Positions 1-64,000 are shown, counted from the stretch's first letter. The stretch: 64,000 nucleotides of DNA from an uncultured delta proteobacterium (GCA_963842085.1 CAWJET010000001.1:1344001-1408000); one strand, 5' to 3'. Notes: generated by a model not told the origin, from the letters alone. Made by a program: numbers and translations.

Positions 1-617
1 GACACCGGCGCCGTGTTCTGCGCAATATCCAGCGCCATCTCGCGCACCCTGGTCATGAACTCGGCGTCGGGCCAGACGTGGCTCACGATGCCGAACTCGA
101 GCGCCTCGCGCGCGCTGATAATCCGCCCGGTCATCAGCAGTTCGTTGGCCTTGGCCACGCCGATCATTCGCGGGACGGTCCACAGGCTGAGCGCCTCCGG
201 AACGACTCCGCGGCGCACGAACACGAAACCGATTCGCGCGCTCTCGGCCGCGACCCGGATGTCCCATTGCATCGGCAGCGTGATTCCCATTCCGACCGCC
301 GGCCCGTTGATCGCCGCGATGATCGGTTTGCGCACGTTCCACGGCCGAATCGCGGGCGCCGGACGTTGGCGGCGCTCGGCGCGCGCGTCGGCGTCGAAGG
401 TATTGCCGCCGCCCGACAGGTCCGCGCCCGCGCTGAACGCGCGGCCCGCGCCGGTGACAACGATCACGCGCACGTCGTCATCCTTGTCGTATTCGGCGAA
501 CGACGCGTACAGGTCCGCGGCCATGGTGCCCGAGAATGCGTTGAGTTTCTCGGGGCGATTGAGCGTGACCGTGGCGACGCCGTCTTTCACTTCCTTCAAA
601 ATGTGTCCGCTGGCCAT
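1..617 (-). CDS. Enoyl-CoA hydratase/isomerase (crotonase) family, runs off the window start
   Basis: Hand translation from ATG 617: MASGHILKEVKDGVATVTLNRPEKLNA..VIVVTGAGRAFSAGADL..KPIIAAINGPAVGMG; not in the ORF track because its stop lies outside the window. Confidence 0.9.
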   Translation of the reverse strand, partial: MASGHILKEVKDGVATVTLNRPEKLNAFSGTMAADLYASFAEYDKDDDVRVIVVTGAGRAFSAGADLSGGGNTFDADARAERRQRPAPAIRPWNVRKPIIAAINGPAVGMGITLPMQWDIRVAAESARIGFVFVRRGVVPEALSLWTVPRMIGVAKANELLMTGRIISAREALEFGIVSHVWPDAEFMTRVREMALDIAQNTAPV

Positions 618-641
618 GTGAGTTGCCCTCTCTTGTTTCAG

Positions 642-1454
642 TTACTTCTTCAGATCCAGATTTTGCGCATCGGCGAACGACATCATCTGACTGACTTGTT
701 CGCGGACCAGCTCGGGATTGTTGCCCGCCGCTTTGTCGAGCTCGCCGATCTCCTCGGGAACGTACCAATGCAGCTTGTCGGAGTGATAGGCCTCCCAGAC
801 AACCTTCGCGACTTCGATCGGCGGAATCAGCCGGAACATCCCCTCTTTCGGCGCGCGCTCGGCGGTTCCCGGCGGGAGGATCGCCGTATCGATCAGACCC
901 GGCAGCGTGTCGGCCGCACGCACGCCGTAGCGGCGGAACTCGATCGACAGCGCCTCGGTCAATCCCTTGACCGCGTGCTTGGTGGCGGAATACACGGCGA
1001 TTCCCGGCATCCCGTACGTTGCCGAGGATGACGACGTCGTGAAGCAGAGCGAGCCCGGCGTCGCCTTGAGCAGACCGATCGCGGAATGAATCCCGTTGAG
1101 CACGCCGATGAAGTTCACGCGCACGACGCGGATGATGTCCTCGAACGGCTGTTCATCGAAGAAGCCGCCGACGCCGATGCCGGCATTGTTATACAGGATG
1201 TCCATCTTGCCGCCGGTCGCCGCGCCGAATTCCGCCAGCGCGCGCTCGTAGTCGGGCTTGTCGGTCACGTCGAGCCGCCGCACGACGCAGTTGTCGGCGC
1301 CCAATTCCTTCTCAAGCGCGCGCAATCCGTCGGCGTTAACGTCGTAAGCGCCGATGAACCATCCTTTCTCGCGGAACAGGCGCGCGGTCTCGCGGCCCAT
1401 TCCGGATGCGGCGCCGGTAATGAAGATCGATTTGCGGCCGTTGGCGGTTCCCAT
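642..1454 (-). CDS. Short-chain dehydrogenase/reductase (SDR)
   Basis: TGAASGMG, NNAG and YSATK motifs. Confidence 0.92.
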   Translation of the reverse strand: MGTANGRKSIFITGAASGMGRETARLFREKGWFIGAYDVNADGLRALEKELGADNCVVRRLDVTDKPDYERALAEFGAATGGKMDILYNNAGIGVGGFFDEQPFEDIIRVVRVNFIGVLNGIHSAIGLLKATPGSLCFTTSSSSATYGMPGIAVYSATKHAVKGLTEALSIEFRRYGVRAADTLPGLIDTAILPPGTAERAPKEGMFRLIPPIEVAKVVWEAYHSDKLHWYVPEEIGELDKAAGNNPELVREQVSQMMSFADAQNLDLKK

Positions 1455-1515
1455 AGAATTCTCCGGCAGGTGTTACTCAGCCTCGAACATAGTCGAAGTT
1501 CGAGGCGGCTGGCGA

Positions 1516-1802
1516 ATGGAATGCTTCGTCTACATCCTCGGTAGTTGCGGTCCCGATGGATATCGAACGTACGTCGGATGGACCAACGATCTCGAGCGAC
1601 GGCTCGCGCGACATAACGCAGGCACCGGCGCGCGCTCGACGCGCGGCCGCGTATGGTTCCTGCTGTACGCCGAGCGCCACGACTCGCGCGAGGAAGCGAT
1701 GAGCCGGGAGTGGCAGAGGAAGCGATGAGCCGGGAGTGGCATCTGAAGAGGAACCGAAGGTTTCGAAAGAGGCTGACGCTCGCAAGCCTGGAAACGGCGT
1801 GA
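1516..1802 (+). pseudogene. Small GIY-YIG nuclease (UPF0213/YazA-like), frameshifted near its C-terminus
   Basis: MECFVYIL..TYVGWTNDLERRLARHNAGTGARSTRGR..EAMSREW; a 26-bp duplication gives a stop at 1728; without it the ORF reads to TGA at 1800-1802. Confidence 0.8.
1690..1741 (+). repeat. Perfect 26-bp tandem duplication GAGGAAGCGATGAGCCGGGAGTGGCA x2
   Basis: Copies at 1690-1715 and 1716-1741. Confidence 0.97.
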
Positions 1803-2165
1803 TACAGCATCTACAGGGACCGCCTTTGGTCGACATCGGTCCAATTTCGGGCAACGCAAATCTGGCGAAAACTTCCAAATTCAGCCATTAGTGGTAGTCT
1901 GGCGAAGGCGGTACCACAATCGGTGGCTTCGTTCCGTCAAATTTAGTTTTTCGGAAACCTGACGGCCGATGCCGAGTGATGTTCGCGAAGATGCGGTGCG
2001 TCCGGTGAGTTCGGATGTTGATGAGCGTTGTCCATAGGGATCACATAGCACGTCAGGTTCGGGCGCGAGCAGGCTGAATAGTTCACCCCAGAAACCGAGC
2101 ACGAAATCGGATACAGCAGCTCCCTAACAGAGCACTGGCGGACACAGAATCATGAATCGCGCGCG

Positions 2166-2648
2166 CTATTTCCTGAAATCGATTGGTTGCGGGCAGGCGG
2201 AGCCGCCGGCGTTGTAGGCGTAAACCATTTCGCCGCCCAAGTCTGCGCCCGCCGCTATCAGCAACATGACTGCTACGAGGCCGGCGAGGAATAGGTAGCG
2301 GAAACGGGTTGGCATCGGGCGCGCCGCGAGCGCCCATATCGTCAGAACGCCGGTCACCGACGATGCCGCGACCATCAAATGCTTATGATGCTGCAGGAGT
2401 TCGTGGCGGACTGATTCCGAGACCATCAGGCCCGGCGCCGCATAGAAGCCGCTGGCGACGGTTAATCCCGCGCTGAGCGCGCCCAGCATCAGCATCCAGA
2501 GCGCGGTCCATTGAAGGCGCTCGCTCGCGCTGATCCATGCAAGGAAATAGAGCAGCGTGGCGCCGTACAGGAACGCGATCGGAAAATGCACTAACAGCGG
2601 ATGGTAATTCTGCAGCTGCGACGCGCCCGGCAGAATTCGTTGCAGCAC
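2166..2648 (-). CDS. DUF2231-family membrane protein
   Basis: HPLLVHFPIA motif, about 4 TM helices, C-terminal GGEMVY. Confidence 0.8.
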   Translation of the reverse strand: MLQRILPGASQLQNYHPLLVHFPIAFLYGATLLYFLAWISASERLQWTALWMLMLGALSAGLTVASGFYAAPGLMVSESVRHELLQHHKHLMVAASSVTGVLTIWALAARPMPTRFRYLFLAGLVAVMLLIAAGADLGGEMVYAYNAGGSACPQPIDFRK

Positions 2649-2682
2649 GACGCTTTTTCGCTGTTGGCCCGCGGCTAGTACG

Positions 2683-3060
2683 CTATTTCACGGACTCGAC
2701 GACAATGAATTCCGTACCGTTCTTGCTGTATTCCTTGCCGGTCACTGTCACCTCATCTTCCATGTGCTTGATGACGCTTTCGGGAATCGGCGACGCGTCT
2801 TTGGGCGGCAACAGGACGTAGGATTTGTCGGTTCCTTTTTCGATAAGGATTACCGGAATCCCACTGGATGCGCATTTCATCGCGCACTGCTTGTGGCCCG
2901 GGCCCTTGGCGCCCATGGTGCCGTAGCAGTACGCGTCTTCGAGATTGCCAGTGACAGACTTCTCGCCGCCCTCGGCCGCGGTCGCCGCCGGCGCGGCCGC
3001 CACCGCAGCCAGTCCAATTGTAACAACGATTCCCAGTCCGAAAGTCGCCAGACGATTCAT
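2683..3060 (-). CDS. Secreted hypothetical protein with Cys/His motif (CYG..HKQCAMKC)
   Basis: Ala-rich signal peptide, SD GGAGG, beta-rich C-terminal part. Confidence 0.75.
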   Translation of the reverse strand: MNRLATFGLGIVVTIGLAAVAAAPAATAAEGGEKSVTGNLEDAYCYGTMGAKGPGHKQCAMKCASSGIPVILIEKGTDKSYVLLPPKDASPIPESVIKHMEDEVTVTGKEYSKNGTEFIVVESVK

Positions 3061-3089
3061 GATTCACCTCCGAAGTAATGTAGTAGCGA

Positions 3090-3290
3090 TCAGTGAGAAG
3101 CGGTGTGAAGCATGCAATGCGCGCCCATAGCGTGGCTGCCGCCCTTGCAACACGAGGAGTTCGGGCAGCACGCTTCCTTTTTCACGCAGCACTCCGGGGT
3201 GTCCGACGGACGCGTGCCACCGGCGGAGGTCATTGCAAACGGCGCGGCCATCACGGTCGCGAGCACAGCCATCAGCGCAAATTTCTTCAT
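3090..3290 (-). CDS. Small secreted Cys/His-rich protein (metallothionein-like composition)
   Basis: MKKFALMAVLATVMAAPFA signal peptide, then CCVKKEACCPNSSCC..HAMGAHCMLH; SD-like AGGGG. Confidence 0.65.
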   Translation of the reverse strand: MKKFALMAVLATVMAAPFAMTSAGGTRPSDTPECCVKKEACCPNSSCCKGGSHAMGAHCMLHTASH

Positions 3291-3317
3291 GATGAAGTCC
3301 CCTACCAATATTTCAGT

Positions 3318-4301
3318 TCAGCGTCTATACGAGCGCGCCTCGACCGTCGAGCCGACGTCGCCGCCGCCGAACATTTCACGCCATCCCTTGCGCCGCGCGC
3401 CGGGCAACTTCGCGCCCAGCTTTCGCAGATGCAGCTCGAGGAGCTGCTTGAGTTCGTCGTTGAGCCGCTCGATTTCGACTTCCTCGGGCATCTTGGTCCG
3501 CGGCTGCCCTTCGGTAATTCCGCCGCGGCGCCGGCCGTAAAGCTGCTGCAGGCGCAACTCGGCCTTCGCGAACATCGCCTTGTATTTGTAGTCGAGCCGG
3601 CTGAGCGCGTCGGTCATAGCGGCCAGCGCCACGAACCTGCGCCGCATCCGCCACCATTCGAACATCGTCACCAGCATCACGCCGAACATGAACAGCGCCA
3701 AGATCCCCAGGCTGACGGCGGTCCCGCGCCACCAGGGCAGCAACTTGACGCCGAGCTGCAAGTCCTGGTTGTCGCCAGTCAGTTGCTGGAGCTGGGTCTG
3801 GAGCGATTTGACCTGCTCCTCCGCCGAATCGGATTTCTGCTCCGCCGCCTGCTGCTGCGCGCTCAGCGTCTCGACCTGCGACTTGAGCGTGTTGACCTCG
3901 GTGGTGAAGGGATGCGGCACCTTCAGCACCTCGTCCACGTCGAGCTCGTCGTCAACATGCATCCGGTTGGCGCGCGCGAGCTCATCGGGCGTGATCCCGA
4001 ACATCTGCGCGATCGCGCCGATCGAATCGCCGGGGCGAACCGTGTACGGGATGATGTTGGCGGGATGGTCCGGCCTGACGACGGGCTTTGGCGCCGATTC
4101 GTCGGCGGGCGCGTCAGTGTCGCGAGCTTCGGACGGTTCGGCCGCGCCCGGCGGACGGACCACTCGCGAGGGCGGCGCGGAGGGCGGAATGGTGCTCTCG
4201 TTAAAGTCGGACTGAGCGAACGCAAGTCCGCAACCGGCAACGATAAACGCCGCCGCGAGGGCCAGTCCGGATAGCGTTGAGCAGAACCGACGCGCGCTCA
4301 T
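3318..4301 (-). CDS. LysM-domain protein with coiled coil and TM helix
   Basis: YTVRPGDSIGAIAQMFGITPDELARANR LysM, Q-rich coiled coil, one TM segment. Confidence 0.85.
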   Translation of the reverse strand: MSARRFCSTLSGLALAAAFIVAGCGLAFAQSDFNESTIPPSAPPSRVVRPPGAAEPSEARDTDAPADESAPKPVVRPDHPANIIPYTVRPGDSIGAIAQMFGITPDELARANRMHVDDELDVDEVLKVPHPFTTEVNTLKSQVETLSAQQQAAEQKSDSAEEQVKSLQTQLQQLTGDNQDLQLGVKLLPWWRGTAVSLGILALFMFGVMLVTMFEWWRMRRRFVALAAMTDALSRLDYKYKAMFAKAELRLQQLYGRRRGGITEGQPRTKMPEEVEIERLNDELKQLLELHLRKLGAKLPGARRKGWREMFGGGDVGSTVEARSYRR

Positions 4302-4378
4302 GATACACGTCCCCTTTGGCTACGAGCCCATTCCAGTATCTATCAGATTGCGCTCAGGGTCTAGGACGTAGCAATCAT

Positions 4379-5356
4379 CTACGAGCGCGACGGTGGATGC
4401 AGGGCAGCGTAGGCAGCGCCGACTACGCCGCCGCGCGGGCCGAGCGCCGCACGCACGATCTTCGCCTGCGATGCGATCGCGGTGAAGGCTCGCTCGCGCA
4501 CCTGGGCGGTCATGGTTTTGCGCATGTATGGCAGCGCGCCGCGAACGCCGCCGCCGATCACGACCAACTCGGGATTGAAGATATTGAGAAAGGACGCAAT
4601 CGCGATTCCCAGGTAATGGCCGGCAGTCGCGAACGCCTCGAGCGCGAGCGGGTCGCCGCGGCGAGCCTGCGCCGACAGTCCGCGCACCGAGAAATTGCCT
4701 TCGGAATCGACGATTTGCGCGGGTAGCGGCGTACCCGGCGGCAGTCCCAGGCGTTCCTCGACCAGGCCGCGCAGCCCCGAGGCCGAGGCGTACGACTCAA
4801 GGCATCCGTGCGAGCCGCAGTCGCATGGCGGACCGTCGGGAGCGACGGTGACGTGCCCCAATTCACCCGCCATCCCGCTCAGCCCATGGACCAGTTTGCC
4901 GCCGACGATCAGTCCGCCGCCGACCCCGGTGCCAAGCGTCAGCAGCACGACGTCGCGGCGCCCGCGCGCGGCGCCGCGCCAGTATTCGCCGAGCGCCCAC
5001 GCGTTGGCGTCGTTGTCAACGACGACCTTGCGCCCGACGAGCGCTTCGAGCTTGCTGCGCAACGGATATCCGCGCCATGCGGCGACATGCGGCGCCTGCA
5101 TCACGGTTCCCGAGTACACGTTCAGCGGTCCCGGCACCGCGACTCCGATCGCTCGCGGCGAACCGAATCCGCGGCGGCGCGCGGTGCCGAGCAGATGAGC
5201 GAGCTGAGCGGCGATATTTTCAGCGACGGCTGCGGCTTGCCGCGAGGCAAGCGACGGCCCGTGCTCCATCAGGATCACGTCGCCGCCGGTGGACACGGCT
5301 GCGCATCGGATATTGGTACCACCCATATCCAAGCCGACCGCCCATGCGCGCGTCAT
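4379..5356 (-). CDS. ROK-family sugar kinase (glucokinase-like)
   Basis: GLDMGGT, DNDANA, GELGH and CDCGSHGCLE. Confidence 0.92.
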   Translation of the reverse strand: MTRAWAVGLDMGGTNIRCAAVSTGGDVILMEHGPSLASRQAAAVAENIAAQLAHLLGTARRRGFGSPRAIGVAVPGPLNVYSGTVMQAPHVAAWRGYPLRSKLEALVGRKVVVDNDANAWALGEYWRGAARGRRDVVLLTLGTGVGGGLIVGGKLVHGLSGMAGELGHVTVAPDGPPCDCGSHGCLESYASASGLRGLVEERLGLPPGTPLPAQIVDSEGNFSVRGLSAQARRGDPLALEAFATAGHYLGIAIASFLNIFNPELVVIGGGVRGALPYMRKTMTAQVRERAFTAIASQAKIVRAALGPRGGVVGAAYAALHPPSRS

Positions 5357-6225
5357 TTTCCGGACTTGCCCGGGAACTTCATCAGCGCGAGATATTCGCG
5401 ATTTCCGGCCCTGCCTTCAATCGGCGATTCGAGCGTGCCGGCCACGTCGAGACCGATACTGCCGGCGAACTCGACGATCCCCGCGACCGCTTCGCGCCGG
5501 AGCTTTTCTTCCTTGACGATACCGCCCTTGCCGACCTTGCCCTTGCCGACTTCGAACTGCGGTTTGATCAGCGCGACTATCTCTGCGCCCGGCGCGACCA
5601 GAGCCAGCACCGCCGGAAGCACCAGCCGCAGCGAAATGAAACTGGTGTCGATCGTCACCAGCTCTGGCGCGTGGGGCAAGTCGGCGGGCGAGGCGAGCCG
5701 GATATTCATGCGATCGAGCACGGTGACGCGCGGATCCTCGCGCAACTTGAGCGCGAGCTGTCCGTAGCCGACGTCCATCGCGATGACGGCCCTGGCGCCG
5801 CGGCGCAGCAGCACGTCGGTGAAGCCGCCGGTCGATGCGCCGACGTCCATGGCGAGCTTGCCTTCGACCGAGAGACCGAAATGCTCGAGCGCGGCGATGA
5901 GCTTGTAGGCTCCGCGCGAGGCGAACTGCGGCGCACCGGCCATGAGCGCGATGGGGGTTTCGGAATCGACCTTGAGGTCGGCCTTGTAGGCCGGGCGCGA
6001 GTTGACGCGCACACGCCCCGCCATTATCAGGCGCTGGGCGATTTCGCGGCTGTCCGCGAGACCGCGGCGCGCCATTTCGGCGTCGAGCCTGAAGCGGGCC
6101 AACGGCGCGGACAGGCGCCGCGTCCTGGGCTTGGGTTTCGCGCCGGAACCGTTGTTAGAAGGGTGTTTCGTCGTCGTCCTCCGCGCCGGCGGGGTTTTCG
6201 TTTTCGTGGTCAGGCGATGCTTCAA
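5353..6225 (-). CDS. tlyA: TlyA-family rRNA methyltransferase
   Basis: S4 domain, SRGAYKL, DVGASTGGFTD, LIKPQFE; exact start uncertain. Confidence 0.93.
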   Translation of the reverse strand: MKHRLTTKTKTPPARRTTTKHPSNNGSGAKPKPRTRRLSAPLARFRLDAEMARRGLADSREIAQRLIMAGRVRVNSRPAYKADLKVDSETPIALMAGAPQFASRGAYKLIAALEHFGLSVEGKLAMDVGASTGGFTDVLLRRGARAVIAMDVGYGQLALKLREDPRVTVLDRMNIRLASPADLPHAPELVTIDTSFISLRLVLPAVLALVAPGAEIVALIKPQFEVGKGKVGKGGIVKEEKLRREAVAGIVEFAGSIGLDVAGTLESPIEGRAGNREYLALMKFPGKSGK

Positions 6226-6442
6226 AGGGCGCCGTGCGCAGTTCGCCGCCGGCGCTCCGCGTTAGCAGTTCGACCTTGCGCTCGACTTCGTCGAGTTTCC
6301 CATTGAGCGTCTTCACCAGCATCACGCCGCGTTCGAAGGCTCCGATCGATTCTTCGAGCGTGAGCTCGCCCGAATCGATCTGACTGACGATCGTTTCAAG
6401 GTCCTTGAGCTCGTCCTCGAATTTTTTCGTCTTCGTGACCAT
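6155..6442 (-). CDS. xseB: Exodeoxyribonuclease VII small subunit
   Basis: KFEDELKDLETIV..LTLEESIGAFERG; follows xseA. Confidence 0.93.
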   Translation of the reverse strand: MVTKTKKFEDELKDLETIVSQIDSGELTLEESIGAFERGVMLVKTLNGKLDEVERKVELLTRSAGGELRTAPFEASPDHENENPAGAEDDDETPF

Positions 6443-6445
6443 CGT

Positions 6446-7801
6446 CTAGATTGTGCGGCCGGTCGTGCGCGCGCTGAGCCGCCCGCGGGCCAGCCTGATA
6501 TCGAGCTCGTCGTCGAGCTTCACTGTCGCCGCGTCGAGCACCGCGCGCGAGTTGCTCTTGTTGATCACGACGGCGTAACCGCGGTCGAGAACTTTCAGCG
6601 GCGACAGCGCGTCCAGCCGTCCCGCCAGCGCGCCAAGCTGACGCCGCCTGCCTTCCAACGCGGACCTCGCGCCATGAGCAAGGTTGTTGCCAAGCCGGGC
6701 GGTGCGCAGGCGAGTCTCGCGCACCATCGCGTCGGGACCGCGCAGACGCAGCCGCAATTCGCGGACACTGCGCCGCCGCTCCGCGATTCGCAACGAAACC
6801 GACTGCACGAGGTCAGCCTCGAGGTCGGCAACGCGTTCGCGCGCTTCGGCGACGATGCCGCCGGGATGACGTATGCGCTCCGCCAGGCCGTCCACCGCTT
6901 CGCGCCGCCCCGACAGTTCGCGCTCCATCACGCTCGCGAGCGACGCGCCCAGCGATGCGATACGTTCCTTCAACTCGTCGAGACTGGGCACGACCATCTG
7001 CGCGGCCGCGGTGGGAGTGGGCGCGCGCAGATCGGCGACAAAATCCGCGATGGTGTAATCAACTTCGTGACCGACGGCGGAAATCACCGGGATCGCCGAG
7101 CGGAAGATCGCGCGCGCGACGATCTCTTCGTTGAACGCCCACAAATCTTCGAGCGAGCCGCCGCCGCGCCCAACGATCAGCACCTCGGCACGCCCGTCGC
7201 GATTGAGATCTGCGATCGCGTCCGCGATCTCCTGCGCCGAGCCGTCGCCTTGCACCCGGGCGGGCCGGAAAATCACGTGCAGACTCGGAAATCGATCGAA
7301 CAGAATGCGCAGCATGTCGCGGAGTCCCGCGCCGCCGCGCGCCGTTACGATTCCAATTCGGTGCGGCAGGTACGGCATCGCGCGTTTGCGCGCCCGAGCA
7401 AACAGTCCTTCGGCCTCGAGCCGCCGCTTCAACTGCTCGAATGCGACCTGCAACGCGCCGACGCCGCGCGGCTCCATTTCCTCGGCGTAGAGCTGCAGCG
7501 CGCCGCGCTGTTCGAAGACTTGGACGCGTCCGCGAACGATCACTTCCATGCCGTCCACGGGCTTGAAGCGCATCCGGTTGAACGCCGTCTTGAACATGAC
7601 GACGTTGATCGCGCTGCGGGAGTCCTTGAGCGTGAAATAAAAATGATTCGACGGCGCCAGCCGCGCGTTCGAGATCTCGCCGACCACCCAGCACTCGCCG
7701 AGGCTGGCGTCGAGCGCGTCGCGCACCATCCGCACCAGGTCCGATACGGTGATCAGGCCGGCGCGGCGGCCGCGCAGCGAAAGATCGAGCTGCCCCTCCA
7801 T
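6446..7801 (-). CDS. xseA: Exodeoxyribonuclease VII large subunit
   Basis: GEISN, HFYFTLKD, RGGGSLEDLWAFN, SAVGHEVD, LSPLKVLDRGYA. Confidence 0.97.
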   Translation of the reverse strand: MEGQLDLSLRGRRAGLITVSDLVRMVRDALDASLGECWVVGEISNARLAPSNHFYFTLKDSRSAINVVMFKTAFNRMRFKPVDGMEVIVRGRVQVFEQRGALQLYAEEMEPRGVGALQVAFEQLKRRLEAEGLFARARKRAMPYLPHRIGIVTARGGAGLRDMLRILFDRFPSLHVIFRPARVQGDGSAQEIADAIADLNRDGRAEVLIVGRGGGSLEDLWAFNEEIVARAIFRSAIPVISAVGHEVDYTIADFVADLRAPTPTAAAQMVVPSLDELKERIASLGASLASVMERELSGRREAVDGLAERIRHPGGIVAEARERVADLEADLVQSVSLRIAERRRSVRELRLRLRGPDAMVRETRLRTARLGNNLAHGARSALEGRRRQLGALAGRLDALSPLKVLDRGYAVVINKSNSRAVLDAATVKLDDELDIRLARGRLSARTTGRTI

Positions 7802-7848
7802 GGACGATTAGCTTATCAGAAGGAGTTGCCGGACACCTATACGGCGCA

Positions 7849-8469
7849 TTAGATGAGCTTTTCGACGATTGTGCGCGCCAGCGGTTCGCGATGGCGCATC
7901 CGGCCGAGGTAGGGGACGTTCAGCAGTCGCTGCAGCGACCGCTCGGTCACTTCTGTCGCTGACGCGATGGCATCGCAATCGCAAAGTATGTAACCAGCGA
8001 CTTCGAGTCCGCGGCTCTCGCAGCGTTGAATCGCGACCATTGCCGCATCCGCACAGTCGGGGCGATTTCCCACGATCACGATGACGTCGAGGGCGAGCAT
8101 CGCGGCGAGGTCGGCAAAATCGGAGCCTGCTGCGATAGGCGTATCGATCGTGCCCTCGCTTTCGACCAGAACGACGTCGTTTTGCGCAGCTATCTTGCCG
8201 AAGCAATGCACAATATGAGCAAGGTCGGCATCCACAGATGCGACTGCCGAGCTAAAGCGATACGGACAAATCAACTCCATCGGCAGGATCGAACCAACTG
8301 CGAGCGCCAACGCTTGCGCATCCTGCGATTCAACCGTGTCGACCGGTTTCATGACGCCGACGCGCATCCCGCGCGCCCGCATCGCAAATCCAAGCGCGCA
8401 TCCTACCGTGGTCTTGCCAACTCGCGCGCCGGTACCGGTGATGAGGAATCGTCGTCGTTGTCGCATCAC
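7849..8469 (-). CDS. bioD: Dethiobiotin synthase-like protein, divergent
   Basis: ITGTGARVGKTT P-loop and VGVMKPV; the EGAGG motif is degenerate (ESEGT). Confidence 0.7.
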   Translation of the reverse strand: MMRQRRRFLITGTGARVGKTTVGCALGFAMRARGMRVGVMKPVDTVESQDAQALALAVGSILPMELICPYRFSSAVASVDADLAHIVHCFGKIAAQNDVVLVESEGTIDTPIAAGSDFADLAAMLALDVIVIVGNRPDCADAAMVAIQRCESRGLEVAGYILCDCDAIASATEVTERSLQRLLNVPYLGRMRHREPLARTIVEKLI

Positions 8470-8534
8470 GCGATCAGGCGATCATGGCCAGGACTGAATT
8501 TGCGAGCACCCGACGGCAGCGCGGCGCCCGCGTG

Positions 8535-8573
8535 AAAAAAAAACGCGCCGGAACATCCTGAGGTCCGGCGCGT
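8535..8573 (-). terminator. Rho-independent terminator after the S41 protease gene
   Basis: 10-bp stem ACGCGCCGGA/TCCGGCGCGT followed by a T-run on the minus strand. Confidence 0.85.
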
Positions 8574-8598
8574 CGCGATCTACATGTGCTGCCGTCTG

Positions 8599-10023
8599 CT
8601 AGTCGCCCTTGGCGGATACGGGAGCCTGCGACTCGCCCTTGGCCAACTGGACCTTGAACGTGTTCCAATGCTTGAGGATGTCGATCGCGCGATCGAGTTG
8701 CACGTCCTTTTCCTCTTTGACCTTGGCGCCCTTCGCGCCGGCTCCCTTGTTGCTCTTCTCGGTCCCGGGTGCGGGAACCGCACTCTCGCCCGGCGCAGGA
8801 TTCTTCTCATCCTTCTTCTGCCCGTTCTGGAAATGATGGGGCAGGTCAGATTCGTGGATTTCGGGGTTCTCGTCAAACTGGGCGCCTTCCTGGGTCAGCG
8901 CCGCGAGCGTTTCCTTGGGCGGTTCGACGTCGACGTCGGGCGTGATGCCGACGGCCTGGATCGAGCGGCCGGTGGGAGTGTAGTAGCGCGCGGTGGTCAG
9001 GCGCAGCGCGGAATGATCGTCGAGCGGCAGGATAGTCTGCACCGAGCCTTTGCCGAAGGTCTGGGTGCCGAGAATCACGGCGCGCTTCTGATCCTGCAGC
9101 GCGCCGGCGACGATTTCACTCGCGCTGGCGCTGCCACCGTTGACCAGCACCACCATCGGATAGTCAACGAAGTCCTTTTTCTTGTGCGAGAAGTATTTCT
9201 GCTGCTGATTCTCCTCGCGTCCCTGGGTGTAGACGATCAGCCCGCCATCGAGGAAATCGTCCGAAACCTTGACGGCCTGGTTCAGCAATCCGCCCGGATT
9301 GTCGCGCAGGTCGAACACCAGTCCCTTGATCTTGCCGTGGTCCTTGGCCTCGATCTCGTCGATCGCCTTCTCGACACCGTCGCCGGTGTTCTCCTGGAAG
9401 GTGGTGACGCGGATGTAGCCGTAGCCGCCGTCGAGCATCTTCGACTTGACCGACTGAATCCTGATGACGTCGCGCGCGAGCGTGACGTTGAACAGCTCAG
9501 GCACACCGTTGCGATGAATCGTCAGCTTGATCTTGCTGCCCTTGGGCCCGCGCATCCGCTTGACGGCGTCGGTGAGCGACATGTCCTTGGTGAAGTCGTC
9601 GTCAATCTTGATGATCTGGTCGCCGGCCTTGATTCCGGCGCGATAGGCCGGGGTGTCCTCGATCGGCGCAACCACGGTGAGCGCACCGTTCTTGATGGTT
9701 ATTTCGATTCCGAGACCGCCGAAACTGCCACGCGTCTCGACCTCGAGGTCGCGATACAGGTCTGGCGTCAGGTAGGCGCTATGCGGGTCGAGCGACGCCA
9801 GCATTCCGCTGATCGCGCCGTCGATCAGCTTTTTAGTCGATACCGGCTCGACGTAGTTTTTCTGCACGATCGCGAGCACGTCCGCGAACGTGTCAAGCTC
9901 CTGGTAGGTGTCGTTCGAGAGCGCCTGCGCGCGCCGCACGGCAACTTCCTGGAGGACGAGGAAACAGGCGACCAGGCTGACCGCCAAGGTGATGGACCAT
10001 CGATGTCGTTTAATCATGGACAT
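8599..10023 (-). CDS. ctpA: S41 C-terminal processing protease
   Basis: LDPHSAY, PDZ domain, DLRDNPGGLL, SASASEIVAGALQD, TFGKGSVQ. Confidence 0.95.
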   Translation of the reverse strand: MSMIKRHRWSITLAVSLVACFLVLQEVAVRRAQALSNDTYQELDTFADVLAIVQKNYVEPVSTKKLIDGAISGMLASLDPHSAYLTPDLYRDLEVETRGSFGGLGIEITIKNGALTVVAPIEDTPAYRAGIKAGDQIIKIDDDFTKDMSLTDAVKRMRGPKGSKIKLTIHRNGVPELFNVTLARDVIRIQSVKSKMLDGGYGYIRVTTFQENTGDGVEKAIDEIEAKDHGKIKGLVFDLRDNPGGLLNQAVKVSDDFLDGGLIVYTQGREENQQQKYFSHKKKDFVDYPMVVLVNGGSASASEIVAGALQDQKRAVILGTQTFGKGSVQTILPLDDHSALRLTTARYYTPTGRSIQAVGITPDVDVEPPKETLAALTQEGAQFDENPEIHESDLPHHFQNGQKKDEKNPAPGESAVPAPGTEKSNKGAGAKGAKVKEEKDVQLDRAIDILKHWNTFKVQLAKGESQAPVSAKGD

Positions 10024-10132
10024 TAATTACTGCCGCTCGGAACCCGTGATTGTGAGTTGTTTATTTAAGCAGATGCCGCGTCCTGATGCATAGGGTTGCG
10101 ACACCGCCTGGTTGCCGTGACGATACCCCTTT

Positions 10133-10717
10133 CTATCCCTGTTTTGAGTCGAGCAATTGCTGCAAGGCATCCTTGACGTCGGGCCGCGACCAGTCAAACG
10201 CGCCCATGTGGTGCGCGACGATCTGGCCCTTGCGGTCGATGATGAAGGTTTCGGGCACGCCGCTCACGTCGTAACTCTCGCCGATCTTGTTCTCGGGGTC
10301 GAGCAATATGGTGAAGCGGTACCCGTTCTTGGCGACGTAGGGCGCCACCGCCGCGCGGCCCCTGGTATCCTGGCTGACCGCGAGCATAACGAAGTCCTTG
10401 TTGCCCTTGAAGTCGTCGTACAGCGTCTGCATCGAGGGCATTTCCTCGCGGCACGGCTCGCACCAGGTCGCCCACACGTTGAGAAATACGACTTTGCCGC
10501 GCAGCGAATCGAGCGAAACAGTGGTCCCGTCCAGCGTCTCGAGCTTGAAATCGGCCGCCTGGCCGCCGGCCGCCACCGGAGCCTCGGACTCGCCGGTAAT
10601 TCCAGGCGCGTTCGATGCAATGCGGGCGCCGCGATGCCCGCTCAGCACGATCAGCGCGAGGCCGGTCATCACGACAATTCCCGCGGCCAGGTAGAGGATT
10701 CTATCCCTGATCTCCAT
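10133..10717 (-). CDS. TlpA/ResA-family thiol-disulfide reductase
   Basis: N-terminal TM, WATWCEPCREE, GVPETFIID. Confidence 0.92.
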   Translation of the reverse strand: MEIRDRILYLAAGIVVMTGLALIVLSGHRGARIASNAPGITGESEAPVAAGGQAADFKLETLDGTTVSLDSLRGKVVFLNVWATWCEPCREEMPSMQTLYDDFKGNKDFVMLAVSQDTRGRAAVAPYVAKNGYRFTILLDPENKIGESYDVSGVPETFIIDRKGQIVAHHMGAFDWSRPDVKDALQQLLDSKQG

Positions 10718-10722
10718 CGCTC

Positions 10723-11592
10723 TCAGGCGCGAGCCGCGCCGACCGCCGGACGTCTTTCTTTTTCGCCGCGGCGCAGATCCTTTTCTGCCTCGCCTTTCTC
10801 CCTGGTGAGAATCAATGCGACTCCCCCGACGATCATCATCGCAAGCGCAATCAGTTGCGCCTCACTGAGCATATAGAACACGCGCGGATTGATTCGCACG
10901 AACTCGACGAGGAAGCGGGCGCCTCCCGCGAGCAGCAGGTACCAGTACATCACACGGCCGGCCGGATGAGACGTCTTGCGCATCGACCACAGTATCGCAA
11001 ACACGCCGAGATACAGAATGGTTTCGTAAATCGGCGCGGGATGCACGCGGACGCCGGGAAAGTAGCCGGAAACGAGCTGGTAATGCTCGTCCAGTTTCAG
11101 CACCGTGTCGGGGCCCCAGCCAACGATCGCCCTGGGATACGCCATCGCCCACGGCAAGGTGGACGGCAGCCCCCAGTCGCCATCGCCGGAAAGCAGGCAT
11201 CCGATTCTGCCGATTGCCTGTCCGACCGCAAGCGCGGGCCCGCACATGTCCATCGTCGCCGCGAACCCGATTCGATACCATCGCGAAACCAGGTAAGCGC
11301 CGAGGAGTCCGCCGATCATTCCGCCATAAAAAACGAAGCCCGAGCCCGAAAAGATCATCGACTTCGGATCGGCTAGGTAGGTGGGCAGGTCGTCCAGGAT
11401 TGCGTAGAGGCGCGAACCGACCAGCCCCATCAGGGCGGCCGCGATCACGATCGACGACGAATATTCGGGATCGTAGCCGCGCCGGATGCATTCGAGGCGG
11501 ATAACGTAGTCGGCCGCCAGGAATCCCAGCGCCATCATCAGCCCGTAGCTGTAAACGGTCAACGGGCCCAGGTGGAACAAGACAGGAATCAT
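10723..11592 (-). CDS. lgt: Prolipoprotein diacylglyceryl transferase
   Basis: YGLMM, FYGG, GRIGC, HPAPIYE, RFLVEFVR. Confidence 0.93.
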   Translation of the reverse strand: MIPVLFHLGPLTVYSYGLMMALGFLAADYVIRLECIRRGYDPEYSSSIVIAAALMGLVGSRLYAILDDLPTYLADPKSMIFSGSGFVFYGGMIGGLLGAYLVSRWYRIGFAATMDMCGPALAVGQAIGRIGCLLSGDGDWGLPSTLPWAMAYPRAIVGWGPDTVLKLDEHYQLVSGYFPGVRVHPAPIYETILYLGVFAILWSMRKTSHPAGRVMYWYLLLAGGARFLVEFVRINPRVFYMLSEAQLIALAMMIVGGVALILTREKGEAEKDLRRGEKERRPAVGAARA

Positions 11593-11686
11593 TATCGCTT
11601 TGAATTATAGTACGCCAGCGCCCGCGCTGACCACAAAGAATTTCACCTTGCGGCGGCCGCCATCCGCCCTATTATATGACGCAACT

Positions 11687-12133
11687 ATGCGCGCAGTTGT
11701 TCAACGCGTGAGCCGCGCGGAGGTGCGCGTCAACGGGCGCGTCGTGGGCAGGATTGCGCGAGGGCTCGTCGTGCTGCTGGGCGTTGCCGGCGGCGACAGC
11801 GAAGCCGACACGGCGCAGCTGGTGGATAGAATCCTCGGGATGCGCATATTCGCCGACACCGCCGGCAAGATGAATCTTGCGTTGGGGCAGGTCGGCGGCG
11901 CGCTGCTGGTCGTGTCGCAATTCACGCTGCTCGCCGACACCAACTCCGGTCGGCGGCCGTCGTTCACCAAAGCCGCCGCGCCCGGCGAAGCGCGCCGCCT
12001 GTACGAGCACTTTCTCTCGCTCGCGCGGACTCGCGATGTTAAAGTCGAAAGCGGTGAGTTCGGCGCCATGATGGAAGTGGAAATCGTCAACGACGGCCCT
12101 GTGACGATCATCCTCGACACCCGTGAGACGTGA
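11687..12133 (+). CDS. dtd: D-aminoacyl-tRNA deacylase
   Basis: MRAVVQRV start, SQFTL, NDGPVT. Confidence 0.96.
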   Translation: MRAVVQRVSRAEVRVNGRVVGRIARGLVVLLGVAGGDSEADTAQLVDRILGMRIFADTAGKMNLALGQVGGALLVVSQFTLLADTNSGRRPSFTKAAAPGEARRLYEHFLSLARTRDVKVESGEFGAMMEVEIVNDGPVTIILDTRET

Positions 12134-12146
12134 AAAGTAAAAGTTA

Positions 12147-12623
12147 ATGCCGCGGGCGGGTTTCTATACCGTCGAATCGGGAAAGATCTCGTTTCGGCGC
12201 GACGGCAACTGGTACAGCGACGACGAGCGCATCGACAACCCGCGCATCTCGCTCCTGTTCAGCCAGAGCATCAAGCGCAATCCCGACGGCAGTTACTATC
12301 TGCAAGTCGCTGAAGAGCGCGCGCCGATCACGGTCGAAGACACGCCCTACGTCGTCAAGGCGCTCGAGGACGACGAGCTGGGGGGATTCGTGATGGTCCT
12401 GAACGACGACACGCGCGAGCCGCTCGATCCAGCCGCGCTCGAAGTCGGCGCGAGCAACGTGCTGTATGCTCGCGTCAAGGGCGGCGACGCGCACGCGCGC
12501 TTCCTGCGCCACGCCTACTACCATCTCAGCGACCTCTTCGAATCCGACGACGCCGGACATTTCTACGTCAATCTGAGGGGCCATCGGTATCCGCTCGCCA
12601 GCTCACCGGCAGCACACAGCTGA
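12147..12623 (+). CDS. DUF1285-like protein
   Basis: RRDGNWY..YYL..ITVEDTPYVV pattern. Confidence 0.7.
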   Translation: MPRAGFYTVESGKISFRRDGNWYSDDERIDNPRISLLFSQSIKRNPDGSYYLQVAEERAPITVEDTPYVVKALEDDELGGFVMVLNDDTREPLDPAALEVGASNVLYARVKGGDAHARFLRHAYYHLSDLFESDDAGHFYVNLRGHRYPLASSPAAHS

Positions 12624-13114
12624 TGCAGCAAGCCGAGCCGAATCTGCACATCGTCCTGGTCCGCCCCGAGATTCCGCAGAACACGGGATCGATCGCGCGG
12701 CTGGCCGCCGCAACCAGGGTCCGGCTGCACCTGGTGGGTCCGCTCGGCTTCTCGCTCGAGGATCGCTATCTCAAGCGCGCCGGGCTGGACTACTGGCCGC
12801 TGGTGGATTTGCGCACTTACGCAGGATGGGAGCAGTTCAGCGCGATGCATCGCGATCCGCCGGCAGCGAGAACAAAATTTTTCTCGACGCATGCCCACGC
12901 AACCTATCTCGACGCGCACTATGCGCGCGGCGATTTTCTTTTCTTCGGCAGCGAGACGTCGGGCCTGGGCCGCGAGTTCATCGCTGAAAGAAGCGACCGC
13001 TCCTATCGGATTCCAATCTTCGAGTCAGGCGTCCGCAGCCTGAATCTCTCCAACGCGGTTTCGATCGTGGTGTATGAAGCGCTGCGCCAGACCGGCGCGC
13101 TCAGTTCTTCCTGA
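12623..13114 (+). CDS. trmL: tRNA (cytidine/uridine-34 2'-O)-methyltransferase
   Basis: PEIPQNTGSIAR, KRAGLDYW, FGSETSGL, RSLNLSN. Confidence 0.95.
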   Translation: MQQAEPNLHIVLVRPEIPQNTGSIARLAAATRVRLHLVGPLGFSLEDRYLKRAGLDYWPLVDLRTYAGWEQFSAMHRDPPAARTKFFSTHAHATYLDAHYARGDFLFFGSETSGLGREFIAERSDRSYRIPIFESGVRSLNLSNAVSIVVYEALRQTGALSSS

Positions 13115-13376
13115 CGGCGCAACTGCCGCAGCCGGTGGTGCAAGCGCCCTTCTCGTTCTCCGCAGGCGGCGGGCCAAAATAATAGCCCGCCTGCTCGAGT
13201 TCGCCGGGCGAGACCCACTTGAGACTCTCGCCGACCGCGGTGTCGCAATGCACGCATACCCGGCGCTCGGCGCCATCGTCGTCGAGCGCGACGTAGGTCA
13301 GCACTTGCTTGCCGCAAAGCGCGCAATCCGCCATCGGAAATGTCGCGGCGCGCGGCGCGGAAGTAACAGTAGCCAT
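13101..13376 (-). CDS. Small Cys-rich hypothetical protein (Zn-ribbon-like)
   Basis: CALC..CVHC..CTTGCGSC; ATG start, fills the gap. Confidence 0.6.
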   Translation of the reverse strand: MATVTSAPRAATFPMADCALCGKQVLTYVALDDDGAERRVCVHCDTAVGESLKWVSPGELEQAGYYFGPPPAENEKGACTTGCGSCAVRKN

Positions 13377-13469
13377 CGCAGACTAACTTACATCATCGCG
13401 CGCATTACTGTCATCCCGAGCGAACCCACGGCGGGTTTCACATTCAATCAAGCGATTTGCCATTCCCCG

Positions 13470-14381
13470 TTACTGGCGCCGATATGGCTCACCCAGCGCG
13501 CTCGGCGCCGCCGCTTGTCCGCCGAGGCCCGCCAGTACCACAATTGTCAGCGCGTACGGCAGCGCGAGAAAAAGCTGGTACGGCACGACGGTGCCGAGTG
13601 CTTGCAGTCCGAATTGCAAGGCCATCGCGGCGCCGAACAGCAATGACGCGGCCGCCAGGCCCCACGAATTCCACCGACCGACGATCACCACCGACAGCGC
13701 GACGAAGCCGCGGCCGGCCGAAATGTTCTCGACGAAAGTGTTGGCGTAGGCGAGTGTCAAAAACGCGCCGGCCAGGCCCGTCAGCGCGCCCGATACAAGC
13801 AGCGCCTGCCATCGGGTCGCGACTACGCCGAGTCCGAGGGCGTCCGCCGCTTCGGGACGTTCGCCGCAAGCGCGAAGCCTAAGCCCGTAGCGCGTGTGCG
13901 CGATCACGTACCAGAGCGCGGGCACGAGCAGGAACGTGAGGTACACCAGCGCGTTGTGATCGAAGAGCACCGGGCCGAGCAGCGGGATTCGCGCCAGCGG
14001 CCCGAGTGGGATCTTCGCAATCGGCGCCACCATGAACGCCTTGCCGGTGATGCCGAACAGCTTGCGATAGAACACTCCGGTGAGTCCGAGCGCCAGGATG
14101 CTGACCGCGGTTCCGGTCACGACCTGGTTGACGGCGAGATTCACCACCAGCACCGCAAAGATCGCATTGATCGCGACGCCCGCCGCGATTGCGCCCGCCA
14201 GGCCGAGCGCGGTGCTGCCGCTGAAGTACGCGATCGTGAGCGCCGCAAATGCGCCCGCCAGCATCGCGCCTTCGATCCCGATATTGACTACGCCGCTTTC
14301 CTCGACCAGCAGCTCGCCCAGCGCGGCCAGCAGGATGGGCGTCGCCATGGCGATCACGGAGACGAGAAACGCTTCAAGCAT
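13470..14381 (-). CDS. ABC transporter permease (nucleoside/sugar type)
   Basis: SGVVNIGIEGAML, GLRLRACGERP, GRGFVAL; start MLEAF overlaps the upstream stop. Confidence 0.92.
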   Translation of the reverse strand: MLEAFLVSVIAMATPILLAALGELLVEESGVVNIGIEGAMLAGAFAALTIAYFSGSTALGLAGAIAAGVAINAIFAVLVVNLAVNQVVTGTAVSILALGLTGVFYRKLFGITGKAFMVAPIAKIPLGPLARIPLLGPVLFDHNALVYLTFLLVPALWYVIAHTRYGLRLRACGERPEAADALGLGVVATRWQALLVSGALTGLAGAFLTLAYANTFVENISAGRGFVALSVVIVGRWNSWGLAAASLLFGAAMALQFGLQALGTVVPYQLFLALPYALTIVVLAGLGGQAAAPSALGEPYRRQ

Positions 14382-15450
14382 CCGGCATCTCCGCCATCGG
14401 CGGCACCGCGGCGGCGTCACCAGACGCGCCGAAAACCTGCCCCCGCAGCCCAGCCCAGGCGGGAGTGTCGAACGCGAGGATGATCAGAATGACGAGGCCC
14501 TGGATGACCTGCACCAGCTCCGGCGAGATACCCTGCGTTCGCTGCATCGCCTGCGAGCCGTTGTCGAGCGCGCCGAACAGGAGCGCCGCGGGAATAATGC
14601 CGAGCGGATTCAGGCGCGCCACCAACGCGACCGCGATTGCCTCGAAACCCCATCCCGGCGAGAGCTTCTCGTACAATCGATGCGAGATTGCGGAGACCTG
14701 CACAGCGCCGCCAAGCCCGGCCAGTGCGCCGGACAGCGCCATCACCCAAACGGTTAGCGCGGGAATTCGGACGCCGAAAAACGTCGCGGCGCGCCGGTTG
14801 CGGCCCATGGCGCGCAACTCGAATCCCGCGCTGGTGTTGAACAGCAGCATGTAGCACGCGGCGGCGAGCACGACTGCGAGCAGCATGCCGAGGTTGAGGC
14901 GGCTCGGCGCAAAGTAGAACTCGAGCTGGGCGGCGGACGCGATCGGCGAGCTGGTCGGATACGCGCGCGACGGTTCCATCAGCGGCCCGTGCACGACCCA
15001 GCTGAGCGCCTGCACGGCGACGAAGTTCAGCATGATCGTGCTGATCACTTCGTTGACGTCGCGCCGCGCGCGGAGCCATCCCGCGACGCCGCCCCATGCC
15101 GCGCCGCCAAGCGCGCCGGCCGCGAGAATGATCGCGACGGCGAGCGAATGCGGGAAATCACCAAGATGCGTACCGATTGCCCCGGCCGCGATCGCGCCAA
15201 TTGTGAGCTGCCCGTCGGCGCCGATATTCCATAGCGCGCCCGAGAACGCCAAGGAGACCGCAAGCCCCGTAAAAACCAGCGGCGTGGATTTCACAATCGT
15301 ATCGACGCAGGCGTACCAGTTGCCGAAGGCGCCTTCGCCAAGCGCCGCGAACACGCCGACTGGTGACGCGCCGAGCGCGGCGAGCGCGATCGAGATAAGC
15401 GCGGCGGCGAGCGCCAGCGCCGCGAATGGTTTCGCAATCGAAGAGAACAT
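14374..15450 (-). CDS. ABC transporter permease (nucleoside/sugar type)
   Basis: WNIGADGQ, NEVISTIMLN, GFELRAMG; start MFSSIAK at 15450. Confidence 0.92.
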   Translation of the reverse strand: MFSSIAKPFAALALAAALISIALAALGASPVGVFAALGEGAFGNWYACVDTIVKSTPLVFTGLAVSLAFSGALWNIGADGQLTIGAIAAGAIGTHLGDFPHSLAVAIILAAGALGGAAWGGVAGWLRARRDVNEVISTIMLNFVAVQALSWVVHGPLMEPSRAYPTSSPIASAAQLEFYFAPSRLNLGMLLAVVLAAACYMLLFNTSAGFELRAMGRNRRAATFFGVRIPALTVWVMALSGALAGLGGAVQVSAISHRLYEKLSPGWGFEAIAVALVARLNPLGIIPAALLFGALDNGSQAMQRTQGISPELVQVIQGLVILIILAFDTPAWAGLRGQVFGASGDAAAVPPMAEMPDA

Positions 15451-16931
15451 CAGTCGCGCGCCCCGGCCATCAGCAGGCCCAGCCGCTCGGGATCGCGCTC
15501 GCCGGGACCGGTCTCGCGAATTTTCCCGCGGCTGATAATCAACAACCGCCCGCAGATCGCGAGCAACTCGTCGAGGTCGCTGGAAATCAGGATCACCGCG
15601 CCGCCGCCGGCCGCGAACTCGAGGATCGTGCGATGAACCTCGGCGGTCGCGGCAAGGTCGAGGCCGCGGCAGATATTGTGCGCGACGATTACGCGCGGCC
15701 GCGATGCGAGCGCACGCGCCACCTCGAGGCGCTGGCGATTCCCGCCCGAGAGCGCGCTCGCGATCGTTTCGGGACCGGGCGCGCGAATCCGAAACCGGCT
15801 GATAAGCTCGCGGCAGAGGTCGATCGCGCGCGAAGCGTTCAGCCATCCATGCGACGTCACCTGCTCCCGGAGCGGACGCGCAAGGATCAGGTTTTCCCAG
15901 AGCAGCATCTCCAGGATCAGTCCGTCAAGGTCGCGATTTTGCGGTATCACCGCCATCGCGCCGCCCGGCGATCCGTCGAGCAACGTTATTTTCCCGCTGC
16001 CCGGCCGGCGCGCGCCCGCGAGCAACTCGACCAGTTCGGTCTGGCCGTTGCCGTCAACTCCGGCAATTCCAACGATCTCGCCGGCCGCGACGCGAAACGA
16101 AAGCCGGTCGAGAATCCGGCGCCGGGTATGATCGTCGAGCGTCAGATTTTCGACTTGCAGCACCGGCTCGCCCCGACGCAACTGCATCGCGGCAGCGTCG
16201 GGTTGAACCACGAGTTCGCCAATCATCAGCCCCGCGAGTTTTTCCTCGCTGGTCTCGGCCGGAGTCGTGCGCGCGACCACGCGGCCGTGGCGCAGCACGG
16301 TGATTCGGTCGGCGACCGCAATCGCCTCGGCCAGCTTGTGCGTAATCAGCACGACGATTCGCCCCTCGCCCCGCAGGTTGCGCAGCAAGTCCAGGAACGC
16401 CGCCAGTTCCGAAGGCGCGAGCACGCTGGTCGGTTCGTCGAGAATCAGAACGCGCGGATTGAAGCTGAGCGCGCGCAGCACTTCGAGCCGGACGCGCTCG
16501 GCTACAGAACGATTCTCCACGGTGACGCCCGCCGGCGGCAATTCGAACCCGAGTTTCGCAGCGAGTGCGCGCGCCCGCGCCGCGACATCCGCAAGATCGA
16601 GTGCGTCTGCGCCGCTACCCGTGTCGAAGCCGCCGAGCGCGAGATTTTCCTCCCACGTCATCCGCTCGAACAGCATCGGGCTCTGATGCACCGTCGCAAT
16701 TCCGGCGGCCAGCGCAGCGCGCGGCGAGCCCGCCAGCAGCGGTCGGTCATCGAGCGTGGCCTCGCCACTGTCCGGGACGAGCCAGCCGGCCAGCACGTTC
16801 ATCAAGGTGGTCTTGCCGGCGCCGTTCTCGCCGACCAGCGCGTGGATCTCGCCGGGACGCGCCTCGAAATCGACGCGGTCGAGCGCGAGCGTGCGGCCGA
16901 AGCGCTTGGTTATGGCGTTGGCGCGGAGCAA
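15450..16931 (-). CDS. ABC transporter ATP-binding protein with two NBDs
   Basis: GENGAGKTT, LDEPT, LSGGNRQR, ISSDLDE. Confidence 0.94.
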   Translation of the reverse strand: MLRANAITKRFGRTLALDRVDFEARPGEIHALVGENGAGKTTLMNVLAGWLVPDSGEATLDDRPLLAGSPRAALAAGIATVHQSPMLFERMTWEENLALGGFDTGSGADALDLADVAARARALAAKLGFELPPAGVTVENRSVAERVRLEVLRALSFNPRVLILDEPTSVLAPSELAAFLDLLRNLRGEGRIVVLITHKLAEAIAVADRITVLRHGRVVARTTPAETSEEKLAGLMIGELVVQPDAAAMQLRRGEPVLQVENLTLDDHTRRRILDRLSFRVAAGEIVGIAGVDGNGQTELVELLAGARRPGSGKITLLDGSPGGAMAVIPQNRDLDGLILEMLLWENLILARPLREQVTSHGWLNASRAIDLCRELISRFRIRAPGPETIASALSGGNRQRLEVARALASRPRVIVAHNICRGLDLAATAEVHRTILEFAAGGGAVILISSDLDELLAICGRLLIISRGKIRETGPGERDPERLGLLMAGARD

Positions 16932-18254
16932 CTAGGCGGCGTTCACGCCGTAATGCGTGCGCACGTATTCGAGCGCGGCTTCGCGGGTTTCGAGCGCGCC
17001 GTCGAGCTGATGGTCCTCGACGTCTTTCAAAATTTCCTTGAAGCGCGGCCCCGGCGTGAAGCCCAACTGCTTGAGATCCTCGCCGCCGATCAGACGCGGC
17101 GGACGAATCTCGGCCGCGGTCATCGTCGTCATCGCGCGACGGCAAAAATGCCAGTAGCCCAGGTACGAGCTCGACGCCATCGCGTCCATGAACGCGACTT
17201 CCATCAACTCGTCGAAGCCGTCTTCCGCGAGCATCCGCTTGAGCGTCGCCGGGCGCATCCGCGGCGCCATGCATAGCTTGAGATGGTTCTTCACCAGGTA
17301 CGCAACCCGCTCCTGAACTGCGCGCGAGCGCTTGAGCCGCGCCAGGATTCCCGCCGCCATCACGGCGCCGTCCTCGGTGTGCCCGTAGAACGTAACCTTG
17401 TCGCCGGCGACCGCGCGGCATTGCGGCTTGGCGATATCGTGCAGCAGGATTCCGAACGCGACGGTCTCGCTGCATCCGGCGGGCAGCATCGCGACGCCGA
17501 TCCGGGTGTGCGTGTAGACGTCGCCCTCGGGATGGAAATTCTCAGGCTGCGCGCAGCCGCGCATGCGGACGACTTCGGGCATCAGCAGTTGCATCAGGCC
17601 GCTGTCCATCATCAGGTCCATCGCGCGCGCGGCGGCGCCCTCGGTCATCATCATGACGATTTCTTCGCCGACTCGCTCGGCCGCAATATCCACAATCGTC
17701 GGCGCGGCGCGCTTCATCGCTGCCCAGGTCGCAGGATCGATCGTAAAGTTCAGCCGCGCAGCGAAACGGGCGGCGCGCAGGATGCGCAGACGGTCCTCCT
17801 CGAAGCGGTCGTAGGGATTTCCGATCGCGCGGATAATTCCGGCGCGCAGATCGCGCATCCCGCCAACCAGATCGATCAGGCGGCCGGCGATCGGATCGTA
17901 AAACATCCCGCCGATGGTGAAGTCGCGGCGGATCGCGTCTTCCTCGATCGCGCCGAAGCGCACCGACGAGGGCCGGCGCCCGTCGGTATATTCGGCGTCG
18001 GCGCGAAAGGTCGCGACTTCGAACAGGTCGTCGTCGAGCAGCACGCCGATCACGCCGAACTTCGCGCCAACCGCCACGGTGCGGTCGAACATTCCGAGCA
18101 CGACCGCGGGACGCGCGTCGGTGGCGACGTCGTAGTCCTTGGGCTCGACGCCAAGGATTCGATCGCGCACACATCCGCCGGCGAAAACGGCGCGAAAGCC
18201 GGAATCGACGAGACGGCGAACGATATAAAGCGCCTTTTGCTCTTTGTCGCTCAT
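16932..18254 (-). CDS. cca: tRNA nucleotidyltransferase (CCA-adding)/poly(A) polymerase family with HD domain
   Basis: GGCVRD..DYDVAT, RRDFT, EDRLRILRAARF, HPEGDV..HT, LLHDIAK. Confidence 0.9.
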   Translation of the reverse strand: MSDKEQKALYIVRRLVDSGFRAVFAGGCVRDRILGVEPKDYDVATDARPAVVLGMFDRTVAVGAKFGVIGVLLDDDLFEVATFRADAEYTDGRRPSSVRFGAIEEDAIRRDFTIGGMFYDPIAGRLIDLVGGMRDLRAGIIRAIGNPYDRFEEDRLRILRAARFAARLNFTIDPATWAAMKRAAPTIVDIAAERVGEEIVMMMTEGAAARAMDLMMDSGLMQLLMPEVVRMRGCAQPENFHPEGDVYTHTRIGVAMLPAGCSETVAFGILLHDIAKPQCRAVAGDKVTFYGHTEDGAVMAAGILARLKRSRAVQERVAYLVKNHLKLCMAPRMRPATLKRMLAEDGFDELMEVAFMDAMASSSYLGYWHFCRRAMTTMTAAEIRPPRLIGGEDLKQLGFTPGPRFKEILKDVEDHQLDGALETREAALEYVRTHYGVNAA

Positions 18255-18327
18255 GGCGACTCTCCAACCGCAGATTCTAAGCGGCGCGATTGGCGGGTGC
18301 CATATGGGGCAAAATGCAGGTTAACGC

Positions 18328-18690
18328 CTAAGCGCTGAATGGCAGTTCGAGCGAGATCGATTGATAAGGTACTTCCGGGCGGACACGTCCGCGTTCGCCT
18401 CGATGCAGACGTACGAAGCCATAGTGCTCCATCGTCTTGAGCGTGCGGGACAGGTTGGACGCTTTGCGGCCTGTGCGCTCCGCCAGCTCCTGGAGTGAAG
18501 AGGGATGCGTCGCAGCGATCATGGCCAGCAGCGCACGGTTCTTATTCGAGAGCACCTTGGCAAAGCTCTCAGTCGAGGTGAACCATACCTTCGGCTCGTC
18601 TGCCTTGGGCTTGAGCGCACCACGCGCAATCGCCATTGTGCGGGCTTTCATGTTCTCATAAGAGGCGATTCCGATTTTCAGGGTCTTCAT
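18328..18690 (-). CDS. HTH DNA-binding protein, putative antitoxin
   Basis: WFTSTESFAKVLS..SLQELAERTGRKASNLSRTLKTM; ATGA overlap with the upstream gene. Confidence 0.8.
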   Translation of the reverse strand: MKTLKIGIASYENMKARTMAIARGALKPKADEPKVWFTSTESFAKVLSNKNRALLAMIAATHPSSLQELAERTGRKASNLSRTLKTMEHYGFVRLHRGERGRVRPEVPYQSISLELPFSA

Positions 18691-19052
18691 GGGATCACTC
18701 CTTTCTCGCTGAGCACCGCGTCAACTGTCTTCCAGAAATCAGCGAGCAGGGTCGCCGCGTCCTGGTATTCGTATGGCCGCACCGTTTTGAGCCGATGTCT
18801 GTGGTCGTAAGCCGCCCTGGTCTGTCCGCCGGGCCCGGATTGGCCTTTGATCTGGTGCGCATTGTCAAACCCGACCAGGCGTTCACCGTCCGGCCCATGC
18901 AGCGTCAGCGAGTAATCAAGCCCGTGCGGCTTCGCCTCGGTCGCTTTTACGCGTCGCACGACAAACCGGACCCAATGCCGGGTTTCCGGATCGACGACCA
19001 GCACTTGCCCGTCCAGATCAAGCAGGGCATCCAGGGACGGGTCGCGCTTCAT
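18687..19052 (-). CDS. DUF6516/TumE-like putative toxin
   Basis: PHGLDYSLTLH..RLVGFDNAH..DHRH..YEYQDAATLLADFW. Confidence 0.78.
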   Translation of the reverse strand: MKRDPSLDALLDLDGQVLVVDPETRHWVRFVVRRVKATEAKPHGLDYSLTLHGPDGERLVGFDNAHQIKGQSGPGGQTRAAYDHRHRLKTVRPYEYQDAATLLADFWKTVDAVLSEKGVIP

Positions 19053-19053
19053 T

Positions 19054-19082
19054 TACTTATCATTATCACATAATGATAAGTA
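19054..19082. promoter_or_regulatory. Perfect 13-bp inverted repeat, probable TA operator
   Basis: TACTTATCATTAT-cac-ATAATGATAAGTA, 1 bp from the toxin start codon. Confidence 0.8.
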
Positions 19083-19131
19083 GATCATTAGACGCGCAGT
19101 GGAGCCGCAAATTCCTAGGGAAACGGAGGCC

Positions 19132-19920
19132 CTAACCCTCGCCGAGGCGGGATTGCCCGAGCAGGATTCCGCCATCGATCGCGATGACCTGGCCGGTCAC
19201 GTTGATCGCCTTGTCGGAGCAGAGCCACGACACCGCGCGGCCGATGTCCTCTTCGGTCTGCTCGCGGCCGAGCGGAACGAGCTGGCGCACCACCGAGTCG
19301 AAGACCGCGCGCGCGTTCGCATCGCCACCGCCCAGCGCCGCGCCCAGGTCCTGCCATACCTTGGTGTAGATGAGCCCCGGGGCAACCGCGTTGACGCGAA
19401 TCCCCGACAGGCCAAGCTGGAGTGCGAGCGTTTTGCTGTAGGAGATCACGCCGGCCTTGGCCGCCGCGTATGCGGCCAGCGCCGGAGCCGCCTGCAAGCC
19501 GGCCACCGACGACGTGTTGCAGATCGCGGCGCCACTCTTCATCCGCGGCGCGACCTCGCGCGACACCAGATAAACCGAGTTCAGGTTGAGATCGACAAAC
19601 CGGCGCCACGTTTCGACGCTGTCCCACGCGCGCTGATTCCCACCCTCGAACCATGCGCGATCGCCGCCGCCGGCGTTGTTGCAGAGCACGTCGGGATGAG
19701 CGCCGAGCCGGGAGACGATCTCCTCGACCGCGCCGTGTACCTGCTTTTCGTCGGTAACGTCGGCGACAAATCCTTGCACCTGGGCAGCGATCGCGGCGGG
19801 CGGCGGCGCCAGGTCGCGATCGATCACGGCGACTCTCTCGACCACCTTTTCTTCGAGCAGCGCGTTCACGATACCGAGTCCGAGTCCGCGCGCTCCTCCG
19901 GTCACGATTGCGTACTTCAT
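19132..19920 (-). CDS. SDR oxidoreductase
   Basis: MKYAIVTGGARGLG, NNAG, YAAAK, IRVNAVAPG. Confidence 0.92.
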   Translation of the reverse strand: MKYAIVTGGARGLGLGIVNALLEEKVVERVAVIDRDLAPPPAAIAAQVQGFVADVTDEKQVHGAVEEIVSRLGAHPDVLCNNAGGGDRAWFEGGNQRAWDSVETWRRFVDLNLNSVYLVSREVAPRMKSGAAICNTSSVAGLQAAPALAAYAAAKAGVISYSKTLALQLGLSGIRVNAVAPGLIYTKVWQDLGAALGGGDANARAVFDSVVRQLVPLGREQTEEDIGRAVSWLCSDKAINVTGQVIAIDGGILLGQSRLGEG

Positions 19921-19960
19921 TGATTTTTTCTCCGAGGCAAACTGCGTTCGAGCCGCGCGC

Positions 19961-21034
19961 TCAGGCTGCTTCTTTGCGAGTGCCCGAGTATTCCTTTCTA
20001 TAGACGCGCAGCAGAGCCGCAAATACCGACATGATCGCCGGGCCGAGAAACAGGCCGAGCGGGCCGTACGCTTCGAGTCCGCCGAGTATTCCGAGAAATA
20101 GCGCGATCGTCGGCAGGCCGGTGCCGTGCTTCATCGCCAGCGGCTTGATGAAGTTGTCGATGACGGCGAGCGCGATCGCACTCCAGATGACCAGGCCGAC
20201 CGCCGCCGACCAGCTCGACGCAAAGCCCAGGTAGATAGCAGCGGGAATCCAGACCAGTGCGGTGCCGCCGATTGGCATCAGTCCCGCGGCCGACGACGCG
20301 ATCGCGAGGAACAGCCAGTACGGCACGCCGAAGATCAGCATGCCGATGCCGATCGACACGCCCTGCAGCACCGCGGTCAGCATCAGGCCGCGCATCACGG
20401 ACGACAGCGTCGTGCGCAGGGTGTCGAAAATCGCTTTCTTGTCGTCCTCGTGCAGCGGGGTCAGGTCGCGCAGGCTCTTGTAGTAGAAGTCGCCGTCGCG
20501 CAGCAGGTAGAAAAACGCGAGCAGCGCGATGCCGAAATTTACGATGAACCCAACGACATTTTTCGCGGCCTGGGTCGCATTCCTGGCGACGTAGTTGCTG
20601 GTTATTTGCGCCGCCTGCAGCGTCAGCTTGGGCAGCTCCTGGTCGAGCTTGTAGCCGCGTTCCGCCATTTTGTTCGCGACCCATGCTCCGAGCTCGGTGT
20701 TGACCGCCCAGTCATGCACTTTCGTCACTCCGCCGCTGCTCACCAAATCGGTGGCTTGGGCGTAAAGCGTCTGCGCCTCGAGCACCAGGTGGCCCGAGGC
20801 CCAGACGGCTGGCAGCACGACAAGGAGCCCCACGACGATGCTGATGATCGCCGTCGAGAGCGAGCGCCGCTTGACGACTTTTTCGACTTCGATCAGCGCC
20901 GGATGCGCCATGAAGGCGAGCAGTATTCCCCACGCCAACGGCGTCAGGAACGGCAGCAGCAGCTCGTACAGCTCGTAGGCCATCACGGCCAGAAAGCCGA
21001 AGAAAAAGAGCTGCACTATGCGCTCGCGATCCAT
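19961..21034 (-). CDS. AI-2E-family transporter
   Basis: Multi-TM, IDNFIKP, GPLGLFLGP. Confidence 0.9.
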   Translation of the reverse strand: MDRERIVQLFFFGFLAVMAYELYELLLPFLTPLAWGILLAFMAHPALIEVEKVVKRRSLSTAIISIVVGLLVVLPAVWASGHLVLEAQTLYAQATDLVSSGGVTKVHDWAVNTELGAWVANKMAERGYKLDQELPKLTLQAAQITSNYVARNATQAAKNVVGFIVNFGIALLAFFYLLRDGDFYYKSLRDLTPLHEDDKKAIFDTLRTTLSSVMRGLMLTAVLQGVSIGIGMLIFGVPYWLFLAIASSAAGLMPIGGTALVWIPAAIYLGFASSWSAAVGLVIWSAIALAVIDNFIKPLAMKHGTGLPTIALFLGILGGLEAYGPLGLFLGPAIMSVFAALLRVYRKEYSGTRKEAA

Positions 21035-21220
21035 TTTCTGAGGCGTGGCGATCCTCCGTGCGCGCGCGATACTCGGCGCGAAAGTTTAGCAGATGCCCCC
21101 GCTACCGTCGCCTGCCGGACGCGGGTAATCGGGCGCGCGAAACTTCGGTTGCCCGCCAGCGCAAGATCGGTTACCGTCAGCGTTTGCTTGATGTGTCTAA
21201 TCAATACCGCTGCCCCGTGA

Positions 21221-21295
21221 AGGCACGTAGCTCAGTGGGAGAGCGCTTCCTTGACACGGAAGAGGTCGGCGGTTCAATCCCGCCCGTGCCTACCA
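21221..21295 (+). tRNA. tRNA-Val(GAC)
   Basis: Acceptor stem AGGCACG/CGTGCCT, anticodon arm CTTCC-TTGACAC-GGAAG, GGTTCAATCC T-loop, encoded CCA. Confidence 0.97.
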
Positions 21296-21364
21296 GGTCC
21301 GTGCCGTTGAGCCGCGCGCGCGAAGTTCGCCCCGCCAGTTTCCCGCAATGATTAGAATTTTCGC

Positions 21365-23308
21365 TTGATGAGTTCCGAAGTAACCGTAACCCTCGGCCGC
21401 GAAGCGCGCGTCGTGCCGGTTGGCACAATCGTCCGCGACGTGCTCAAGGACGTCCCAAGCAAAGATCTGGTCGCCGCGCGCATCGATGGCAAAGTCGTCG
21501 ATTTGACGCGCAAGCTCGAGCACGACGCCGCCGTCGAGCCGGTGATTGCCGACTCGCCCGCGGGTCTCGAAGTGATCCGCCATTCGACGGCACATCTGAT
21601 GGCGATGGCGGTGCAATCGCTTTATCCCGGCACGCAGGTGACGATCGGTCCGGTGATCGAAGACGGTTTTTTCTACGACTTCGCGCCGGCCACGCCGTTC
21701 ACGGTCGAGGACTTGCCGAAGATCGAAGCAAAGATGCGCGAGCTGGCGAAAGCCGACCACAAGATCACGCGGACCGAAGTCGCGCGCGAGGACGCAATCC
21801 GCAAATTCTCGGCGATGGGCGAGAAGTACAAGGTCGAGATAATTCAGGGCATCCCCGACGACCACGTCTCGATCTACAGCCAGGGCGACTGGATGGACCT
21901 GTGCCGCGGACCGCACGTCCCCTCGACGCGGTATCTGAAGGCATTCAAGCTGACCAGCGTGGCGGGCGCGTACTGGCGCGGCGACGAGCACAACGCGATG
22001 CTCTCGCGCATCTACGGCACCGCGTTCGCCAACAAGGAAGCGCTCGAGGAGCATCTGAAACTGGTCGAACTCGCCCGCCAGCGCGACCATCGCAAGCTCG
22101 GGCGCGAGATGGGCCTCTACATCTTCGATCCAATCTCGCCGGGCTCGCCGTTCTACCTTCCCAAGGGCGTCATCATCTTCAACGCGCTCGTCGATTACAT
22201 GCGGCGGCTGTACCGGCGCTACGGTTACGACGAGGTCGTCACGCCGCTGCTGTTCAAGAACGAACTTTTCAACACGTCAGGGCATTGGGAAAATTTCCGC
22301 GAGAATATGTTTCTCTCGCCGGATCCCGAAAGCGAGACGCATACCGTCGATACCAGCCCCGACGGATGGCATCACGGCTACGGGCTGAAGCCGATGAATT
22401 GCCCCGGCCACACGTTCGTGTATCGCGCCGAGAAGCGCTCGTATCGCGACCTGCCGCTGCGCTTCGCGGAGTTCAGCCGGCTGCATCGCGCGGAACGTTC
22501 GGGCACGCTGCACGGCCTGATGCGAGTGCGCGCGATGTCGCAAGATGACGCGCACATCTTCTGCCGCGAAGATCAAATCGAGGACGAAATCACGCTGAAT
22601 CTCCAGATGGTGCGCGACGTGTACGGTGCGCTGGGTTTCGACCACGTCGAGTTCAAGCTCGCGACCATGCCCGAGCAGCATCTCGGCACCGAAGAGCAAT
22701 GGCAGATGTCGGAAGGCAAGCTCGCCCACGCGATAAAGCGCAACGAAATCGCATTCGAGATAAATCCGAAGGAAGGCGCGTTTTACGGCCCCAAGATCGA
22801 GATTTACGTGTCGGACGCGCTCAAGCGCAAGTGGCAGGTCGCGACGATTCAGCTCGATTACAATGCGCCCGAGCGCTTCGACCTGACCTACACCAACAGC
22901 GCCGGCGCCGAAGAACGCCCCGTGATGATTCATCGCGCGATCCTCGGCTCGCTCGAACGCTTCATCGGCGTGCTGATCGAGCACACCGGCGGCGTGCTGC
23001 CGCTCTGGCTCGCGCCGGAGCAGGTGCGCGTGCTGTCGCTCAGCGAGAAGGTCGAGGACTACGCCAAGGAAATCGCGGACCTGCTCAAGCGCGAGGGCTT
23101 TCGCGCCCACGCCGACGTGCGCAACGAGAAACTCGGTTTCAAAGTTCGCGAAGCCGAATTGGCCAAGGTGCCGTATATGGTAGTGATCGGCGAGCGCGAA
23201 GCTGCCGACCGATCGGTATCGCTGCGGCTGCTGCGCGGCGAGAAGAGCAATGCGATGCCGCTGGCGCAGTTAGTCGAAAAATTAAAGAAGGAGCCGGTGC
23301 CGGCTTAG
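21365..23308 (+). CDS. thrS: Threonine--tRNA ligase
   Basis: RHSTAH, DLCRGPH, RDHRKLG, KPMNCPGH, AFYGPKI, IHRAILGSLERF. Confidence 0.98.
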   Translation: MMSSEVTVTLGREARVVPVGTIVRDVLKDVPSKDLVAARIDGKVVDLTRKLEHDAAVEPVIADSPAGLEVIRHSTAHLMAMAVQSLYPGTQVTIGPVIEDGFFYDFAPATPFTVEDLPKIEAKMRELAKADHKITRTEVAREDAIRKFSAMGEKYKVEIIQGIPDDHVSIYSQGDWMDLCRGPHVPSTRYLKAFKLTSVAGAYWRGDEHNAMLSRIYGTAFANKEALEEHLKLVELARQRDHRKLGREMGLYIFDPISPGSPFYLPKGVIIFNALVDYMRRLYRRYGYDEVVTPLLFKNELFNTSGHWENFRENMFLSPDPESETHTVDTSPDGWHHGYGLKPMNCPGHTFVYRAEKRSYRDLPLRFAEFSRLHRAERSGTLHGLMRVRAMSQDDAHIFCREDQIEDEITLNLQMVRDVYGALGFDHVEFKLATMPEQHLGTEEQWQMSEGKLAHAIKRNEIAFEINPKEGAFYGPKIEIYVSDALKRKWQVATIQLDYNAPERFDLTYTNSAGAEERPVMIHRAILGSLERFIGVLIEHTGGVLPLWLAPEQVRVLSLSEKVEDYAKEIADLLKREGFRAHADVRNEKLGFKVREAELAKVPYMVVIGEREAADRSVSLRLLRGEKSNAMPLAQLVEKLKKEPVPA

Positions 23309-23345
23309 GAAGTTAATCCGGCCATCGAGCCGGAGGAGGTGCTTT

Positions 23346-23879
23346 ATCCGTAGAGATTTCAGAACCCCACCCTCAAGGGAGCCCGCGATTCGCGTCAATA
23401 ACCTGATTCGCGCTCAAGAAGTCCGTGTGATCGACGCCGACGGCAGCCAGGTCGGAATCCTGCCTCTGCGCGAGGCCATCAAGGTTGCGGAGGCCCGCGG
23501 CCTGGACCTGGTCGAGGTCTCGTCGACGGCCAACCCGCCCGTGTGCCGCGTCACCGACTTCGACAAGTACCGCTACGCGCAGAAGAAAAAGTCGCACGAC
23601 TCCAAGAAGCACACCATCAGCATGATCAAGGAAGTGAAGATGGGCTCGGCGACCGGGCAGCACGACGTGGACTTCAAAACCGCTCACATCAAGCGCTTTG
23701 TTGGAGAAGGTCACCGTGTTAAGCTCACCGTTTCGTTCCGCGGGCGCGCGATTACTCATCCGGAACTCGGACGGGCGTTGATCGACAGAATTATCGCGCA
23801 GGTTACGGATGTCGCGCAGGCAGAAGGCATGCCCCGGATGGAAGGACGCAACATGTCCGTGCTGCTGACGCCGCGATAG
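23346..23879 (+). CDS. infC: Translation initiation factor IF-3, probable ATC start
   Basis: SD GGAGGAGGT then in-frame ATC at 23346; IRVNNLIRAQEVRVID..LDLVEVS..PPVCR; thrS-infC-rpmI-rplT order. Confidence 0.93.
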   Translation: MRRDFRTPPSREPAIRVNNLIRAQEVRVIDADGSQVGILPLREAIKVAEARGLDLVEVSSTANPPVCRVTDFDKYRYAQKKKSHDSKKHTISMIKEVKMGSATGQHDVDFKTAHIKRFVGEGHRVKLTVSFRGRAITHPELGRALIDRIIAQVTDVAQAEGMPRMEGRNMSVLLTPR

Positions 23880-23923
23880 CAGCGAACGGGAAGTTTCAGG
23901 AAAGAAGCAGAGCACCTATCGTC

Positions 23924-24121
23924 ATGCCGAAAATCAGGACCAGCCGAACCGCCGCCAAGCGCTTCACCGTCAGCAAGAGCGGCAAGGTCAAATTCAAACA
24001 CGCGTACGCCCGCCACATGTTCTCGGCCAAAAATCCGAAACAGAAGGCGCGCCTGCGCAGAACCGGTATTCTGGAAAAGGCCGACGCCGAAAAAGTTAAG
24101 ACGATGATGCCGTACGCATGA
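23924..24121 (+). CDS. rpmI: 50S ribosomal protein L35
   Basis: MPKIRTSRTAAKRF; synteny. Confidence 0.96.
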   Translation: MPKIRTSRTAAKRFTVSKSGKVKFKHAYARHMFSAKNPKQKARLRRTGILEKADAEKVKTMMPYA

Positions 24122-24190
24122 GCGCGGCCGGTAAGAATACTAAAAGGCTAACGCACCGCATATCTACCAAGGAAGGATTTCACCACTCCG

Positions 24191-24556
24191 ATGCCTCGCG
24201 CCAAAGGCGGACCCAAGACGCGCCGCCGTCATAAGCGTCAACTCAAGCTCGCCTCCGGTTTCGTCGGTGGGCGCAAACTCTACCGCCAGGCCCGCTCGAC
24301 CCTCGAAAAGGGCCTCACCTACGCCTATCGCGACCGCAAGCAAAAGAAGCGCGACTACCGCACGCTCTGGATTGCGCGCATCAACGCGCTCGCCCGCGAA
24401 AGCGGAATCTCGTACAGCGCCATGATGAACGGGCTGAAGAAAGCGGGGGTCGAGGTCGATCGCAAGATGCTGGCGAAGCTCGCGCAGGAGCGCGACGCAT
24501 TGTTTACCGAGCTGGTGCGCACCGCGATCAGCGCGCTCGGCTCGAAAGCAGCATAG
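24191..24556 (+). CDS. rplT: 50S ribosomal protein L20
   Basis: YAYRDRKQKKRDYRTLWIARINA. Confidence 0.97.
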   Translation: MPRAKGGPKTRRRHKRQLKLASGFVGGRKLYRQARSTLEKGLTYAYRDRKQKKRDYRTLWIARINALARESGISYSAMMNGLKKAGVEVDRKMLAKLAQERDALFTELVRTAISALGSKAA

Positions 24557-24588
24557 AGCCGCGCCGTTCGAAAGCGCCGCGCACCAGG

Positions 24589-24627
24589 AAACCATGTGGG
24601 CGATCCCCCACGTGGTTTTTCGTTTTT
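24589..24627 (+). terminator. Probable rho-independent terminator between rplT and pheS
   Basis: AAACCATGTGGG/CCCACGTGGTTT stem then TTCGTTTTT. Confidence 0.7.
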
Positions 24628-24657
24628 GGCGCGTGCAAGATTGCGGAGAATACCAAG

Positions 24658-25704
24658 ATGAGAGAACAACTCGAAGAAATCAGGCGCCGCACGATGGCCG
24701 AGCTCGGCGACGACGCCGGCGAAGCGCAAATCGACGCGGTGCGCGTGCGCGTGCTCGGCCGCTCCGGCGAGCTGACGGAAATCATGCGCGGGATGCGCGA
24801 GGTGCCGAGCGCCGAGCGGCCCGCCATCGGCCAGCTGATCAATCAGATCAAGCGCGAAGTCGAGGCGCGCATCGAGGCGCTGAGCGAGAAGCTCAAAGCC
24901 GCGGCGCTGACGAAATCGCTCAACGAAAAACGCCTCGACGTCACGCTGCCGGGCATGCGCATCGCGCGCGGCCACATTCATCCGATCACCGACATTCTCG
25001 AAAAAATGCTGCAAATTTTCGAGTCGATGGGCTTCGAAGTCGCGATGACTCAGGATATCGAGGACGACTTTCACAACTTCGCGGCGCTCAACTTCACGCC
25101 GCACCATCCCGCGCGCGATATGCAGGACACCTTCTACCTCGACGGCGGGATGCTGCTGCGCACGCATACGTCGAACGGGCAGATCCGCGTGATGGAAAAA
25201 CGCCGGCCGCCGCTGGCGGTCGTGTGTCCCGGGCGATGCTACCGGCGCGACGACCTATCGGTGCGCGCTTCGCCGATGTTCACGCAGATCGAGGGCTTCA
25301 TGGTCGACAGGCGCGGGCGTATCACGATGGCGCATCTCAAGGGCGTGCTGACGGAGTTCGCGCGCGCGTTTTTCGGCACGACCGCGGTGCGTTTTCGCGC
25401 CAGCTATTTTCCATTCACCGAACCGAGCGCCGAACTCGACATGCATTGCCTTCTGTGCGACGGCGCCGGGTGCCCGGTGTGCAAGTATTCCGGATGGACC
25501 GAGGTGCTCGGCTGCGGAATGATCCACCCGAACGTGATGCGCGCGGTCGAGTACAACCCCGACGAGTTCCAGGGCTTCGCCTTCGGCATGGGCGTCGAGC
25601 GCACGGGGCTACTGAAGCTCGGCGTCGACGACATGCGCCTGTTCTTCGAGAACGACCTCCGCTTCCTGAGCCAGTTCCCCGCGCTGAGCGGAGGTGTGCG
25701 ATGA
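24658..25704 (+). CDS. pheS: Phenylalanine--tRNA ligase alpha subunit
   Basis: HPARDMQDTF, LRTHTS, YFPFTEPS, GFAFGMGVER. Confidence 0.98.
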   Translation: MREQLEEIRRRTMAELGDDAGEAQIDAVRVRVLGRSGELTEIMRGMREVPSAERPAIGQLINQIKREVEARIEALSEKLKAAALTKSLNEKRLDVTLPGMRIARGHIHPITDILEKMLQIFESMGFEVAMTQDIEDDFHNFAALNFTPHHPARDMQDTFYLDGGMLLRTHTSNGQIRVMEKRRPPLAVVCPGRCYRRDDLSVRASPMFTQIEGFMVDRRGRITMAHLKGVLTEFARAFFGTTAVRFRASYFPFTEPSAELDMHCLLCDGAGCPVCKYSGWTEVLGCGMIHPNVMRAVEYNPDEFQGFAFGMGVERTGLLKLGVDDMRLFFENDLRFLSQFPALSGGVR

Positions 25705-28121
25705 AGCTGCCGCTCAGTTGGATGCGCGACTTCGTCAGCGTCGAAGCGCCGGTCGAGGAAATTTCGCGGCGCCTCAGCTACGCGGGACTGGTAGTCGAGA
25801 GTGTCGAGAAACTCACGCCGGGATTCGCCGGCGTGTTCGCCGCGCGCGTGCTCCGCGTCGAGAAGCATCCGAACGCGGACCGGCTGAATCTCGTCGAGGT
25901 GGACGCCGGCACGAAAGGCCAATTCAAGGTCGTGTGCGGCGCGCCCAACGTAAAGGCCGGCATGGTCGCGCCGCTCGCGCTGGTTGGCGCGCATCTCGGC
26001 AAGGAACCGCCGCTCGAGGCCGCAGTCATTCGCGGCGTGCGGTCGGAGGGCATGCTCTGCTCGGAGCGCGAGCTGGGACTGTCGCAGGATCATGCAGGAA
26101 TTCTCGCGCTCGGCGCCGACGCGCCGCTCGGCGGCGACGTGGCCGCCTATTTGCACCTCGACGACATCGTGCTCGATGTCGAAATCACGCCGAATCGCGG
26201 CGATTGCCTGTCGGTGCTCGGCCTCGCGCGCGAGGTCGCAGCATTGTTCGCCGTCAAACTGCGCGCGCCCAGGCTGCGCGCGGCGCATTCGGCCGGCTCG
26301 CCCGACGGCGCGCGGTTCACGATTTCGGTTTCGATCGACGCGCCCGATCTGTGCCCACGTTACGCTGCGCTCGCAATGACCGGAGTCAAGATCGGTCCCT
26401 CGCCGGCGTGGCTCAGGCGCCGGCTGGAGCTGTGCGGGATGCGCGCGCTGAACAACGTCGTCGACGCGACCAACTACGTCATGCTCGAACTCGGGCAGCC
26501 GCTGCACGCGTTCGACTACGGAAAAATCGCGGGCGGCAGGATTGTCTTCCGCCGCGCCGGCGACACGCGCGAGTTCGTGACGCTCGACAACATCCCGCGC
26601 ACGCTCGATCCAAACGATCTGCTGATTGCCGACGGCGACAAACCGCTCGCGATTGCGGGGGTGATGGGCGGCCTCAACTCCGAGGTCAGCGATTCGACCG
26701 CGACGATTTTGCTCGAGAGCGCGTACTTCGAGCCGCTGACCGTCGCGCGCACAGCGCGGCGCCTGGGCTTGCGCAGCGAGGCGAGCTACCGCTTCGAGCG
26801 CGGCATCGATCGCGCTGGACAAGTCGGCGCATTGATCCGCGCCGCCGAATTGATCCGCAAAATCGCGCGCGGGCGCGAGGCGTCGCCGTATATCGACCTC
26901 GAACCGCGCAAGGCCGAACGGCGCGAAATTGCGCTCGACCTCGACGCGATGGAATCGTTGCTGGGCGTCTGGATACCTCAGATTGTCGCCAAGACTCGCC
27001 TCAAGTCGCTCGGCGCGCAGGTCGGCACGCGCGCCAAAGGCGTGCTCGCGGTAGTGCCGCCGTCGTTCCGCTCCGACCTGATCGAGCAGGCCGATCTGAT
27101 CGAGGAAGTCGTGCGGCTCGGCGGTCTCGAGGACATTCCTGCCCTGCTGCCCGCGCGCCTGACGGCGCTGGCTCCGGTCAATCGCGAGCGCGAGTTCCTG
27201 AAAGGCACGCGCGAGGTGATGCTGGGATGCGGCCTGACCGAGGCCGCGACCATCGCGTTCATCGCGCCCGCCGACAACGCGCGCTTCTCGGGGATTCAGG
27301 CTGCGGCGCGTCCGGTCAAAGTGACCAATCCGCTTTCGGCGGAATTGAGCGAGCTGCGGGTCAGCCTGATACCGGGACTCGTCACCTCGCTCAGGTTCAA
27401 TTTGAACCGCGAGGCGCGCGCGTTTCACGCCTTTGAAATGGCCAAGATCTTCCGCGTGGACGGCGACATCGCGACCGAACACCATCATCTCGCCGCCGTC
27501 AGCTACGGACCATACGCGCTCTCGGCGATCGGCGAGCAGAGCGCCGCGGCGGGATTTTTTTCGATCAAGGGAATTCTCGAGACGTACTTCGACGCGCTCG
27601 GTATTTCGCCGCGCGTCGCATTCAAGGCGATCGAGCCCGCCGATGCGCCATTCCTGCATCCCGGGCGCAGCGCTATTGTTATGCTCGACGGCGCGCCGAT
27701 CGGTTTGATCGGCGAGTTGCATCCGGCGGAAGCGATGCGCCTTGATCTGAACGAACCGTGCGCGGTTTACGAACTTGACTTGAGTAGTCTCATTGCCTAT
27801 GGTTTCTCGCCGCGCAAAACTTTTCAGCCGCCGCCAAAATTTCCCGCGATCAGGCGCGATTTGGCGTTGGTGCTGGATCGGAATTTCCCGGCGGATATGG
27901 TAGTCAAGACCATTCGGGAATGCGGTGCGTCGCTGCTGGAGAGCGTCGAGGTGTTCGACGTGTACGAGGGGACAGCGGTGGCGGCCGGAAAGAAGAGCGT
28001 GGCGCTGGCTTGTCGTTACCGTGCAAAAGATCGCACGCTGACCGATGAGGAGGTTAACCGCATTCATGCCGTGTTGATCGAGCAGGCGCGGATGCGATTA
28101 GGAGCGGAGTTGCGGCAGTAG
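25701..28121 (+). CDS. pheT: Phenylalanine--tRNA ligase beta subunit
   Basis: MKLPLSWMRDF start overlapping the pheS stop; HPNADRL, VVCGAPNV, ITPNRGDCLS, RRDLA. Confidence 0.97.
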   Translation: MKLPLSWMRDFVSVEAPVEEISRRLSYAGLVVESVEKLTPGFAGVFAARVLRVEKHPNADRLNLVEVDAGTKGQFKVVCGAPNVKAGMVAPLALVGAHLGKEPPLEAAVIRGVRSEGMLCSERELGLSQDHAGILALGADAPLGGDVAAYLHLDDIVLDVEITPNRGDCLSVLGLAREVAALFAVKLRAPRLRAAHSAGSPDGARFTISVSIDAPDLCPRYAALAMTGVKIGPSPAWLRRRLELCGMRALNNVVDATNYVMLELGQPLHAFDYGKIAGGRIVFRRAGDTREFVTLDNIPRTLDPNDLLIADGDKPLAIAGVMGGLNSEVSDSTATILLESAYFEPLTVARTARRLGLRSEASYRFERGIDRAGQVGALIRAAELIRKIARGREASPYIDLEPRKAERREIALDLDAMESLLGVWIPQIVAKTRLKSLGAQVGTRAKGVLAVVPPSFRSDLIEQADLIEEVVRLGGLEDIPALLPARLTALAPVNREREFLKGTREVMLGCGLTEAATIAFIAPADNARFSGIQAAARPVKVTNPLSAELSELRVSLIPGLVTSLRFNLNREARAFHAFEMAKIFRVDGDIATEHHHLAAVSYGPYALSAIGEQSAAAGFFSIKGILETYFDALGISPRVAFKAIEPADAPFLHPGRSAIVMLDGAPIGLIGELHPAEAMRLDLNEPCAVYELDLSSLIAYGFSPRKTFQPPPKFPAIRRDLALVLDRNFPADMVVKTIRECGASLLESVEVFDVYEGTAVAAGKKSVALACRYRAKDRTLTDEEVNRIHAVLIEQARMRLGAELRQ

Positions 28122-28166
28122 CAGCGTGCCTAACGCGAGCGGGTGGGGATCGTTACGCCGCAGGGC

Positions 28167-28460
28167 ATGACCAAAGCCGATCTTGTAGATTTAATCTACG
28201 AGCGGGTGGGCTCCTCGAAGAAGGAAGCCTGTGAAGTGGTCGAAGCGGTGTTCGCGATCATGAGGGATGCGTTGCGCGCCGGTCACAAAGTGAAAATTTC
28301 CGGCTTCGGCACCTTTCTCGTCAATCATAAACATGCGCGCCGCGGGCGCAATCCGCAGACTGGCGAGCCGATCACCATCGATTCGCGCCGCGTCCTCTCC
28401 TTCAAGCCGAGCCAGGTGTTGAAGGACCGGGTCAACAACGGCGCCAAGCCGGGGGTATGA
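28167..28460 (+). CDS. ihfA: Integration host factor alpha
   Basis: MTKADLV..VKISGFGTF..RRGRNPQTGE; follows pheT. Confidence 0.93.
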   Translation: MTKADLVDLIYERVGSSKKEACEVVEAVFAIMRDALRAGHKVKISGFGTFLVNHKHARRGRNPQTGEPITIDSRRVLSFKPSQVLKDRVNNGAKPGV

Positions 28461-28927
28461 CGCCGATGCCGCGCCCGCGCCAGCCATCGGTTCGGCGGCG
28501 AAAACCTGCCCCGCAAAAGCCCGCAACAATTTCCGCGATTCCTGAGCGCGGGTTGAAGATCGGCGAAGCGGCGCGCGCGCTCGGCGTCGGGACCTACGTG
28601 CTGCGCTTCTGGGAAACGCAGTTCCCGTTCCTGAAGCCCAAGCACACGCGCACCAGGCATCGCTTCTACCAGGAAAAAGACCTCGACGTGCTGCGCCTCA
28701 TCAAGCGCCTGCTGCACGACGAAGGCTTCACGATCGTAGGCGCCAACAAGCACATCAAGGAATTCGGCATCGAGGCGCTGATGAGTGGCGAGCCGGTCGC
28801 GAAACCCCCGCCGGCGTCATCGGAGCGCACGTCGTCCCAATCGCCCGCAATCGACGGCCAAGCCCGCCGCGTACTGAATGAGGTCCGCCGCGACCTGGAA
28901 TCGATCCACAAAATTCTGGAAGACTAA
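28457..28927 (+). CDS. MerR-family HTH regulator
   Basis: KIGEAARALGVGTYVLRFWETQFPFLKP; conserved position after ihfA. Confidence 0.9.
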   Translation: MTPMPRPRQPSVRRRKPAPQKPATISAIPERGLKIGEAARALGVGTYVLRFWETQFPFLKPKHTRTRHRFYQEKDLDVLRLIKRLLHDEGFTIVGANKHIKEFGIEALMSGEPVAKPPPASSERTSSQSPAIDGQARRVLNEVRRDLESIHKILED

Positions 28928-29004
28928 ACTTGGTTTTCGCTGGCGGGTGTCTGAATCCGCGGAGCGGTCCGGGCGCTCGCCGTTTCTAGAAGGAGGTCGT
29001 TCTC

Positions 29005-29400
29005 ATGCAGCTTCGCCCTATCAATCCCCAGACGTGGCTCGGTGCCTTTAATGTCAATCAGGCGATCGAGGTCACCGCCGGCCAGCGGGTGCTTTACGTT
29101 TCCGGTCAGACCTCGAACGACGCGAGCGGTGCCCCGATGCACCCGGGCGATCTGGTCGCCCAATCCAAGCTTGCCTGGAAAAATCTGGTCGAAGTACTCG
29201 CCGCTTCGAATATGAAACCCGAGAACATCGTGCGACTAAATTTCTACACTACAGACGTTGAAGGTTTCATGGCGAAAGCCGGCGAGATCGTGCCGATCTT
29301 TGCGAAGGCGGGCTGCAAACCGGTGAGCACGCTCCTCGGCGTCACGCGCCTATTCCAACCGAGCATCATGATCGAGATTGAGGCGACTGCGGTAGCCTAA
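29005..29400 (+). CDS. RidA/YjgF-family protein
   Basis: LYVSGQ, STLLGVTRL, IEIEATA; SD AGGAGG. Confidence 0.88.
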   Translation: MQLRPINPQTWLGAFNVNQAIEVTAGQRVLYVSGQTSNDASGAPMHPGDLVAQSKLAWKNLVEVLAASNMKPENIVRLNFYTTDVEGFMAKAGEIVPIFAKAGCKPVSTLLGVTRLFQPSIMIEIEATAVA

Positions 29401-29443
29401 CGCGTTAGGCGCTGCCGAACCCTCGGGCTGGACAGGCCAAAGT

Positions 29444-31948
29444 CTACTCCGCGATGCGGTCTTGCGACGCTACCCGCACGCGCGCAGGCTCGCGCGCCGC
29501 TGCGGCGACTTCGACAGTCGACGGCCAGCGTATCAGCACGCCGAGCGGTGCGAGATTCAGTTCAGTGGCGCATTCCTCGGTCGCGCGATGCGCGAGGCGT
29601 CCGGACTCCACCATCTCGGCGGCGATGCAAACCGCGCCCGCCATCGTGAGCGCGCCCAGGCCGAGCGCGATCTCGGGCAGTCCTGCGATCGCCACGGCTG
29701 CCGCGCTCACCACGCCCGCTGCCAGAGCCACCGTACTTATCCGAGTGAGCTTTATCCGCGCCAGAACGTGATTCGTGATCTTTCCCGCCTCGTGCTCTTC
29801 GTCGGCGGTCTTGAGCTCGATTCGCGTCCACGGATTCGGCCGCACTTCCAGGTCGTAGTCGTTCCAGCCCGCGTCAACGATCGCGCCATGGCCGGTGTGC
29901 GCGAACAGCTTCAGCATCTTGTCGATCAGGCGGTCGCGCGAGATGGTCTCGTTGTTCCAGTAGTCCAGCCGCACGGTACGCCGGAGCCAGTTGATCGTCG
30001 GGCGCTGGCGTACGCTTTCTGTGCCCGCGAGTCCCGTCAGGGCTTTCGCCCGCGTCTTGTAGCGCGTCATCGTTCGCACCATCGGTCCCGTGTAAGCGAG
30101 ATACGCGATCAGAAGTCGCGCGGTAACGCTTTCGTGAGATTTTTCGAGCGGCGCATGCCACGCATAGTACAGCGCCCAGATCGGTCCCAGCGCCAGCATC
30201 GCGGCCGCCGGAATCAGCAACACTCCGAGTATTATCGACGCGACCAGCGCGAATCCCGAGAGCACGGTCCACTCGAGCGTCTGCGGCAGAACTTTTGCCA
30301 GCGTCAGTGCCGGATCGAACAGCGTCTGCGCCCCAGCGGATGCATTCCACAACACGCGTTTGCGGTTGCCGCCGGGAATCGTCCGCGCGAGGCCGGGGAT
30401 CGTGCCGCGCCATGCGATCTGGCGCATCACGTTGAAGCGCTCTGGATATTTCGGATACAGCATCGCCTCGGCGCGCCCGTAACCGCGCTGCTGCCCGTAG
30501 TAAGCCTTCACCGTGTTGCGGCGGAAGTGCCACACGAACGCAGCCGGCGAGAACCCCAGCTTGTAGCCCGCAGCGAGCATGCGCCAGCAGATATCAACGT
30601 CGTCGCCCGCGGTCCTGAACTGCGCATCGAATCCGCCGATCTTTGTGAGCGCCGCCTTCGAGAAGACCATGTTGCAGCCCGCCAGATGCTCGGCGCGATC
30701 CTCGGCGACCAGCACGTGGCACGGCGCGCCCGGCGACGCGGCGCAGCTCGCTTCGATCCATCCCTCTTCGTGCGGCGCGTAGTTCGGCCCGCCGCATCCG
30801 TCGAAGTTGTTTTCGACCATCGAGCGGACCATCAGCGTCAGCCAATGCGGATCGACGACGCAATCCGAATCGGTGTATGCGATAAATTCGCCGCGCGCCG
30901 CTTGCATCCCGACATTGCGCGCGACGCTTAGACCCTTGTTGGGCTGGCGAATGAGGCGAAACTCGGGGAAATCCATCGAGATGTCGGCGGTGCTGTCGCG
31001 CGAGCCGTCATCGACGATAACGACCTCGAAATTCGGGTAGTCCAGGCGCCGCAGCGACTCCAGGCACGGCCTCATCGTGCGCTCGGCGTTGTACGCGCAA
31101 ATCACCACCGACACCATCGGCATCTTCGCCGGCCGCGGTGGGCAGGTGCCGTTGAGCGTCAGGAACGGCATCACGTCCGACGCGCGCATCATGCGCACGC
31201 CAAGCCAGTCGGGAGAAGCCGGAGCAGGAACCGGCGGAGCAACCACGCCAGCCGCACCCGTGCCAAACGCCACTGCTACCGCTTCGTCCTGCCCCGGCGA
31301 TGCATCCTTGAACTCAATGATCACCGGCCGCGCTTCCGCAACGTTGTGCAGGGCAACGACAAAATCGCGAATCTCGACCGGCGCGAGCGCCGGAATTTCC
31401 GCGTAGAGGAAGTCCTCCTCCAAAATCGAAAGTGCGCGAGTTTCCGGCCGCACCTTTATTCCAACGATCGCTTCCGGCGCGCGTCCCTTGATCGTCCTAA
31501 CCACCGCGCGCACACGCCGCCGCGCGTTTTCCAGTCCGCCCGCGCGCAGCACGTCCTGGCCAACCTCGCAATCGAGGATGAAACCGAGGAGAGCGGGATG
31601 CCTGCCGAAAATGTTTGCCGTATGCGCGATTCGCGAGACGACGGGTTTCCATCCGCGGCGGTTCGTCAGCTCGTCCGCCGTGATTCTCAACTCGACCATC
31701 GCGACCAATCCCGACTGCGCCGCGATATCGAGGCACGGCTGCGACTGCGCCTCAGTCAGCACCAGGCCGGTGGTGTGCGCCGCTCGGAGGTCGTCGAGCC
31801 GCTTTCTTAGTTTGAGCTTCTGTCCAAAGTCGAGCGTCGCGCTCACGTCAGCGAGCCGCATCGCCTTGAAAAAGAACTTCTGTCCTGCGCGGGAAAGGAA
31901 CTTACCGTGTGGGGTGACGCTTGGCGCACGGCCGGAATTGGTAAGCAT
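29444..31948 (-). CDS. Large GT2 glycosyltransferase with degenerate N-terminal glycoside-hydrolase-like domain and C-terminal TMs
   Basis: VSVVICAYN, VDDGS, YTDSDC, GDDVD, QQRGYG; start chosen downstream of the putative sigma54 promoter. Confidence 0.88.
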   Translation of the reverse strand: MLTNSGRAPSVTPHGKFLSRAGQKFFFKAMRLADVSATLDFGQKLKLRKRLDDLRAAHTTGLVLTEAQSQPCLDIAAQSGLVAMVELRITADELTNRRGWKPVVSRIAHTANIFGRHPALLGFILDCEVGQDVLRAGGLENARRRVRAVVRTIKGRAPEAIVGIKVRPETRALSILEEDFLYAEIPALAPVEIRDFVVALHNVAEARPVIIEFKDASPGQDEAVAVAFGTGAAGVVAPPVPAPASPDWLGVRMMRASDVMPFLTLNGTCPPRPAKMPMVSVVICAYNAERTMRPCLESLRRLDYPNFEVVIVDDGSRDSTADISMDFPEFRLIRQPNKGLSVARNVGMQAARGEFIAYTDSDCVVDPHWLTLMVRSMVENNFDGCGGPNYAPHEEGWIEASCAASPGAPCHVLVAEDRAEHLAGCNMVFSKAALTKIGGFDAQFRTAGDDVDICWRMLAAGYKLGFSPAAFVWHFRRNTVKAYYGQQRGYGRAEAMLYPKYPERFNVMRQIAWRGTIPGLARTIPGGNRKRVLWNASAGAQTLFDPALTLAKVLPQTLEWTVLSGFALVASIILGVLLIPAAAMLALGPIWALYYAWHAPLEKSHESVTARLLIAYLAYTGPMVRTMTRYKTRAKALTGLAGTESVRQRPTINWLRRTVRLDYWNNETISRDRLIDKMLKLFAHTGHGAIVDAGWNDYDLEVRPNPWTRIELKTADEEHEAGKITNHVLARIKLTRISTVALAAGVVSAAAVAIAGLPEIALGLGALTMAGAVCIAAEMVESGRLAHRATEECATELNLAPLGVLIRWPSTVEVAAAAREPARVRVASQDRIAE

Positions 31949-31980
31949 GGATGCGGGTGTCCTCTCGATGAGAACCCATC

Positions 31981-31996
31981 TGCCAAAGCCATGCCA
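31981..31996 (-). promoter_or_regulatory. Putative sigma54 (-24/-12) promoter
   Basis: Minus strand TGGCATGGCTTTGGCA, canonical GG-N10-GC spacing, about 30 bp above the GT2 ATG. Confidence 0.6.
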
Positions 31997-32184
31997 CCGG
32001 AAAAATCCAGCGATTATCTGACTTTTTCGGCGAACGCCCGACCGGCGCAAACCAATTGGTATGACGCCTGCCCGATTTGCGCCCCGCGAGATTGCGGTGG
32101 GAACGGTTCGCGCGGTGCAAAATCAGGCAGTATGCCGCCTAATACGCCTGCTAGATTGGTTATTTTGCGAATGTTATACGTGAA

Positions 32185-33978
32185 TTGAAATGTCAACGCG
32201 CTGAAATCCTGCCACCGGGTTGTATCGCAATGAAACTATCGCTCGCCTGTGGATGCTGCAGACCATCAAAGTCCAAACAACACCGTGAACCGAACGACGC
32301 CCGAATTGAAGCCACCCCCGAAGAATTACAAGCGATAAGAAACCAGCAAGCCGAGATCGAGCAATCGCTCTCGCGCCTGTGGGGTCCGACAATCTGGAGC
32401 CGCACGCCCGAGTGCATCCGGATTCGCGCCGAGGCCGCTGACCTGCTCGACCGCCACTTCGACGGCATCGTCGATCAGTGGGGCGAAGCGATAGCTGCGA
32501 TTAAGCACGGCCACTCTCCGCGTCCGGACCCTGGCACTGGGCGCGATACCAAAGAACGGAGAGACGACATGGTCAATTCTCTCATTCGCTTCATTGATCA
32601 TGTGCGCGACCCCGACGACATTTGCACCTACGTCTATCTGCGCCGGCATTGCCAGGAGGGGATGCTCGCGCGGCTGATGCCATCTCAGTTCAACGTCATC
32701 CACATCGCGCTCAAGCAAATCATTCTGAATCATGTCAAATCCACGATGACCGGCCCGGCGATGGAGCGGGTGCGCGATCTGATGGTCGCGGCAATCGACG
32801 AGCGGCGCCTGATGGTCTCGCAGTTTTACATCGAGTCGCGCGAACGGCTGCTGCGTGAATCCGAAGAAAAATATCGCAACACCATCGACCACGCGCCTGA
32901 TCCGATGTATGAGCTCGAGCCGCACACCTGGATTGTGACGGGGTTGAATGCGGCCGCACTGCGGCTCCATCAATTGGAAGCCGAGCACGGGTTTGACCAC
33001 GCCAAGATGGAGATTATCGGAAAGGCGGTGCCGGAGTTGGTGCCGCCGGAACTGAGACAGAGCGTGATCGACAGTCTGGAGACGGTTTTGCGGCATGGCT
33101 CGGCGCAGACCTCGGAATTCCCGATCGGACCGTTTTTCTTCGACGTGAATTCCGCGCTCATCACCTACGGCAAGAAGCAATTCATCCAGATGATCCTGCG
33201 CGACGTTACGCAGCGGCGCGAGATGCTGGACTCGCTGATCAAGGCCGAGCGATTGGCGGCGGCCGGCACCTTTGCGGCGGGCGTGGCGCACGAGGTGAAC
33301 AACCCGCTCGCGTCGATCTCATCGCTGGTTCAATCGATCCTGAGCGGCGAGAAGGATCCCGAGCGGCGCACCACGATGCACACCATCCTGTCCCAGATCA
33401 CGCGCATCTCGAGCACGCTCAAGGACCTGGTGAATTTCGCGCGGCCGACCACCGCGCAACGCAAGCCGGTCGACGTCAACGGGCTGATCGCCGAGACGCT
33501 GCGGCTTATCACCTACAACAAGCGCTTCAGCGGCATCCGGGTGGAACCGATTCTTGCGCCCGATCTCCGCCGCGCGTTCGCCGACGACAACGAAATCCAG
33601 CAGGTGCTGCTCAACCTGCTCTTCAACGCCGCCGACGCCTCGCCCGCCGAGGGCGCCGTGATCAAGGTGATCACCGAGAACCAGCGCGCCGGACGGGGCG
33701 AGGACAAATCGCGGCGGGTGGTCATCAAGGTGGTGGACAACGGCATCGGAATCCCGCGCGAGCATCTGGAACGCGTGTTCGATCCATTCTTTACGACGAA
33801 ACCCGCAGGCGCCGGCGTCGGACTCGGACTGTCGCTATGCCAGCGCATGATCCTGTCCAACCAGGGCACCATCCGCGTCGACAGCGAGGTCGGCCGCGGC
33901 ACGTCAGTAACGATCACGCTCGGGGCCTCTGAGGAAACCGCGCGCGCGCAGCAGGCCGCGGAGATGGCCGCATCCTGA
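32185..33978 (+). CDS. Soluble histidine kinase: globin-like/RsbRD_N-like domain, PAS, HisKA, HATPase
   Basis: AAGVAHEVNNPL, QVLLNLLFNA, DNGIGI, DPFFTTK, GVGLGL; start uncertain. Confidence 0.9.
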   Translation: MKCQRAEILPPGCIAMKLSLACGCCRPSKSKQHREPNDARIEATPEELQAIRNQQAEIEQSLSRLWGPTIWSRTPECIRIRAEAADLLDRHFDGIVDQWGEAIAAIKHGHSPRPDPGTGRDTKERRDDMVNSLIRFIDHVRDPDDICTYVYLRRHCQEGMLARLMPSQFNVIHIALKQIILNHVKSTMTGPAMERVRDLMVAAIDERRLMVSQFYIESRERLLRESEEKYRNTIDHAPDPMYELEPHTWIVTGLNAAALRLHQLEAEHGFDHAKMEIIGKAVPELVPPELRQSVIDSLETVLRHGSAQTSEFPIGPFFFDVNSALITYGKKQFIQMILRDVTQRREMLDSLIKAERLAAAGTFAAGVAHEVNNPLASISSLVQSILSGEKDPERRTTMHTILSQITRISSTLKDLVNFARPTTAQRKPVDVNGLIAETLRLITYNKRFSGIRVEPILAPDLRRAFADDNEIQQVLLNLLFNAADASPAEGAVIKVITENQRAGRGEDKSRRVVIKVVDNGIGIPREHLERVFDPFFTTKPAGAGVGLGLSLCQRMILSNQGTIRVDSEVGRGTSVTITLGASEETARAQQAAEMAAS

Positions 33979-33989
33979 AGATCGAATCG

Positions 33990-35414
33990 ATGAACAACGA
34001 CGCCTCATGGACCGCACAGGAACGTGGACCCTACCGGCTGCTGATCGTCGAAGATGAACCCTTGATGCGCTCGATCATCGTGCAGCTCGCGCGCAGCGAG
34101 GGCTACGAGGTCATGGAGGCGCCGGCCGCCGAAGTGGCGCTGCACGTCTTCGAAAAAGAAAAAATCGATCTCGCGATCCTCGACCTCAACCTGACCAGCG
34201 GCGGCAGCGGACTCGACTTGCTGCGCAAGATGCGGGAACTCGATCCCGAGGTGATGGGCATAATCGTCACCGCCTACGCCAGCGTCGAGTCGGCGGTCGA
34301 AGCGCTGCACCAGGGCGCCTACGATTACATCACCAAGCCGTTCGCCAACGATCACCTCAAAAAGGTGATGCGCAACGCGCTCGAGGGCAAGGCGCTGTTC
34401 AGGGAAAACCGTTTTCTGCGCCAGGAACTGCGCGAGAAGTACCGCTTCGAGAGCATCATCGGCAAAAGCGACGCAATCGAGAGCGTGTTCCGCGTAATGG
34501 AAAAAGTCGCGCGCACCGATTCGAGCGTGTTGATCAGCGGCGAGTCCGGCACCGGCAAGGAGTTGGTCGCGCGCGCGATTCATTTCAGTTCCGATCGCGC
34601 CAACAACCGCTTCCTGCCGATCAACTGCGGCGCGCTGCCCGAGAACCTGCTCGAGAGCGAACTGTTCGGCTACAAGCGGGGCGCGTTCACGGGCGCCGGA
34701 CAGGACAAGGTGGGCCTGCTCAAGGCCGCCGATAAGGGCACTATCCTGCTCGACGAGATCGGCGAGTTGCCGCTCGCGCTGCAAGTAAAATTGTTGCGCG
34801 CGCTGCAAGAGCGCGAGGCCTATCCGCTCGGCGCCAACGATCCGGTGGCATTCGACGTCCGCGTGCTGTGCGCCACCAATCGCAACCTCGAAGCCGAGGT
34901 CAAGGCCGGCCGCTTCCGCGAGGAACTGCTGTATCGAATCAATGTCATCAACATCAATCTGCCGGCCTTGCGCGAACGCCAGGACGACATTCCGCTGCTC
35001 GCCAACCATTTCCTGCGCAAGTACGAGAAGTCGCTGTCGCGCACCGCGATGCGCTTTTCAAAGGGCGCGATGCGCCTGATGCTCAACTACGCGTGGCCGG
35101 GGAATGTCCGCGAACTGGAGAACACCGTCGAGCGCGCCGCGATCCTCGCCGAGACCGACGTCATCCACTCGCACGACCTGCCGGACAAGCTGCGCAGCAC
35201 GTCACCTGTGATCGCGAGTATCGAGAACACGGGGCTGACGCTCGAGGAGCTCGAGCGCGAGCATATCAAGCGCGTGCTGGACAAGGTCGAAAACGACAAG
35301 GTCAAGGCGGCGCAGGTGCTCGGGATTCACCTGTCGACGCTCTATCGCAAGGTCCAGCGCTACCACCTGGACGACGGCGCGCCCGTGCATCAGGAGCCGG
35401 CGCACTCGGCGTGA
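33990..35414 (+). CDS. NtrC-family sigma54-dependent response regulator
   Basis: REC domain, GESGTGKE, ESELFG, GAFTGA, WPGNVREL, Fis-type HTH. Confidence 0.96.
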   Translation: MNNDASWTAQERGPYRLLIVEDEPLMRSIIVQLARSEGYEVMEAPAAEVALHVFEKEKIDLAILDLNLTSGGSGLDLLRKMRELDPEVMGIIVTAYASVESAVEALHQGAYDYITKPFANDHLKKVMRNALEGKALFRENRFLRQELREKYRFESIIGKSDAIESVFRVMEKVARTDSSVLISGESGTGKELVARAIHFSSDRANNRFLPINCGALPENLLESELFGYKRGAFTGAGQDKVGLLKAADKGTILLDEIGELPLALQVKLLRALQEREAYPLGANDPVAFDVRVLCATNRNLEAEVKAGRFREELLYRINVININLPALRERQDDIPLLANHFLRKYEKSLSRTAMRFSKGAMRLMLNYAWPGNVRELENTVERAAILAETDVIHSHDLPDKLRSTSPVIASIENTGLTLEELEREHIKRVLDKVENDKVKAAQVLGIHLSTLYRKVQRYHLDDGAPVHQEPAHSA

Positions 35415-35501
35415 GCGTCGGGAATAGACGTGGCAATCCGGTAGTCAAGGATATAGACTTTTCAGTGGGCTGACCGGACGGCAGGCGGCCCGGAGAAAAA
35501 T

Positions 35502-35717
35502 ATGGATCTGTTTGCGCCAACTCACCTGTTGATCATTCTGCTGATCATCCTGGTCATCTTCGGGCCCAGCAAGCTCGGCGATGTCGGCGGCGCGATGGGC
35601 AAGGCGATTCGCGATTTCAAACGCGCGATGAACGAGCCCGACGACGTGGCCAAGACGGTAGCCAAGCCGGACGAGGCGAAGGCCGCCGAGACCGCCAAGC
35701 CCGACAAAGCTTCCTGA
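35502..35717 (+). CDS. tatA: Twin-arginine translocase TatA/TatE subunit
   Basis: Single TM, IFGPSKL..GKAIRDFK. Confidence 0.92.
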   Translation: MDLFAPTHLLIILLIILVIFGPSKLGDVGGAMGKAIRDFKRAMNEPDDVAKTVAKPDEAKAAETAKPDKAS

Positions 35718-35768
35718 CCGGTTCGCACGATCCGTTAACTTCGACGACAATTCCGCATAGCTCCGGGA

Positions 35769-36437
35769 ATGCGGGCACTTCTCAACAGAATCGCGACTGC
35801 GCTCGGCTCCCTCGGTCCTCCAAGCAAGCTCCTGCTGTTATACGGCTCAGCTCTCGGTACAGTTTATTTCCTGCCAGCGGTGCGCGTAGTGCACGTATTC
35901 GCGCTGATTTCCGGCGTACTTGCACTGATCGCGGGCCTCCTGTGTGGACTGACGTTCTGGCATCGAGCACGCATTGAGATCGGACGCCACAAACTCAAGT
36001 ACCGCAATCTGCGCAGGATAACCGGACTGGCGGCAGCGGGCGGAACCTTACTCTTCGCGGCGAGCTATTTACCGGCGCGAGTAACGGTCATCTCGCACTC
36101 GGCGCCGCCGTTAAAAGAAGCTGGGTGGTGGATCATGTTTCCGCCGCTGGTGACCCGTTCCGGAGTGATTTACATGGAACCAAATGTCGGCGCACCGTTG
36201 ACTGAGTGGCGGCCCATGGATCTGGGGAAAGCCTCGACCTTCGACTCAGAGAGCGCCTGCCAAAATGCCCGCTCGGAGATGGAATCGAAAGCAGAGGGTT
36301 TGCTCGTCGGCGCACCGGCCGATCTCGCGAAGAGGCCTCTGGAGAAAACCGAAACGGCGGGCAAATGGGTTTTTGCACTGGAGGTCAGTCAGTCGCGATG
36401 TATCGCGACCGACGATCCCCAGTTAAGCAGTAAGTAG
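35769..36437 (+). CDS. Hypothetical membrane protein (about 3 TM plus soluble domain with a Cys pair)
   Basis: ORF fills the gap; hydrophobic N-terminal half; no family recognised. Confidence 0.55.
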   Translation: MRALLNRIATALGSLGPPSKLLLLYGSALGTVYFLPAVRVVHVFALISGVLALIAGLLCGLTFWHRARIEIGRHKLKYRNLRRITGLAAAGGTLLFAASYLPARVTVISHSAPPLKEAGWWIMFPPLVTRSGVIYMEPNVGAPLTEWRPMDLGKASTFDSESACQNARSEMESKAEGLLVGAPADLAKRPLEKTETAGKWVFALEVSQSRCIATDDPQLSSK

Positions 36438-36462
36438 GCTCGAAGATGAGCACAACGTGCCC

Positions 36463-37008
36463 ATGAAACGATACATCATCACCGCTACTCCGGGATGCGG
36501 AAAGACCTCGATCATTCGGTCGCTGGAACTCGCGGGTTACCTGGTTGTCGAAGAAGCTGCGACCGACATTATCGCTTTGCGACAGGCGCAAGGGATTGCT
36601 GAACCATGGACGCATGCTTCCTTTATCGACGACATTACGAATCTGCAAAAGCGGCGAGAGATGCGGGCGGCGGACCGATCGGCTCGAGTGCAATTCTATG
36701 ACCGGTCGCCGCTATGCACCTATGCGCTCAGCGTCTGGCTTCGCTATCCGATCTCAATAACTCTCGCCGATGAAGTTGACCGCATTAGAGAAGAGCAGAT
36801 TTATCAGAAGCAGGTGTTCTTCATCGAGAACCTGGGATTCTGCGAACCTACACAGGCGAGAAGGATCAGTTTCGAGGAGTCTTTAGCATTTGAAAAAGTT
36901 CACGAAAAGACCTACCGCTCCTTCGGCTACGAATGTGTAAGAGTCGCGCCTTTAGAAGTATCGGCCCGAGTCGAGCAAATTAAGCGCTATGTCTTAGCTG
37001 CCAGCTAG
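36463..37008 (+). CDS. AAA_28/NadR-like P-loop ATPase
   Basis: YIITATPGCGKTS, VEEAATD, FYDRSPL. Confidence 0.82.
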   Translation: MKRYIITATPGCGKTSIIRSLELAGYLVVEEAATDIIALRQAQGIAEPWTHASFIDDITNLQKRREMRAADRSARVQFYDRSPLCTYALSVWLRYPISITLADEVDRIREEQIYQKQVFFIENLGFCEPTQARRISFEESLAFEKVHEKTYRSFGYECVRVAPLEVSARVEQIKRYVLAAS

Positions 37009-37629
37009 CTACGCGGCCGGCGCGCTTGCTGCGGGAATCTGAAAGCCGGATCGCGCCAGGTAGCGGGCGGGAAACCTCTTGTTGAAGGCAAACCCGCAAA
37101 TCAACAATGCCATCGGCAGTGCAAGTCCGAGGGCCACCTGGCCGAAGACTCCGCCGATGATGACGCCGATCACCGCCATGCCGATGTTGACCGTCATTAG
37201 TCCGCACCAGACCAGAGTCATCACGAGGTTGAGCCGTAGGAAGACCGGATGCTCCCAGAACTCGGGCGGCGCGTTTTCGCGGGCGTAGGCTGCGGTGAAC
37301 GGACGGCCCACCACGACCGAGCTCCACGCGGCAACCGCGAAGCATGACCAGATGACGACCGCGCTGTAGGCGGGGATCATGGTCGAGCGCATGGCTATCG
37401 TCAGGACCGACGCGATTACGAAGAAGGTCAATGTCGTCCAATCCATCAGCCTGATCGGGCTTTCGCGGCGGATCGAGACCGCCAGATATGCAATGCAGAG
37501 GATCAACCCGCCGCCGGTCGCCACGCGCCAGTGACTGAAGCCGGAAGCGAAGCCGTAGAGGATCCAGGGCGCGAACGCGATCAGGCCGATTGCCACGCCC
37601 AAGAGTCTTTTCTGTTCGGCCACGCGCAC
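37009..37629 (-). CDS. Hypothetical integral membrane protein
   Basis: About 6 TM; RPFTAAYARE..W..P.F.R.N..T.VW motif. Confidence 0.75.
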   Translation of the reverse strand: MRVAEQKRLLGVAIGLIAFAPWILYGFASGFSHWRVATGGGLILCIAYLAVSIRRESPIRLMDWTTLTFFVIASVLTIAMRSTMIPAYSAVVIWSCFAVAAWSSVVVGRPFTAAYARENAPPEFWEHPVFLRLNLVMTLVWCGLMTVNIGMAVIGVIIGGVFGQVALGLALPMALLICGFAFNKRFPARYLARSGFQIPAASAPAA

Positions 37630-37708
37630 TCCTTTTGGTTGCAGTATGAGTACGCGAGAGGGCCAATAGCAACCGACTTTGGCTAACCGCGCTTGGGATG
37701 GATTTTCG

Positions 37709-37766
37709 CTAGGTACTCTTTTCCCCTCAGCTAGGTACTTTTCCCGAGCGATCTAGGTGATTTTCC
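37709..37766. repeat. Three phased direct repeats CTAGGT(a/g)..TTTTCC with 22-bp period
   Basis: Copies start at 37709, 37731 and 37753. Confidence 0.85.
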
Positions 37767-37799
37767 GATTCACCTTCCCGCTCCTTTGCTGCAACGTGG

Positions 37800-38708
37800 A
37801 TGGCAATTGGCACGCATAGCTCGCACCGAAAATTTACGGCGCAGCGAAGCCAGCCAAGGATCGGAAACAGGCGATTGTCGAATTTGGCAAATAATGGTCA
37901 CGCGCCCGCAGCCGCCGTCGAGTCGGCCGCCAGCGAGGGAATCCGCTCGAGCATACAGGCGGACCAATGGGAGCAGGGAGTGCACATGGAGGCGCTGGCC
38001 AATCTTGCGCACGAACTTCGCTCGCCGGTGCAGGTGATCCTCGGCTATCTCGACATCCTGCGCGACGAGTTGAGCGAAGGACTGTGCGGCCGCCACAAGC
38101 AGATACTCGAACGCCTTAATGCCAACGCGCATGACCTGGCGCAGACGGTTGAAAACGTGATGGACTTTTCGGTCGCAGACGCGATGGCGGAGGCGGCCGA
38201 CGAAGAGGAAATCCGCCCGCAGGATCTGATTGAAGACCTGGCTCCGGCGCTCGAAGCGGCCAACGGTTCCAAGGGGCTCGAAAACAGATTCGATCTCGAA
38301 GCCGCGCCTCCTGTTTTTCGCGCGCGGCGCCGGCCGATCAAAGCGATCCTGCTCAACCTGGCGGTCAACGCCATCAAGTTCACCGACCGAGGCTGCGTCA
38401 CCATCGCGATCCGCTGTGCCGCATCATGCAAACACGCACCCGCGGTTGAACTCGAAGTCCGTGACACGGGACCCGGTATCGAGGCCGCGATGGTCGGGCA
38501 GGCTTTCAAGCGCTGCGCACAGCTTTCGCACTCGAGTATCCGCAGTCACCGCGGAATGGGCCTGGGCCTGGCTGTCGTTCAACGCAACGTGGAAGCGCTC
38601 GGCGGGAAGATTATCGTCAAGAGCGCTCTCCAGCAGGGCTCCGCCTTCCGCGTCATAGTTCCGATCGCAGAGCCGATTGCCGACGCTCCTCGCCCGATCC
38701 ACGCCTGA
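37800..38708 (+). CDS. Histidine kinase without an evident sensor domain
   Basis: LAHELRSP, LLNLAVNAIKFT, DTGPGI, GMGLGL; real start may be ATG 37986. Confidence 0.85.
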   Translation: MAIGTHSSHRKFTAQRSQPRIGNRRLSNLANNGHAPAAAVESAASEGIRSSIQADQWEQGVHMEALANLAHELRSPVQVILGYLDILRDELSEGLCGRHKQILERLNANAHDLAQTVENVMDFSVADAMAEAADEEEIRPQDLIEDLAPALEAANGSKGLENRFDLEAAPPVFRARRRPIKAILLNLAVNAIKFTDRGCVTIAIRCAASCKHAPAVELEVRDTGPGIEAAMVGQAFKRCAQLSHSSIRSHRGMGLGLAVVQRNVEALGGKIIVKSALQQGSAFRVIVPIAEPIADAPRPIHA

Positions 38709-38757
38709 GCGATTCAGCCCAAATAATGCGGGCGCCGGCCGGAACCGAGATCCGTGC

Positions 38758-39366
38758 TCAGCGGTAGTGACGCATCAGGCCGACTACGACGCCCCGAATC
38801 GCCAGGTCGCCGTCGCCCACCATAATCGGCTGCATTGCGGAATTGGCCGGCTGCAGCCGGATCTGCCCGCCCGATTCACGGTAAAACTTCTTGACGGTCG
38901 CCTCGTTGCCGATCAGTGCGACCACGGTCTCGCCGTTGTCGGCACTGTCGCGGCCCTCGACGATTATGTAATCGCCGTCGCGGATGCCGTCTTCGATCAT
39001 CGAGTCGCCCTTCACCCGCAGGCAAAATGTATTGTCGCGCCGGATGAAGTCGTCGGGCACGCTGATGGTTTCGTTGTTCTCGACCGCCTCGATCGGCGCG
39101 CCTGCCGCGACGGTGCCGAGCAATCGGATCGCCTTGGCCGCCTCATGCTTCTCCGACGCCGCGACTTCCAGCGCCCGGCTGTGATTGTGCTGGCGCTTGA
39201 TGAAACCTTTCTGCTCGAGATTGTGCAGATGCTTGTGCACGGTCGCGAGCGACGACAGCCCGAAGTATTGCCCGACTTCGGCCAGCGTGGGTGCGTAGCC
39301 GTGTTCGCTGATATAGTCGTTCAGGTAGTCGATTAGCTGCTTTTGCCGCTTGGTCAGCGTCGCCAT
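38758..39366 (-). CDS. lexA: LexA repressor
   Basis: LTKRQ..GYAPTLAE, VAAG cleavage site, GDSM, ATVK. Confidence 0.97.
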   Translation of the reverse strand: MATLTKRQKQLIDYLNDYISEHGYAPTLAEVGQYFGLSSLATVHKHLHNLEQKGFIKRQHNHSRALEVAASEKHEAAKAIRLLGTVAAGAPIEAVENNETISVPDDFIRRDNTFCLRVKGDSMIEDGIRDGDYIIVEGRDSADNGETVVALIGNEATVKKFYRESGGQIRLQPANSAMQPIMVGDGDLAIRGVVVGLMRHYR

Positions 39367-39400
39367 TGCGCTTCTCCCCTGCTCTTCCAGACGCTTTCAA

Positions 39401-39429
39401 ATGATGGCGAAAATCCGGCGAAGATGCAA
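39401..39429 (-). promoter_or_regulatory. Putative lexA sigma70 promoter with an embedded direct repeat
   Basis: Minus strand TTGCAT-17 bp-CATCAT; TTCGCC-N5-TTCGCC lies in the spacer. Confidence 0.55.
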
Positions 39430-39506
39430 GCGCAGGCAACTCGATGACTCGGGGGCGGTTTCGCCGCCTCGACGCAGCGCATAATCTCAACTACGACCCC
39501 AATCCG

Positions 39507-39881
39507 ATGGCGAAGCTGCGCATCCAATTCGAAAACGGCGACCCCGAAAAGGTAATCGAGTTCGACCCCGCCAAGGCGCCGTTTCATCACGACGGCAAGC
39601 CCGGCTCGATCCTCGACGTGATGCTGGGGCACGGAGTCCATCTCGAGCACGCCTGCGGCGGCAATTGCGCGTGCACGACCTGCCACGTGATCGTCAAGCA
39701 GGGATTCAACAAGCTTGGCGAGGCGAGCGAGCAGGAGGAGGACCTGCTCGACAAGGCGCCGGGGCTCACGCCGACGTCGCGGCTCGGATGCCAGGCTGTG
39801 ATCGAGGATGCCGACGCGGAAATCGCCGTGGTAGTCCCGCGCTACACGATTAACCAGGTCAGCGAGGCGGCTGAGGAATGA
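39507..39881 (+). CDS. [2Fe-2S] ferredoxin (adrenodoxin/ISC type)
   Basis: EHACGGNCACTTCHV..SRLGCQ. Confidence 0.93.
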   Translation: MAKLRIQFENGDPEKVIEFDPAKAPFHHDGKPGSILDVMLGHGVHLEHACGGNCACTTCHVIVKQGFNKLGEASEQEEDLLDKAPGLTPTSRLGCQAVIEDADAEIAVVVPRYTINQVSEAAEE

Positions 39882-40612
39882 CGGCCGATCCACCTCCCGC
39901 GGCTGGAGCCAGGCGCGCGACGCTGAATGCGCGCGTCGAGAGGATTTTCGATCACGCGTCGGACACGCGCTCGCTTTTTCTCTCGCTCACGAGCGGCAAG
40001 CATCTGCGATTTATGCCCGGCCAGTTCATCTCGATCACGATTCCGCTCGGCGACGAAACCCGCTCGCGTCCCTACTCGATCGCGTCGGACCCTGAAGACC
40101 GCGGCCCGTTCGAGATTTGCTTCAATCGCGTCGAGGGCGGGCGCGGGGTTGCGTGGATGTTCGAGCGGCGGGTCGGCGATACGCTCGATTTCAGCGGGCC
40201 GTTCGGCGCCTTCACGATCGAGCGCGCGCTGGAGGCGGAAGCGGGCTTTATCGCGCAGGGCACGGCGATCGCGCCGATTCGGCCGATGCTGAAGCGGGCG
40301 CTCGCCTCGTCGTCGCCGCCGAAGATCCATTTGATCTACGCGGCGCCGGATCGCGCGCACATCCTGTACGCCTCGGAACTCGAGGAACTCGCCAGGAGTG
40401 CACCGAATTTTTCGCACGAGATCGTGATCGCGCCCGGCGAAAAACTTTACGATCGTCTGTTCGAGCTGGCGCAGGCGCGATGGGTCGGCGGCGACGCCGA
40501 TCGCACGCGCCACTTCTATATCTGCGGCGTCGGCAAGGGCGTGATTCGATTGCGCGACCTGCTGCGCGGGGCAGGCTACGAACGCCGTGCCGTACACTAC
40601 GAGCAGTGGTGA
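39878..40612 (+). CDS. FAD/NAD(P)-binding oxidoreductase (FNR-like)
   Basis: PGQFI, RPYSIAS, GPFG, YICG, aromatic C-terminus; ATGA overlap with the ferredoxin. Confidence 0.88.
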   Translation: MTADPPPAAGARRATLNARVERIFDHASDTRSLFLSLTSGKHLRFMPGQFISITIPLGDETRSRPYSIASDPEDRGPFEICFNRVEGGRGVAWMFERRVGDTLDFSGPFGAFTIERALEAEAGFIAQGTAIAPIRPMLKRALASSSPPKIHLIYAAPDRAHILYASELEELARSAPNFSHEIVIAPGEKLYDRLFELAQARWVGGDADRTRHFYICGVGKGVIRLRDLLRGAGYERRAVHYEQW

Positions 40613-40615
40613 CGC

Positions 40616-41554
40616 TCACCGCTGCTGCGCGAACGCTTTCCTAAGCGCCTCAGCGGACTCCTCGAGCGCGAGCTTGCCCTTGTCGAGCACCTCGTACATC
40701 GAAAAGAATCCGTGGATCATGCCCTCGTAACGCGTAACGGTCGCGGGAACACCGGCGGCGCGCAGCTTCTCGCCGTAGGCCTCGCCCTCGTCGCGCAACG
40801 GATCGAATTCCGCCGTGATGATCAGCGCGGGCGGCAGTCCCTTGAGGCTCCTGGCCAGCGCGGGCGCGACGCGCGGATCTTTGCGGTCGGCCGCGCTGCG
40901 CAGGTAATGCTTCCAGAAATAAATCACGTCGTCCTTGGTCAGAAAATAGTCGGTGAAAGTTTTGTGCGAGTAAGTGTCGAGCTCGGCCTCGGTCGCGGGG
41001 TAGATGAGGAGCTGGAACGCGATTTTCGGGCCGCCCGCGTCGCGCGCGAGCTGTGAGACCACGGCGGACAGGTTTCCGCCCGCGCTGTCACCGCCGACGG
41101 CTAGCCGGTTCGCATCGGCGTTCAGCTCCCTGGCATGCGCGGCGACCCACTTGGTCGCGGCAAAGCAATCTTCGACGCCGGCGGGAAACTTATTTTCGGG
41201 CGCGAGCCGGTAATCGACCGACACCGTCACGCATCCGGCCTTGTTGGTGAGCGCGCGGCATGGCCCGTCGTGCGTATCGAGGCCGCAAATCACCCATCCG
41301 CCACCGTGGAAGAATACCAGCACCGGAAATGGACCCGCGCCTTCCGGAGTATAAACTCGAATCGGAATCTCGCCGGCCGGACCGGGGATTTTGCGATCCT
41401 CTACCTTGGCGACTTTTTCCGCTCGCTCTGGCGGCACTCGGAACATGCCGGCGGTCAGGCGGCGTGCGTCCGCCGGCTCGAGCGAATGCAGTTTGGGGCC
41501 AGGCGCGGCGGCGAGTTGATCCATCAAGGCCTTGGCTTGCGGGTCGAGCGGCAT
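40616..41554 (-). CDS. HSL-family alpha/beta hydrolase (esterase)
   Basis: HGGGW, GDSAGG, DPLRDEG, HGF. Confidence 0.95.
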   Translation of the reverse strand: MPLDPQAKALMDQLAAAPGPKLHSLEPADARRLTAGMFRVPPERAEKVAKVEDRKIPGPAGEIPIRVYTPEGAGPFPVLVFFHGGGWVICGLDTHDGPCRALTNKAGCVTVSVDYRLAPENKFPAGVEDCFAATKWVAAHARELNADANRLAVGGDSAGGNLSAVVSQLARDAGGPKIAFQLLIYPATEAELDTYSHKTFTDYFLTKDDVIYFWKHYLRSAADRKDPRVAPALARSLKGLPPALIITAEFDPLRDEGEAYGEKLRAAGVPATVTRYEGMIHGFFSMYEVLDKGKLALEESAEALRKAFAQQR

Positions 41555-41627
41555 GGTTTTCCTCCGAATGAAATCGTCGTGAGCATCCGCGGACGCTGTC
41601 CGCACTTTCCTTTAGACCGGAACGGTC

Positions 41628-42488
41628 TCACGGCGCAAATCTGGAAAGCAGACTGATCGAGCCCGGGTGCCCGTCGATTCGCACGCCGCGCGCAATCGCG
41701 CCCTCACGCTCAAGGCGCCGTGCCGCCACTTCTACCAGCGCAGCGTCGATGCCGAGCAACCGCGCGACCGCGCGCTCATTGCCGAACGCAGCGGTCTCGA
41801 AATATTTTGCGACGATCAAATATGCCGCCTCTTTGCGCGTGAGCGTCCGGGCCTCGGCAATCGCGTCGGGCCATCGATGCTCCATCGTGTCCCACACGTA
41901 GCTGAACGGGTCCGCGCGCTCGTCCACTTTCAGCGCGAGAAATTTCTCCTGCAGCTCGGCCATCGCCCGATCGAACACCGCGCGCCGCGACGGTTGCGCG
42001 TAGCCGCTCGCGAGCTTCAGCACGCGAGTCTCGGCCACGCCGCGCTTGGAGAGGGCGTCCATCACCAGCTTGCCGCAATGCGACAGTCCGCCGCGGAGGT
42101 ACAGCTTTCGGTAGCCGCCCGGCTCGATGCGGAGCCTGAGAAACGCGCCCAGCAACTCGCGCGCGATGAAGCTCGGGCGTCGCGCGATCACTTTGCCGTA
42201 ATAGACCGCGCGGCGCTGCGGCAGCGAGTCCTTGATCCGCCACGTCATCCCGATCGCGTAGTCGTGCTGGATGTGCTCCGGCATCGTGGGTTCGCGCGTC
42301 CCCGCGATCGCCTCGCGCAGGCAGGGCACGCCCATTCCGGCGGTGAATCCGGTGCAGAATCCGACCTCGTCGATAAATTTGAGCGCGCTTTTCTCGCCGG
42401 CCACGCGCCGCGACGCCACGCGCCGGAAGTGAAAGTCGCGATGACGCTCGAGCGCGTCGAGCATACGGCTGCGAGCTCCGTCCACCAC
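41628..42488 (-). CDS. AlkZ/HTH_42-like winged-helix protein
   Basis: ALKFIDEVGF..TWRIKDSL..YYGK..FDRAMAELQ pattern; family call by recall. Confidence 0.55.
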   Translation of the reverse strand: MVDGARSRMLDALERHRDFHFRRVASRRVAGEKSALKFIDEVGFCTGFTAGMGVPCLREAIAGTREPTMPEHIQHDYAIGMTWRIKDSLPQRRAVYYGKVIARRPSFIARELLGAFLRLRIEPGGYRKLYLRGGLSHCGKLVMDALSKRGVAETRVLKLASGYAQPSRRAVFDRAMAELQEKFLALKVDERADPFSYVWDTMEHRWPDAIAEARTLTRKEAAYLIVAKYFETAAFGNERAVARLLGIDAALVEVAARRLEREGAIARGVRIDGHPGSISLLSRFAP

Positions 42489-42602
42489 GCGCGATGGTAG
42501 CGCTGGCGCCGATGTACGGTAAACCGTCAGGAGAATACGGCGTGATGATCGTTACGAAACCGGCTATGCTGTGAGATATTGAACAGGGCGCGGCAATCGG
42601 GA

Positions 42603-42839
42603 ATGAAGACAAAGCAGAGCAGGAAGCGACCTGCGGAGGAAATAGTCTTCTCGGTCGAGGAATCGCCCGAGGGCGGTTTCGAGGCGCACGCCTTGGGGCA
42701 TTCCATTTTCACACAAGCCGACACCCCCGACCAGTTACGCGCGATGGTTCAAGACGCGGTCCGCTGCCACTTCGAAGACACTGACCGTCCTCGTGTAATT
42801 CGCCTGCATTGGGTGAAGGACGAAGTGCTTCCGGCTTGA
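42603..42839 (+). CDS. HicB-like antitoxin (short, no DNA-binding domain evident)
   Basis: EIVFSVEESPEGGFEAHALGHSIFTQADT..VQDAVRCHF; overlaps the HicA-like gene. Confidence 0.75.
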   Translation: MKTKQSRKRPAEEIVFSVEESPEGGFEAHALGHSIFTQADTPDQLRAMVQDAVRCHFEDTDRPRVIRLHWVKDEVLPA

Positions 42840-43081
42840 GACTGCCGCGCGACCTGTCGGGAGCGGAGCTCGCCCGTTTGCTTCGCCGGTACGGTTACGA
42901 AGTAAGCAGACAGACCGGCAGCCACCGTCGCCTTACCTCCACGATGATGGGAACCGAACATCGCGTGACGATTCCGGCACACAAGGATTTGAGACTCGGT
43001 ACCTTGGGATCGATCTTGAGCAACGTGGCAGACTACCTGAACAAGGATCGTGAAAATCTAGCTGACGAACTATTCGGCTGA
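42836..43081 (+). CDS. hicA: HicA-family toxin
   Basis: LPRDLSG..RQTGSH..VTIPAH..LGTLGSIL; TTG start overlaps the upstream TGA. Confidence 0.88.
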   Translation: MRLPRDLSGAELARLLRRYGYEVSRQTGSHRRLTSTMMGTEHRVTIPAHKDLRLGTLGSILSNVADYLNKDRENLADELFG

Positions 43082-43103
43082 TATGAGGGCCTCAGCCGCG
43101 CCG

Positions 43104-44426
43104 TCATCCCGGGATTCGCTCGACACAGTCTGCGAAGATTCGGCGGTAGTTGGTCTTCACGGCGAGGCCGCGCGTGATTCCCTCAAGCCCGATCAGCGCG
43201 CGAATCAAAAACACGCTGTGGGCGGGAGATTTGTACAACCGATTCTCCAGCGCAAGCTCGCCGACCTTCGCCGCCTTGCCGACCGTATCGTAGTCGAGCG
43301 GATCGACGGCGCGATCGACCCTCATCGGCTCGAACAGGATGTGAATAATTCGGACCATCGGCGCCGCATCCTGGGTGCGATCGAGATAACCCAGCTTGAC
43401 CATCGCGGCTGCCAGCGATTTGTCGTCGCCGCTCAAAATCGCGCGCGCGACTTGCAGGTTCGCCTTGCGCACCGGTTCCGGGAAGCGCCGGATCGAACCG
43501 AAGTCGAGCACGCCCAGGCGCGGATGATGACTCACCAAATAGTTGCCCGGATGAAAATCGGTGTGCAGCATCCCGAACTCGAGAATTTGCCGCCACGCGA
43601 ACTCGTGAATCTTGATCGCGACCCATTGGCGCAGCTCGAAATCGACCTCGGGACCCATCACGTCGGCCAGCGGATAGCCGTCGACGTACGTCATCGTCAG
43701 CACGCGCCGCGAACTCAGCTCCTTGACGAAGTGCGGAATCATGATTTCGGAATCCGCGCCGAGATGGCGGCCGAACTCGGTCATGTTGCGCGCTTCGTTG
43801 ACGTAGTCGAGCTCTTCGCGCAGGCGCTGCTCGAGTTCCTTGTACACCGCGGCGGTGTCGATTTGCTGGCGCATCACGTCATGGCCGAGCGCCTGCAACG
43901 TCCGCAGCAGCAATTTGAGATTCTGCAGATCCTGCTCGACGGTATCCTCGACGCCGGGGTACTGAATCTTCACCGCCACGTCTACACCTTCGCGGGTGAC
44001 GGCGCGATGCACCTGGCCGAGCGAGGCGGCGGCAAACGCGGTCTGGTCGAAACTTCTGAAGAGCGCTTCGGGCCGCCTGCCAATCTCGCGGCGAATCTGC
44101 TCGGAGATGGTCGCGTAGTTCATCGGCGGCACGCTCGATTGCGTCGCGCGGAGCACGTCGAGCGCCTCGCCCGGCAGGAGGTCCTTGCGAATCGAGAGCA
44201 TCTGGATCAGCTTCATGAACGCGCCGCGAAGCTGCTGGGAGCTCTCGACAATGCGCTGCGCGTTGCGGATGTGAGTCTCGAGCAGGTCGCGCTCGCGCGC
44301 GGGCGCGCTCAGAAACGGCCGCCGCAGTTGGTTCCACAGGTAGCTTGAGCCGACCTGCGACGCGAGCTCGCCCATCTTGATCGCGCGGCGCGCGCGCCCG
44401 CTGGTGATTGAGGTGCGTTTCGCCAT
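43104..44426 (-). CDS. ABC1/UbiB-family atypical kinase
   Basis: AAASLGQVH, VAVKIQYPG, ELDY..EA, HTDFHPGN, LDFG. Confidence 0.92.
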   Translation of the reverse strand: MAKRTSITSGRARRAIKMGELASQVGSSYLWNQLRRPFLSAPARERDLLETHIRNAQRIVESSQQLRGAFMKLIQMLSIRKDLLPGEALDVLRATQSSVPPMNYATISEQIRREIGRRPEALFRSFDQTAFAAASLGQVHRAVTREGVDVAVKIQYPGVEDTVEQDLQNLKLLLRTLQALGHDVMRQQIDTAAVYKELEQRLREELDYVNEARNMTEFGRHLGADSEIMIPHFVKELSSRRVLTMTYVDGYPLADVMGPEVDFELRQWVAIKIHEFAWRQILEFGMLHTDFHPGNYLVSHHPRLGVLDFGSIRRFPEPVRKANLQVARAILSGDDKSLAAAMVKLGYLDRTQDAAPMVRIIHILFEPMRVDRAVDPLDYDTVGKAAKVGELALENRLYKSPAHSVFLIRALIGLEGITRGLAVKTNYRRIFADCVERIPG

Positions 44427-45196
44427 CAGCGGCCGTCGCGCTCGATTCCCACCCGGTTGATCAGCGTGGCCGCCAGCGCCGCGCCGAAGCCATTGTCGAT
44501 GTTGACGACGGTTACGCCGCTCGCGCACGAATTGAGCATCCCCAGCAGCGCCGCCAGCCCGCCCATCGACGCACCGTAGCCGACGCTGGTCGGCACGGCG
44601 ATCACGGGCTTGTCCACCAACCCCGCGACGACCGAGGGCAGCGCGCCTTCCATCCCGGCGACGACGATCAGCACGCTCGCCTCGCGAATCAATTCGAGGT
44701 TCGCGGTCAGGCGATGAATTCCGGCGACACCAACGTCGTAAAAACGCGCGACGCGATTGCCGAACAGCTCGGCGCAGAGCGCGGCCTCCTCGGCGACCGG
44801 AATGTCGGAAGTGCCCGCGCTCAGCACCGTCACGACGCCGTGTCCCGACGGCTTCACGCGCTCCTTCACCACCGCCCCGATGCGCGCATCCGGATGGTAC
44901 ACCAGTGCACGAATTTTGCGCTTGACGGTTCGCGCTTTGTCCGCGTCGAGCCGCGTGATGATGAGATTCGTGCCTGACGCGAGCACGCGCCGTCCAATCG
45001 CCGCGAGCTGAGCAGCGCTCTTACCCTCGCCAAAAACCACTTCCGGAACCCCGCGCCGGACGCTGCGGTGATTGTCGAGCTTGGCGAAGCCAAGATCCTC
45101 GAACGGCAGCTCGCGGAGGTGCTTGAACGCCACCCCGGGAGTCATGCTGCCCGCGGCCACAACGTCGAGGATTTGTCGGATTCGCTTTTCGGTCAT
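44426..45196 (-). CDS. larB: LarB/CpmA (PurE-like) protein
   Basis: PEVVFGEGK, AGTSDIPVAEEA, DVGVAGIHRL, AGMEGALPS, VVNIDNGFGA. Confidence 0.93.
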   Translation of the reverse strand: MTEKRIRQILDVVAAGSMTPGVAFKHLRELPFEDLGFAKLDNHRSVRRGVPEVVFGEGKSAAQLAAIGRRVLASGTNLIITRLDADKARTVKRKIRALVYHPDARIGAVVKERVKPSGHGVVTVLSAGTSDIPVAEEAALCAELFGNRVARFYDVGVAGIHRLTANLELIREASVLIVVAGMEGALPSVVAGLVDKPVIAVPTSVGYGASMGGLAALLGMLNSCASGVTVVNIDNGFGAALAATLINRVGIERDGR

Positions 45197-46482
45197 CGCC
45201 GCTTGAGGAGCTCAGGGCGGAGCGGATGCGCAAGTGTCAGCACCAGTTCGCGGACCGCCCGTGCGTCGCTGCGCGTGACGGTGATCGTCAAATCGCCCTC
45301 GATCAATTTCTCACCGGGCTTGGGAATATGCCCGAGCCGTTCGACCACCAATCCGCCGATGGTAGCATACTCATCCGCCTCCGAAAGCTTGAGGCCGAAA
45401 CGCTCGTTCAGTTCCGTTATCGGCGCGCGTCCGAGCACGGAGAGCACGCGCGGACTGACTATCCTGGCCAACTCCTCGCCAAGGTCGTGTTCGTCCTCGA
45501 TATTGCCGACGATCTCCTCGATCAGATCTTCGAGCGTCAGAATTCCGGCCGAGCCGCCATACTCGTCGACGATCACGGCCAGATTCTCCCCGGTGCGTTG
45601 CATCGCGACCAGCGCCTCGTCGAGCGGCATCGATTCGGGAAAATAGCTGACCGGCCGCATGATGTCGCTCACCGGACGGCTGAGATCGGGCGCCTGCAGG
45701 AGATCGAAGACGTGAACGACGCCGACGATGTCGGTGATGCGACGCCGGAACACCGGGATGCGGCTGAAGCCTTCGCGGCGTACGGTTTCGATCGCGGCCG
45801 CAAGCGAGGTTTCCTCCGGCACCGCGTCAACTCCCACCAGCGGCACCATCGCCTTGCGTGCATCGGCCTGCGAGAAGCGAAAAATTCGGCTGATCATCAG
45901 CTGCTCGGCTGGCAGGATGGCGTCGAGCTGCGGTTGCTCGGCTGCGTCGCTCGGGCGCCGCCGCATCAAGCGCGCCAGGTCATCGCGGCTCAGGAACACG
46001 CTCTCGGCGTCGGCCGGCACGCCCGCAAGCCGGCGGAGCAACCTGCTCATCACGGTCTCCGCACCAAGCAGCGGCGCCAGCACGGTCGCAAGAAAACGCA
46101 GCGGCCGCGCCGCGAACAGCGCAAACGCGTGCGGATTTGCAAGCGTCAGCAGCTTCGGTATCGCCTCGCCAAGCACCAGCGTAATGGGGGTCAGCATAAA
46201 CGGCGCCAGATAAACGAGGTGCGGGCCGATTTGATGCAGGAAGCTGGTGAGCACGACCGCCGCGACCACGGTGGCGAGGTTGGTGCCGGTAAGAGTGAGC
46301 GCCAGCAAGCGATCGCGATTGGCCAGCAATTCGCCGAGCACCCGCGAGCGAGCGTGTCCCGCTTCGCTGCCGGCGCGAACTTTCAAATCGTCGGCGGAGA
46401 CCAGCGCGATCTCCGAGGCGGCGAAAAACGCCTGCACCGCAAGACATCCGATCAGCGCGACGACGAGCCAGACCACCATCAT
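45193..46482 (-). CDS. CNNM/DUF21-CBS-CorC (hemolysin-family) protein
   Basis: FFAASEIAL, GEAIPK, FSRIPV, VDEYGG, CorC tail. Confidence 0.92.
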   Translation of the reverse strand: MMVVWLVVALIGCLAVQAFFAASEIALVSADDLKVRAGSEAGHARSRVLGELLANRDRLLALTLTGTNLATVVAAVVLTSFLHQIGPHLVYLAPFMLTPITLVLGEAIPKLLTLANPHAFALFAARPLRFLATVLAPLLGAETVMSRLLRRLAGVPADAESVFLSRDDLARLMRRRPSDAAEQPQLDAILPAEQLMISRIFRFSQADARKAMVPLVGVDAVPEETSLAAAIETVRREGFSRIPVFRRRITDIVGVVHVFDLLQAPDLSRPVSDIMRPVSYFPESMPLDEALVAMQRTGENLAVIVDEYGGSAGILTLEDLIEEIVGNIEDEHDLGEELARIVSPRVLSVLGRAPITELNERFGLKLSEADEYATIGGLVVERLGHIPKPGEKLIEGDLTITVTRSDARAVRELVLTLAHPLRPELLKRR

Positions 46483-47693
46483 CGATGCAACCTCACCAGC
46501 TCGACGGCCGCGCCGCGCACGCGCTCGATGGTGGCATCGAATTCTCCGAGTCTCAGCTTCTCGCCCGCGCGCGGCACGCGTCCCAGCCTGCGCAGAATCA
46601 GGCTGCTCAGCGTCTTGCCGCCGCCATAGACTTCGATTACACGGGCCGGAGCGAGCGCATCCGCCAGCTTGCCCAGCGCGACCGCGCCCGACGCCGCCCA
46701 TTCGTCGTCGGATATCTTCGTGAGCTCGGGAACTTCGGTGTCGAACTCGTCGCGAATCTCGCCGAACAGTTCCTCGAGCAGATCTTCGAGCGTGACCAGG
46801 CCAAGCAGGCGGCCGTACTCGTTGACCACCAGCGCGATCTGGAAGCGCCCGCGGCGCATCTCGTCAAACAAATCGGCCAGCAGCTTGCCCGGCGGGATAA
46901 AATAGGCCGGCCGCACCAGGCGCTCGACGCGCGGCGGCGACGGGTCCAGGCGGCGCGCTGCGAGATCCTTGGCGTGCAGGATTCCGACAATATTGTCCTG
47001 GCTGTGGCGATAGACCGGCACCCGCGAGAAGCTTTCGTGCGCGATTTCCGCCACCAGCTGCGCCACCGGCATCTCGATGTCGAGCGAGAAAATCCGCTCC
47101 CGCGGCGTCATTACCTCGGCCGCGCGGCGCGCACCGAAGTCGAACACGCGATGAATCATCGCACGCTCGGCGGGCTCAACCTGTCCCTGGTTCTCGCCGA
47201 GCCTGAGCAGCGTCTTGAATTCAGCCTCGGAAACCGGTTCCGGGCGCGGGGCCTGCTCGAGCGGCGTGAAATGCCGCGCGAACGGATGAACGAAATCGGC
47301 GAGCACGGCCAGCGGCCGCGCCGTGAGCCACGCGAGCGCGGCCGGAAACCCAAGCGCGAAGGTCTTGGGCGTAATGTCGCAGAATAAAAGTACGATCAGC
47401 AGCATGGCCGGCGCCGCGACGATCGGGCCCCATTGGTCGCCGAGCCACGCCAGCAGAATTATCGTCGCCAGGCAGTCGGCGAAGATGTTGCAGGCTTCGT
47501 TCAGCCCGAGGATGACAATCAACGACTCGAGCGGCCGGCGCATCAGGCGGTCGAGCGCGTGCTGCACTGACAGGCTCATCTGCTCGCGCGTGTGCTCCAA
47601 TCGCGCCATCGAGAACAGCGCGGTCTCGGAGGCGGCCAGCGTGGCGCTCAGCACGATAAGGATCAGGACCGCAAGAGGCAGGATGGACATCAT
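46479..47693 (-). CDS. CNNM/DUF21-CBS-CorC protein (paralog)
   Basis: AASETALFS, DITPK, FSRVPV, LEDLLEELFGEIRDE. Confidence 0.92.
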   Translation of the reverse strand: MMSILPLAVLILIVLSATLAASETALFSMARLEHTREQMSLSVQHALDRLMRRPLESLIVILGLNEACNIFADCLATIILLAWLGDQWGPIVAAPAMLLIVLLFCDITPKTFALGFPAALAWLTARPLAVLADFVHPFARHFTPLEQAPRPEPVSEAEFKTLLRLGENQGQVEPAERAMIHRVFDFGARRAAEVMTPRERIFSLDIEMPVAQLVAEIAHESFSRVPVYRHSQDNIVGILHAKDLAARRLDPSPPRVERLVRPAYFIPPGKLLADLFDEMRRGRFQIALVVNEYGRLLGLVTLEDLLEELFGEIRDEFDTEVPELTKISDDEWAASGAVALGKLADALAPARVIEVYGGGKTLSSLILRRLGRVPRAGEKLRLGEFDATIERVRGAAVELVRLHR

Positions 47694-47702
47694 CGCTTCA
47701 AT

Positions 47703-48707
47703 CTAGCCGCGCGAGCGCAGCTGATCCCATCCTGCGACAACGGGCGCGCTATCTCCAATCACCTTCAGGCGCTTGCCCCGAACGATCCGGCCGATTCGCC
47801 GCACCCCGACACGCAAGCGGCGCGACAATGCGGCTTCGCTGTGGCCGGGCCTAGCGCAGAAGACCAGTTCGTAATCTTCGCCGCCCGTCAGCGCGTGCAC
47901 CAGATTGCCGCCCATCAGCGCACGGTACGCCGGCGAGAGCGGGATTCGAGACGTGTCGATTTCCGCGCCGACTCCGCTGCGTTCGAGGATGTGACCCAGG
48001 TCCTGCATGAGTCCGTCGCTGACGTCGATCGCAGCCGGCGCGGGCCGGAGCGCCGCCAGGCGTTGCCCGGCATACAGCCGCGCGGTCGGACGGATAAATC
48101 GCTCGACCAGATATTTCCTCGCCGCGCGATCTCTTTTCGCATTACCTCTCACCTTCAGCTTGCCGGCCAGGATGCGCCAGCCGAGCGCCGCATCGCCGAG
48201 CGTGCCGGTCACGAAGATCTCGTCGCCCGGACGCGCCGCGTCTCGTCGCATCACACCGGGTCCGACTTCGCCGAGCACAGCGATCGTGATCGACAGCTCG
48301 CGCGCGCGGGTAATATTGCCGCCCACGATGTCGGTCGCGGCTTCGCGCGCGGCATTGCGCAGACCGGCGTAGATTCCGTCGAGCGTCGATGCCGTGATTC
48401 CGTCGCGCACGGCCAGGTTCACGACGCAGGCGGTCGGATGCCCGCCCATCGCCGCGATGTCGCTCAGGTTGACCGCGAGCGCGCGCGCGCCAAGCGCTTG
48501 CGGCGGGCACCAGCGCAGATCGAAGTGGACATTTTCGACCATGCTGTCGATTGTAAACAGCGTCTGACCGCGTGGGCGTGAGATAATCGCACAATCGTCG
48601 CCGGCGCCTAGAACCGTGCGGCGGCTGAGACGGATTCCCGCGCTCAGTCGCGCGATCAGTTCGAATTCGCTCAAATGTTTGCCGGACGCGTCGGGCAGCT
48701 TGCTCAC
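47703..48707 (-). CDS. thiL: Thiamine-monophosphate kinase
   Basis: EFELI, GDDCA, VNLSDIAAMG, DVSDGL, GGEDYEL; GTG start overlaps the upstream stop. Confidence 0.95.
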   Translation of the reverse strand: MSKLPDASGKHLSEFELIARLSAGIRLSRRTVLGAGDDCAIISRPRGQTLFTIDSMVENVHFDLRWCPPQALGARALAVNLSDIAAMGGHPTACVVNLAVRDGITASTLDGIYAGLRNAAREAATDIVGGNITRARELSITIAVLGEVGPGVMRRDAARPGDEIFVTGTLGDAALGWRILAGKLKVRGNAKRDRAARKYLVERFIRPTARLYAGQRLAALRPAPAAIDVSDGLMQDLGHILERSGVGAEIDTSRIPLSPAYRALMGGNLVHALTGGEDYELVFCARPGHSEAALSRRLRVGVRRIGRIVRGKRLKVIGDSAPVVAGWDQLRSRG

Positions 48708-50014
48708 GGCGTGCGCGCTTTCGTTGGTTGCGCCTGCAGCGGGAATTCCGCGACGAGCGTAAGTCCCCGACGGCCGTCGGTGAACCGCGCCTCGGTCCGG
48801 CCTCCCGCCGCTTCCGCCATCGCCCGCGCGATATACAGTCCGAGTCCGCGCGCCGTGCTGCGATCGCCGTTTCGGCTTGGGCGCTGGAACAGCCCCTCGC
48901 GCTCGGCCGCTGAAAGCGACGGGCCGTTGTCGGTGACCTCGATCGCGATCGCTTCGTTTCGCACCCCCGCGCGCAGCCAGACCTCGCCGGTCGCCGTCCT
49001 TCCGATCGCATAGGCGAGCATGTTTCTCACGATCCGTTCGAAATGCCGGCGGTCGAGTTTGCACGCCGGCAGCCGCGCGATCTCGACCCGCAGATTCAGG
49101 CGCCGCCGCTGCGCCTGCAGCGCACAATCCTCCGCGACTTCGCGGAGCACCTGGTTCGTATCCAGTTCGACTGGCGCCGGGATGATGGCCTCGTCCTGCG
49201 CCTCGTAGTAGTCCAGCACGTTGCTCACCACCAGGTCCATGTTCCACGCAGTCGAGCCGATCCGTCCGAGCAGGTCTGTCCGTTCCTTCGCGCTCATGTC
49301 CGATTCCTCGAGCAGGCTGACGTAGCCGCTCAGCGCCGCGACCGGGCTGCGGATGTCATGCGCCATCGTGGCGATCTGCGTCTGCCGAAACCGCGCCGCT
49401 TCCTCGAGATCCTCTACCTGTTTCTTGAGGCGCCGGCGGTATCGTTCGATGAAGATCGCCGTGTATTGCGCGAAGATTAACGCCGCGGCGAGCCCCATCC
49501 ATCGGTACATCCCGTATGGCGTTTCGATCGGCACGAAATATTCGCCCGCCGCGTAGCCCAGAACCGCCGTGAGCGCCATCGCGAACTGCCAGCGCGTGCC
49601 CCAGCTCACGAACGCCGCGGTTGCCAGCGGACACAACATGATCGCGACGAAGCGTGACTCGGGGTCTCCTGTCGCCCGGCTGATCACGATGAACATCGCG
49701 ATCAGAAACACGTTGTAGACCAGGATCCAGAATCTCCAACGCCGCCTGAAAGCGCGCGTCCAGACCAGGCCGAAGAACAGGCAGGTGGCTCCCAGGATCA
49801 GCCAGTGCGGCCCTGTCCCCGGCGCATTCGTTCCGCGCACATGCTGATCGTACGCAAGGTACGCCAGCAGCATGAAGATTCCGAGCGCACCGCCAAGCTT
49901 CAGGACTCGCAGCGATTCCTCGTCATCTTCGGTCCAGCTGAAGTCCGAAGTGGCGCGGCCGGGCTCGTTATACGTTCGCCCGTATGAGCCGTTGTCTTTG
50001 CTTTCCTCCGCCAA
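48704..50014 (-). CDS. Membrane-bound histidine kinase-like protein
   Basis: About 5 TM, MAHDIRSP, DNGP, GLGL; N-box degenerate. Confidence 0.85.
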   Translation of the reverse strand: MAEESKDNGSYGRTYNEPGRATSDFSWTEDDEESLRVLKLGGALGIFMLLAYLAYDQHVRGTNAPGTGPHWLILGATCLFFGLVWTRAFRRRWRFWILVYNVFLIAMFIVISRATGDPESRFVAIMLCPLATAAFVSWGTRWQFAMALTAVLGYAAGEYFVPIETPYGMYRWMGLAAALIFAQYTAIFIERYRRRLKKQVEDLEEAARFRQTQIATMAHDIRSPVAALSGYVSLLEESDMSAKERTDLLGRIGSTAWNMDLVVSNVLDYYEAQDEAIIPAPVELDTNQVLREVAEDCALQAQRRRLNLRVEIARLPACKLDRRHFERIVRNMLAYAIGRTATGEVWLRAGVRNEAIAIEVTDNGPSLSAAEREGLFQRPSRNGDRSTARGLGLYIARAMAEAAGGRTEARFTDGRRGLTLVAEFPLQAQPTKARTP

Positions 50015-50077
50015 TCAGGTTCCCCCCGATCTTTTCCCGCGCCGGTTATCGAAAACCATCTCCCGAATAGCGTGACC

Positions 50078-51277
50078 TCAGCGCCGGATTTCATCAAGCG
50101 CTTTCTTCATCGCGCTCAATGCAAAGTCGACCTCGTCCGGCCTGATCGTCAGCGCCGGCGCTAGCCGGACAACGTCGTCCGCGTTCAGCGTCCAGTTCAC
50201 GACCACCCCGCGCGCCAGCGTCGCCGCAACGAAGCGCCGCGCCAGCGCCGCGTCGCGAAACTCGATACCCACGATCAGCCCGAGCCCGCGCACCGCCGCG
50301 ATTTCCGGCGCGCGCATCTCCAGCAGTCGCCGCACCAGCTCCTTGCCAATCGTCGCGGCGCGCTCATGCAGGCGCTCGCGCACGATCGCGTTCAGGGCTG
50401 CTAGTCCGGCCGCGCACGAAAGCGGATGGCCGCCGAAGGTCGTGATGTGCCCGAGCGGCGGATCGTGCGAGAGCGTGCCAAGCAGCTCGTCACGGCTGCA
50501 CAACGCGCCCAGCGGCAGACCGCCGCCGAGTGCCTTGGCCATCACCACGATGTCAGGCACCACGCCAAAGTGCTCGAGCGCAAACATCCTGCCGGTGCGG
50601 CCAAAGCCCGTCAGCACCTCGTCGAAAATCAGCAGCGCGCCGGCGCTGTCGCATCGTTCACGAAGCGCGCGGATGAATCCCATCTCCGGGATGCGCACGC
50701 CGCCCTCAGCCTGCACCGGCTCGACGACCACCGCCGCGATCGTCGAATCGATTTTCTCAAGCGCCGCTACGTTACCGAACGGCAGATGCCGCACCGGCCC
50801 GGGCAGGGCGCCAAACGGCTCGCGCATCGCGCGATTTCCAGCCAGCGCGAGCGCGCCCATCGTGTCGCCGTGATAGGCGCCGTCGAACGCGACGAATCCG
50901 GCGCGTCCGGTGAACTTGCGCGCCACCTTCAGCGCGCATTCGATCGCTTCCGCCCCGCTGTTGGTGAAATACACACGCTCGAGCGGCCGCGGGAGAAGCT
51001 CGACCAGCCGCCGCGCCAGCATAACCTGGCTCTCGATCACATACTCGCCGTATACCATAACGTGCAGATGGCGACGCGCCTGCTGTGCAATCGCGTCGAG
51101 CACTTCGGGATATCCGTGGCCCAGCGCCGACACTCCAATTCCCGCGATGAAATCGAGATAGCGCCGCCCGTCCGACGCGATCAGCCACGAACCCTCGGCG
51201 CGCGATATCTCCAATCCGATCGGTGCGCCGGAAGTCTGCGCCAGGTACTGGCGGAAATAATCGCCGAGTTGACTCAT
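50078..51277 (-). CDS. Class-III PLP aminotransferase (ArgD/omega-TA-like)
   Basis: YLDFIAGI, NSGAEA, YHGDT, EPVQAEGG, FDEVLTGFGRTG, AKALGGG, TTFGGHP. Confidence 0.94.
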   Translation of the reverse strand: MSQLGDYFRQYLAQTSGAPIGLEISRAEGSWLIASDGRRYLDFIAGIGVSALGHGYPEVLDAIAQQARRHLHVMVYGEYVIESQVMLARRLVELLPRPLERVYFTNSGAEAIECALKVARKFTGRAGFVAFDGAYHGDTMGALALAGNRAMREPFGALPGPVRHLPFGNVAALEKIDSTIAAVVVEPVQAEGGVRIPEMGFIRALRERCDSAGALLIFDEVLTGFGRTGRMFALEHFGVVPDIVVMAKALGGGLPLGALCSRDELLGTLSHDPPLGHITTFGGHPLSCAAGLAALNAIVRERLHERAATIGKELVRRLLEMRAPEIAAVRGLGLIVGIEFRDAALARRFVAATLARGVVVNWTLNADDVVRLAPALTIRPDEVDFALSAMKKALDEIRR

Positions 51278-52500
51278 CGCTGTTTCACCATCATGTCGAC
51301 GAACTCGCCGCCACCGTGGCGCCAATCAAGCGGCGGCGATTGCATCTCACCGGGCGCACATACGTACGGTATCCCGATTGCTCTGACCGTGGCGCCTATG
51401 TCGGCGGCTTCCGATTCATTGCCGGCGACCGCCATCGCTTCGATCCGTTTGGACACACCCGCGATGCAATCGCGAAACGCTGCGAGATCGCGCACCGCGG
51501 TCACGTGCACCGTCCTGAAGCCCGGCGAAATTTTGAATGGATCGTTCAAGCCAGGAAGCGGCTCGAAAACCACCGTCCATTCGAGTCCTCGACCCTCAAA
51601 CAGCGCGACCGGCTCGCCCGCAAGCGCACGCCAGCGCGCACGCTCCCGCACTGCACGTATTTCAATAGCATCGCGCAACGGGATACGCGCCGGCGGCATC
51701 GATTCCCCGATACGTTCAAGCGCCCCTGATATTCGGATCGCCAGCTCGCGCGCCGCACCGCCATCCGGACTCACCACGAACACCTGATGGAGCGACAGGC
51801 AGCCCAGTTGCTCGAACAATGCGACGTCGCGCGCGAGCGACTCTGCGACACGGGCAATTCGCGACGGATCGATCCCACCGGGAGCGACTACCGCAGCGCT
51901 GACCCGGCTGCCAAATCCGATTACGTTAGGCCGATGCAGCGACTCGATCGTCGCGTCGTCGCCATACGCCGCCACCAGTTCGCAGTTCGCAATCAACGCG
52001 GCGGTCAGGTCGGTGCGCGCGCGGCTCCAGTGAGAAACTTCGATGCGCGCGCCGGCGTCGGGCTCGATCTCGGCGAGAGTGCGCGCAAACTCCGCAAAAA
52101 ATACCGGCTCGGCCGAGGCGGTTTTGATCAGCACACCTGCGCCCGCCACCAGGGCGATCGCAATCTCATGCATTCCGGCGCCCGCGACGTTGCCCGCGGC
52201 GATGAACCCTACCGTCTGTGGCCTGCCCGTCGCGTCGCAGGCCGAAATTCGCGCCGCAATCGACTTTAATGCGTCGCCAGTGAATGGCCTCAGTAGCGCG
52301 CCGATCGACTCTTCCAGCATCGCGACGGAATATCCCGCCGAGTGCGCGATTGCAGCGACCGCATCGCGCCGGCGCGCGTAATTGCGGTTGCGCCATAGTG
52401 CGAATGCGCGCGCTAGGGCGTCGGCCATCCGCTCCGCGCTCGGCCCGGCATTTTCTGCTACTCGCATTCGCACCGCGCTGGACGCCGGCGTCGCGCTCAT
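51274..52500 (-). CDS. LuxC-like acyl-CoA/acyl-protein reductase
   Basis: IAAGNV, AYGDDATI, GFGSRVS, DVALFEQLGCLS (catalytic Cys position). Confidence 0.85.
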   Translation of the reverse strand: MSATPASSAVRMRVAENAGPSAERMADALARAFALWRNRNYARRRDAVAAIAHSAGYSVAMLEESIGALLRPFTGDALKSIAARISACDATGRPQTVGFIAAGNVAGAGMHEIAIALVAGAGVLIKTASAEPVFFAEFARTLAEIEPDAGARIEVSHWSRARTDLTAALIANCELVAAYGDDATIESLHRPNVIGFGSRVSAAVVAPGGIDPSRIARVAESLARDVALFEQLGCLSLHQVFVVSPDGGAARELAIRISGALERIGESMPPARIPLRDAIEIRAVRERARWRALAGEPVALFEGRGLEWTVVFEPLPGLNDPFKISPGFRTVHVTAVRDLAAFRDCIAGVSKRIEAMAVAGNESEAADIGATVRAIGIPYVCAPGEMQSPPLDWRHGGGEFVDMMVKQR

Positions 52501-53615
52501 CGCAAAGCTCCCGCCGCTTCAGTCGCGGAGAATTGCCCGATCCCGAGTGCGCAGCCGCGAGCTTCTCCACCTGCCCCTCTACCCAGCACGCGAACCCGGC
52601 CCTGCTCGACCCAGCCCAGGTCTTCCGTCATCACGGCGGACACCGAGCCGACGTTGGCCAGATCGAAAAATGTGAGCAGTCCGATCTCACCGTCAGGCAT
52701 CAGCCGCAGCGTGCTCGGATCCCGCGCCGTCACACGCAGCCATGGCGGCCGAATTTTGTACCGGACTTTCGGATATTCTTGCGTATTCGACACGCCCGGG
52801 CAGGTGAACGCCGTCGCGTCGTAGAGCTGCGAGCACAATTCCGTCATCCCGTATTCGTTGATAACCATCGACGGCGCGAGCGCGAGCAATTCTCCCGCCC
52901 GCGCAATCACCTCCGAGGCTTGCATCGCCACGGCCTGCCCTTTCGCCCCGCCGGTATCCATCATCCGCGAACCCGGCGCGAGCCGAAGTTTGACCCCAGC
53001 GTTGCGCAGCTCGGAAAACAGCGCAGCAAAGGCAGCCGTGGTCCCCAGGGTGCAGACCGGTTCGCGCAGCGCCTCGCAGCCGCTAAGAAACGCGGTCGCC
53101 GCTTTAACATCGACACGGTCGCGCGACGCCGCTGCGAGGTGCGTCCGCGTACCGAATTCCTCGATACACCAGCTCACCATTGCTGCCAGCGACGACTCCG
53201 GCATCACGTCCGCCGTCGGATGCATCGCGAGTATCGCCATCCGTCGAGCGTCGGGAAACAGCATCGTCCGCAGATGGGCGATGGCAGAGGCGCGATAAAT
53301 CTCGGGGCGCACGACAATATGACGTCCGCGGCGTTCACGCCCCTGCGTGGTCCCGCTGGTGAGAAACACGCAGGCGTCGGGCGATCGCGCGGCGCCATCC
53401 GCCGCAAGGTCGGCGTACTTGAACGCCACATTGCTGACCGCGGGGACGTCGTCCACGCTGCGCACCGCCCCGGGACCAACGCCGCGCCCCTCGCAATAGC
53501 GCCGATACGCGCCAACCGTCTCGAATTGATGACGAAAAACCTCCAGCGCGAGCCGCTCGAACGACGCGGGCTCGGGCCTGTGGATAAAGGTGAGGACCTG
53601 TTCGTAGATGGACAT
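52497..53615 (-). CDS. LuxE-like acyl-protein synthetase
   Basis: FLTSGTT, DTGGAKG, EYGMTELCSQ, DLAN, TEDLG, C-terminal RGC. Confidence 0.88.
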   Translation of the reverse strand: MSIYEQVLTFIHRPEPASFERLALEVFRHQFETVGAYRRYCEGRGVGPGAVRSVDDVPAVSNVAFKYADLAADGAARSPDACVFLTSGTTQGRERRGRHIVVRPEIYRASAIAHLRTMLFPDARRMAILAMHPTADVMPESSLAAMVSWCIEEFGTRTHLAAASRDRVDVKAATAFLSGCEALREPVCTLGTTAAFAALFSELRNAGVKLRLAPGSRMMDTGGAKGQAVAMQASEVIARAGELLALAPSMVINEYGMTELCSQLYDATAFTCPGVSNTQEYPKVRYKIRPPWLRVTARDPSTLRLMPDGEIGLLTFFDLANVGSVSAVMTEDLGWVEQGRVRVLGRGAGGEARGCALGIGQFSATEAAGALR

Positions 53616-53936
53616 CGGCTTCGCGCAACGGGCCGGGTGCGAATGATCATGGCACCGCCGCCCACGCCCATTCAATCCCGCGTCGGCGTCTCTGGACTAG
53701 GAAATGCCTATATTTACGCGGCTCTCGAAATGTTCTAAGCTTTGTGCCGTTGTTGGGTGGCGGGTAGGCCTCGGCAGCGGCCAGCGGGCCGGGTAGCGGG
53801 GTGTTCGGCAGGTTACAGCGCTATTACTTAATCATTAGTCGCCGGCCTCAGCCTACACTAGGTTGTAACAATTTTGCGCCAGCTGCATACTTTTGCTAAA
53901 CAGGTTACCATCGGCTCGGGGGAGAAACATCGCGAA

Positions 53937-54350
53937 ATGAAAAAATTCGCCGCCGGCGTAATGCTAGGCTTCCTGGCCAGCTGGGCAGTTGCTTTTGCTT
54001 CGTCCAACGTGACGCACAATGGCAATTTCTGGAACCGCCTCAATAGCGCCGCCAAAGACGGTTACGTCAATGGCTATTCCGATGCGATGCGGGTGAGCGT
54101 CGGCAAACTCGACGTGCTTAACTCGGCTGCCGATCTGTTTCATTGGAAGGGCGCCCGCCGCATTATCCATCAGCTCTCGGGGCAGCTTTCGATGGGCGAG
54201 ATGAGTGCGAATCAGGCGGTCAAGCGGCTCGACGAGCTCTATTCGAATCAGAAGTACAGCGAGCTCGACCTCGGCGAGGCGTTGCAGACGCTCTCGATTC
54301 GTGCCAACGAAACTGCGATTCCCAATGCGTCCGTGAAGGGCGCGAAGTAA
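53937..54350 (+). CDS. Secreted hypothetical protein
   Basis: MKKFAAG..AVAFA signal peptide, GGAG SD, terminator downstream. Confidence 0.75.
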   Translation: MKKFAAGVMLGFLASWAVAFASSNVTHNGNFWNRLNSAAKDGYVNGYSDAMRVSVGKLDVLNSAADLFHWKGARRIIHQLSGQLSMGEMSANQAVKRLDELYSNQKYSELDLGEALQTLSIRANETAIPNASVKGAK

Positions 54351-54371
54351 ACACGCTCGATTTTCTGATCC

Positions 54372-54404
54372 GGGGCGGTCTCGTGAGGGGCCGCCTCTTT
54401 TTTT
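54372..54404 (+). terminator. Rho-independent terminator
   Basis: GGGGCGGTCTC-gtga-GGGGCCGCCTC then a T-run. Confidence 0.8.
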
Positions 54405-54477
54405 CCGCCGCACGCTTGAACGATCGCGCTTGAAACCGCGAGTCCGCGGTCCTAGCCTAATTCGCGGGATATCCGTC

Positions 54478-55386
54478 GTGAACGCGCCTCCATTTCTGCT
54501 CGAAAAAGTTCTCCGCGCCACCGTCGGCGTTCACTCGCACATCCCCTCGACCCACGTCTCGACCGCAATTGGCCTCGGCACCGACCGCCGCGGCACCGGC
54601 ACCGTCGTCAGCCCCGACGGACTCATCCTCACGGTCCACTACCTGTTGCTCGGCGCGAAAAACGTGATCGTCACGATGCCCGGGGGCGAGCAACTCGAAG
54701 CGAAGATCGTAGGCAAGGACTACAGCACCGGCATCGGCCTGCTGAAGATCGATAGCGGCAATGTCCCCTGCGTCGAAGTCGTGTCGTCGGAAAAATGCGT
54801 CGTCGGGCAGGAGGCATTCACCGTCTCGAGTCTCGGCGGCGAGAAGCGATGCGCCGACTGCGGCGTCATCACTTATCTCGGTCCCTTCGACGCGGTTTGG
54901 GAGTTCGTGCTCGACAAATGCGTCTGCGTCACCGCCTCGTCGCTGAGCATCGGGATGAGCGGCGGACCGATCTGCAATCTCCAGGCGCAAGTGATCGGCG
55001 TTTCATACCTGAACTTCGCCGACCTGAGCCGCGCGATTCTCGGTGTGCCGGGCGAGAGCTTCCTCGCCGTCCGCGACGAACTGGTCAAACACGGCCGGCG
55101 CACCACCGCCGTGCCGCGCGCCTGGCTCGGCGTACTCTCCTACACGCTGCGCGAGCACGTCGTGATCGCGGGCGTGATGCCCGGCGGTCCCGGCGAAAAG
55201 GCCGGCCTGCAGCAGGGCGACCTGGTCATTTCGATCGACGACACCGACGTGAACGACCGCCGCGTGCTCTACGACGCACTCCGCAACCATCGGCCCGGCC
55301 GGAACGTCAATCTCAAGGTCCTGCGCAACAATCGCATTTACCAGCTCGACATCCCCGCCATCCGCGCCGAAGATTACTTCGCCTAA
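54478..55386 (+). CDS. S1C/HtrA-like serine protease with PDZ domain
   Basis: GTGTVVSPDGLILTVH, GMSGGP, PDZ (WLGV..AGLQQGDLV). Confidence 0.85.
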   Translation: MNAPPFLLEKVLRATVGVHSHIPSTHVSTAIGLGTDRRGTGTVVSPDGLILTVHYLLLGAKNVIVTMPGGEQLEAKIVGKDYSTGIGLLKIDSGNVPCVEVVSSEKCVVGQEAFTVSSLGGEKRCADCGVITYLGPFDAVWEFVLDKCVCVTASSLSIGMSGGPICNLQAQVIGVSYLNFADLSRAILGVPGESFLAVRDELVKHGRRTTAVPRAWLGVLSYTLREHVVIAGVMPGGPGEKAGLQQGDLVISIDDTDVNDRRVLYDALRNHRPGRNVNLKVLRNNRIYQLDIPAIRAEDYFA

Positions 55387-55410
55387 AATAATTTCAGGGA
55401 GCGTCTCCCG

Positions 55411-56253
55411 ATGAATGAACAGAGATCGCGCCTGCGCGAGTTTCTCGCCCGCCCCGAAATGATCGTCGCGCCATTCGTGTTCGATTGCATCCAGGCGAAA
55501 CTCGCCGCCGCCGCCGGCTTCGAGGCCGTCTACATGACCGGCTTCGGCACCGCCGCCGCGCGCGGATATCCCGACCTGGGACTGCTCACGATGTCGGAAA
55601 TGGTCGCCAATGCGCGCGCGATCGCGCGGTCCGTAAACGTCCCCGTCATCTGCGACGCCGACACCGGCTACGGCAACCCCCTCAACGTATGGCGCACCGT
55701 GCGCGAGTACGAAGACGCCGGCGCGGCGGCCCTGCACATCGAGGACCAGGTGTTTCCCAAGCGATGCGGTTTTCTCGCGGGCAAGCAGGTCATCGCGCCC
55801 GAGGCGATGGTGCCGAAAGTGCGGGCGGCCTGCGACGCGCGCCGCGATCGCAATCTCGTCATCATCGCGCGCACCGACGCGTTGCAGCCCAACGGATGGG
55901 ACGACGTCGTGCGTCGCGCGCGGGCCTACCGCGCCGCGGGAGCAGATCTGGTCTTCGTCGATGGAATCAAAACCCTCGATGACCTGAAGCGCTACTCCGA
56001 GAAGCTCGGTGACCTGCCGCTCGTCTACAACGGCGACCTGCTGCCAATCGACGAACTGAAAAAGTACCCATTCAAAGTCACCATCCACATCGGAACGATG
56101 CTGACCATCTTCGACGCGATGCGCACCGCTATGGCCGAACTGAAGCGCAGCGGCAAACTCAGCGTCGGCGCCGGCTCGAACGTCTTCGAAGACTTCGTCC
56201 GCACGATGGGCGTGGCCGATTATCAGTCACTCGAAAAAAAATACACCGACTAG
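55411..56253 (+). CDS. Isocitrate lyase/PEP mutase superfamily (PrpB-like)
   Basis: GYPDLG, DADTGYG, IEDQ..KRCG, ARTDA. Confidence 0.92.
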   Translation: MNEQRSRLREFLARPEMIVAPFVFDCIQAKLAAAAGFEAVYMTGFGTAAARGYPDLGLLTMSEMVANARAIARSVNVPVICDADTGYGNPLNVWRTVREYEDAGAAALHIEDQVFPKRCGFLAGKQVIAPEAMVPKVRAACDARRDRNLVIIARTDALQPNGWDDVVRRARAYRAAGADLVFVDGIKTLDDLKRYSEKLGDLPLVYNGDLLPIDELKKYPFKVTIHIGTMLTIFDAMRTAMAELKRSGKLSVGAGSNVFEDFVRTMGVADYQSLEKKYTD

Positions 56254-56258
56254 ACGCG

Positions 56259-59006
56259 CTACACGTCCTTGAAGGCAGCCTTCTTCCGCGAGGCCTCTAT
56301 CGCGGCCTGGGCCGCCGCCAGCCGCGCGACCGGAATCCGGTACGGCGAGCACGAAACGTAGTCCAACCCGAGGCGATGGCACAGCTTGACGCTGGCCGGA
56401 TCGCCGCCATGCTCGCCGCAAATCCCGATCTTCAATTTCCGGTTCGCCTTGCGCCCGCGCTCGATCGCGATTCGCATCAATTCGCCAACTCCGGCCGGGT
56501 CGAGCTCCGCGAACGGGTCCTTCTTGTAAACTCCGGCGCGAATGTAGTCGGGCAGAAATTTGCCCGAGTCATCGCGCGAGATTCCATACGTCATCTGCGT
56601 CAGATCGTTGGTCCCAAATGAAAAAAATTCCGCGACCGCGCCGATCTGATCCGCCGTCACGCACGCGCGCGGAACTTCGATCATCGTGCCGATCGTGTAC
56701 GCCACCTTGATCCCGCGCTCGGTGAAGACCTCGGCGGCGACTTCGCGAATCTGCTCCGCCAGGATGTCGAATTCCCGGCGCTCGCCGATCAGCGGCAGCA
56801 TGATTTCCGGCATCGCCTTGACACCCTGCTTACGCAGCTCGCACGCCGCCTCGATAATCGCGCGCGCCTGTGCCCGGTAAATCTCGGGGAAGCTGATTCC
56901 CAGCCGCGAGCCGCGATGCCCCAGCATCGGGTTCACCTCGAACAGGCCCTCACGCACCTGCTTCAGATGCTCGAACGTGGTGCCGATTTTAACCGCCAGG
57001 TCTCGCAACTCGCCGTCCTCATGCGGGAGAAATTCATGCAACGGCGGATCGAGCAGACGGATCGTCACCGGCAGTCCGGCCATCGCCTTCAGGATTCCGA
57101 CGAAGTCCTGGCGCTGCATCGGCAGGATCTTCGCCAACGCGCGCCCGCGCTGCACCGCGTTCTCCGCCATGATCATTTCGCGCACCGCCGAGATTCGCTC
57201 GGGATCGAAAAACATGTGCTCGGTGCGGCACAGCCCGATTCCTTCGGCGCCGAAATCGCGCGAGATCTTCGCGTCGTTCGGAGTGTCGGCGTTCGCGCGC
57301 ACTCCCAATTTGCGCACCGCGTCCGCCCACGACAGAAATTTTTTGAAGTACGGCGGCATCTCGGGATCGACCGTCGGCACCCGTCCCTCGATCACTTCGC
57401 CCGCCGCCCCGTCGAGCGTGAGGTACTCGCCCCGCCGCACCACCGCGCCGTTGGCTGACAGCGTGCCCGCGCCGTAGTCGATTTCCAGCGCCGACACTCC
57501 CGCCACGCACGACTTGCCCATCCCGCGCGCGACCACCGCCGCGTGACTGGTCATCCCGCCGCGCGCGGTGAGTATTCCTTCGGCCACCTGCATCCCGTGG
57601 ATGTCTTCGGGCGACGTCTCCAGCCGCACCAGGATTACCTTGCGCCCGGCGTGCGCGACGGCCACCGCTTCATCCGCCGAGAACACCACTTCGCCGTTGA
57701 CCGCGCCCGGCGACGCCGGCAGTCCGCGTGCGATCACGTGCTTTTTGCTCGACGGGTCCAGCCGCGGATGCAGAAACTGCTCGAGTTGTTCGGGCTCGAC
57801 CCGCTTGAGCGCCGTCTTGCGATCGATCAGCTTCTCGTCGGCCATGTCCACCGCGATGCGCACCGCCGCCTGCGCCGTGCGCTTGCCGGTGCGCGTCTGC
57901 AGCATGAACAGCCGATTGCGCTCGATGGTGAATTCCATGTCCTGGGTGTCGCGAAAATGCTTTTCCAGCCGCGCCGAGATCTGGAGCAGTTGTTTGTAAA
58001 CCTGCGGGAAGCTCTCCTCGAGCGTCGGGTATTGCGTCGCACGCTCGGCCTCGCCGATTCCCTGGCGCGCGGCCCATTGGCGTCCCGCCTTCAGGCTTAT
58101 CTGCCGTCCGGTGCGGATTCCCGCGACGACGTCCTCGCCCTGCGCGTTGGGCAGAAACTCGCCGTAGATTCCCTTCTCGCCGGTGCCGGGATCGCGCGTG
58201 AATGCGACGCCGGTCGCGCAATCGTCGCCCAGGTTGCCGAACACCATCGATTGCACCGTGACCGCGGTGCCCCAGTCGCCCGGGATATTGTTGAACCGCC
58301 GGTACGCGATCGCGCGATCGTTGTGCCACGAGTCGAACACCGCGCCGATCGCCATCCACAGTTGCTCGCGCGGATCCTGCGGGATGTCGCGGCCGACGCG
58401 CGCGCGTATCAGCGCGCGGAACTCGCCCACCAGTTCCCGCAAATCATCGACCTTCAGCTCGGTGTCGTTCTTGACCCCGCGCGCCGCCTTTTTGCGATCG
58501 ATAATTTCCTCGAACGGATCCGCATCGTTCTTGTTCTCCGGCTTGAGCTTGAGCACGACGTCGCCGAACATCTGGCAGAACCGCCGGTACGAGTCCCACG
58601 CGAAGCGTGGGTTGCCGCTGATTTCCGCGAGCCCCGCCACCGTCTCGTCGGTAAGCCCGAGGTTCAGCACCGTGTCCATCATTCCCGGCATCGAGACGCG
58701 CGCGCCCGAGCGCACCGACACCAGCAGCGGATTCTTCGCGTCGCCGAACTTGCGCCCGAGCGCCTGCTCGACGCGCGCGACGCTCTTCGCCACGCCTTCG
58801 GTCAGCCCCTTCGGATACTTGTGGCCGTGATCGTAAAAGTAGTTGCAAACGCGCGTCGAGATCGTGAATCCCGGCGGCACCGGCAGCTTCAGCCGCGCCA
58901 TCTCGGCCAGGTTTGCGCCCTTGCCGCCCAGCAGATTGCGCATCTCGGCGCGTCCTTCCGCCGCGCCCCCGCCGAAAAAGTAGATCTCAGGATGAATGCG
59001 ACCCAT
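56259..59006 (-). CDS. ppdK: Pyruvate, phosphate dikinase
   Basis: LLGGKGANLAEM, GGMTSHAAVVARG, GLCRTEHMF, GICGEHGG. Confidence 0.98.
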   Translation of the reverse strand: MGRIHPEIYFFGGGAAEGRAEMRNLLGGKGANLAEMARLKLPVPPGFTISTRVCNYFYDHGHKYPKGLTEGVAKSVARVEQALGRKFGDAKNPLLVSVRSGARVSMPGMMDTVLNLGLTDETVAGLAEISGNPRFAWDSYRRFCQMFGDVVLKLKPENKNDADPFEEIIDRKKAARGVKNDTELKVDDLRELVGEFRALIRARVGRDIPQDPREQLWMAIGAVFDSWHNDRAIAYRRFNNIPGDWGTAVTVQSMVFGNLGDDCATGVAFTRDPGTGEKGIYGEFLPNAQGEDVVAGIRTGRQISLKAGRQWAARQGIGEAERATQYPTLEESFPQVYKQLLQISARLEKHFRDTQDMEFTIERNRLFMLQTRTGKRTAQAAVRIAVDMADEKLIDRKTALKRVEPEQLEQFLHPRLDPSSKKHVIARGLPASPGAVNGEVVFSADEAVAVAHAGRKVILVRLETSPEDIHGMQVAEGILTARGGMTSHAAVVARGMGKSCVAGVSALEIDYGAGTLSANGAVVRRGEYLTLDGAAGEVIEGRVPTVDPEMPPYFKKFLSWADAVRKLGVRANADTPNDAKISRDFGAEGIGLCRTEHMFFDPERISAVREMIMAENAVQRGRALAKILPMQRQDFVGILKAMAGLPVTIRLLDPPLHEFLPHEDGELRDLAVKIGTTFEHLKQVREGLFEVNPMLGHRGSRLGISFPEIYRAQARAIIEAACELRKQGVKAMPEIMLPLIGERREFDILAEQIREVAAEVFTERGIKVAYTIGTMIEVPRACVTADQIGAVAEFFSFGTNDLTQMTYGISRDDSGKFLPDYIRAGVYKKDPFAELDPAGVGELMRIAIERGRKANRKLKIGICGEHGGDPASVKLCHRLGLDYVSCSPYRIPVARLAAAQAAIEASRKKAAFKDV

Positions 59007-59080
59007 GTGAAACCGTCTCCAGTCTCCGCTTCGTTTCGTACACGGAGAGATTTTGAATTTATGCCGGAACCCGGAGCGCG

Positions 59081-60457
59081 CTAGCGCGTCCAGCCTATTC
59101 GATTGCCGATCTCTTCGACCAGCCTCGCTATCGGCACGCGATCCTGCGTCATCGAGTCGCGATCGCGCAGAGTCACCGTGTCGTCTTCCATCGTCTGATG
59201 ATCGATCGTCACCCCGTAGGGCGTGCCGACTTCATCCTGGCGGCGATAGCGCCGCCCGATCGAGCCGGCTTGATCGTAAGCGACCGTGAAATGACGCTTC
59301 AACGCGTCGCGGATCGCGATCGCCTTCTCGGGTTGCCCCGCCTTGCGCAGCAGCGGATAGACCGCAACCTTGATCGGCGCTAGCCGCGGATCGAGCCGCA
59401 GCACGATTCGCTCCTCGTTATCGACCACGTCCTCGTCGTACGCATCGAGCATGAACGCCAGCATCGCGCGGTCGACGCCGAGCGCCGGCTCGATTACCCA
59501 CGGCCGAAAGCGCGTCTTGGTGTCCTCGTCGAAATAGGTCAGGTCCCTGCCGCTGAACTTCGCGTGCTGATCGAGATCGAAGCTGCCGCGCTTCGCCACG
59601 CCTTCCAGCTCGCCCCATCCGAACGGATACCGGAACTCAATATCGGTGGTGCCGCTCGAATAATGCGACAGTTCCTCGCTCGCATGCTCGCGCTTGCGCA
59701 GATGCTCGGCCTTGATGCCGAACTTCACGTGCCAGTTGAACCGGAAATCGACCCAGTAGCGATACCACTTCTCTTCTTCTTCGCGATCGGGACGCACGAA
59801 GAACTCCATCTCCATCTGCTCGAACTCGCGCGTTCGGAAGATGAAATTTTCGGTGGTGATTTCGTTGCGGAACGATTTGCCCTGCTGCGCGACGCCGAAC
59901 GGCAGCTTGACCCGCTGCGTATCCACGATGTTCTCGAAGTTCGAGAAAATTCCCTGCGCCGTTTCCGGCCGCAGATAGACGACCGCCGCCGTGTCCTCGA
60001 CCGGCCCCATGTGCGTCTTGAACATCAAATTGAACTGGCGCGCCGGCGTCAGCTCGCCGCCGCACTCCGGACACTTGCCGCCCTCGATCTTGTCGGCGCG
60101 AAAGCGCTGCTTGCAGTCTTTGCAATCGACCAGCGGGTCGGTGAAATTTTTCAGATGCCCCGACGCCTCCCACGTCCGCGGATGCTGAAAAATCGCCGAG
60201 TCCAGCCCCAGCACGTCGCTGCGGTACTGCACCATCTCGCGCCACCACGCCTCCTTGACGTTGCGCTTGAGCTCGACGCCGAGCGGGCCGTAGTCGAAGG
60301 TGGATCCGAGTCCCCCGTAGATGTCGCTCGTCGGAAAAACAATTCCACGGCGCTTGCACAGGTTGACCAGTTTTTCCATCGTGACCGCGCGTTCGGTCGC
60401 GGGCACTGCGTTTTCGGCGGACAACAATTCCTCCTGAATCGCTCGCAGCGTCGGCAC
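59081..60457 (-). CDS. glyQS: Glycine--tRNA ligase, homodimeric (alpha2) type
   Basis: DYGPLG, YLRPETAQG, GKSFRNEI, REFEQME, SIGRRYRRQDE. Confidence 0.96.
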   Translation of the reverse strand: MPTLRAIQEELLSAENAVPATERAVTMEKLVNLCKRRGIVFPTSDIYGGLGSTFDYGPLGVELKRNVKEAWWREMVQYRSDVLGLDSAIFQHPRTWEASGHLKNFTDPLVDCKDCKQRFRADKIEGGKCPECGGELTPARQFNLMFKTHMGPVEDTAAVVYLRPETAQGIFSNFENIVDTQRVKLPFGVAQQGKSFRNEITTENFIFRTREFEQMEMEFFVRPDREEEEKWYRYWVDFRFNWHVKFGIKAEHLRKREHASEELSHYSSGTTDIEFRYPFGWGELEGVAKRGSFDLDQHAKFSGRDLTYFDEDTKTRFRPWVIEPALGVDRAMLAFMLDAYDEDVVDNEERIVLRLDPRLAPIKVAVYPLLRKAGQPEKAIAIRDALKRHFTVAYDQAGSIGRRYRRQDEVGTPYGVTIDHQTMEDDTVTLRDRDSMTQDRVPIARLVEEIGNRIGWTR

Positions 60458-60993
60458 TAGCCCAGGCTGATTATCTCGGCGGAGACTTCGCCGCCATTTC
60501 CGATTTCAAGTATCGCGACCGTTCCCGGCACTCCGATCAGATTGCGCGGCAGCGTGGCGCTGCCCGGATTGACGACCAGCGTCGCGCCGTATCGCGTCAC
60601 TCCCTCGACGTGGCTGTGGCCCTGCACCACCACGTCCATCGGCCCGCCGAATTGCGTGCGCATCGCGCGCGCGAACACTTCCTCCGACGTCTCGTCCGGC
60701 GTCGGAATCGCGTGCACCAGCCCGATTCGCACGCCCGCAATCTCGACCAGGTGCGCCTCGCGCACGCGCTCGTCAGGGTCGAGCCGATGCCGATGCCCGT
60801 CGAGACCTTCGTCGCCGTTGCCCAGCGCCGCGATCACCGGCGCGATCGCCGACAGCTCGTCGAGCACGCGGTTCACGTACACGTCGCCCGCGTGCATCAC
60901 CAGGTCGATCCCGGCGAAAACCTCGAAAACCCTCGGTGGGAGATGCTCGCAGGCTTCGGGGATATGGGTATCAGAGATCAGGCCGATTCGCAT
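60457..60993 (-). CDS. YfcE-like metallophosphoesterase
   Basis: ISDTH, HAGD, GNGD, GHSH, NPGS. Confidence 0.92.
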   Translation of the reverse strand: MRIGLISDTHIPEACEHLPPRVFEVFAGIDLVMHAGDVYVNRVLDELSAIAPVIAALGNGDEGLDGHRHRLDPDERVREAHLVEIAGVRIGLVHAIPTPDETSEEVFARAMRTQFGGPMDVVVQGHSHVEGVTRYGATLVVNPGSATLPRNLIGVPGTVAILEIGNGGEVSAEIISLG

Positions 60994-61079
60994 TGCGCTT
61001 TGCTGCGGGCGCTCATGCCCGCTGAGCACGAATCGTGAAGCCTATCACGGCCCCGAAGCCCTCGCAATTTTCGGGGTGT

Positions 61080-61125
61080 TGTCATCCTGACCGAAGCGAG
61101 CACCGCGAGCGGAGGGAAGGATCTC
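61080..61125. repeat. REP-like hairpin element (GTCATCCTGA..GAAGGATCT type)
   Basis: TGTCATCCTGACCGAAGCGAG..GAAGGATCTC; partial relative at 13409-13425. Confidence 0.55.
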
Positions 61126-61266
61126 GGACAGCTTCGCGCCAGCGAAGCCGGTTCCGGTTCAATGCCCATGGGTGCAAGCAGCAGTGGCCGTTTTCTCAAG
61201 GCTCGTGCTAAGAAACCTAATCATGACGTCACCCGCCGTCGCGCCCGCGGCAGAGGAGAACTCTCG

Positions 61267-61602
61267 ATGCGAATTTCGACACTCGTCATCTGCGCATTTG
61301 TGATTGGAGCCTCGCTGGCGATGCTGGGATGCGGTCATAAGCTGGTCGCGCACAACGGCGAAAGCACCGTCGCCGTCTATCCCGACGAGAATACGTTCAC
61401 GAAACTAACCGACTTGAAAAAACAGGGCGGGGTCGTCGGCGGAATGATCGGAGGGCTCGGCGAAGGACTCGCCACCAAGCAGGTCGACAACAACACCCCG
61501 GTGCGAATCATCAGCAGCGACGACAAAGGCTCGCAGATCGAAGTCCTCGACGGCGCCTTCAAAGGCCTGCACGGCTTCGTCCCGCAAGACAACGTGCACT
61601 GA
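61267..61602 (+). CDS. Hypothetical lipoprotein
   Basis: SD GAGGAG, signal peptide ending LAMLGC (lipobox). Confidence 0.75.
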   Translation: MRISTLVICAFVIGASLAMLGCGHKLVAHNGESTVAVYPDENTFTKLTDLKKQGGVVGGMIGGLGEGLATKQVDNNTPVRIISSDDKGSQIEVLDGAFKGLHGFVPQDNVH

Positions 61603-61646
61603 CGCGGACATGGCGCTTCGCGTTTCGTTCTCCTGAACCAAAGTAC

Positions 61647-61662
61647 CGTTTCACGTGAAACA
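61647..61662. other. parS centromere-like site
   Basis: CGTTTCACGTGAAACA, 15/16 match to TGTTTCACGTGAAACA, intergenic. Confidence 0.85.
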
Positions 61663-61715
61663 CTTTCGCTTTAAACCGCAATAGTCAGGCGGTGTTTTTC
61701 GAGAATCAGGCGAAA

Positions 61716-62969
61716 CTACGACGTCTTTCGATACTGCCGCGGACTCGATCCGATCACGCCGCTGCGCTCGAGTTCCGCGATATCTTCGTCCGTCATTGCG
61801 AGCAGCTCGGCAAAGACCTGGCGGTTGTGCTCGCCCAGCAGCGGCGCGGGAGTATCGGCGCGCAGCGGAGTCTCCGGGAGGCGCGCGACGGCGCCCGGAT
61901 ACAGATGCGTCCCGACCACGGCGCGATCGATCGCGACGAAATACTCGCGGCTTTGGATTTGCGGATCGGCCATCACCGCCGGCGCCGAATTGACCGGCGC
62001 GGCGAGCACTCCCGCCTCACGCAGCCGCGCGACGCAATCGTCGGCGTTCAGCTGCGCAATTGCGCCGGACAGTTCGGCTTCGAGCGCGTCTTCATTGTCT
62101 TTGCGGTCCGGCGCGCCGGCAAAGCGTTGGTCATCTGCCAGGTGCGCGATTCCCAGCGCGTCCGCCAGACCTCGCCACTGATCGTCGGTCTCGCAGGCAA
62201 GCGCGATCCAGTTGTCGTCTCCCGCGCAGCGGTAGATTCCGTGCGGCGCATGCTCGCGATGCCGGTTGCCGCGCGCAGCGGGTACCTTGCCCATGAACTG
62301 ATATTCAAGGATCGCCTCTGCGACGAACGGAATCAGCGACTCGACCTGCGCCAGCTCGATCAACTGCCCGCGCCCGGTGCGCTCGCGCTCGCGTAGCGAC
62401 ACCATCAGCGCGAATACGCCGTGCAATCCGCCGACCGGATCGCCCAGCGCGTTGCTGAGCGTGTAACGCTGCCCGTTGCCGTCGTGATACCCGGTCAATC
62501 CCGTCACGCCCGCCATCGCCTCGACCGTGTTGCCGTAGCCGCGCGCGTTGCATTCGGGACCGTCGAGCCCGAACGACGGCATCGAGATCATGATCAGCCG
62601 CGGATTGAGCGCGCTCACCGATTCGTAGCTGAGTCCGAGCCGCTCCATCACGCCCGGACTGAAATTCTCGATCAGGATGTCGGAGACCTTGATCAGCCGC
62701 TTCAGGATTTCGATTCCGCGCACGCCGGCGAGATCGAGCGTGACGCCGCGCTTGCCGCGATTGGCGGTATTGAAAACCGCCGCGCGCTCGATCGGCTGCA
62801 TCTCCGGCGGCGCCATCGACAGCGAGCCGCGCCACCAGTCGAAGTGATGCGTATCCTCGACCTTGATCACCTCGGCGCCCATCTCGGCGAACATCTGGCC
62901 GGCCAGCGGCCCCGCCCATCCCATCGAGAGGTCGAGCACGCGCAGCTTGCCGTCGAAGATTGAGTTCAT
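61716..62969 (-). CDS. CaiB/BaiF (class III) CoA-transferase
   Basis: LRVLDL..WAGP, GAEVIKVE, NRGKR, ENFSPG, catalytic GDPVGG, APLLGEH. Confidence 0.94.
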   Translation of the reverse strand: MNSIFDGKLRVLDLSMGWAGPLAGQMFAEMGAEVIKVEDTHHFDWWRGSLSMAPPEMQPIERAAVFNTANRGKRGVTLDLAGVRGIEILKRLIKVSDILIENFSPGVMERLGLSYESVSALNPRLIMISMPSFGLDGPECNARGYGNTVEAMAGVTGLTGYHDGNGQRYTLSNALGDPVGGLHGVFALMVSLRERERTGRGQLIELAQVESLIPFVAEAILEYQFMGKVPAARGNRHREHAPHGIYRCAGDDNWIALACETDDQWRGLADALGIAHLADDQRFAGAPDRKDNEDALEAELSGAIAQLNADDCVARLREAGVLAAPVNSAPAVMADPQIQSREYFVAIDRAVVGTHLYPGAVARLPETPLRADTPAPLLGEHNRQVFAELLAMTDEDIAELERSGVIGSSPRQYRKTS

Positions 62970-64000
62970 GTCGTGCCCGCTCTTTTCAGTGAATCTATCG
63001 CGCTGTCGCTTAGTCCCAATCGCGACCCGAAGATTTCGCGATTGTGCTCACCGAGGCGCGGCGCCGGCCGCGAGGCCTCCGCGCGATGCGACGTCAAGCG
63101 CAGCGGTGTCCCCGGCACGCGAATCTTGCCGAGCACCGGATCGTGGATCGTCTCGAAGTAGTTGCGCGCCCGCGTCTGCTCCCACTCGAGCACCTCGGCC
63201 ACGCTCGGTATCGGCACCAGCGGAATCGCGCGGCGCTGCCCCTCGCGATAGAGCCACCTGCGTTCGCGCCCGAGGAAAAACTCTTCGACGATTTCGAGGA
63301 TCGCGTTGTTGTTGAGCATCCTGTTCAGCGCGGTGTTGAAGCGCGGATCGGCAGCCAGCTCGCGACGCCCCATCAGATCGCACAGTCCTTCGAACTGCTT
63401 GTCGGTCACGCAATGCAGGCCCGCGTATCCGTCCTTGCATTTCAGCGTCACGATCAGAAACGGGCCCATTGCGAAGCGCTTGCCCTCGCGGCCGCGCACA
63501 ATCCCGGTGTACTGAAAGGTGACGGTCTCGTAGATCATCGTGGCGACGGTCGCCTCGAGAATCGACACGTCGATCTGCTGCCCGTGGCCGAGTCCCAGGT
63601 CGCGCGCCGCAAGCGCCTGCATCGCGGCAACCGCCGCATACAGCGCGCCGACGTATTGCGCCAGCGCGCCCGGCGGCGTCAGCGGCTCGCGCTCGCGCTC
63701 GCCGACCGGAAACGTCCATCCGCCGCGCGCGAACAGCACCAGGTCATTCAACTTGCCGTCGCGTTCCGGCCCGTCTTGCCCGAAATTCGAAATCGAAACG
63801 ACCGACAGCTTGGGAAACCTGGCAATCAACTCGTCGGGCGCCAGACCATGTGCGGCGAGAGTGCCGGGCGCGAAGTTTTCGATCAGGAGGTCGGCGCCGT
63901 CGAGCAGTCCTGCGAGGAGTTCGCGGCCGCGCTCATGCTTCAGGTTCAGCGTGACGCCCCATTTGTTGAGATTGAGAAACGCAAACAGTCCCCCGCGCTC
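62966..64000 (-). CDS. CaiB/BaiF CoA-transferase subunit, start lies beyond the window end
   Basis: FLNLNKWGVTLNL, ENFAPG, SNFGQDGP, APRLGEH; ATGA overlap with the next gene. Confidence 0.9.
   Translation of the reverse strand, partial: ERGGLFAFLNLNKWGVTLNLKHERGRELLAGLLDGADLLIENFAPGTLAAHGLAPDELIARFPKLSVVSISNFGQDGPERDGKLNDLVLFARGGWTFPVGEREREPLTPPGALAQYVGALYAAVAAMQALAARDLGLGHGQQIDVSILEATVATMIYETVTFQYTGIVRGREGKRFAMGPFLIVTLKCKDGYAGLHCVTDKQFEGLCDLMGRRELAADPRFNTALNRMLNNNAILEIVEEFFLGRERRWLYREGQRRAIPLVPIPSVAEVLEWEQTRARNYFETIHDPVLGKIRVPGTPLRLTSHRAEASRPAPRLGEHNREIFGSRLGLSDSAIDSLKRAGTT

Follow-up and report, generated by a model that had tools for sequence, protein, structure and literature searches.

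A conserved LuxE-like, LuxC-like and aminotransferase gene trio in Binatia: a candidate carboxylate-to-amine module with a probable role in preQ1 synthesis

What do a LuxE-like and a LuxC-like protein do in an uncultured delta proteobacterium when their genes are joined to that of a class-III aminotransferase? The locus lies in a 64,000-nucleotide stretch of DNA (the window) whose genome, referred to here as G000, is 100% complete. ORF reading confirmed the coordinates of the three minus-strand frames of the original prediction. The ATGA start/stop overlaps that join them were read directly at 52500-52497 and 51277-51274, and the motifs it had named were recovered as well: TSGTT and a C-terminal RGC in the LuxE-like protein, EQLGCLS in the LuxC-like protein, and DEV..G.GRTG and the PLP lysine (Lys248) in the aminotransferase. 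The operon and its flanks are laid out as follows.

52497..53615, minus strand: LuxE-like, predicted acid-activating enzyme, 372 aa (Pfam LuxE match; invariant residues in orthologs)
51274..52500, minus strand: LuxC-like, predicted thioester reductase, 408 aa (Pfam LuxC match; acyl-Cys alignment)
50078..51277, minus strand: class-III (PLP) aminotransferase, apparently dedicated to the operon, 399 aa (Aminotran_3 match; PLP residues)
53616..53941, no strand: intergenic region upstream of the operon, read directly; its other flank is a divergent gene for a small secreted protein
48704..50014, minus strand: sensor histidine kinase (HisKA and HATPase_c domains), 64 bases downstream of the operon

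The LuxE-like gene starts with the ATG at 53615, and a longer TTG-started frame reaching 53675 is probably not in use. The operon promoter presumably lies in 53616..53941. No consensus promoter was found in that interval, a promoter and terminator scan at the operon gave no signal above shuffled expectation, and Rfam models, preQ1 riboswitches included, had no match upstream of the operon up to E = 5. The histidine kinase is probably a neighbour outside the pathway; such a gene follows the aminotransferase in 9 of 12 loci of the window's own family (f1) and in 0 of 48 loci of other families.

Membership in the LuxE and LuxC families, as originally proposed, holds by Pfam cut-offs but does not extend to the true luminescence enzymes. 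The LuxE-like protein scores 52.8 bits with Pfam LuxE (PF04443; cut-off 24.9) and only 54.1 bits with the NCBIfam equivalog for true LuxE (NF052244; cut-off 550). By these profiles it is a member of the broad LuxE family and not a true LuxE, and a look-up in the Protein Atlas returned generic LuxE/PaaK clusters only. TSGTT occupies residues 86-90, and Gly88, Thr89, Lys225, Tyr255-Gly256-Met257, Glu259, Arg346, Arg353, Gly354 and Cys355 (the Cys of RGC) are invariant in 23/23 aligned orthologs. In the accessible text of PMC9157457, the Lys/Arg pair and the acyl-accepting Cys of P. phosphoreum LuxE are Lys238, Arg355 and Cys364; by that numbering the spacing of 9 residues between Arg346 and Cys355 equals that of the P. 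phosphoreum protein. The match to the LuxE of PDB 7xc6 (chain E) is partial, and the residue correspondence is drawn from spacing because phmmer left this stretch unaligned. A short C-terminal tail with an acyl-accepting Cys, together with the Lys/Arg pair, is present, and the enzyme is predicted to adenylate an acid, which its own Cys355 would then accept in thioester linkage.

The LuxC-like protein is encoded by the only LuxC-family gene in the genome. It scores 139.7 bits with Pfam LuxC (PF05893; cut-off 21) and 43 bits with the true-LuxC equivalog NF052251, where the cut-off is 750. Cys234 of EQLGCLS aligns with the acylated Cys286 of P. phosphoreum LuxC (PDB 7xc6 chain A), and at least 95% of 61 LuxC-like sequences keep the GCLS motif around it; the catalytic acyl-Cys of the family is thereby in place. 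The protein has 408 residues versus 477 in the 7xc6 chain, and 174 versus 191 of these follow the Cys. A C-terminal oligomerisation element, P460-P488, closes a long hydrophobic cleft in LuxC, according to the part of PMC9157457 available. The LuxC-like enzyme would receive the acyl group at Cys234 and, with NAD(P)H, reduce it to an aldehyde.

The third protein matches Pfam Aminotran_3 (PF00202) at 348.8 bits (cut-off 30.5), and falls below the cut-offs for ArgD (TIGR00707, 357.7-358 vs 410 bits; NF002874, 377.9 vs 457 bits) and for LysJ (312 vs 700 bits). It is a paralog, since a true ArgD (471.9 bits, 39% identical to the operon enzyme) is located elsewhere in the genome. The original prediction had allowed that the operon enzyme might turn out to be the genome's sole ArgD, unlinked to LuxE and LuxC in related genomes; instead there is a separate ArgD, and the linkage is found in 56/60 loci (below). 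The PLP lysine Lys248, the Asp at PLP N1 (Asp219) and the Glu191/Arg371 pair for the 2-oxo-acid are invariant in 26/26 aminotransferase sequences, as in class-III enzymes, and Lys248, Glu191 and Arg371 map on Lys300, Glu243 and Arg426 of YgjG. The substrate site is less usual. Asp138 (HGDT), invariant in 55/55 orthologs, takes the place of the carboxylate-binding Arg of ArgD, GabT and OAT. The motif reads HGRT in the ArgD and GabT-like paralogs of the same genome, and the residue is Arg in mycobacterial ArgD and in PuuE and Lys (Lys183) in PatA. In the available portion of PMC4244111, this Arg is described as binding the substrate carboxylate in acid-handling class-III enzymes. Having Asp138 in its place argues against amino-acid-like or fatty substrates, and would suit a polar, hydrogen-bond-donating heterocycle. 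A 3-residue insertion forms a conserved HVMVYGE loop, and an H.MVYGE loop is common to a large Bacteroidota aminotransferase family that, among the matches listed, does not adjoin LuxE/LuxC. The enzyme is predicted to turn an aldehyde into a primary amine.

The three genes stay together across the class, which is Binatia by the names on homologs. In a sample of 60 class loci, the neighbourhood survey suggested with the original prediction found the trio at one locus and in the same order in 56; in the remaining 4 genomes the aminotransferase is encoded at another site. LuxE and LuxC adjoin each other in 59/60. This linkage is far beyond chance. The LuxC-like protein and the aminotransferase are fused into a single frame in 8/8 loci of family f88. 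Among the matches listed, PF05893 and PF00202 occur together in 62/100 protein clusters, and PF04443 and PF05893 (LuxE-LuxC) in 62/78. The genes that recur beside the trio are unnamed small ORFs and, in opposite orientation, prfB, lnt, ybeY and phoH; acyltransferase, ACP and lipid genes are absent from the conserved neighbours in the class loci. The only tRNA genes nearby, tRNA-Ala and tRNA-Ser in 4/60 loci, are irrelevant. A scan of a genome collection with the aminotransferase alignment gave at least 4 Binatia, at least about 75 Bacteroidota and at least one archaeal locus. None of the non-Binatia aminotransferases among the matches listed is beside LuxE or que genes, and a single weak LuxC-like match lies about 7 kb away in locus L164.

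The conserved order, the LuxC-aminotransferase fusions and the LuxE-LuxC fusions support reading the trio as one functional unit that would convert a carboxylate via an aldehyde to a primary amine, and they likewise support an aminotransferase dedicated to the LuxE/LuxC pair. The acid/aldehyde/amine logic of the original prediction is therefore retained on the strength of order and fusions, but not the substrates it proposed.

A gap in another pathway of the same genome suggests which acid and which amine may be involved. G000 has QueE (TIGR04349, 284.7 bits, full length), one QueD/PTPS-family gene below the QueD cut-off (58 vs 89 bits), TGT (491 bits), QueA (383 bits, beside tgt) and, by tblastn, QueG (45% identity). 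QueF was not found in G000 by profile search, and no QueC scores above the cut-off (best 79.7 vs 150.3 bits). G000 and its family do have a full-length but weakly scoring QueC-like paralog (about 64-84 bits), which in G000 lies in a non-queuosine context. Neither G000 nor its family yielded a YhhQ-type preQ0/preQ1 transporter (0/7). In the class, transporters of the YhhQ family do occur in 19/61 genomes (e.g., f4 5/6), and some families with the trio could therefore rely on salvage.

The same gap runs through the class. Among 151 class genomes a LuxC-like gene was found in 129, and none of these 129 has QueF or an above-cut-off QueC. QueF occurs in 16/151 genomes, confined to families f86 (6/8), f93 (8/8) and f95 (2/2), with 0/133 in the others; QueC above the cut-off occurs in 13/151, all in the same three families, whose genomes have a LuxC-like gene in 0/18 cases. 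TGT is present in 148/151 genomes, QueA in 58/61 and QueE in 18/18 genomes of f1, and another QueE subtype scores above its cut-off in the 3/3 f88/f4 genomes tested. Thus QueE, TGT and QueA are present where QueC and QueF are missing. Since f86, f93 and f95 form one clade (support 1.0), the complementarity between the trio and QueC/QueF amounts to a single event in evolution, and the same pattern must hold for many unrelated genes.

Related trios in metagenomes point in the same direction. A scan with the LuxE alignment gave 7 aminotransferase-LuxE(-LuxC) loci with readable upstream sequence, and in 3/7 a que gene lies upstream, the other 4/7 having none. In L271 and L277, two loci only 48-55% identical to each other, the immediate upstream neighbour in the same orientation is QueG; in L313 it is QueE (58% identical to the G000 protein). 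L313 itself has an aminotransferase of another subtype (HGLT, 38% identical), which shows that not all que-linked aminotransferases carry Asp138. Within Binatia itself, tblastn detected no que gene in the 64 kb window, nor, in the 60 class loci, at a distance of up to 7 kb from the trio; no LuxE-Que protein fusion was seen among the 78 longer LuxE relatives listed, and 18/60 class loci scanned at the gathering threshold gave no preQ1 or other riboswitch.

The pathway gap and the queG/queE neighbours of related trios suggest that the acid is 7-carboxy-7-deazaguanine (CDG) and the amine is preQ1: the trio probably converts CDG via a 7-formyl intermediate to preQ1, and would replace QueC and QueF. 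In net terms, CDG and preQ1 differ exactly by the replacement of COOH with CH2NH2. What was observed are the genes with their catalytic residues, linkage and fusions, the pathway gap, and que genes next to related trios elsewhere; the scheme that follows is inferred throughout, in its acid, cofactors and amino donor as well as in each reaction. QueD and QueE would make CDG. The LuxE-like enzyme would adenylate CDG with ATP and move it onto its own C-terminal Cys355. The acyl group would then pass to Cys234 of the LuxC-like reductase, and reduction with NAD(P)H would give 7-formyl-7-deazaguanine, a known compound that is released by QueF mutants (PMC13740343, accessible part). With PLP and, probably, glutamate as the donor, the aminotransferase would convert this aldehyde to 7-aminomethyl-7-deazaguanine, i.e., preQ1, which TGT would put into tRNA for QueA and QueG to finish queuosine. 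On balance the pairing of a carrier-free LuxE/LuxC reductase with an aminotransferase would seem to be a two-step alternative to the QueC/QueF nitrile route, widespread and ancestral in the class and also used by other uncultured lineages with queG/queE operons.

Other acids and amines have to be weighed against CDG and preQ1. The trio might make a different small polar or cationic amine, for example putrescine from GABA via 4-aminobutanal, or 1,3-diaminopropane from beta-alanine, the queuosine link being coincidental. E. coli putrescine aminotransferase, aligned end to end at 271 bits, is as near a relative of the trio aminotransferase as LysJ is at 277 bits; an acidic residue at position 138, where PatA has Lys183 and acid-handling enzymes Arg, would suit a cationic distal group; and G000 is without speE, OKR-type decarboxylases and panD. 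Yet two pyruvoyl arginine decarboxylases are encoded in G000, so a route towards putrescine exists, and the idea that the trio fills a missing one was rejected. Replacement of panD (beta-alanine from malonate semialdehyde) was rejected as well: the gene is missing in G000 but co-occurs with the trio in most families (e.g., f5 17/17, f88 17/18), so the trio is not a panD substitute. A product of this kind, which leaves both the QueC/QueF gap and the queG/queE genes directly upstream of related trios unexplained, is considered unlikely.

The main idea of the original prediction was conversion of a fatty acid via a fatty aldehyde to a fatty amine, an aminolipid precursor. It has precedents: in luminous bacteria, myristic acid is the substrate of LuxE and LuxC (PMC9157457, text available), and in the Streptomyces Tab pathway, as far as the accessible part of 10.1101/2025.08.11.669332 describes it, a LuxC-like reductase and a transaminase yield dodecylamine. 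No positive evidence for it was found here, however, and the invariant acidic residue in the substrate site and the housekeeping-like conservation fit it poorly. Scores far under those of true LuxE (54 vs 550 bits) and true LuxC (43 vs 750 bits), the shorter reductase, the lack of a conserved acyltransferase, ACP or lipid gene among the neighbours and the queuosine gap, which it leaves unexplained, make a fatty product very improbable. Its other suggestion, an adenylation-based analogue of ArgB/ArgC/ArgD (or LysZ/LysY/LysJ) that would take an N-acyl-glutamate or aminoadipate derivative via the semialdehyde to N-acyl-ornithine or -lysine, agrees with the closest NCBIfam and PDB relatives of the aminotransferase, which are acetylornithine aminotransferases and LysJ. 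But argC (388.6 bits), proA (470.6 bits) and the true argD are all in the genome, and the operon enzyme falls short of all the ArgD and LysJ cut-offs and no longer has the Arg with which those enzymes hold the carboxylate of the substrate; this reading deserves hardly any credence.

Should preQ1 prove to be the product, the consequences would reach beyond one locus. Queuosine synthesis is currently treated as settled: the accessible part of a November 2026 review shows the QueC/QueF route only and calls QueF an enzyme without close functional analogues (PMC13740343), and no published description of a trio-based preQ1 route was found in the literature. Surveys that score bacteria as queuosine-negative for missing queC and queF would need revising, and a gap would be filled in a whole class of abundant soil bacteria. 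Lux-type acid reductases would be seen to act on a nucleobase-like acid, at a cost (by our count of the predicted steps) of 1 ATP, 1 NAD(P)H and one amino donor, and biocatalysis would gain a new acid-to-amine pair. Even if preQ1 is not the product, what remains is a conserved carboxylate-to-amine module, as yet uncharacterised and worth assaying.

Among known systems, LuxC-LuxE of P. phosphoreum (PDB 7xc6; available part of PMC9157457) is alike in being a two-protein, CoA- and carrier-free acid reduction. Both pairs have an ANL-type activator that lacks the C-terminal subdomain and carries an acyl-accepting Cys in a short tail, and an ALDH-like reductase with an acyl-Cys. The relationship is very distant (E = 6.6e-07 and 4.1e-11 for the trio proteins against 7xc6) and the trio reductase is about 70 residues shorter; for the trio a deazapurine acid is predicted in place of myristate, and the aldehyde would be aminated instead of being burnt by luciferase. 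PigE (PDB 4ppm), TamH and TabE with TabA share the thioester to aldehyde to amine logic, and the f88 protein likewise fuses a reductase with a class-III aminotransferase. The PigE model (837 positions), however, matches that fusion only at 405-730, the aminotransferase half, with no homologous reductase recognised. These natural-product systems use ACP or CoA thioesters of fatty or polyketide chains, unlike the trio, which is a class-wide, single-copy, housekeeping-like set. With PatA/YgjG and ArgD/LysJ the trio aminotransferase shares the fold, the PLP residues and the Glu-Arg pair for the 2-oxo-acid co-substrate; it differs in Asp138, against Lys183 in PatA or Arg in ArgD, OAT and GabT, in the 3-residue insertion of the HVMVYGE loop, and in that Gln274 of YgjG is not conserved. 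QueC and QueF (CDG to preQ0 to preQ1; PMC13740343, in the part available) have the same predicted start and end as the trio, no homology to it, and a mutually exclusive distribution in the 151 class genomes. Their route runs through an amide, a nitrile and a four-electron reduction, whereas the route proposed for the trio would run through a thioester, an aldehyde and a transamination.

The LuxE-like, LuxC-like and class-III aminotransferase genes, all on the window's minus strand, form an operon whose coordinates, and whose ATGA stop/start overlaps at both junctions, were confirmed by reading the sequence.

The three genes and their neighbours in the window
52497-53615, minus strand: LuxE-like gene (Pfam LuxE, 52.8 bits)
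51274-52500, minus strand: LuxC-like gene (Pfam LuxC, 139.7 bits)
50078-51277, minus strand: class-III aminotransferase gene (Pfam Aminotran_3, 348.8 bits)
64 bases downstream of the trio: histidine kinase (profile search)
within 44426-49247, after the kinase: purM, then two tandem CNNM/CBS/CorC genes (profile search)
within 44426-49247, downstream of the kinase: gene whose C-terminal domain is PurE-like (AIR carboxylase)
upstream of the trio: divergent small secreted-protein gene, HtrA-like protease, PEP-mutase-family gene and pyruvate phosphate dikinase

The Pfam scores bear out the assignment of the first two proteins to the LuxE and LuxC families, while both are far below cut-off on the NCBI models for the true Lux proteins (54 bits versus 550 for LuxE and 43 versus 750 for LuxC). 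The aminotransferase is below cut-off on all named NCBI aminotransferase models, the best being acetylornithine aminotransferase (378 versus 457 bits). The purM frame (window 44426-49247) carries a long extension at its N-terminus, which runs into the kinase frame. Homolog names assign the organism to Candidatus Binatus / Binatia. On the opposite strand, the recurrent neighbours of the trio in the class (Binatia) are prfB, lnt, ybeY and phoH; unnamed small ORFs also recur. Since the trio adjoins phoH-ybeY-lnt in other families, the window region resembles a ybeZYX-lnt neighbourhood that has been rearranged.

The LuxC-like gene is found in 129 of 151 sampled class genomes. One of the 151, G274, is unpublished; the conclusions are independent of it, and it was left out of the linkage sample of 60 loci from 16 class families. 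LuxE and LuxC stand side by side in 59 of those loci, and in 56 the locus also contains the aminotransferase, after them on the same strand, so that the predicted co-occurrence of the three genes holds in related genomes. The four loci without a local aminotransferase have an ortholog elsewhere in the genome (52-73% identical). Fusions also occur. For example, all eight loci of family f88 have LuxC and the aminotransferase in a single reading frame. Among the matches listed, PF05893 and PF00202 are found together in 62 of 100 long relatives, and PF04443 and PF05893 in 62 of 78 long LuxE relatives. The trio is a single unit.

The aminotransferase was absent (0/12) from LuxC-like loci sampled from other classes of the same phylum. 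An FAD-dependent (Pyr_redox_2/GIDA-like) oxidoreductase precedes LuxE in the two other-class loci scanned (L118:9553-10860, minus strand; L119:4138-5349, plus strand), and these LuxE-LuxC pairs without an aminotransferase look like a separate LuxE/LuxC system that is likewise uncharacterised. In many families of the class, LuxE has upstream of it, on its own strand, a run of 4-5 small paralogous ORFs (~100-190 aa) with no Pfam match, e.g., L085:1989-5089 (plus strand). The run occupies the equivalent position in families f89, f88, f94, f96, f5, f2 and f98, with 31 loci in one cluster, but the family of the window does not have it. Given the high GC of the genome, some of these ORFs may be shadow frames. 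In one f3 locus (L084:9635-9680, minus strand) a match to the Acido-Lenti-1 small RNA (40.3 bits; gathering score 37) lies just 3' of the aminotransferase.

That the trio is a generic module converting a carboxylic acid to an aldehyde and then to an amine is very probable, and this part of the original prediction is well supported. The substrates proposed there are not. The class loci examined show no conserved lipid, ACP or acyltransferase gene next to the trio, which argues against a fatty amine or aminolipid product and against any obvious lipid pathway. An analogue of the ArgB/ArgC/ArgD steps, or any substitute in arginine or proline synthesis, was rejected because the genome holding the window (G000) has a separate, true argD (471.9 bits) as well as proA (470.6 bits) and argC (388.6 bits). 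Two pyruvoyl arginine decarboxylases in G000 likewise speak against a missing putrescine route. The aspartate decarboxylase gene panD was not found in this 100% complete genome, but it coexists with the trio elsewhere in the class, so the trio was rejected as its substitute. It is also missing in families f4 (0/18) and f93 (0/8).

The gap in queuosine synthesis, with que genes as neighbours in metagenomes, gives better support to another function. The trio is predicted to make preQ1 (7-aminomethyl-7-deazaguanine) without QueC or QueF; this is the best-supported function, and a probable one. QueE makes CDG (7-carboxy-7-deazaguanine), which would be adenylated by the LuxE-like enzyme and loaded on its Cys355. 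The LuxC-like Cys234 would then take the acyl group and reduction would yield 7-formyl-7-deazaguanine, which the aminotransferase would convert to preQ1; TGT, QueA and QueG would carry out the remaining steps to queuosine. The aldehyde has already been described, and QueF mutants release it (PMC13740343, in part). The LuxC-aminotransferase and LuxE-LuxC fusions suggest that it may be passed directly between the enzymes. A literature search, with most subscription journals outside its scope, found neither a description of a route that leads from CDG by way of an aldehyde or a transaminase to preQ1 nor a characterised LuxE-LuxC-aminotransferase operon.

G000 has a full-length QueE (284.7 bits on TIGR04349), TGT (491 bits), QueA (383 bits, adjoining tgt) and, by tblastn, QueG. 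Profile searches of this genome found no QueF and no QueC above cut-off. The YhhQ transporter family, associated with salvage, is missing from G000 and its family (0/7) and present in 19 of 61 class genomes. TGT is found in 148 of 151 class genomes, QueA in 58 of 61 and QueE in all 18 of the window's family; the general QueE model matches 85 of 151 at E ≤ 1e-12, and the Cx14CxxC QueE subtype is above cut-off in all three f88/f4 genomes tested. QueF occurs in 16 of 151 genomes (f86 6/8, f93 8/8, f95 2/2; 0/133 in the rest). QueC above cut-off occurs in 13 of 151, all within these three families, exactly those in which the LuxC-like gene is missing (0/18). The QueE gene of G000 is directly preceded by a LarC (nickel-pincer cofactor) gene, whose stop it overlaps (L135:293-1492, plus strand); the coupling looks unrelated. 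Two PTPS/QueD-like domains in tandem share one ~295-aa reading frame in G229 (C1:3010666-3011481) and other f4 genomes, which gives three PTPS matches per genome in genus g5.

Several observations weigh against preQ1 synthesis. The families f86, f93 and f95 form one clade (support 1.0, one Fitch change in a TGT+QueA tree of 41 genomes), so the either/or pattern of trio and QueC/QueF counts as a single evolutionary event. A QueC-like full-length PP-loop paralog (79.7 bits, cut-off 150) is encoded in G000 (C1:854487-855065, minus strand; L133:5934-6581) and in all 18 genomes of its family. Its neighbours are genes for a BMP-family ABC binding protein and a methyltransferase, and hpnJ, a hopanoid gene. 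The protein of the one PTPS/QueD-family gene in G000 is below the QueD cut-off. Inside the class there is no que linkage, tblastn having found no que genes anywhere in the window (64 kb) or within 7 kb of the trio in the 60 class loci, and no preQ1 or other riboswitch was detected upstream of the window operon or in the 18 of 60 class loci scanned.

Que linkage was found in metagenomes. A scan with the LuxE alignment gave 80 loci; the aminotransferase adjoins LuxE in 18, ten of them in the order aminotransferase-LuxE(-LuxC), and seven of these ten have readable upstream sequence. In L271 and L277, two loci that share only 48-55% identity, the same-strand gene immediately upstream is QueG; in L313 QueE lies immediately upstream of the aminotransferase. 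The other four have unrelated or unnamed neighbours. Against the preQ1 reading, the que-linked aminotransferase of L313 lacks the Asp found at position 138 of the trio enzyme.

The catalytic motifs named in the original prediction are all present. By alignment, Cys234 of the LuxC-like protein is the counterpart of the acylated Cys in Photobacterium phosphoreum LuxC (7xc6 chain A), and the GCLS motif around it is kept across 61 sequences. The LuxE-like protein retains the ANL motifs, with Lys225, Arg346 and the C-terminal Cys355 invariant in 23 of 23 orthologs. The spacing from Arg346 to Cys355 equals that of Arg355 and Cys364 in PpLuxE (numbering from PMC9157457, in part), a correspondence drawn from spacing rather than alignment.

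In the aminotransferase, mapped on YgjG, the PLP Lys248, Asp219 and the Glu191/Arg371 pair are retained; the equivalent Glu/Arg pair handles the 2-oxo-acid in YgjG and OAT (PMC4244111, in part). A 3-residue insertion creates a conserved HVMVYGE loop. An H.MVYGE loop is also found, among the matches listed (L145-L220), in stand-alone class-III aminotransferases of Bacteroidota, a large family (39-50% identical) with HGST or HGNT, where Ser or Asn replaces Asp138. At least three Bacteroidota/Balneolales members (L145-L147) have HGDT as in the Binatia enzyme, and the two of these scanned have neither LuxE nor LuxC nor que genes at a distance of up to 10 kb. Asp138 is kept in every one of the 55 orthologs of the trio enzyme, and the true ArgD and GabT-like paralog of G000 have Arg at this position. 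In the enzymes AcOAT, OAT and GABA-AT this position is that of the Arg forming a salt bridge to the substrate carboxylate (PMC4244111, in part), and in PatA it is Lys183.
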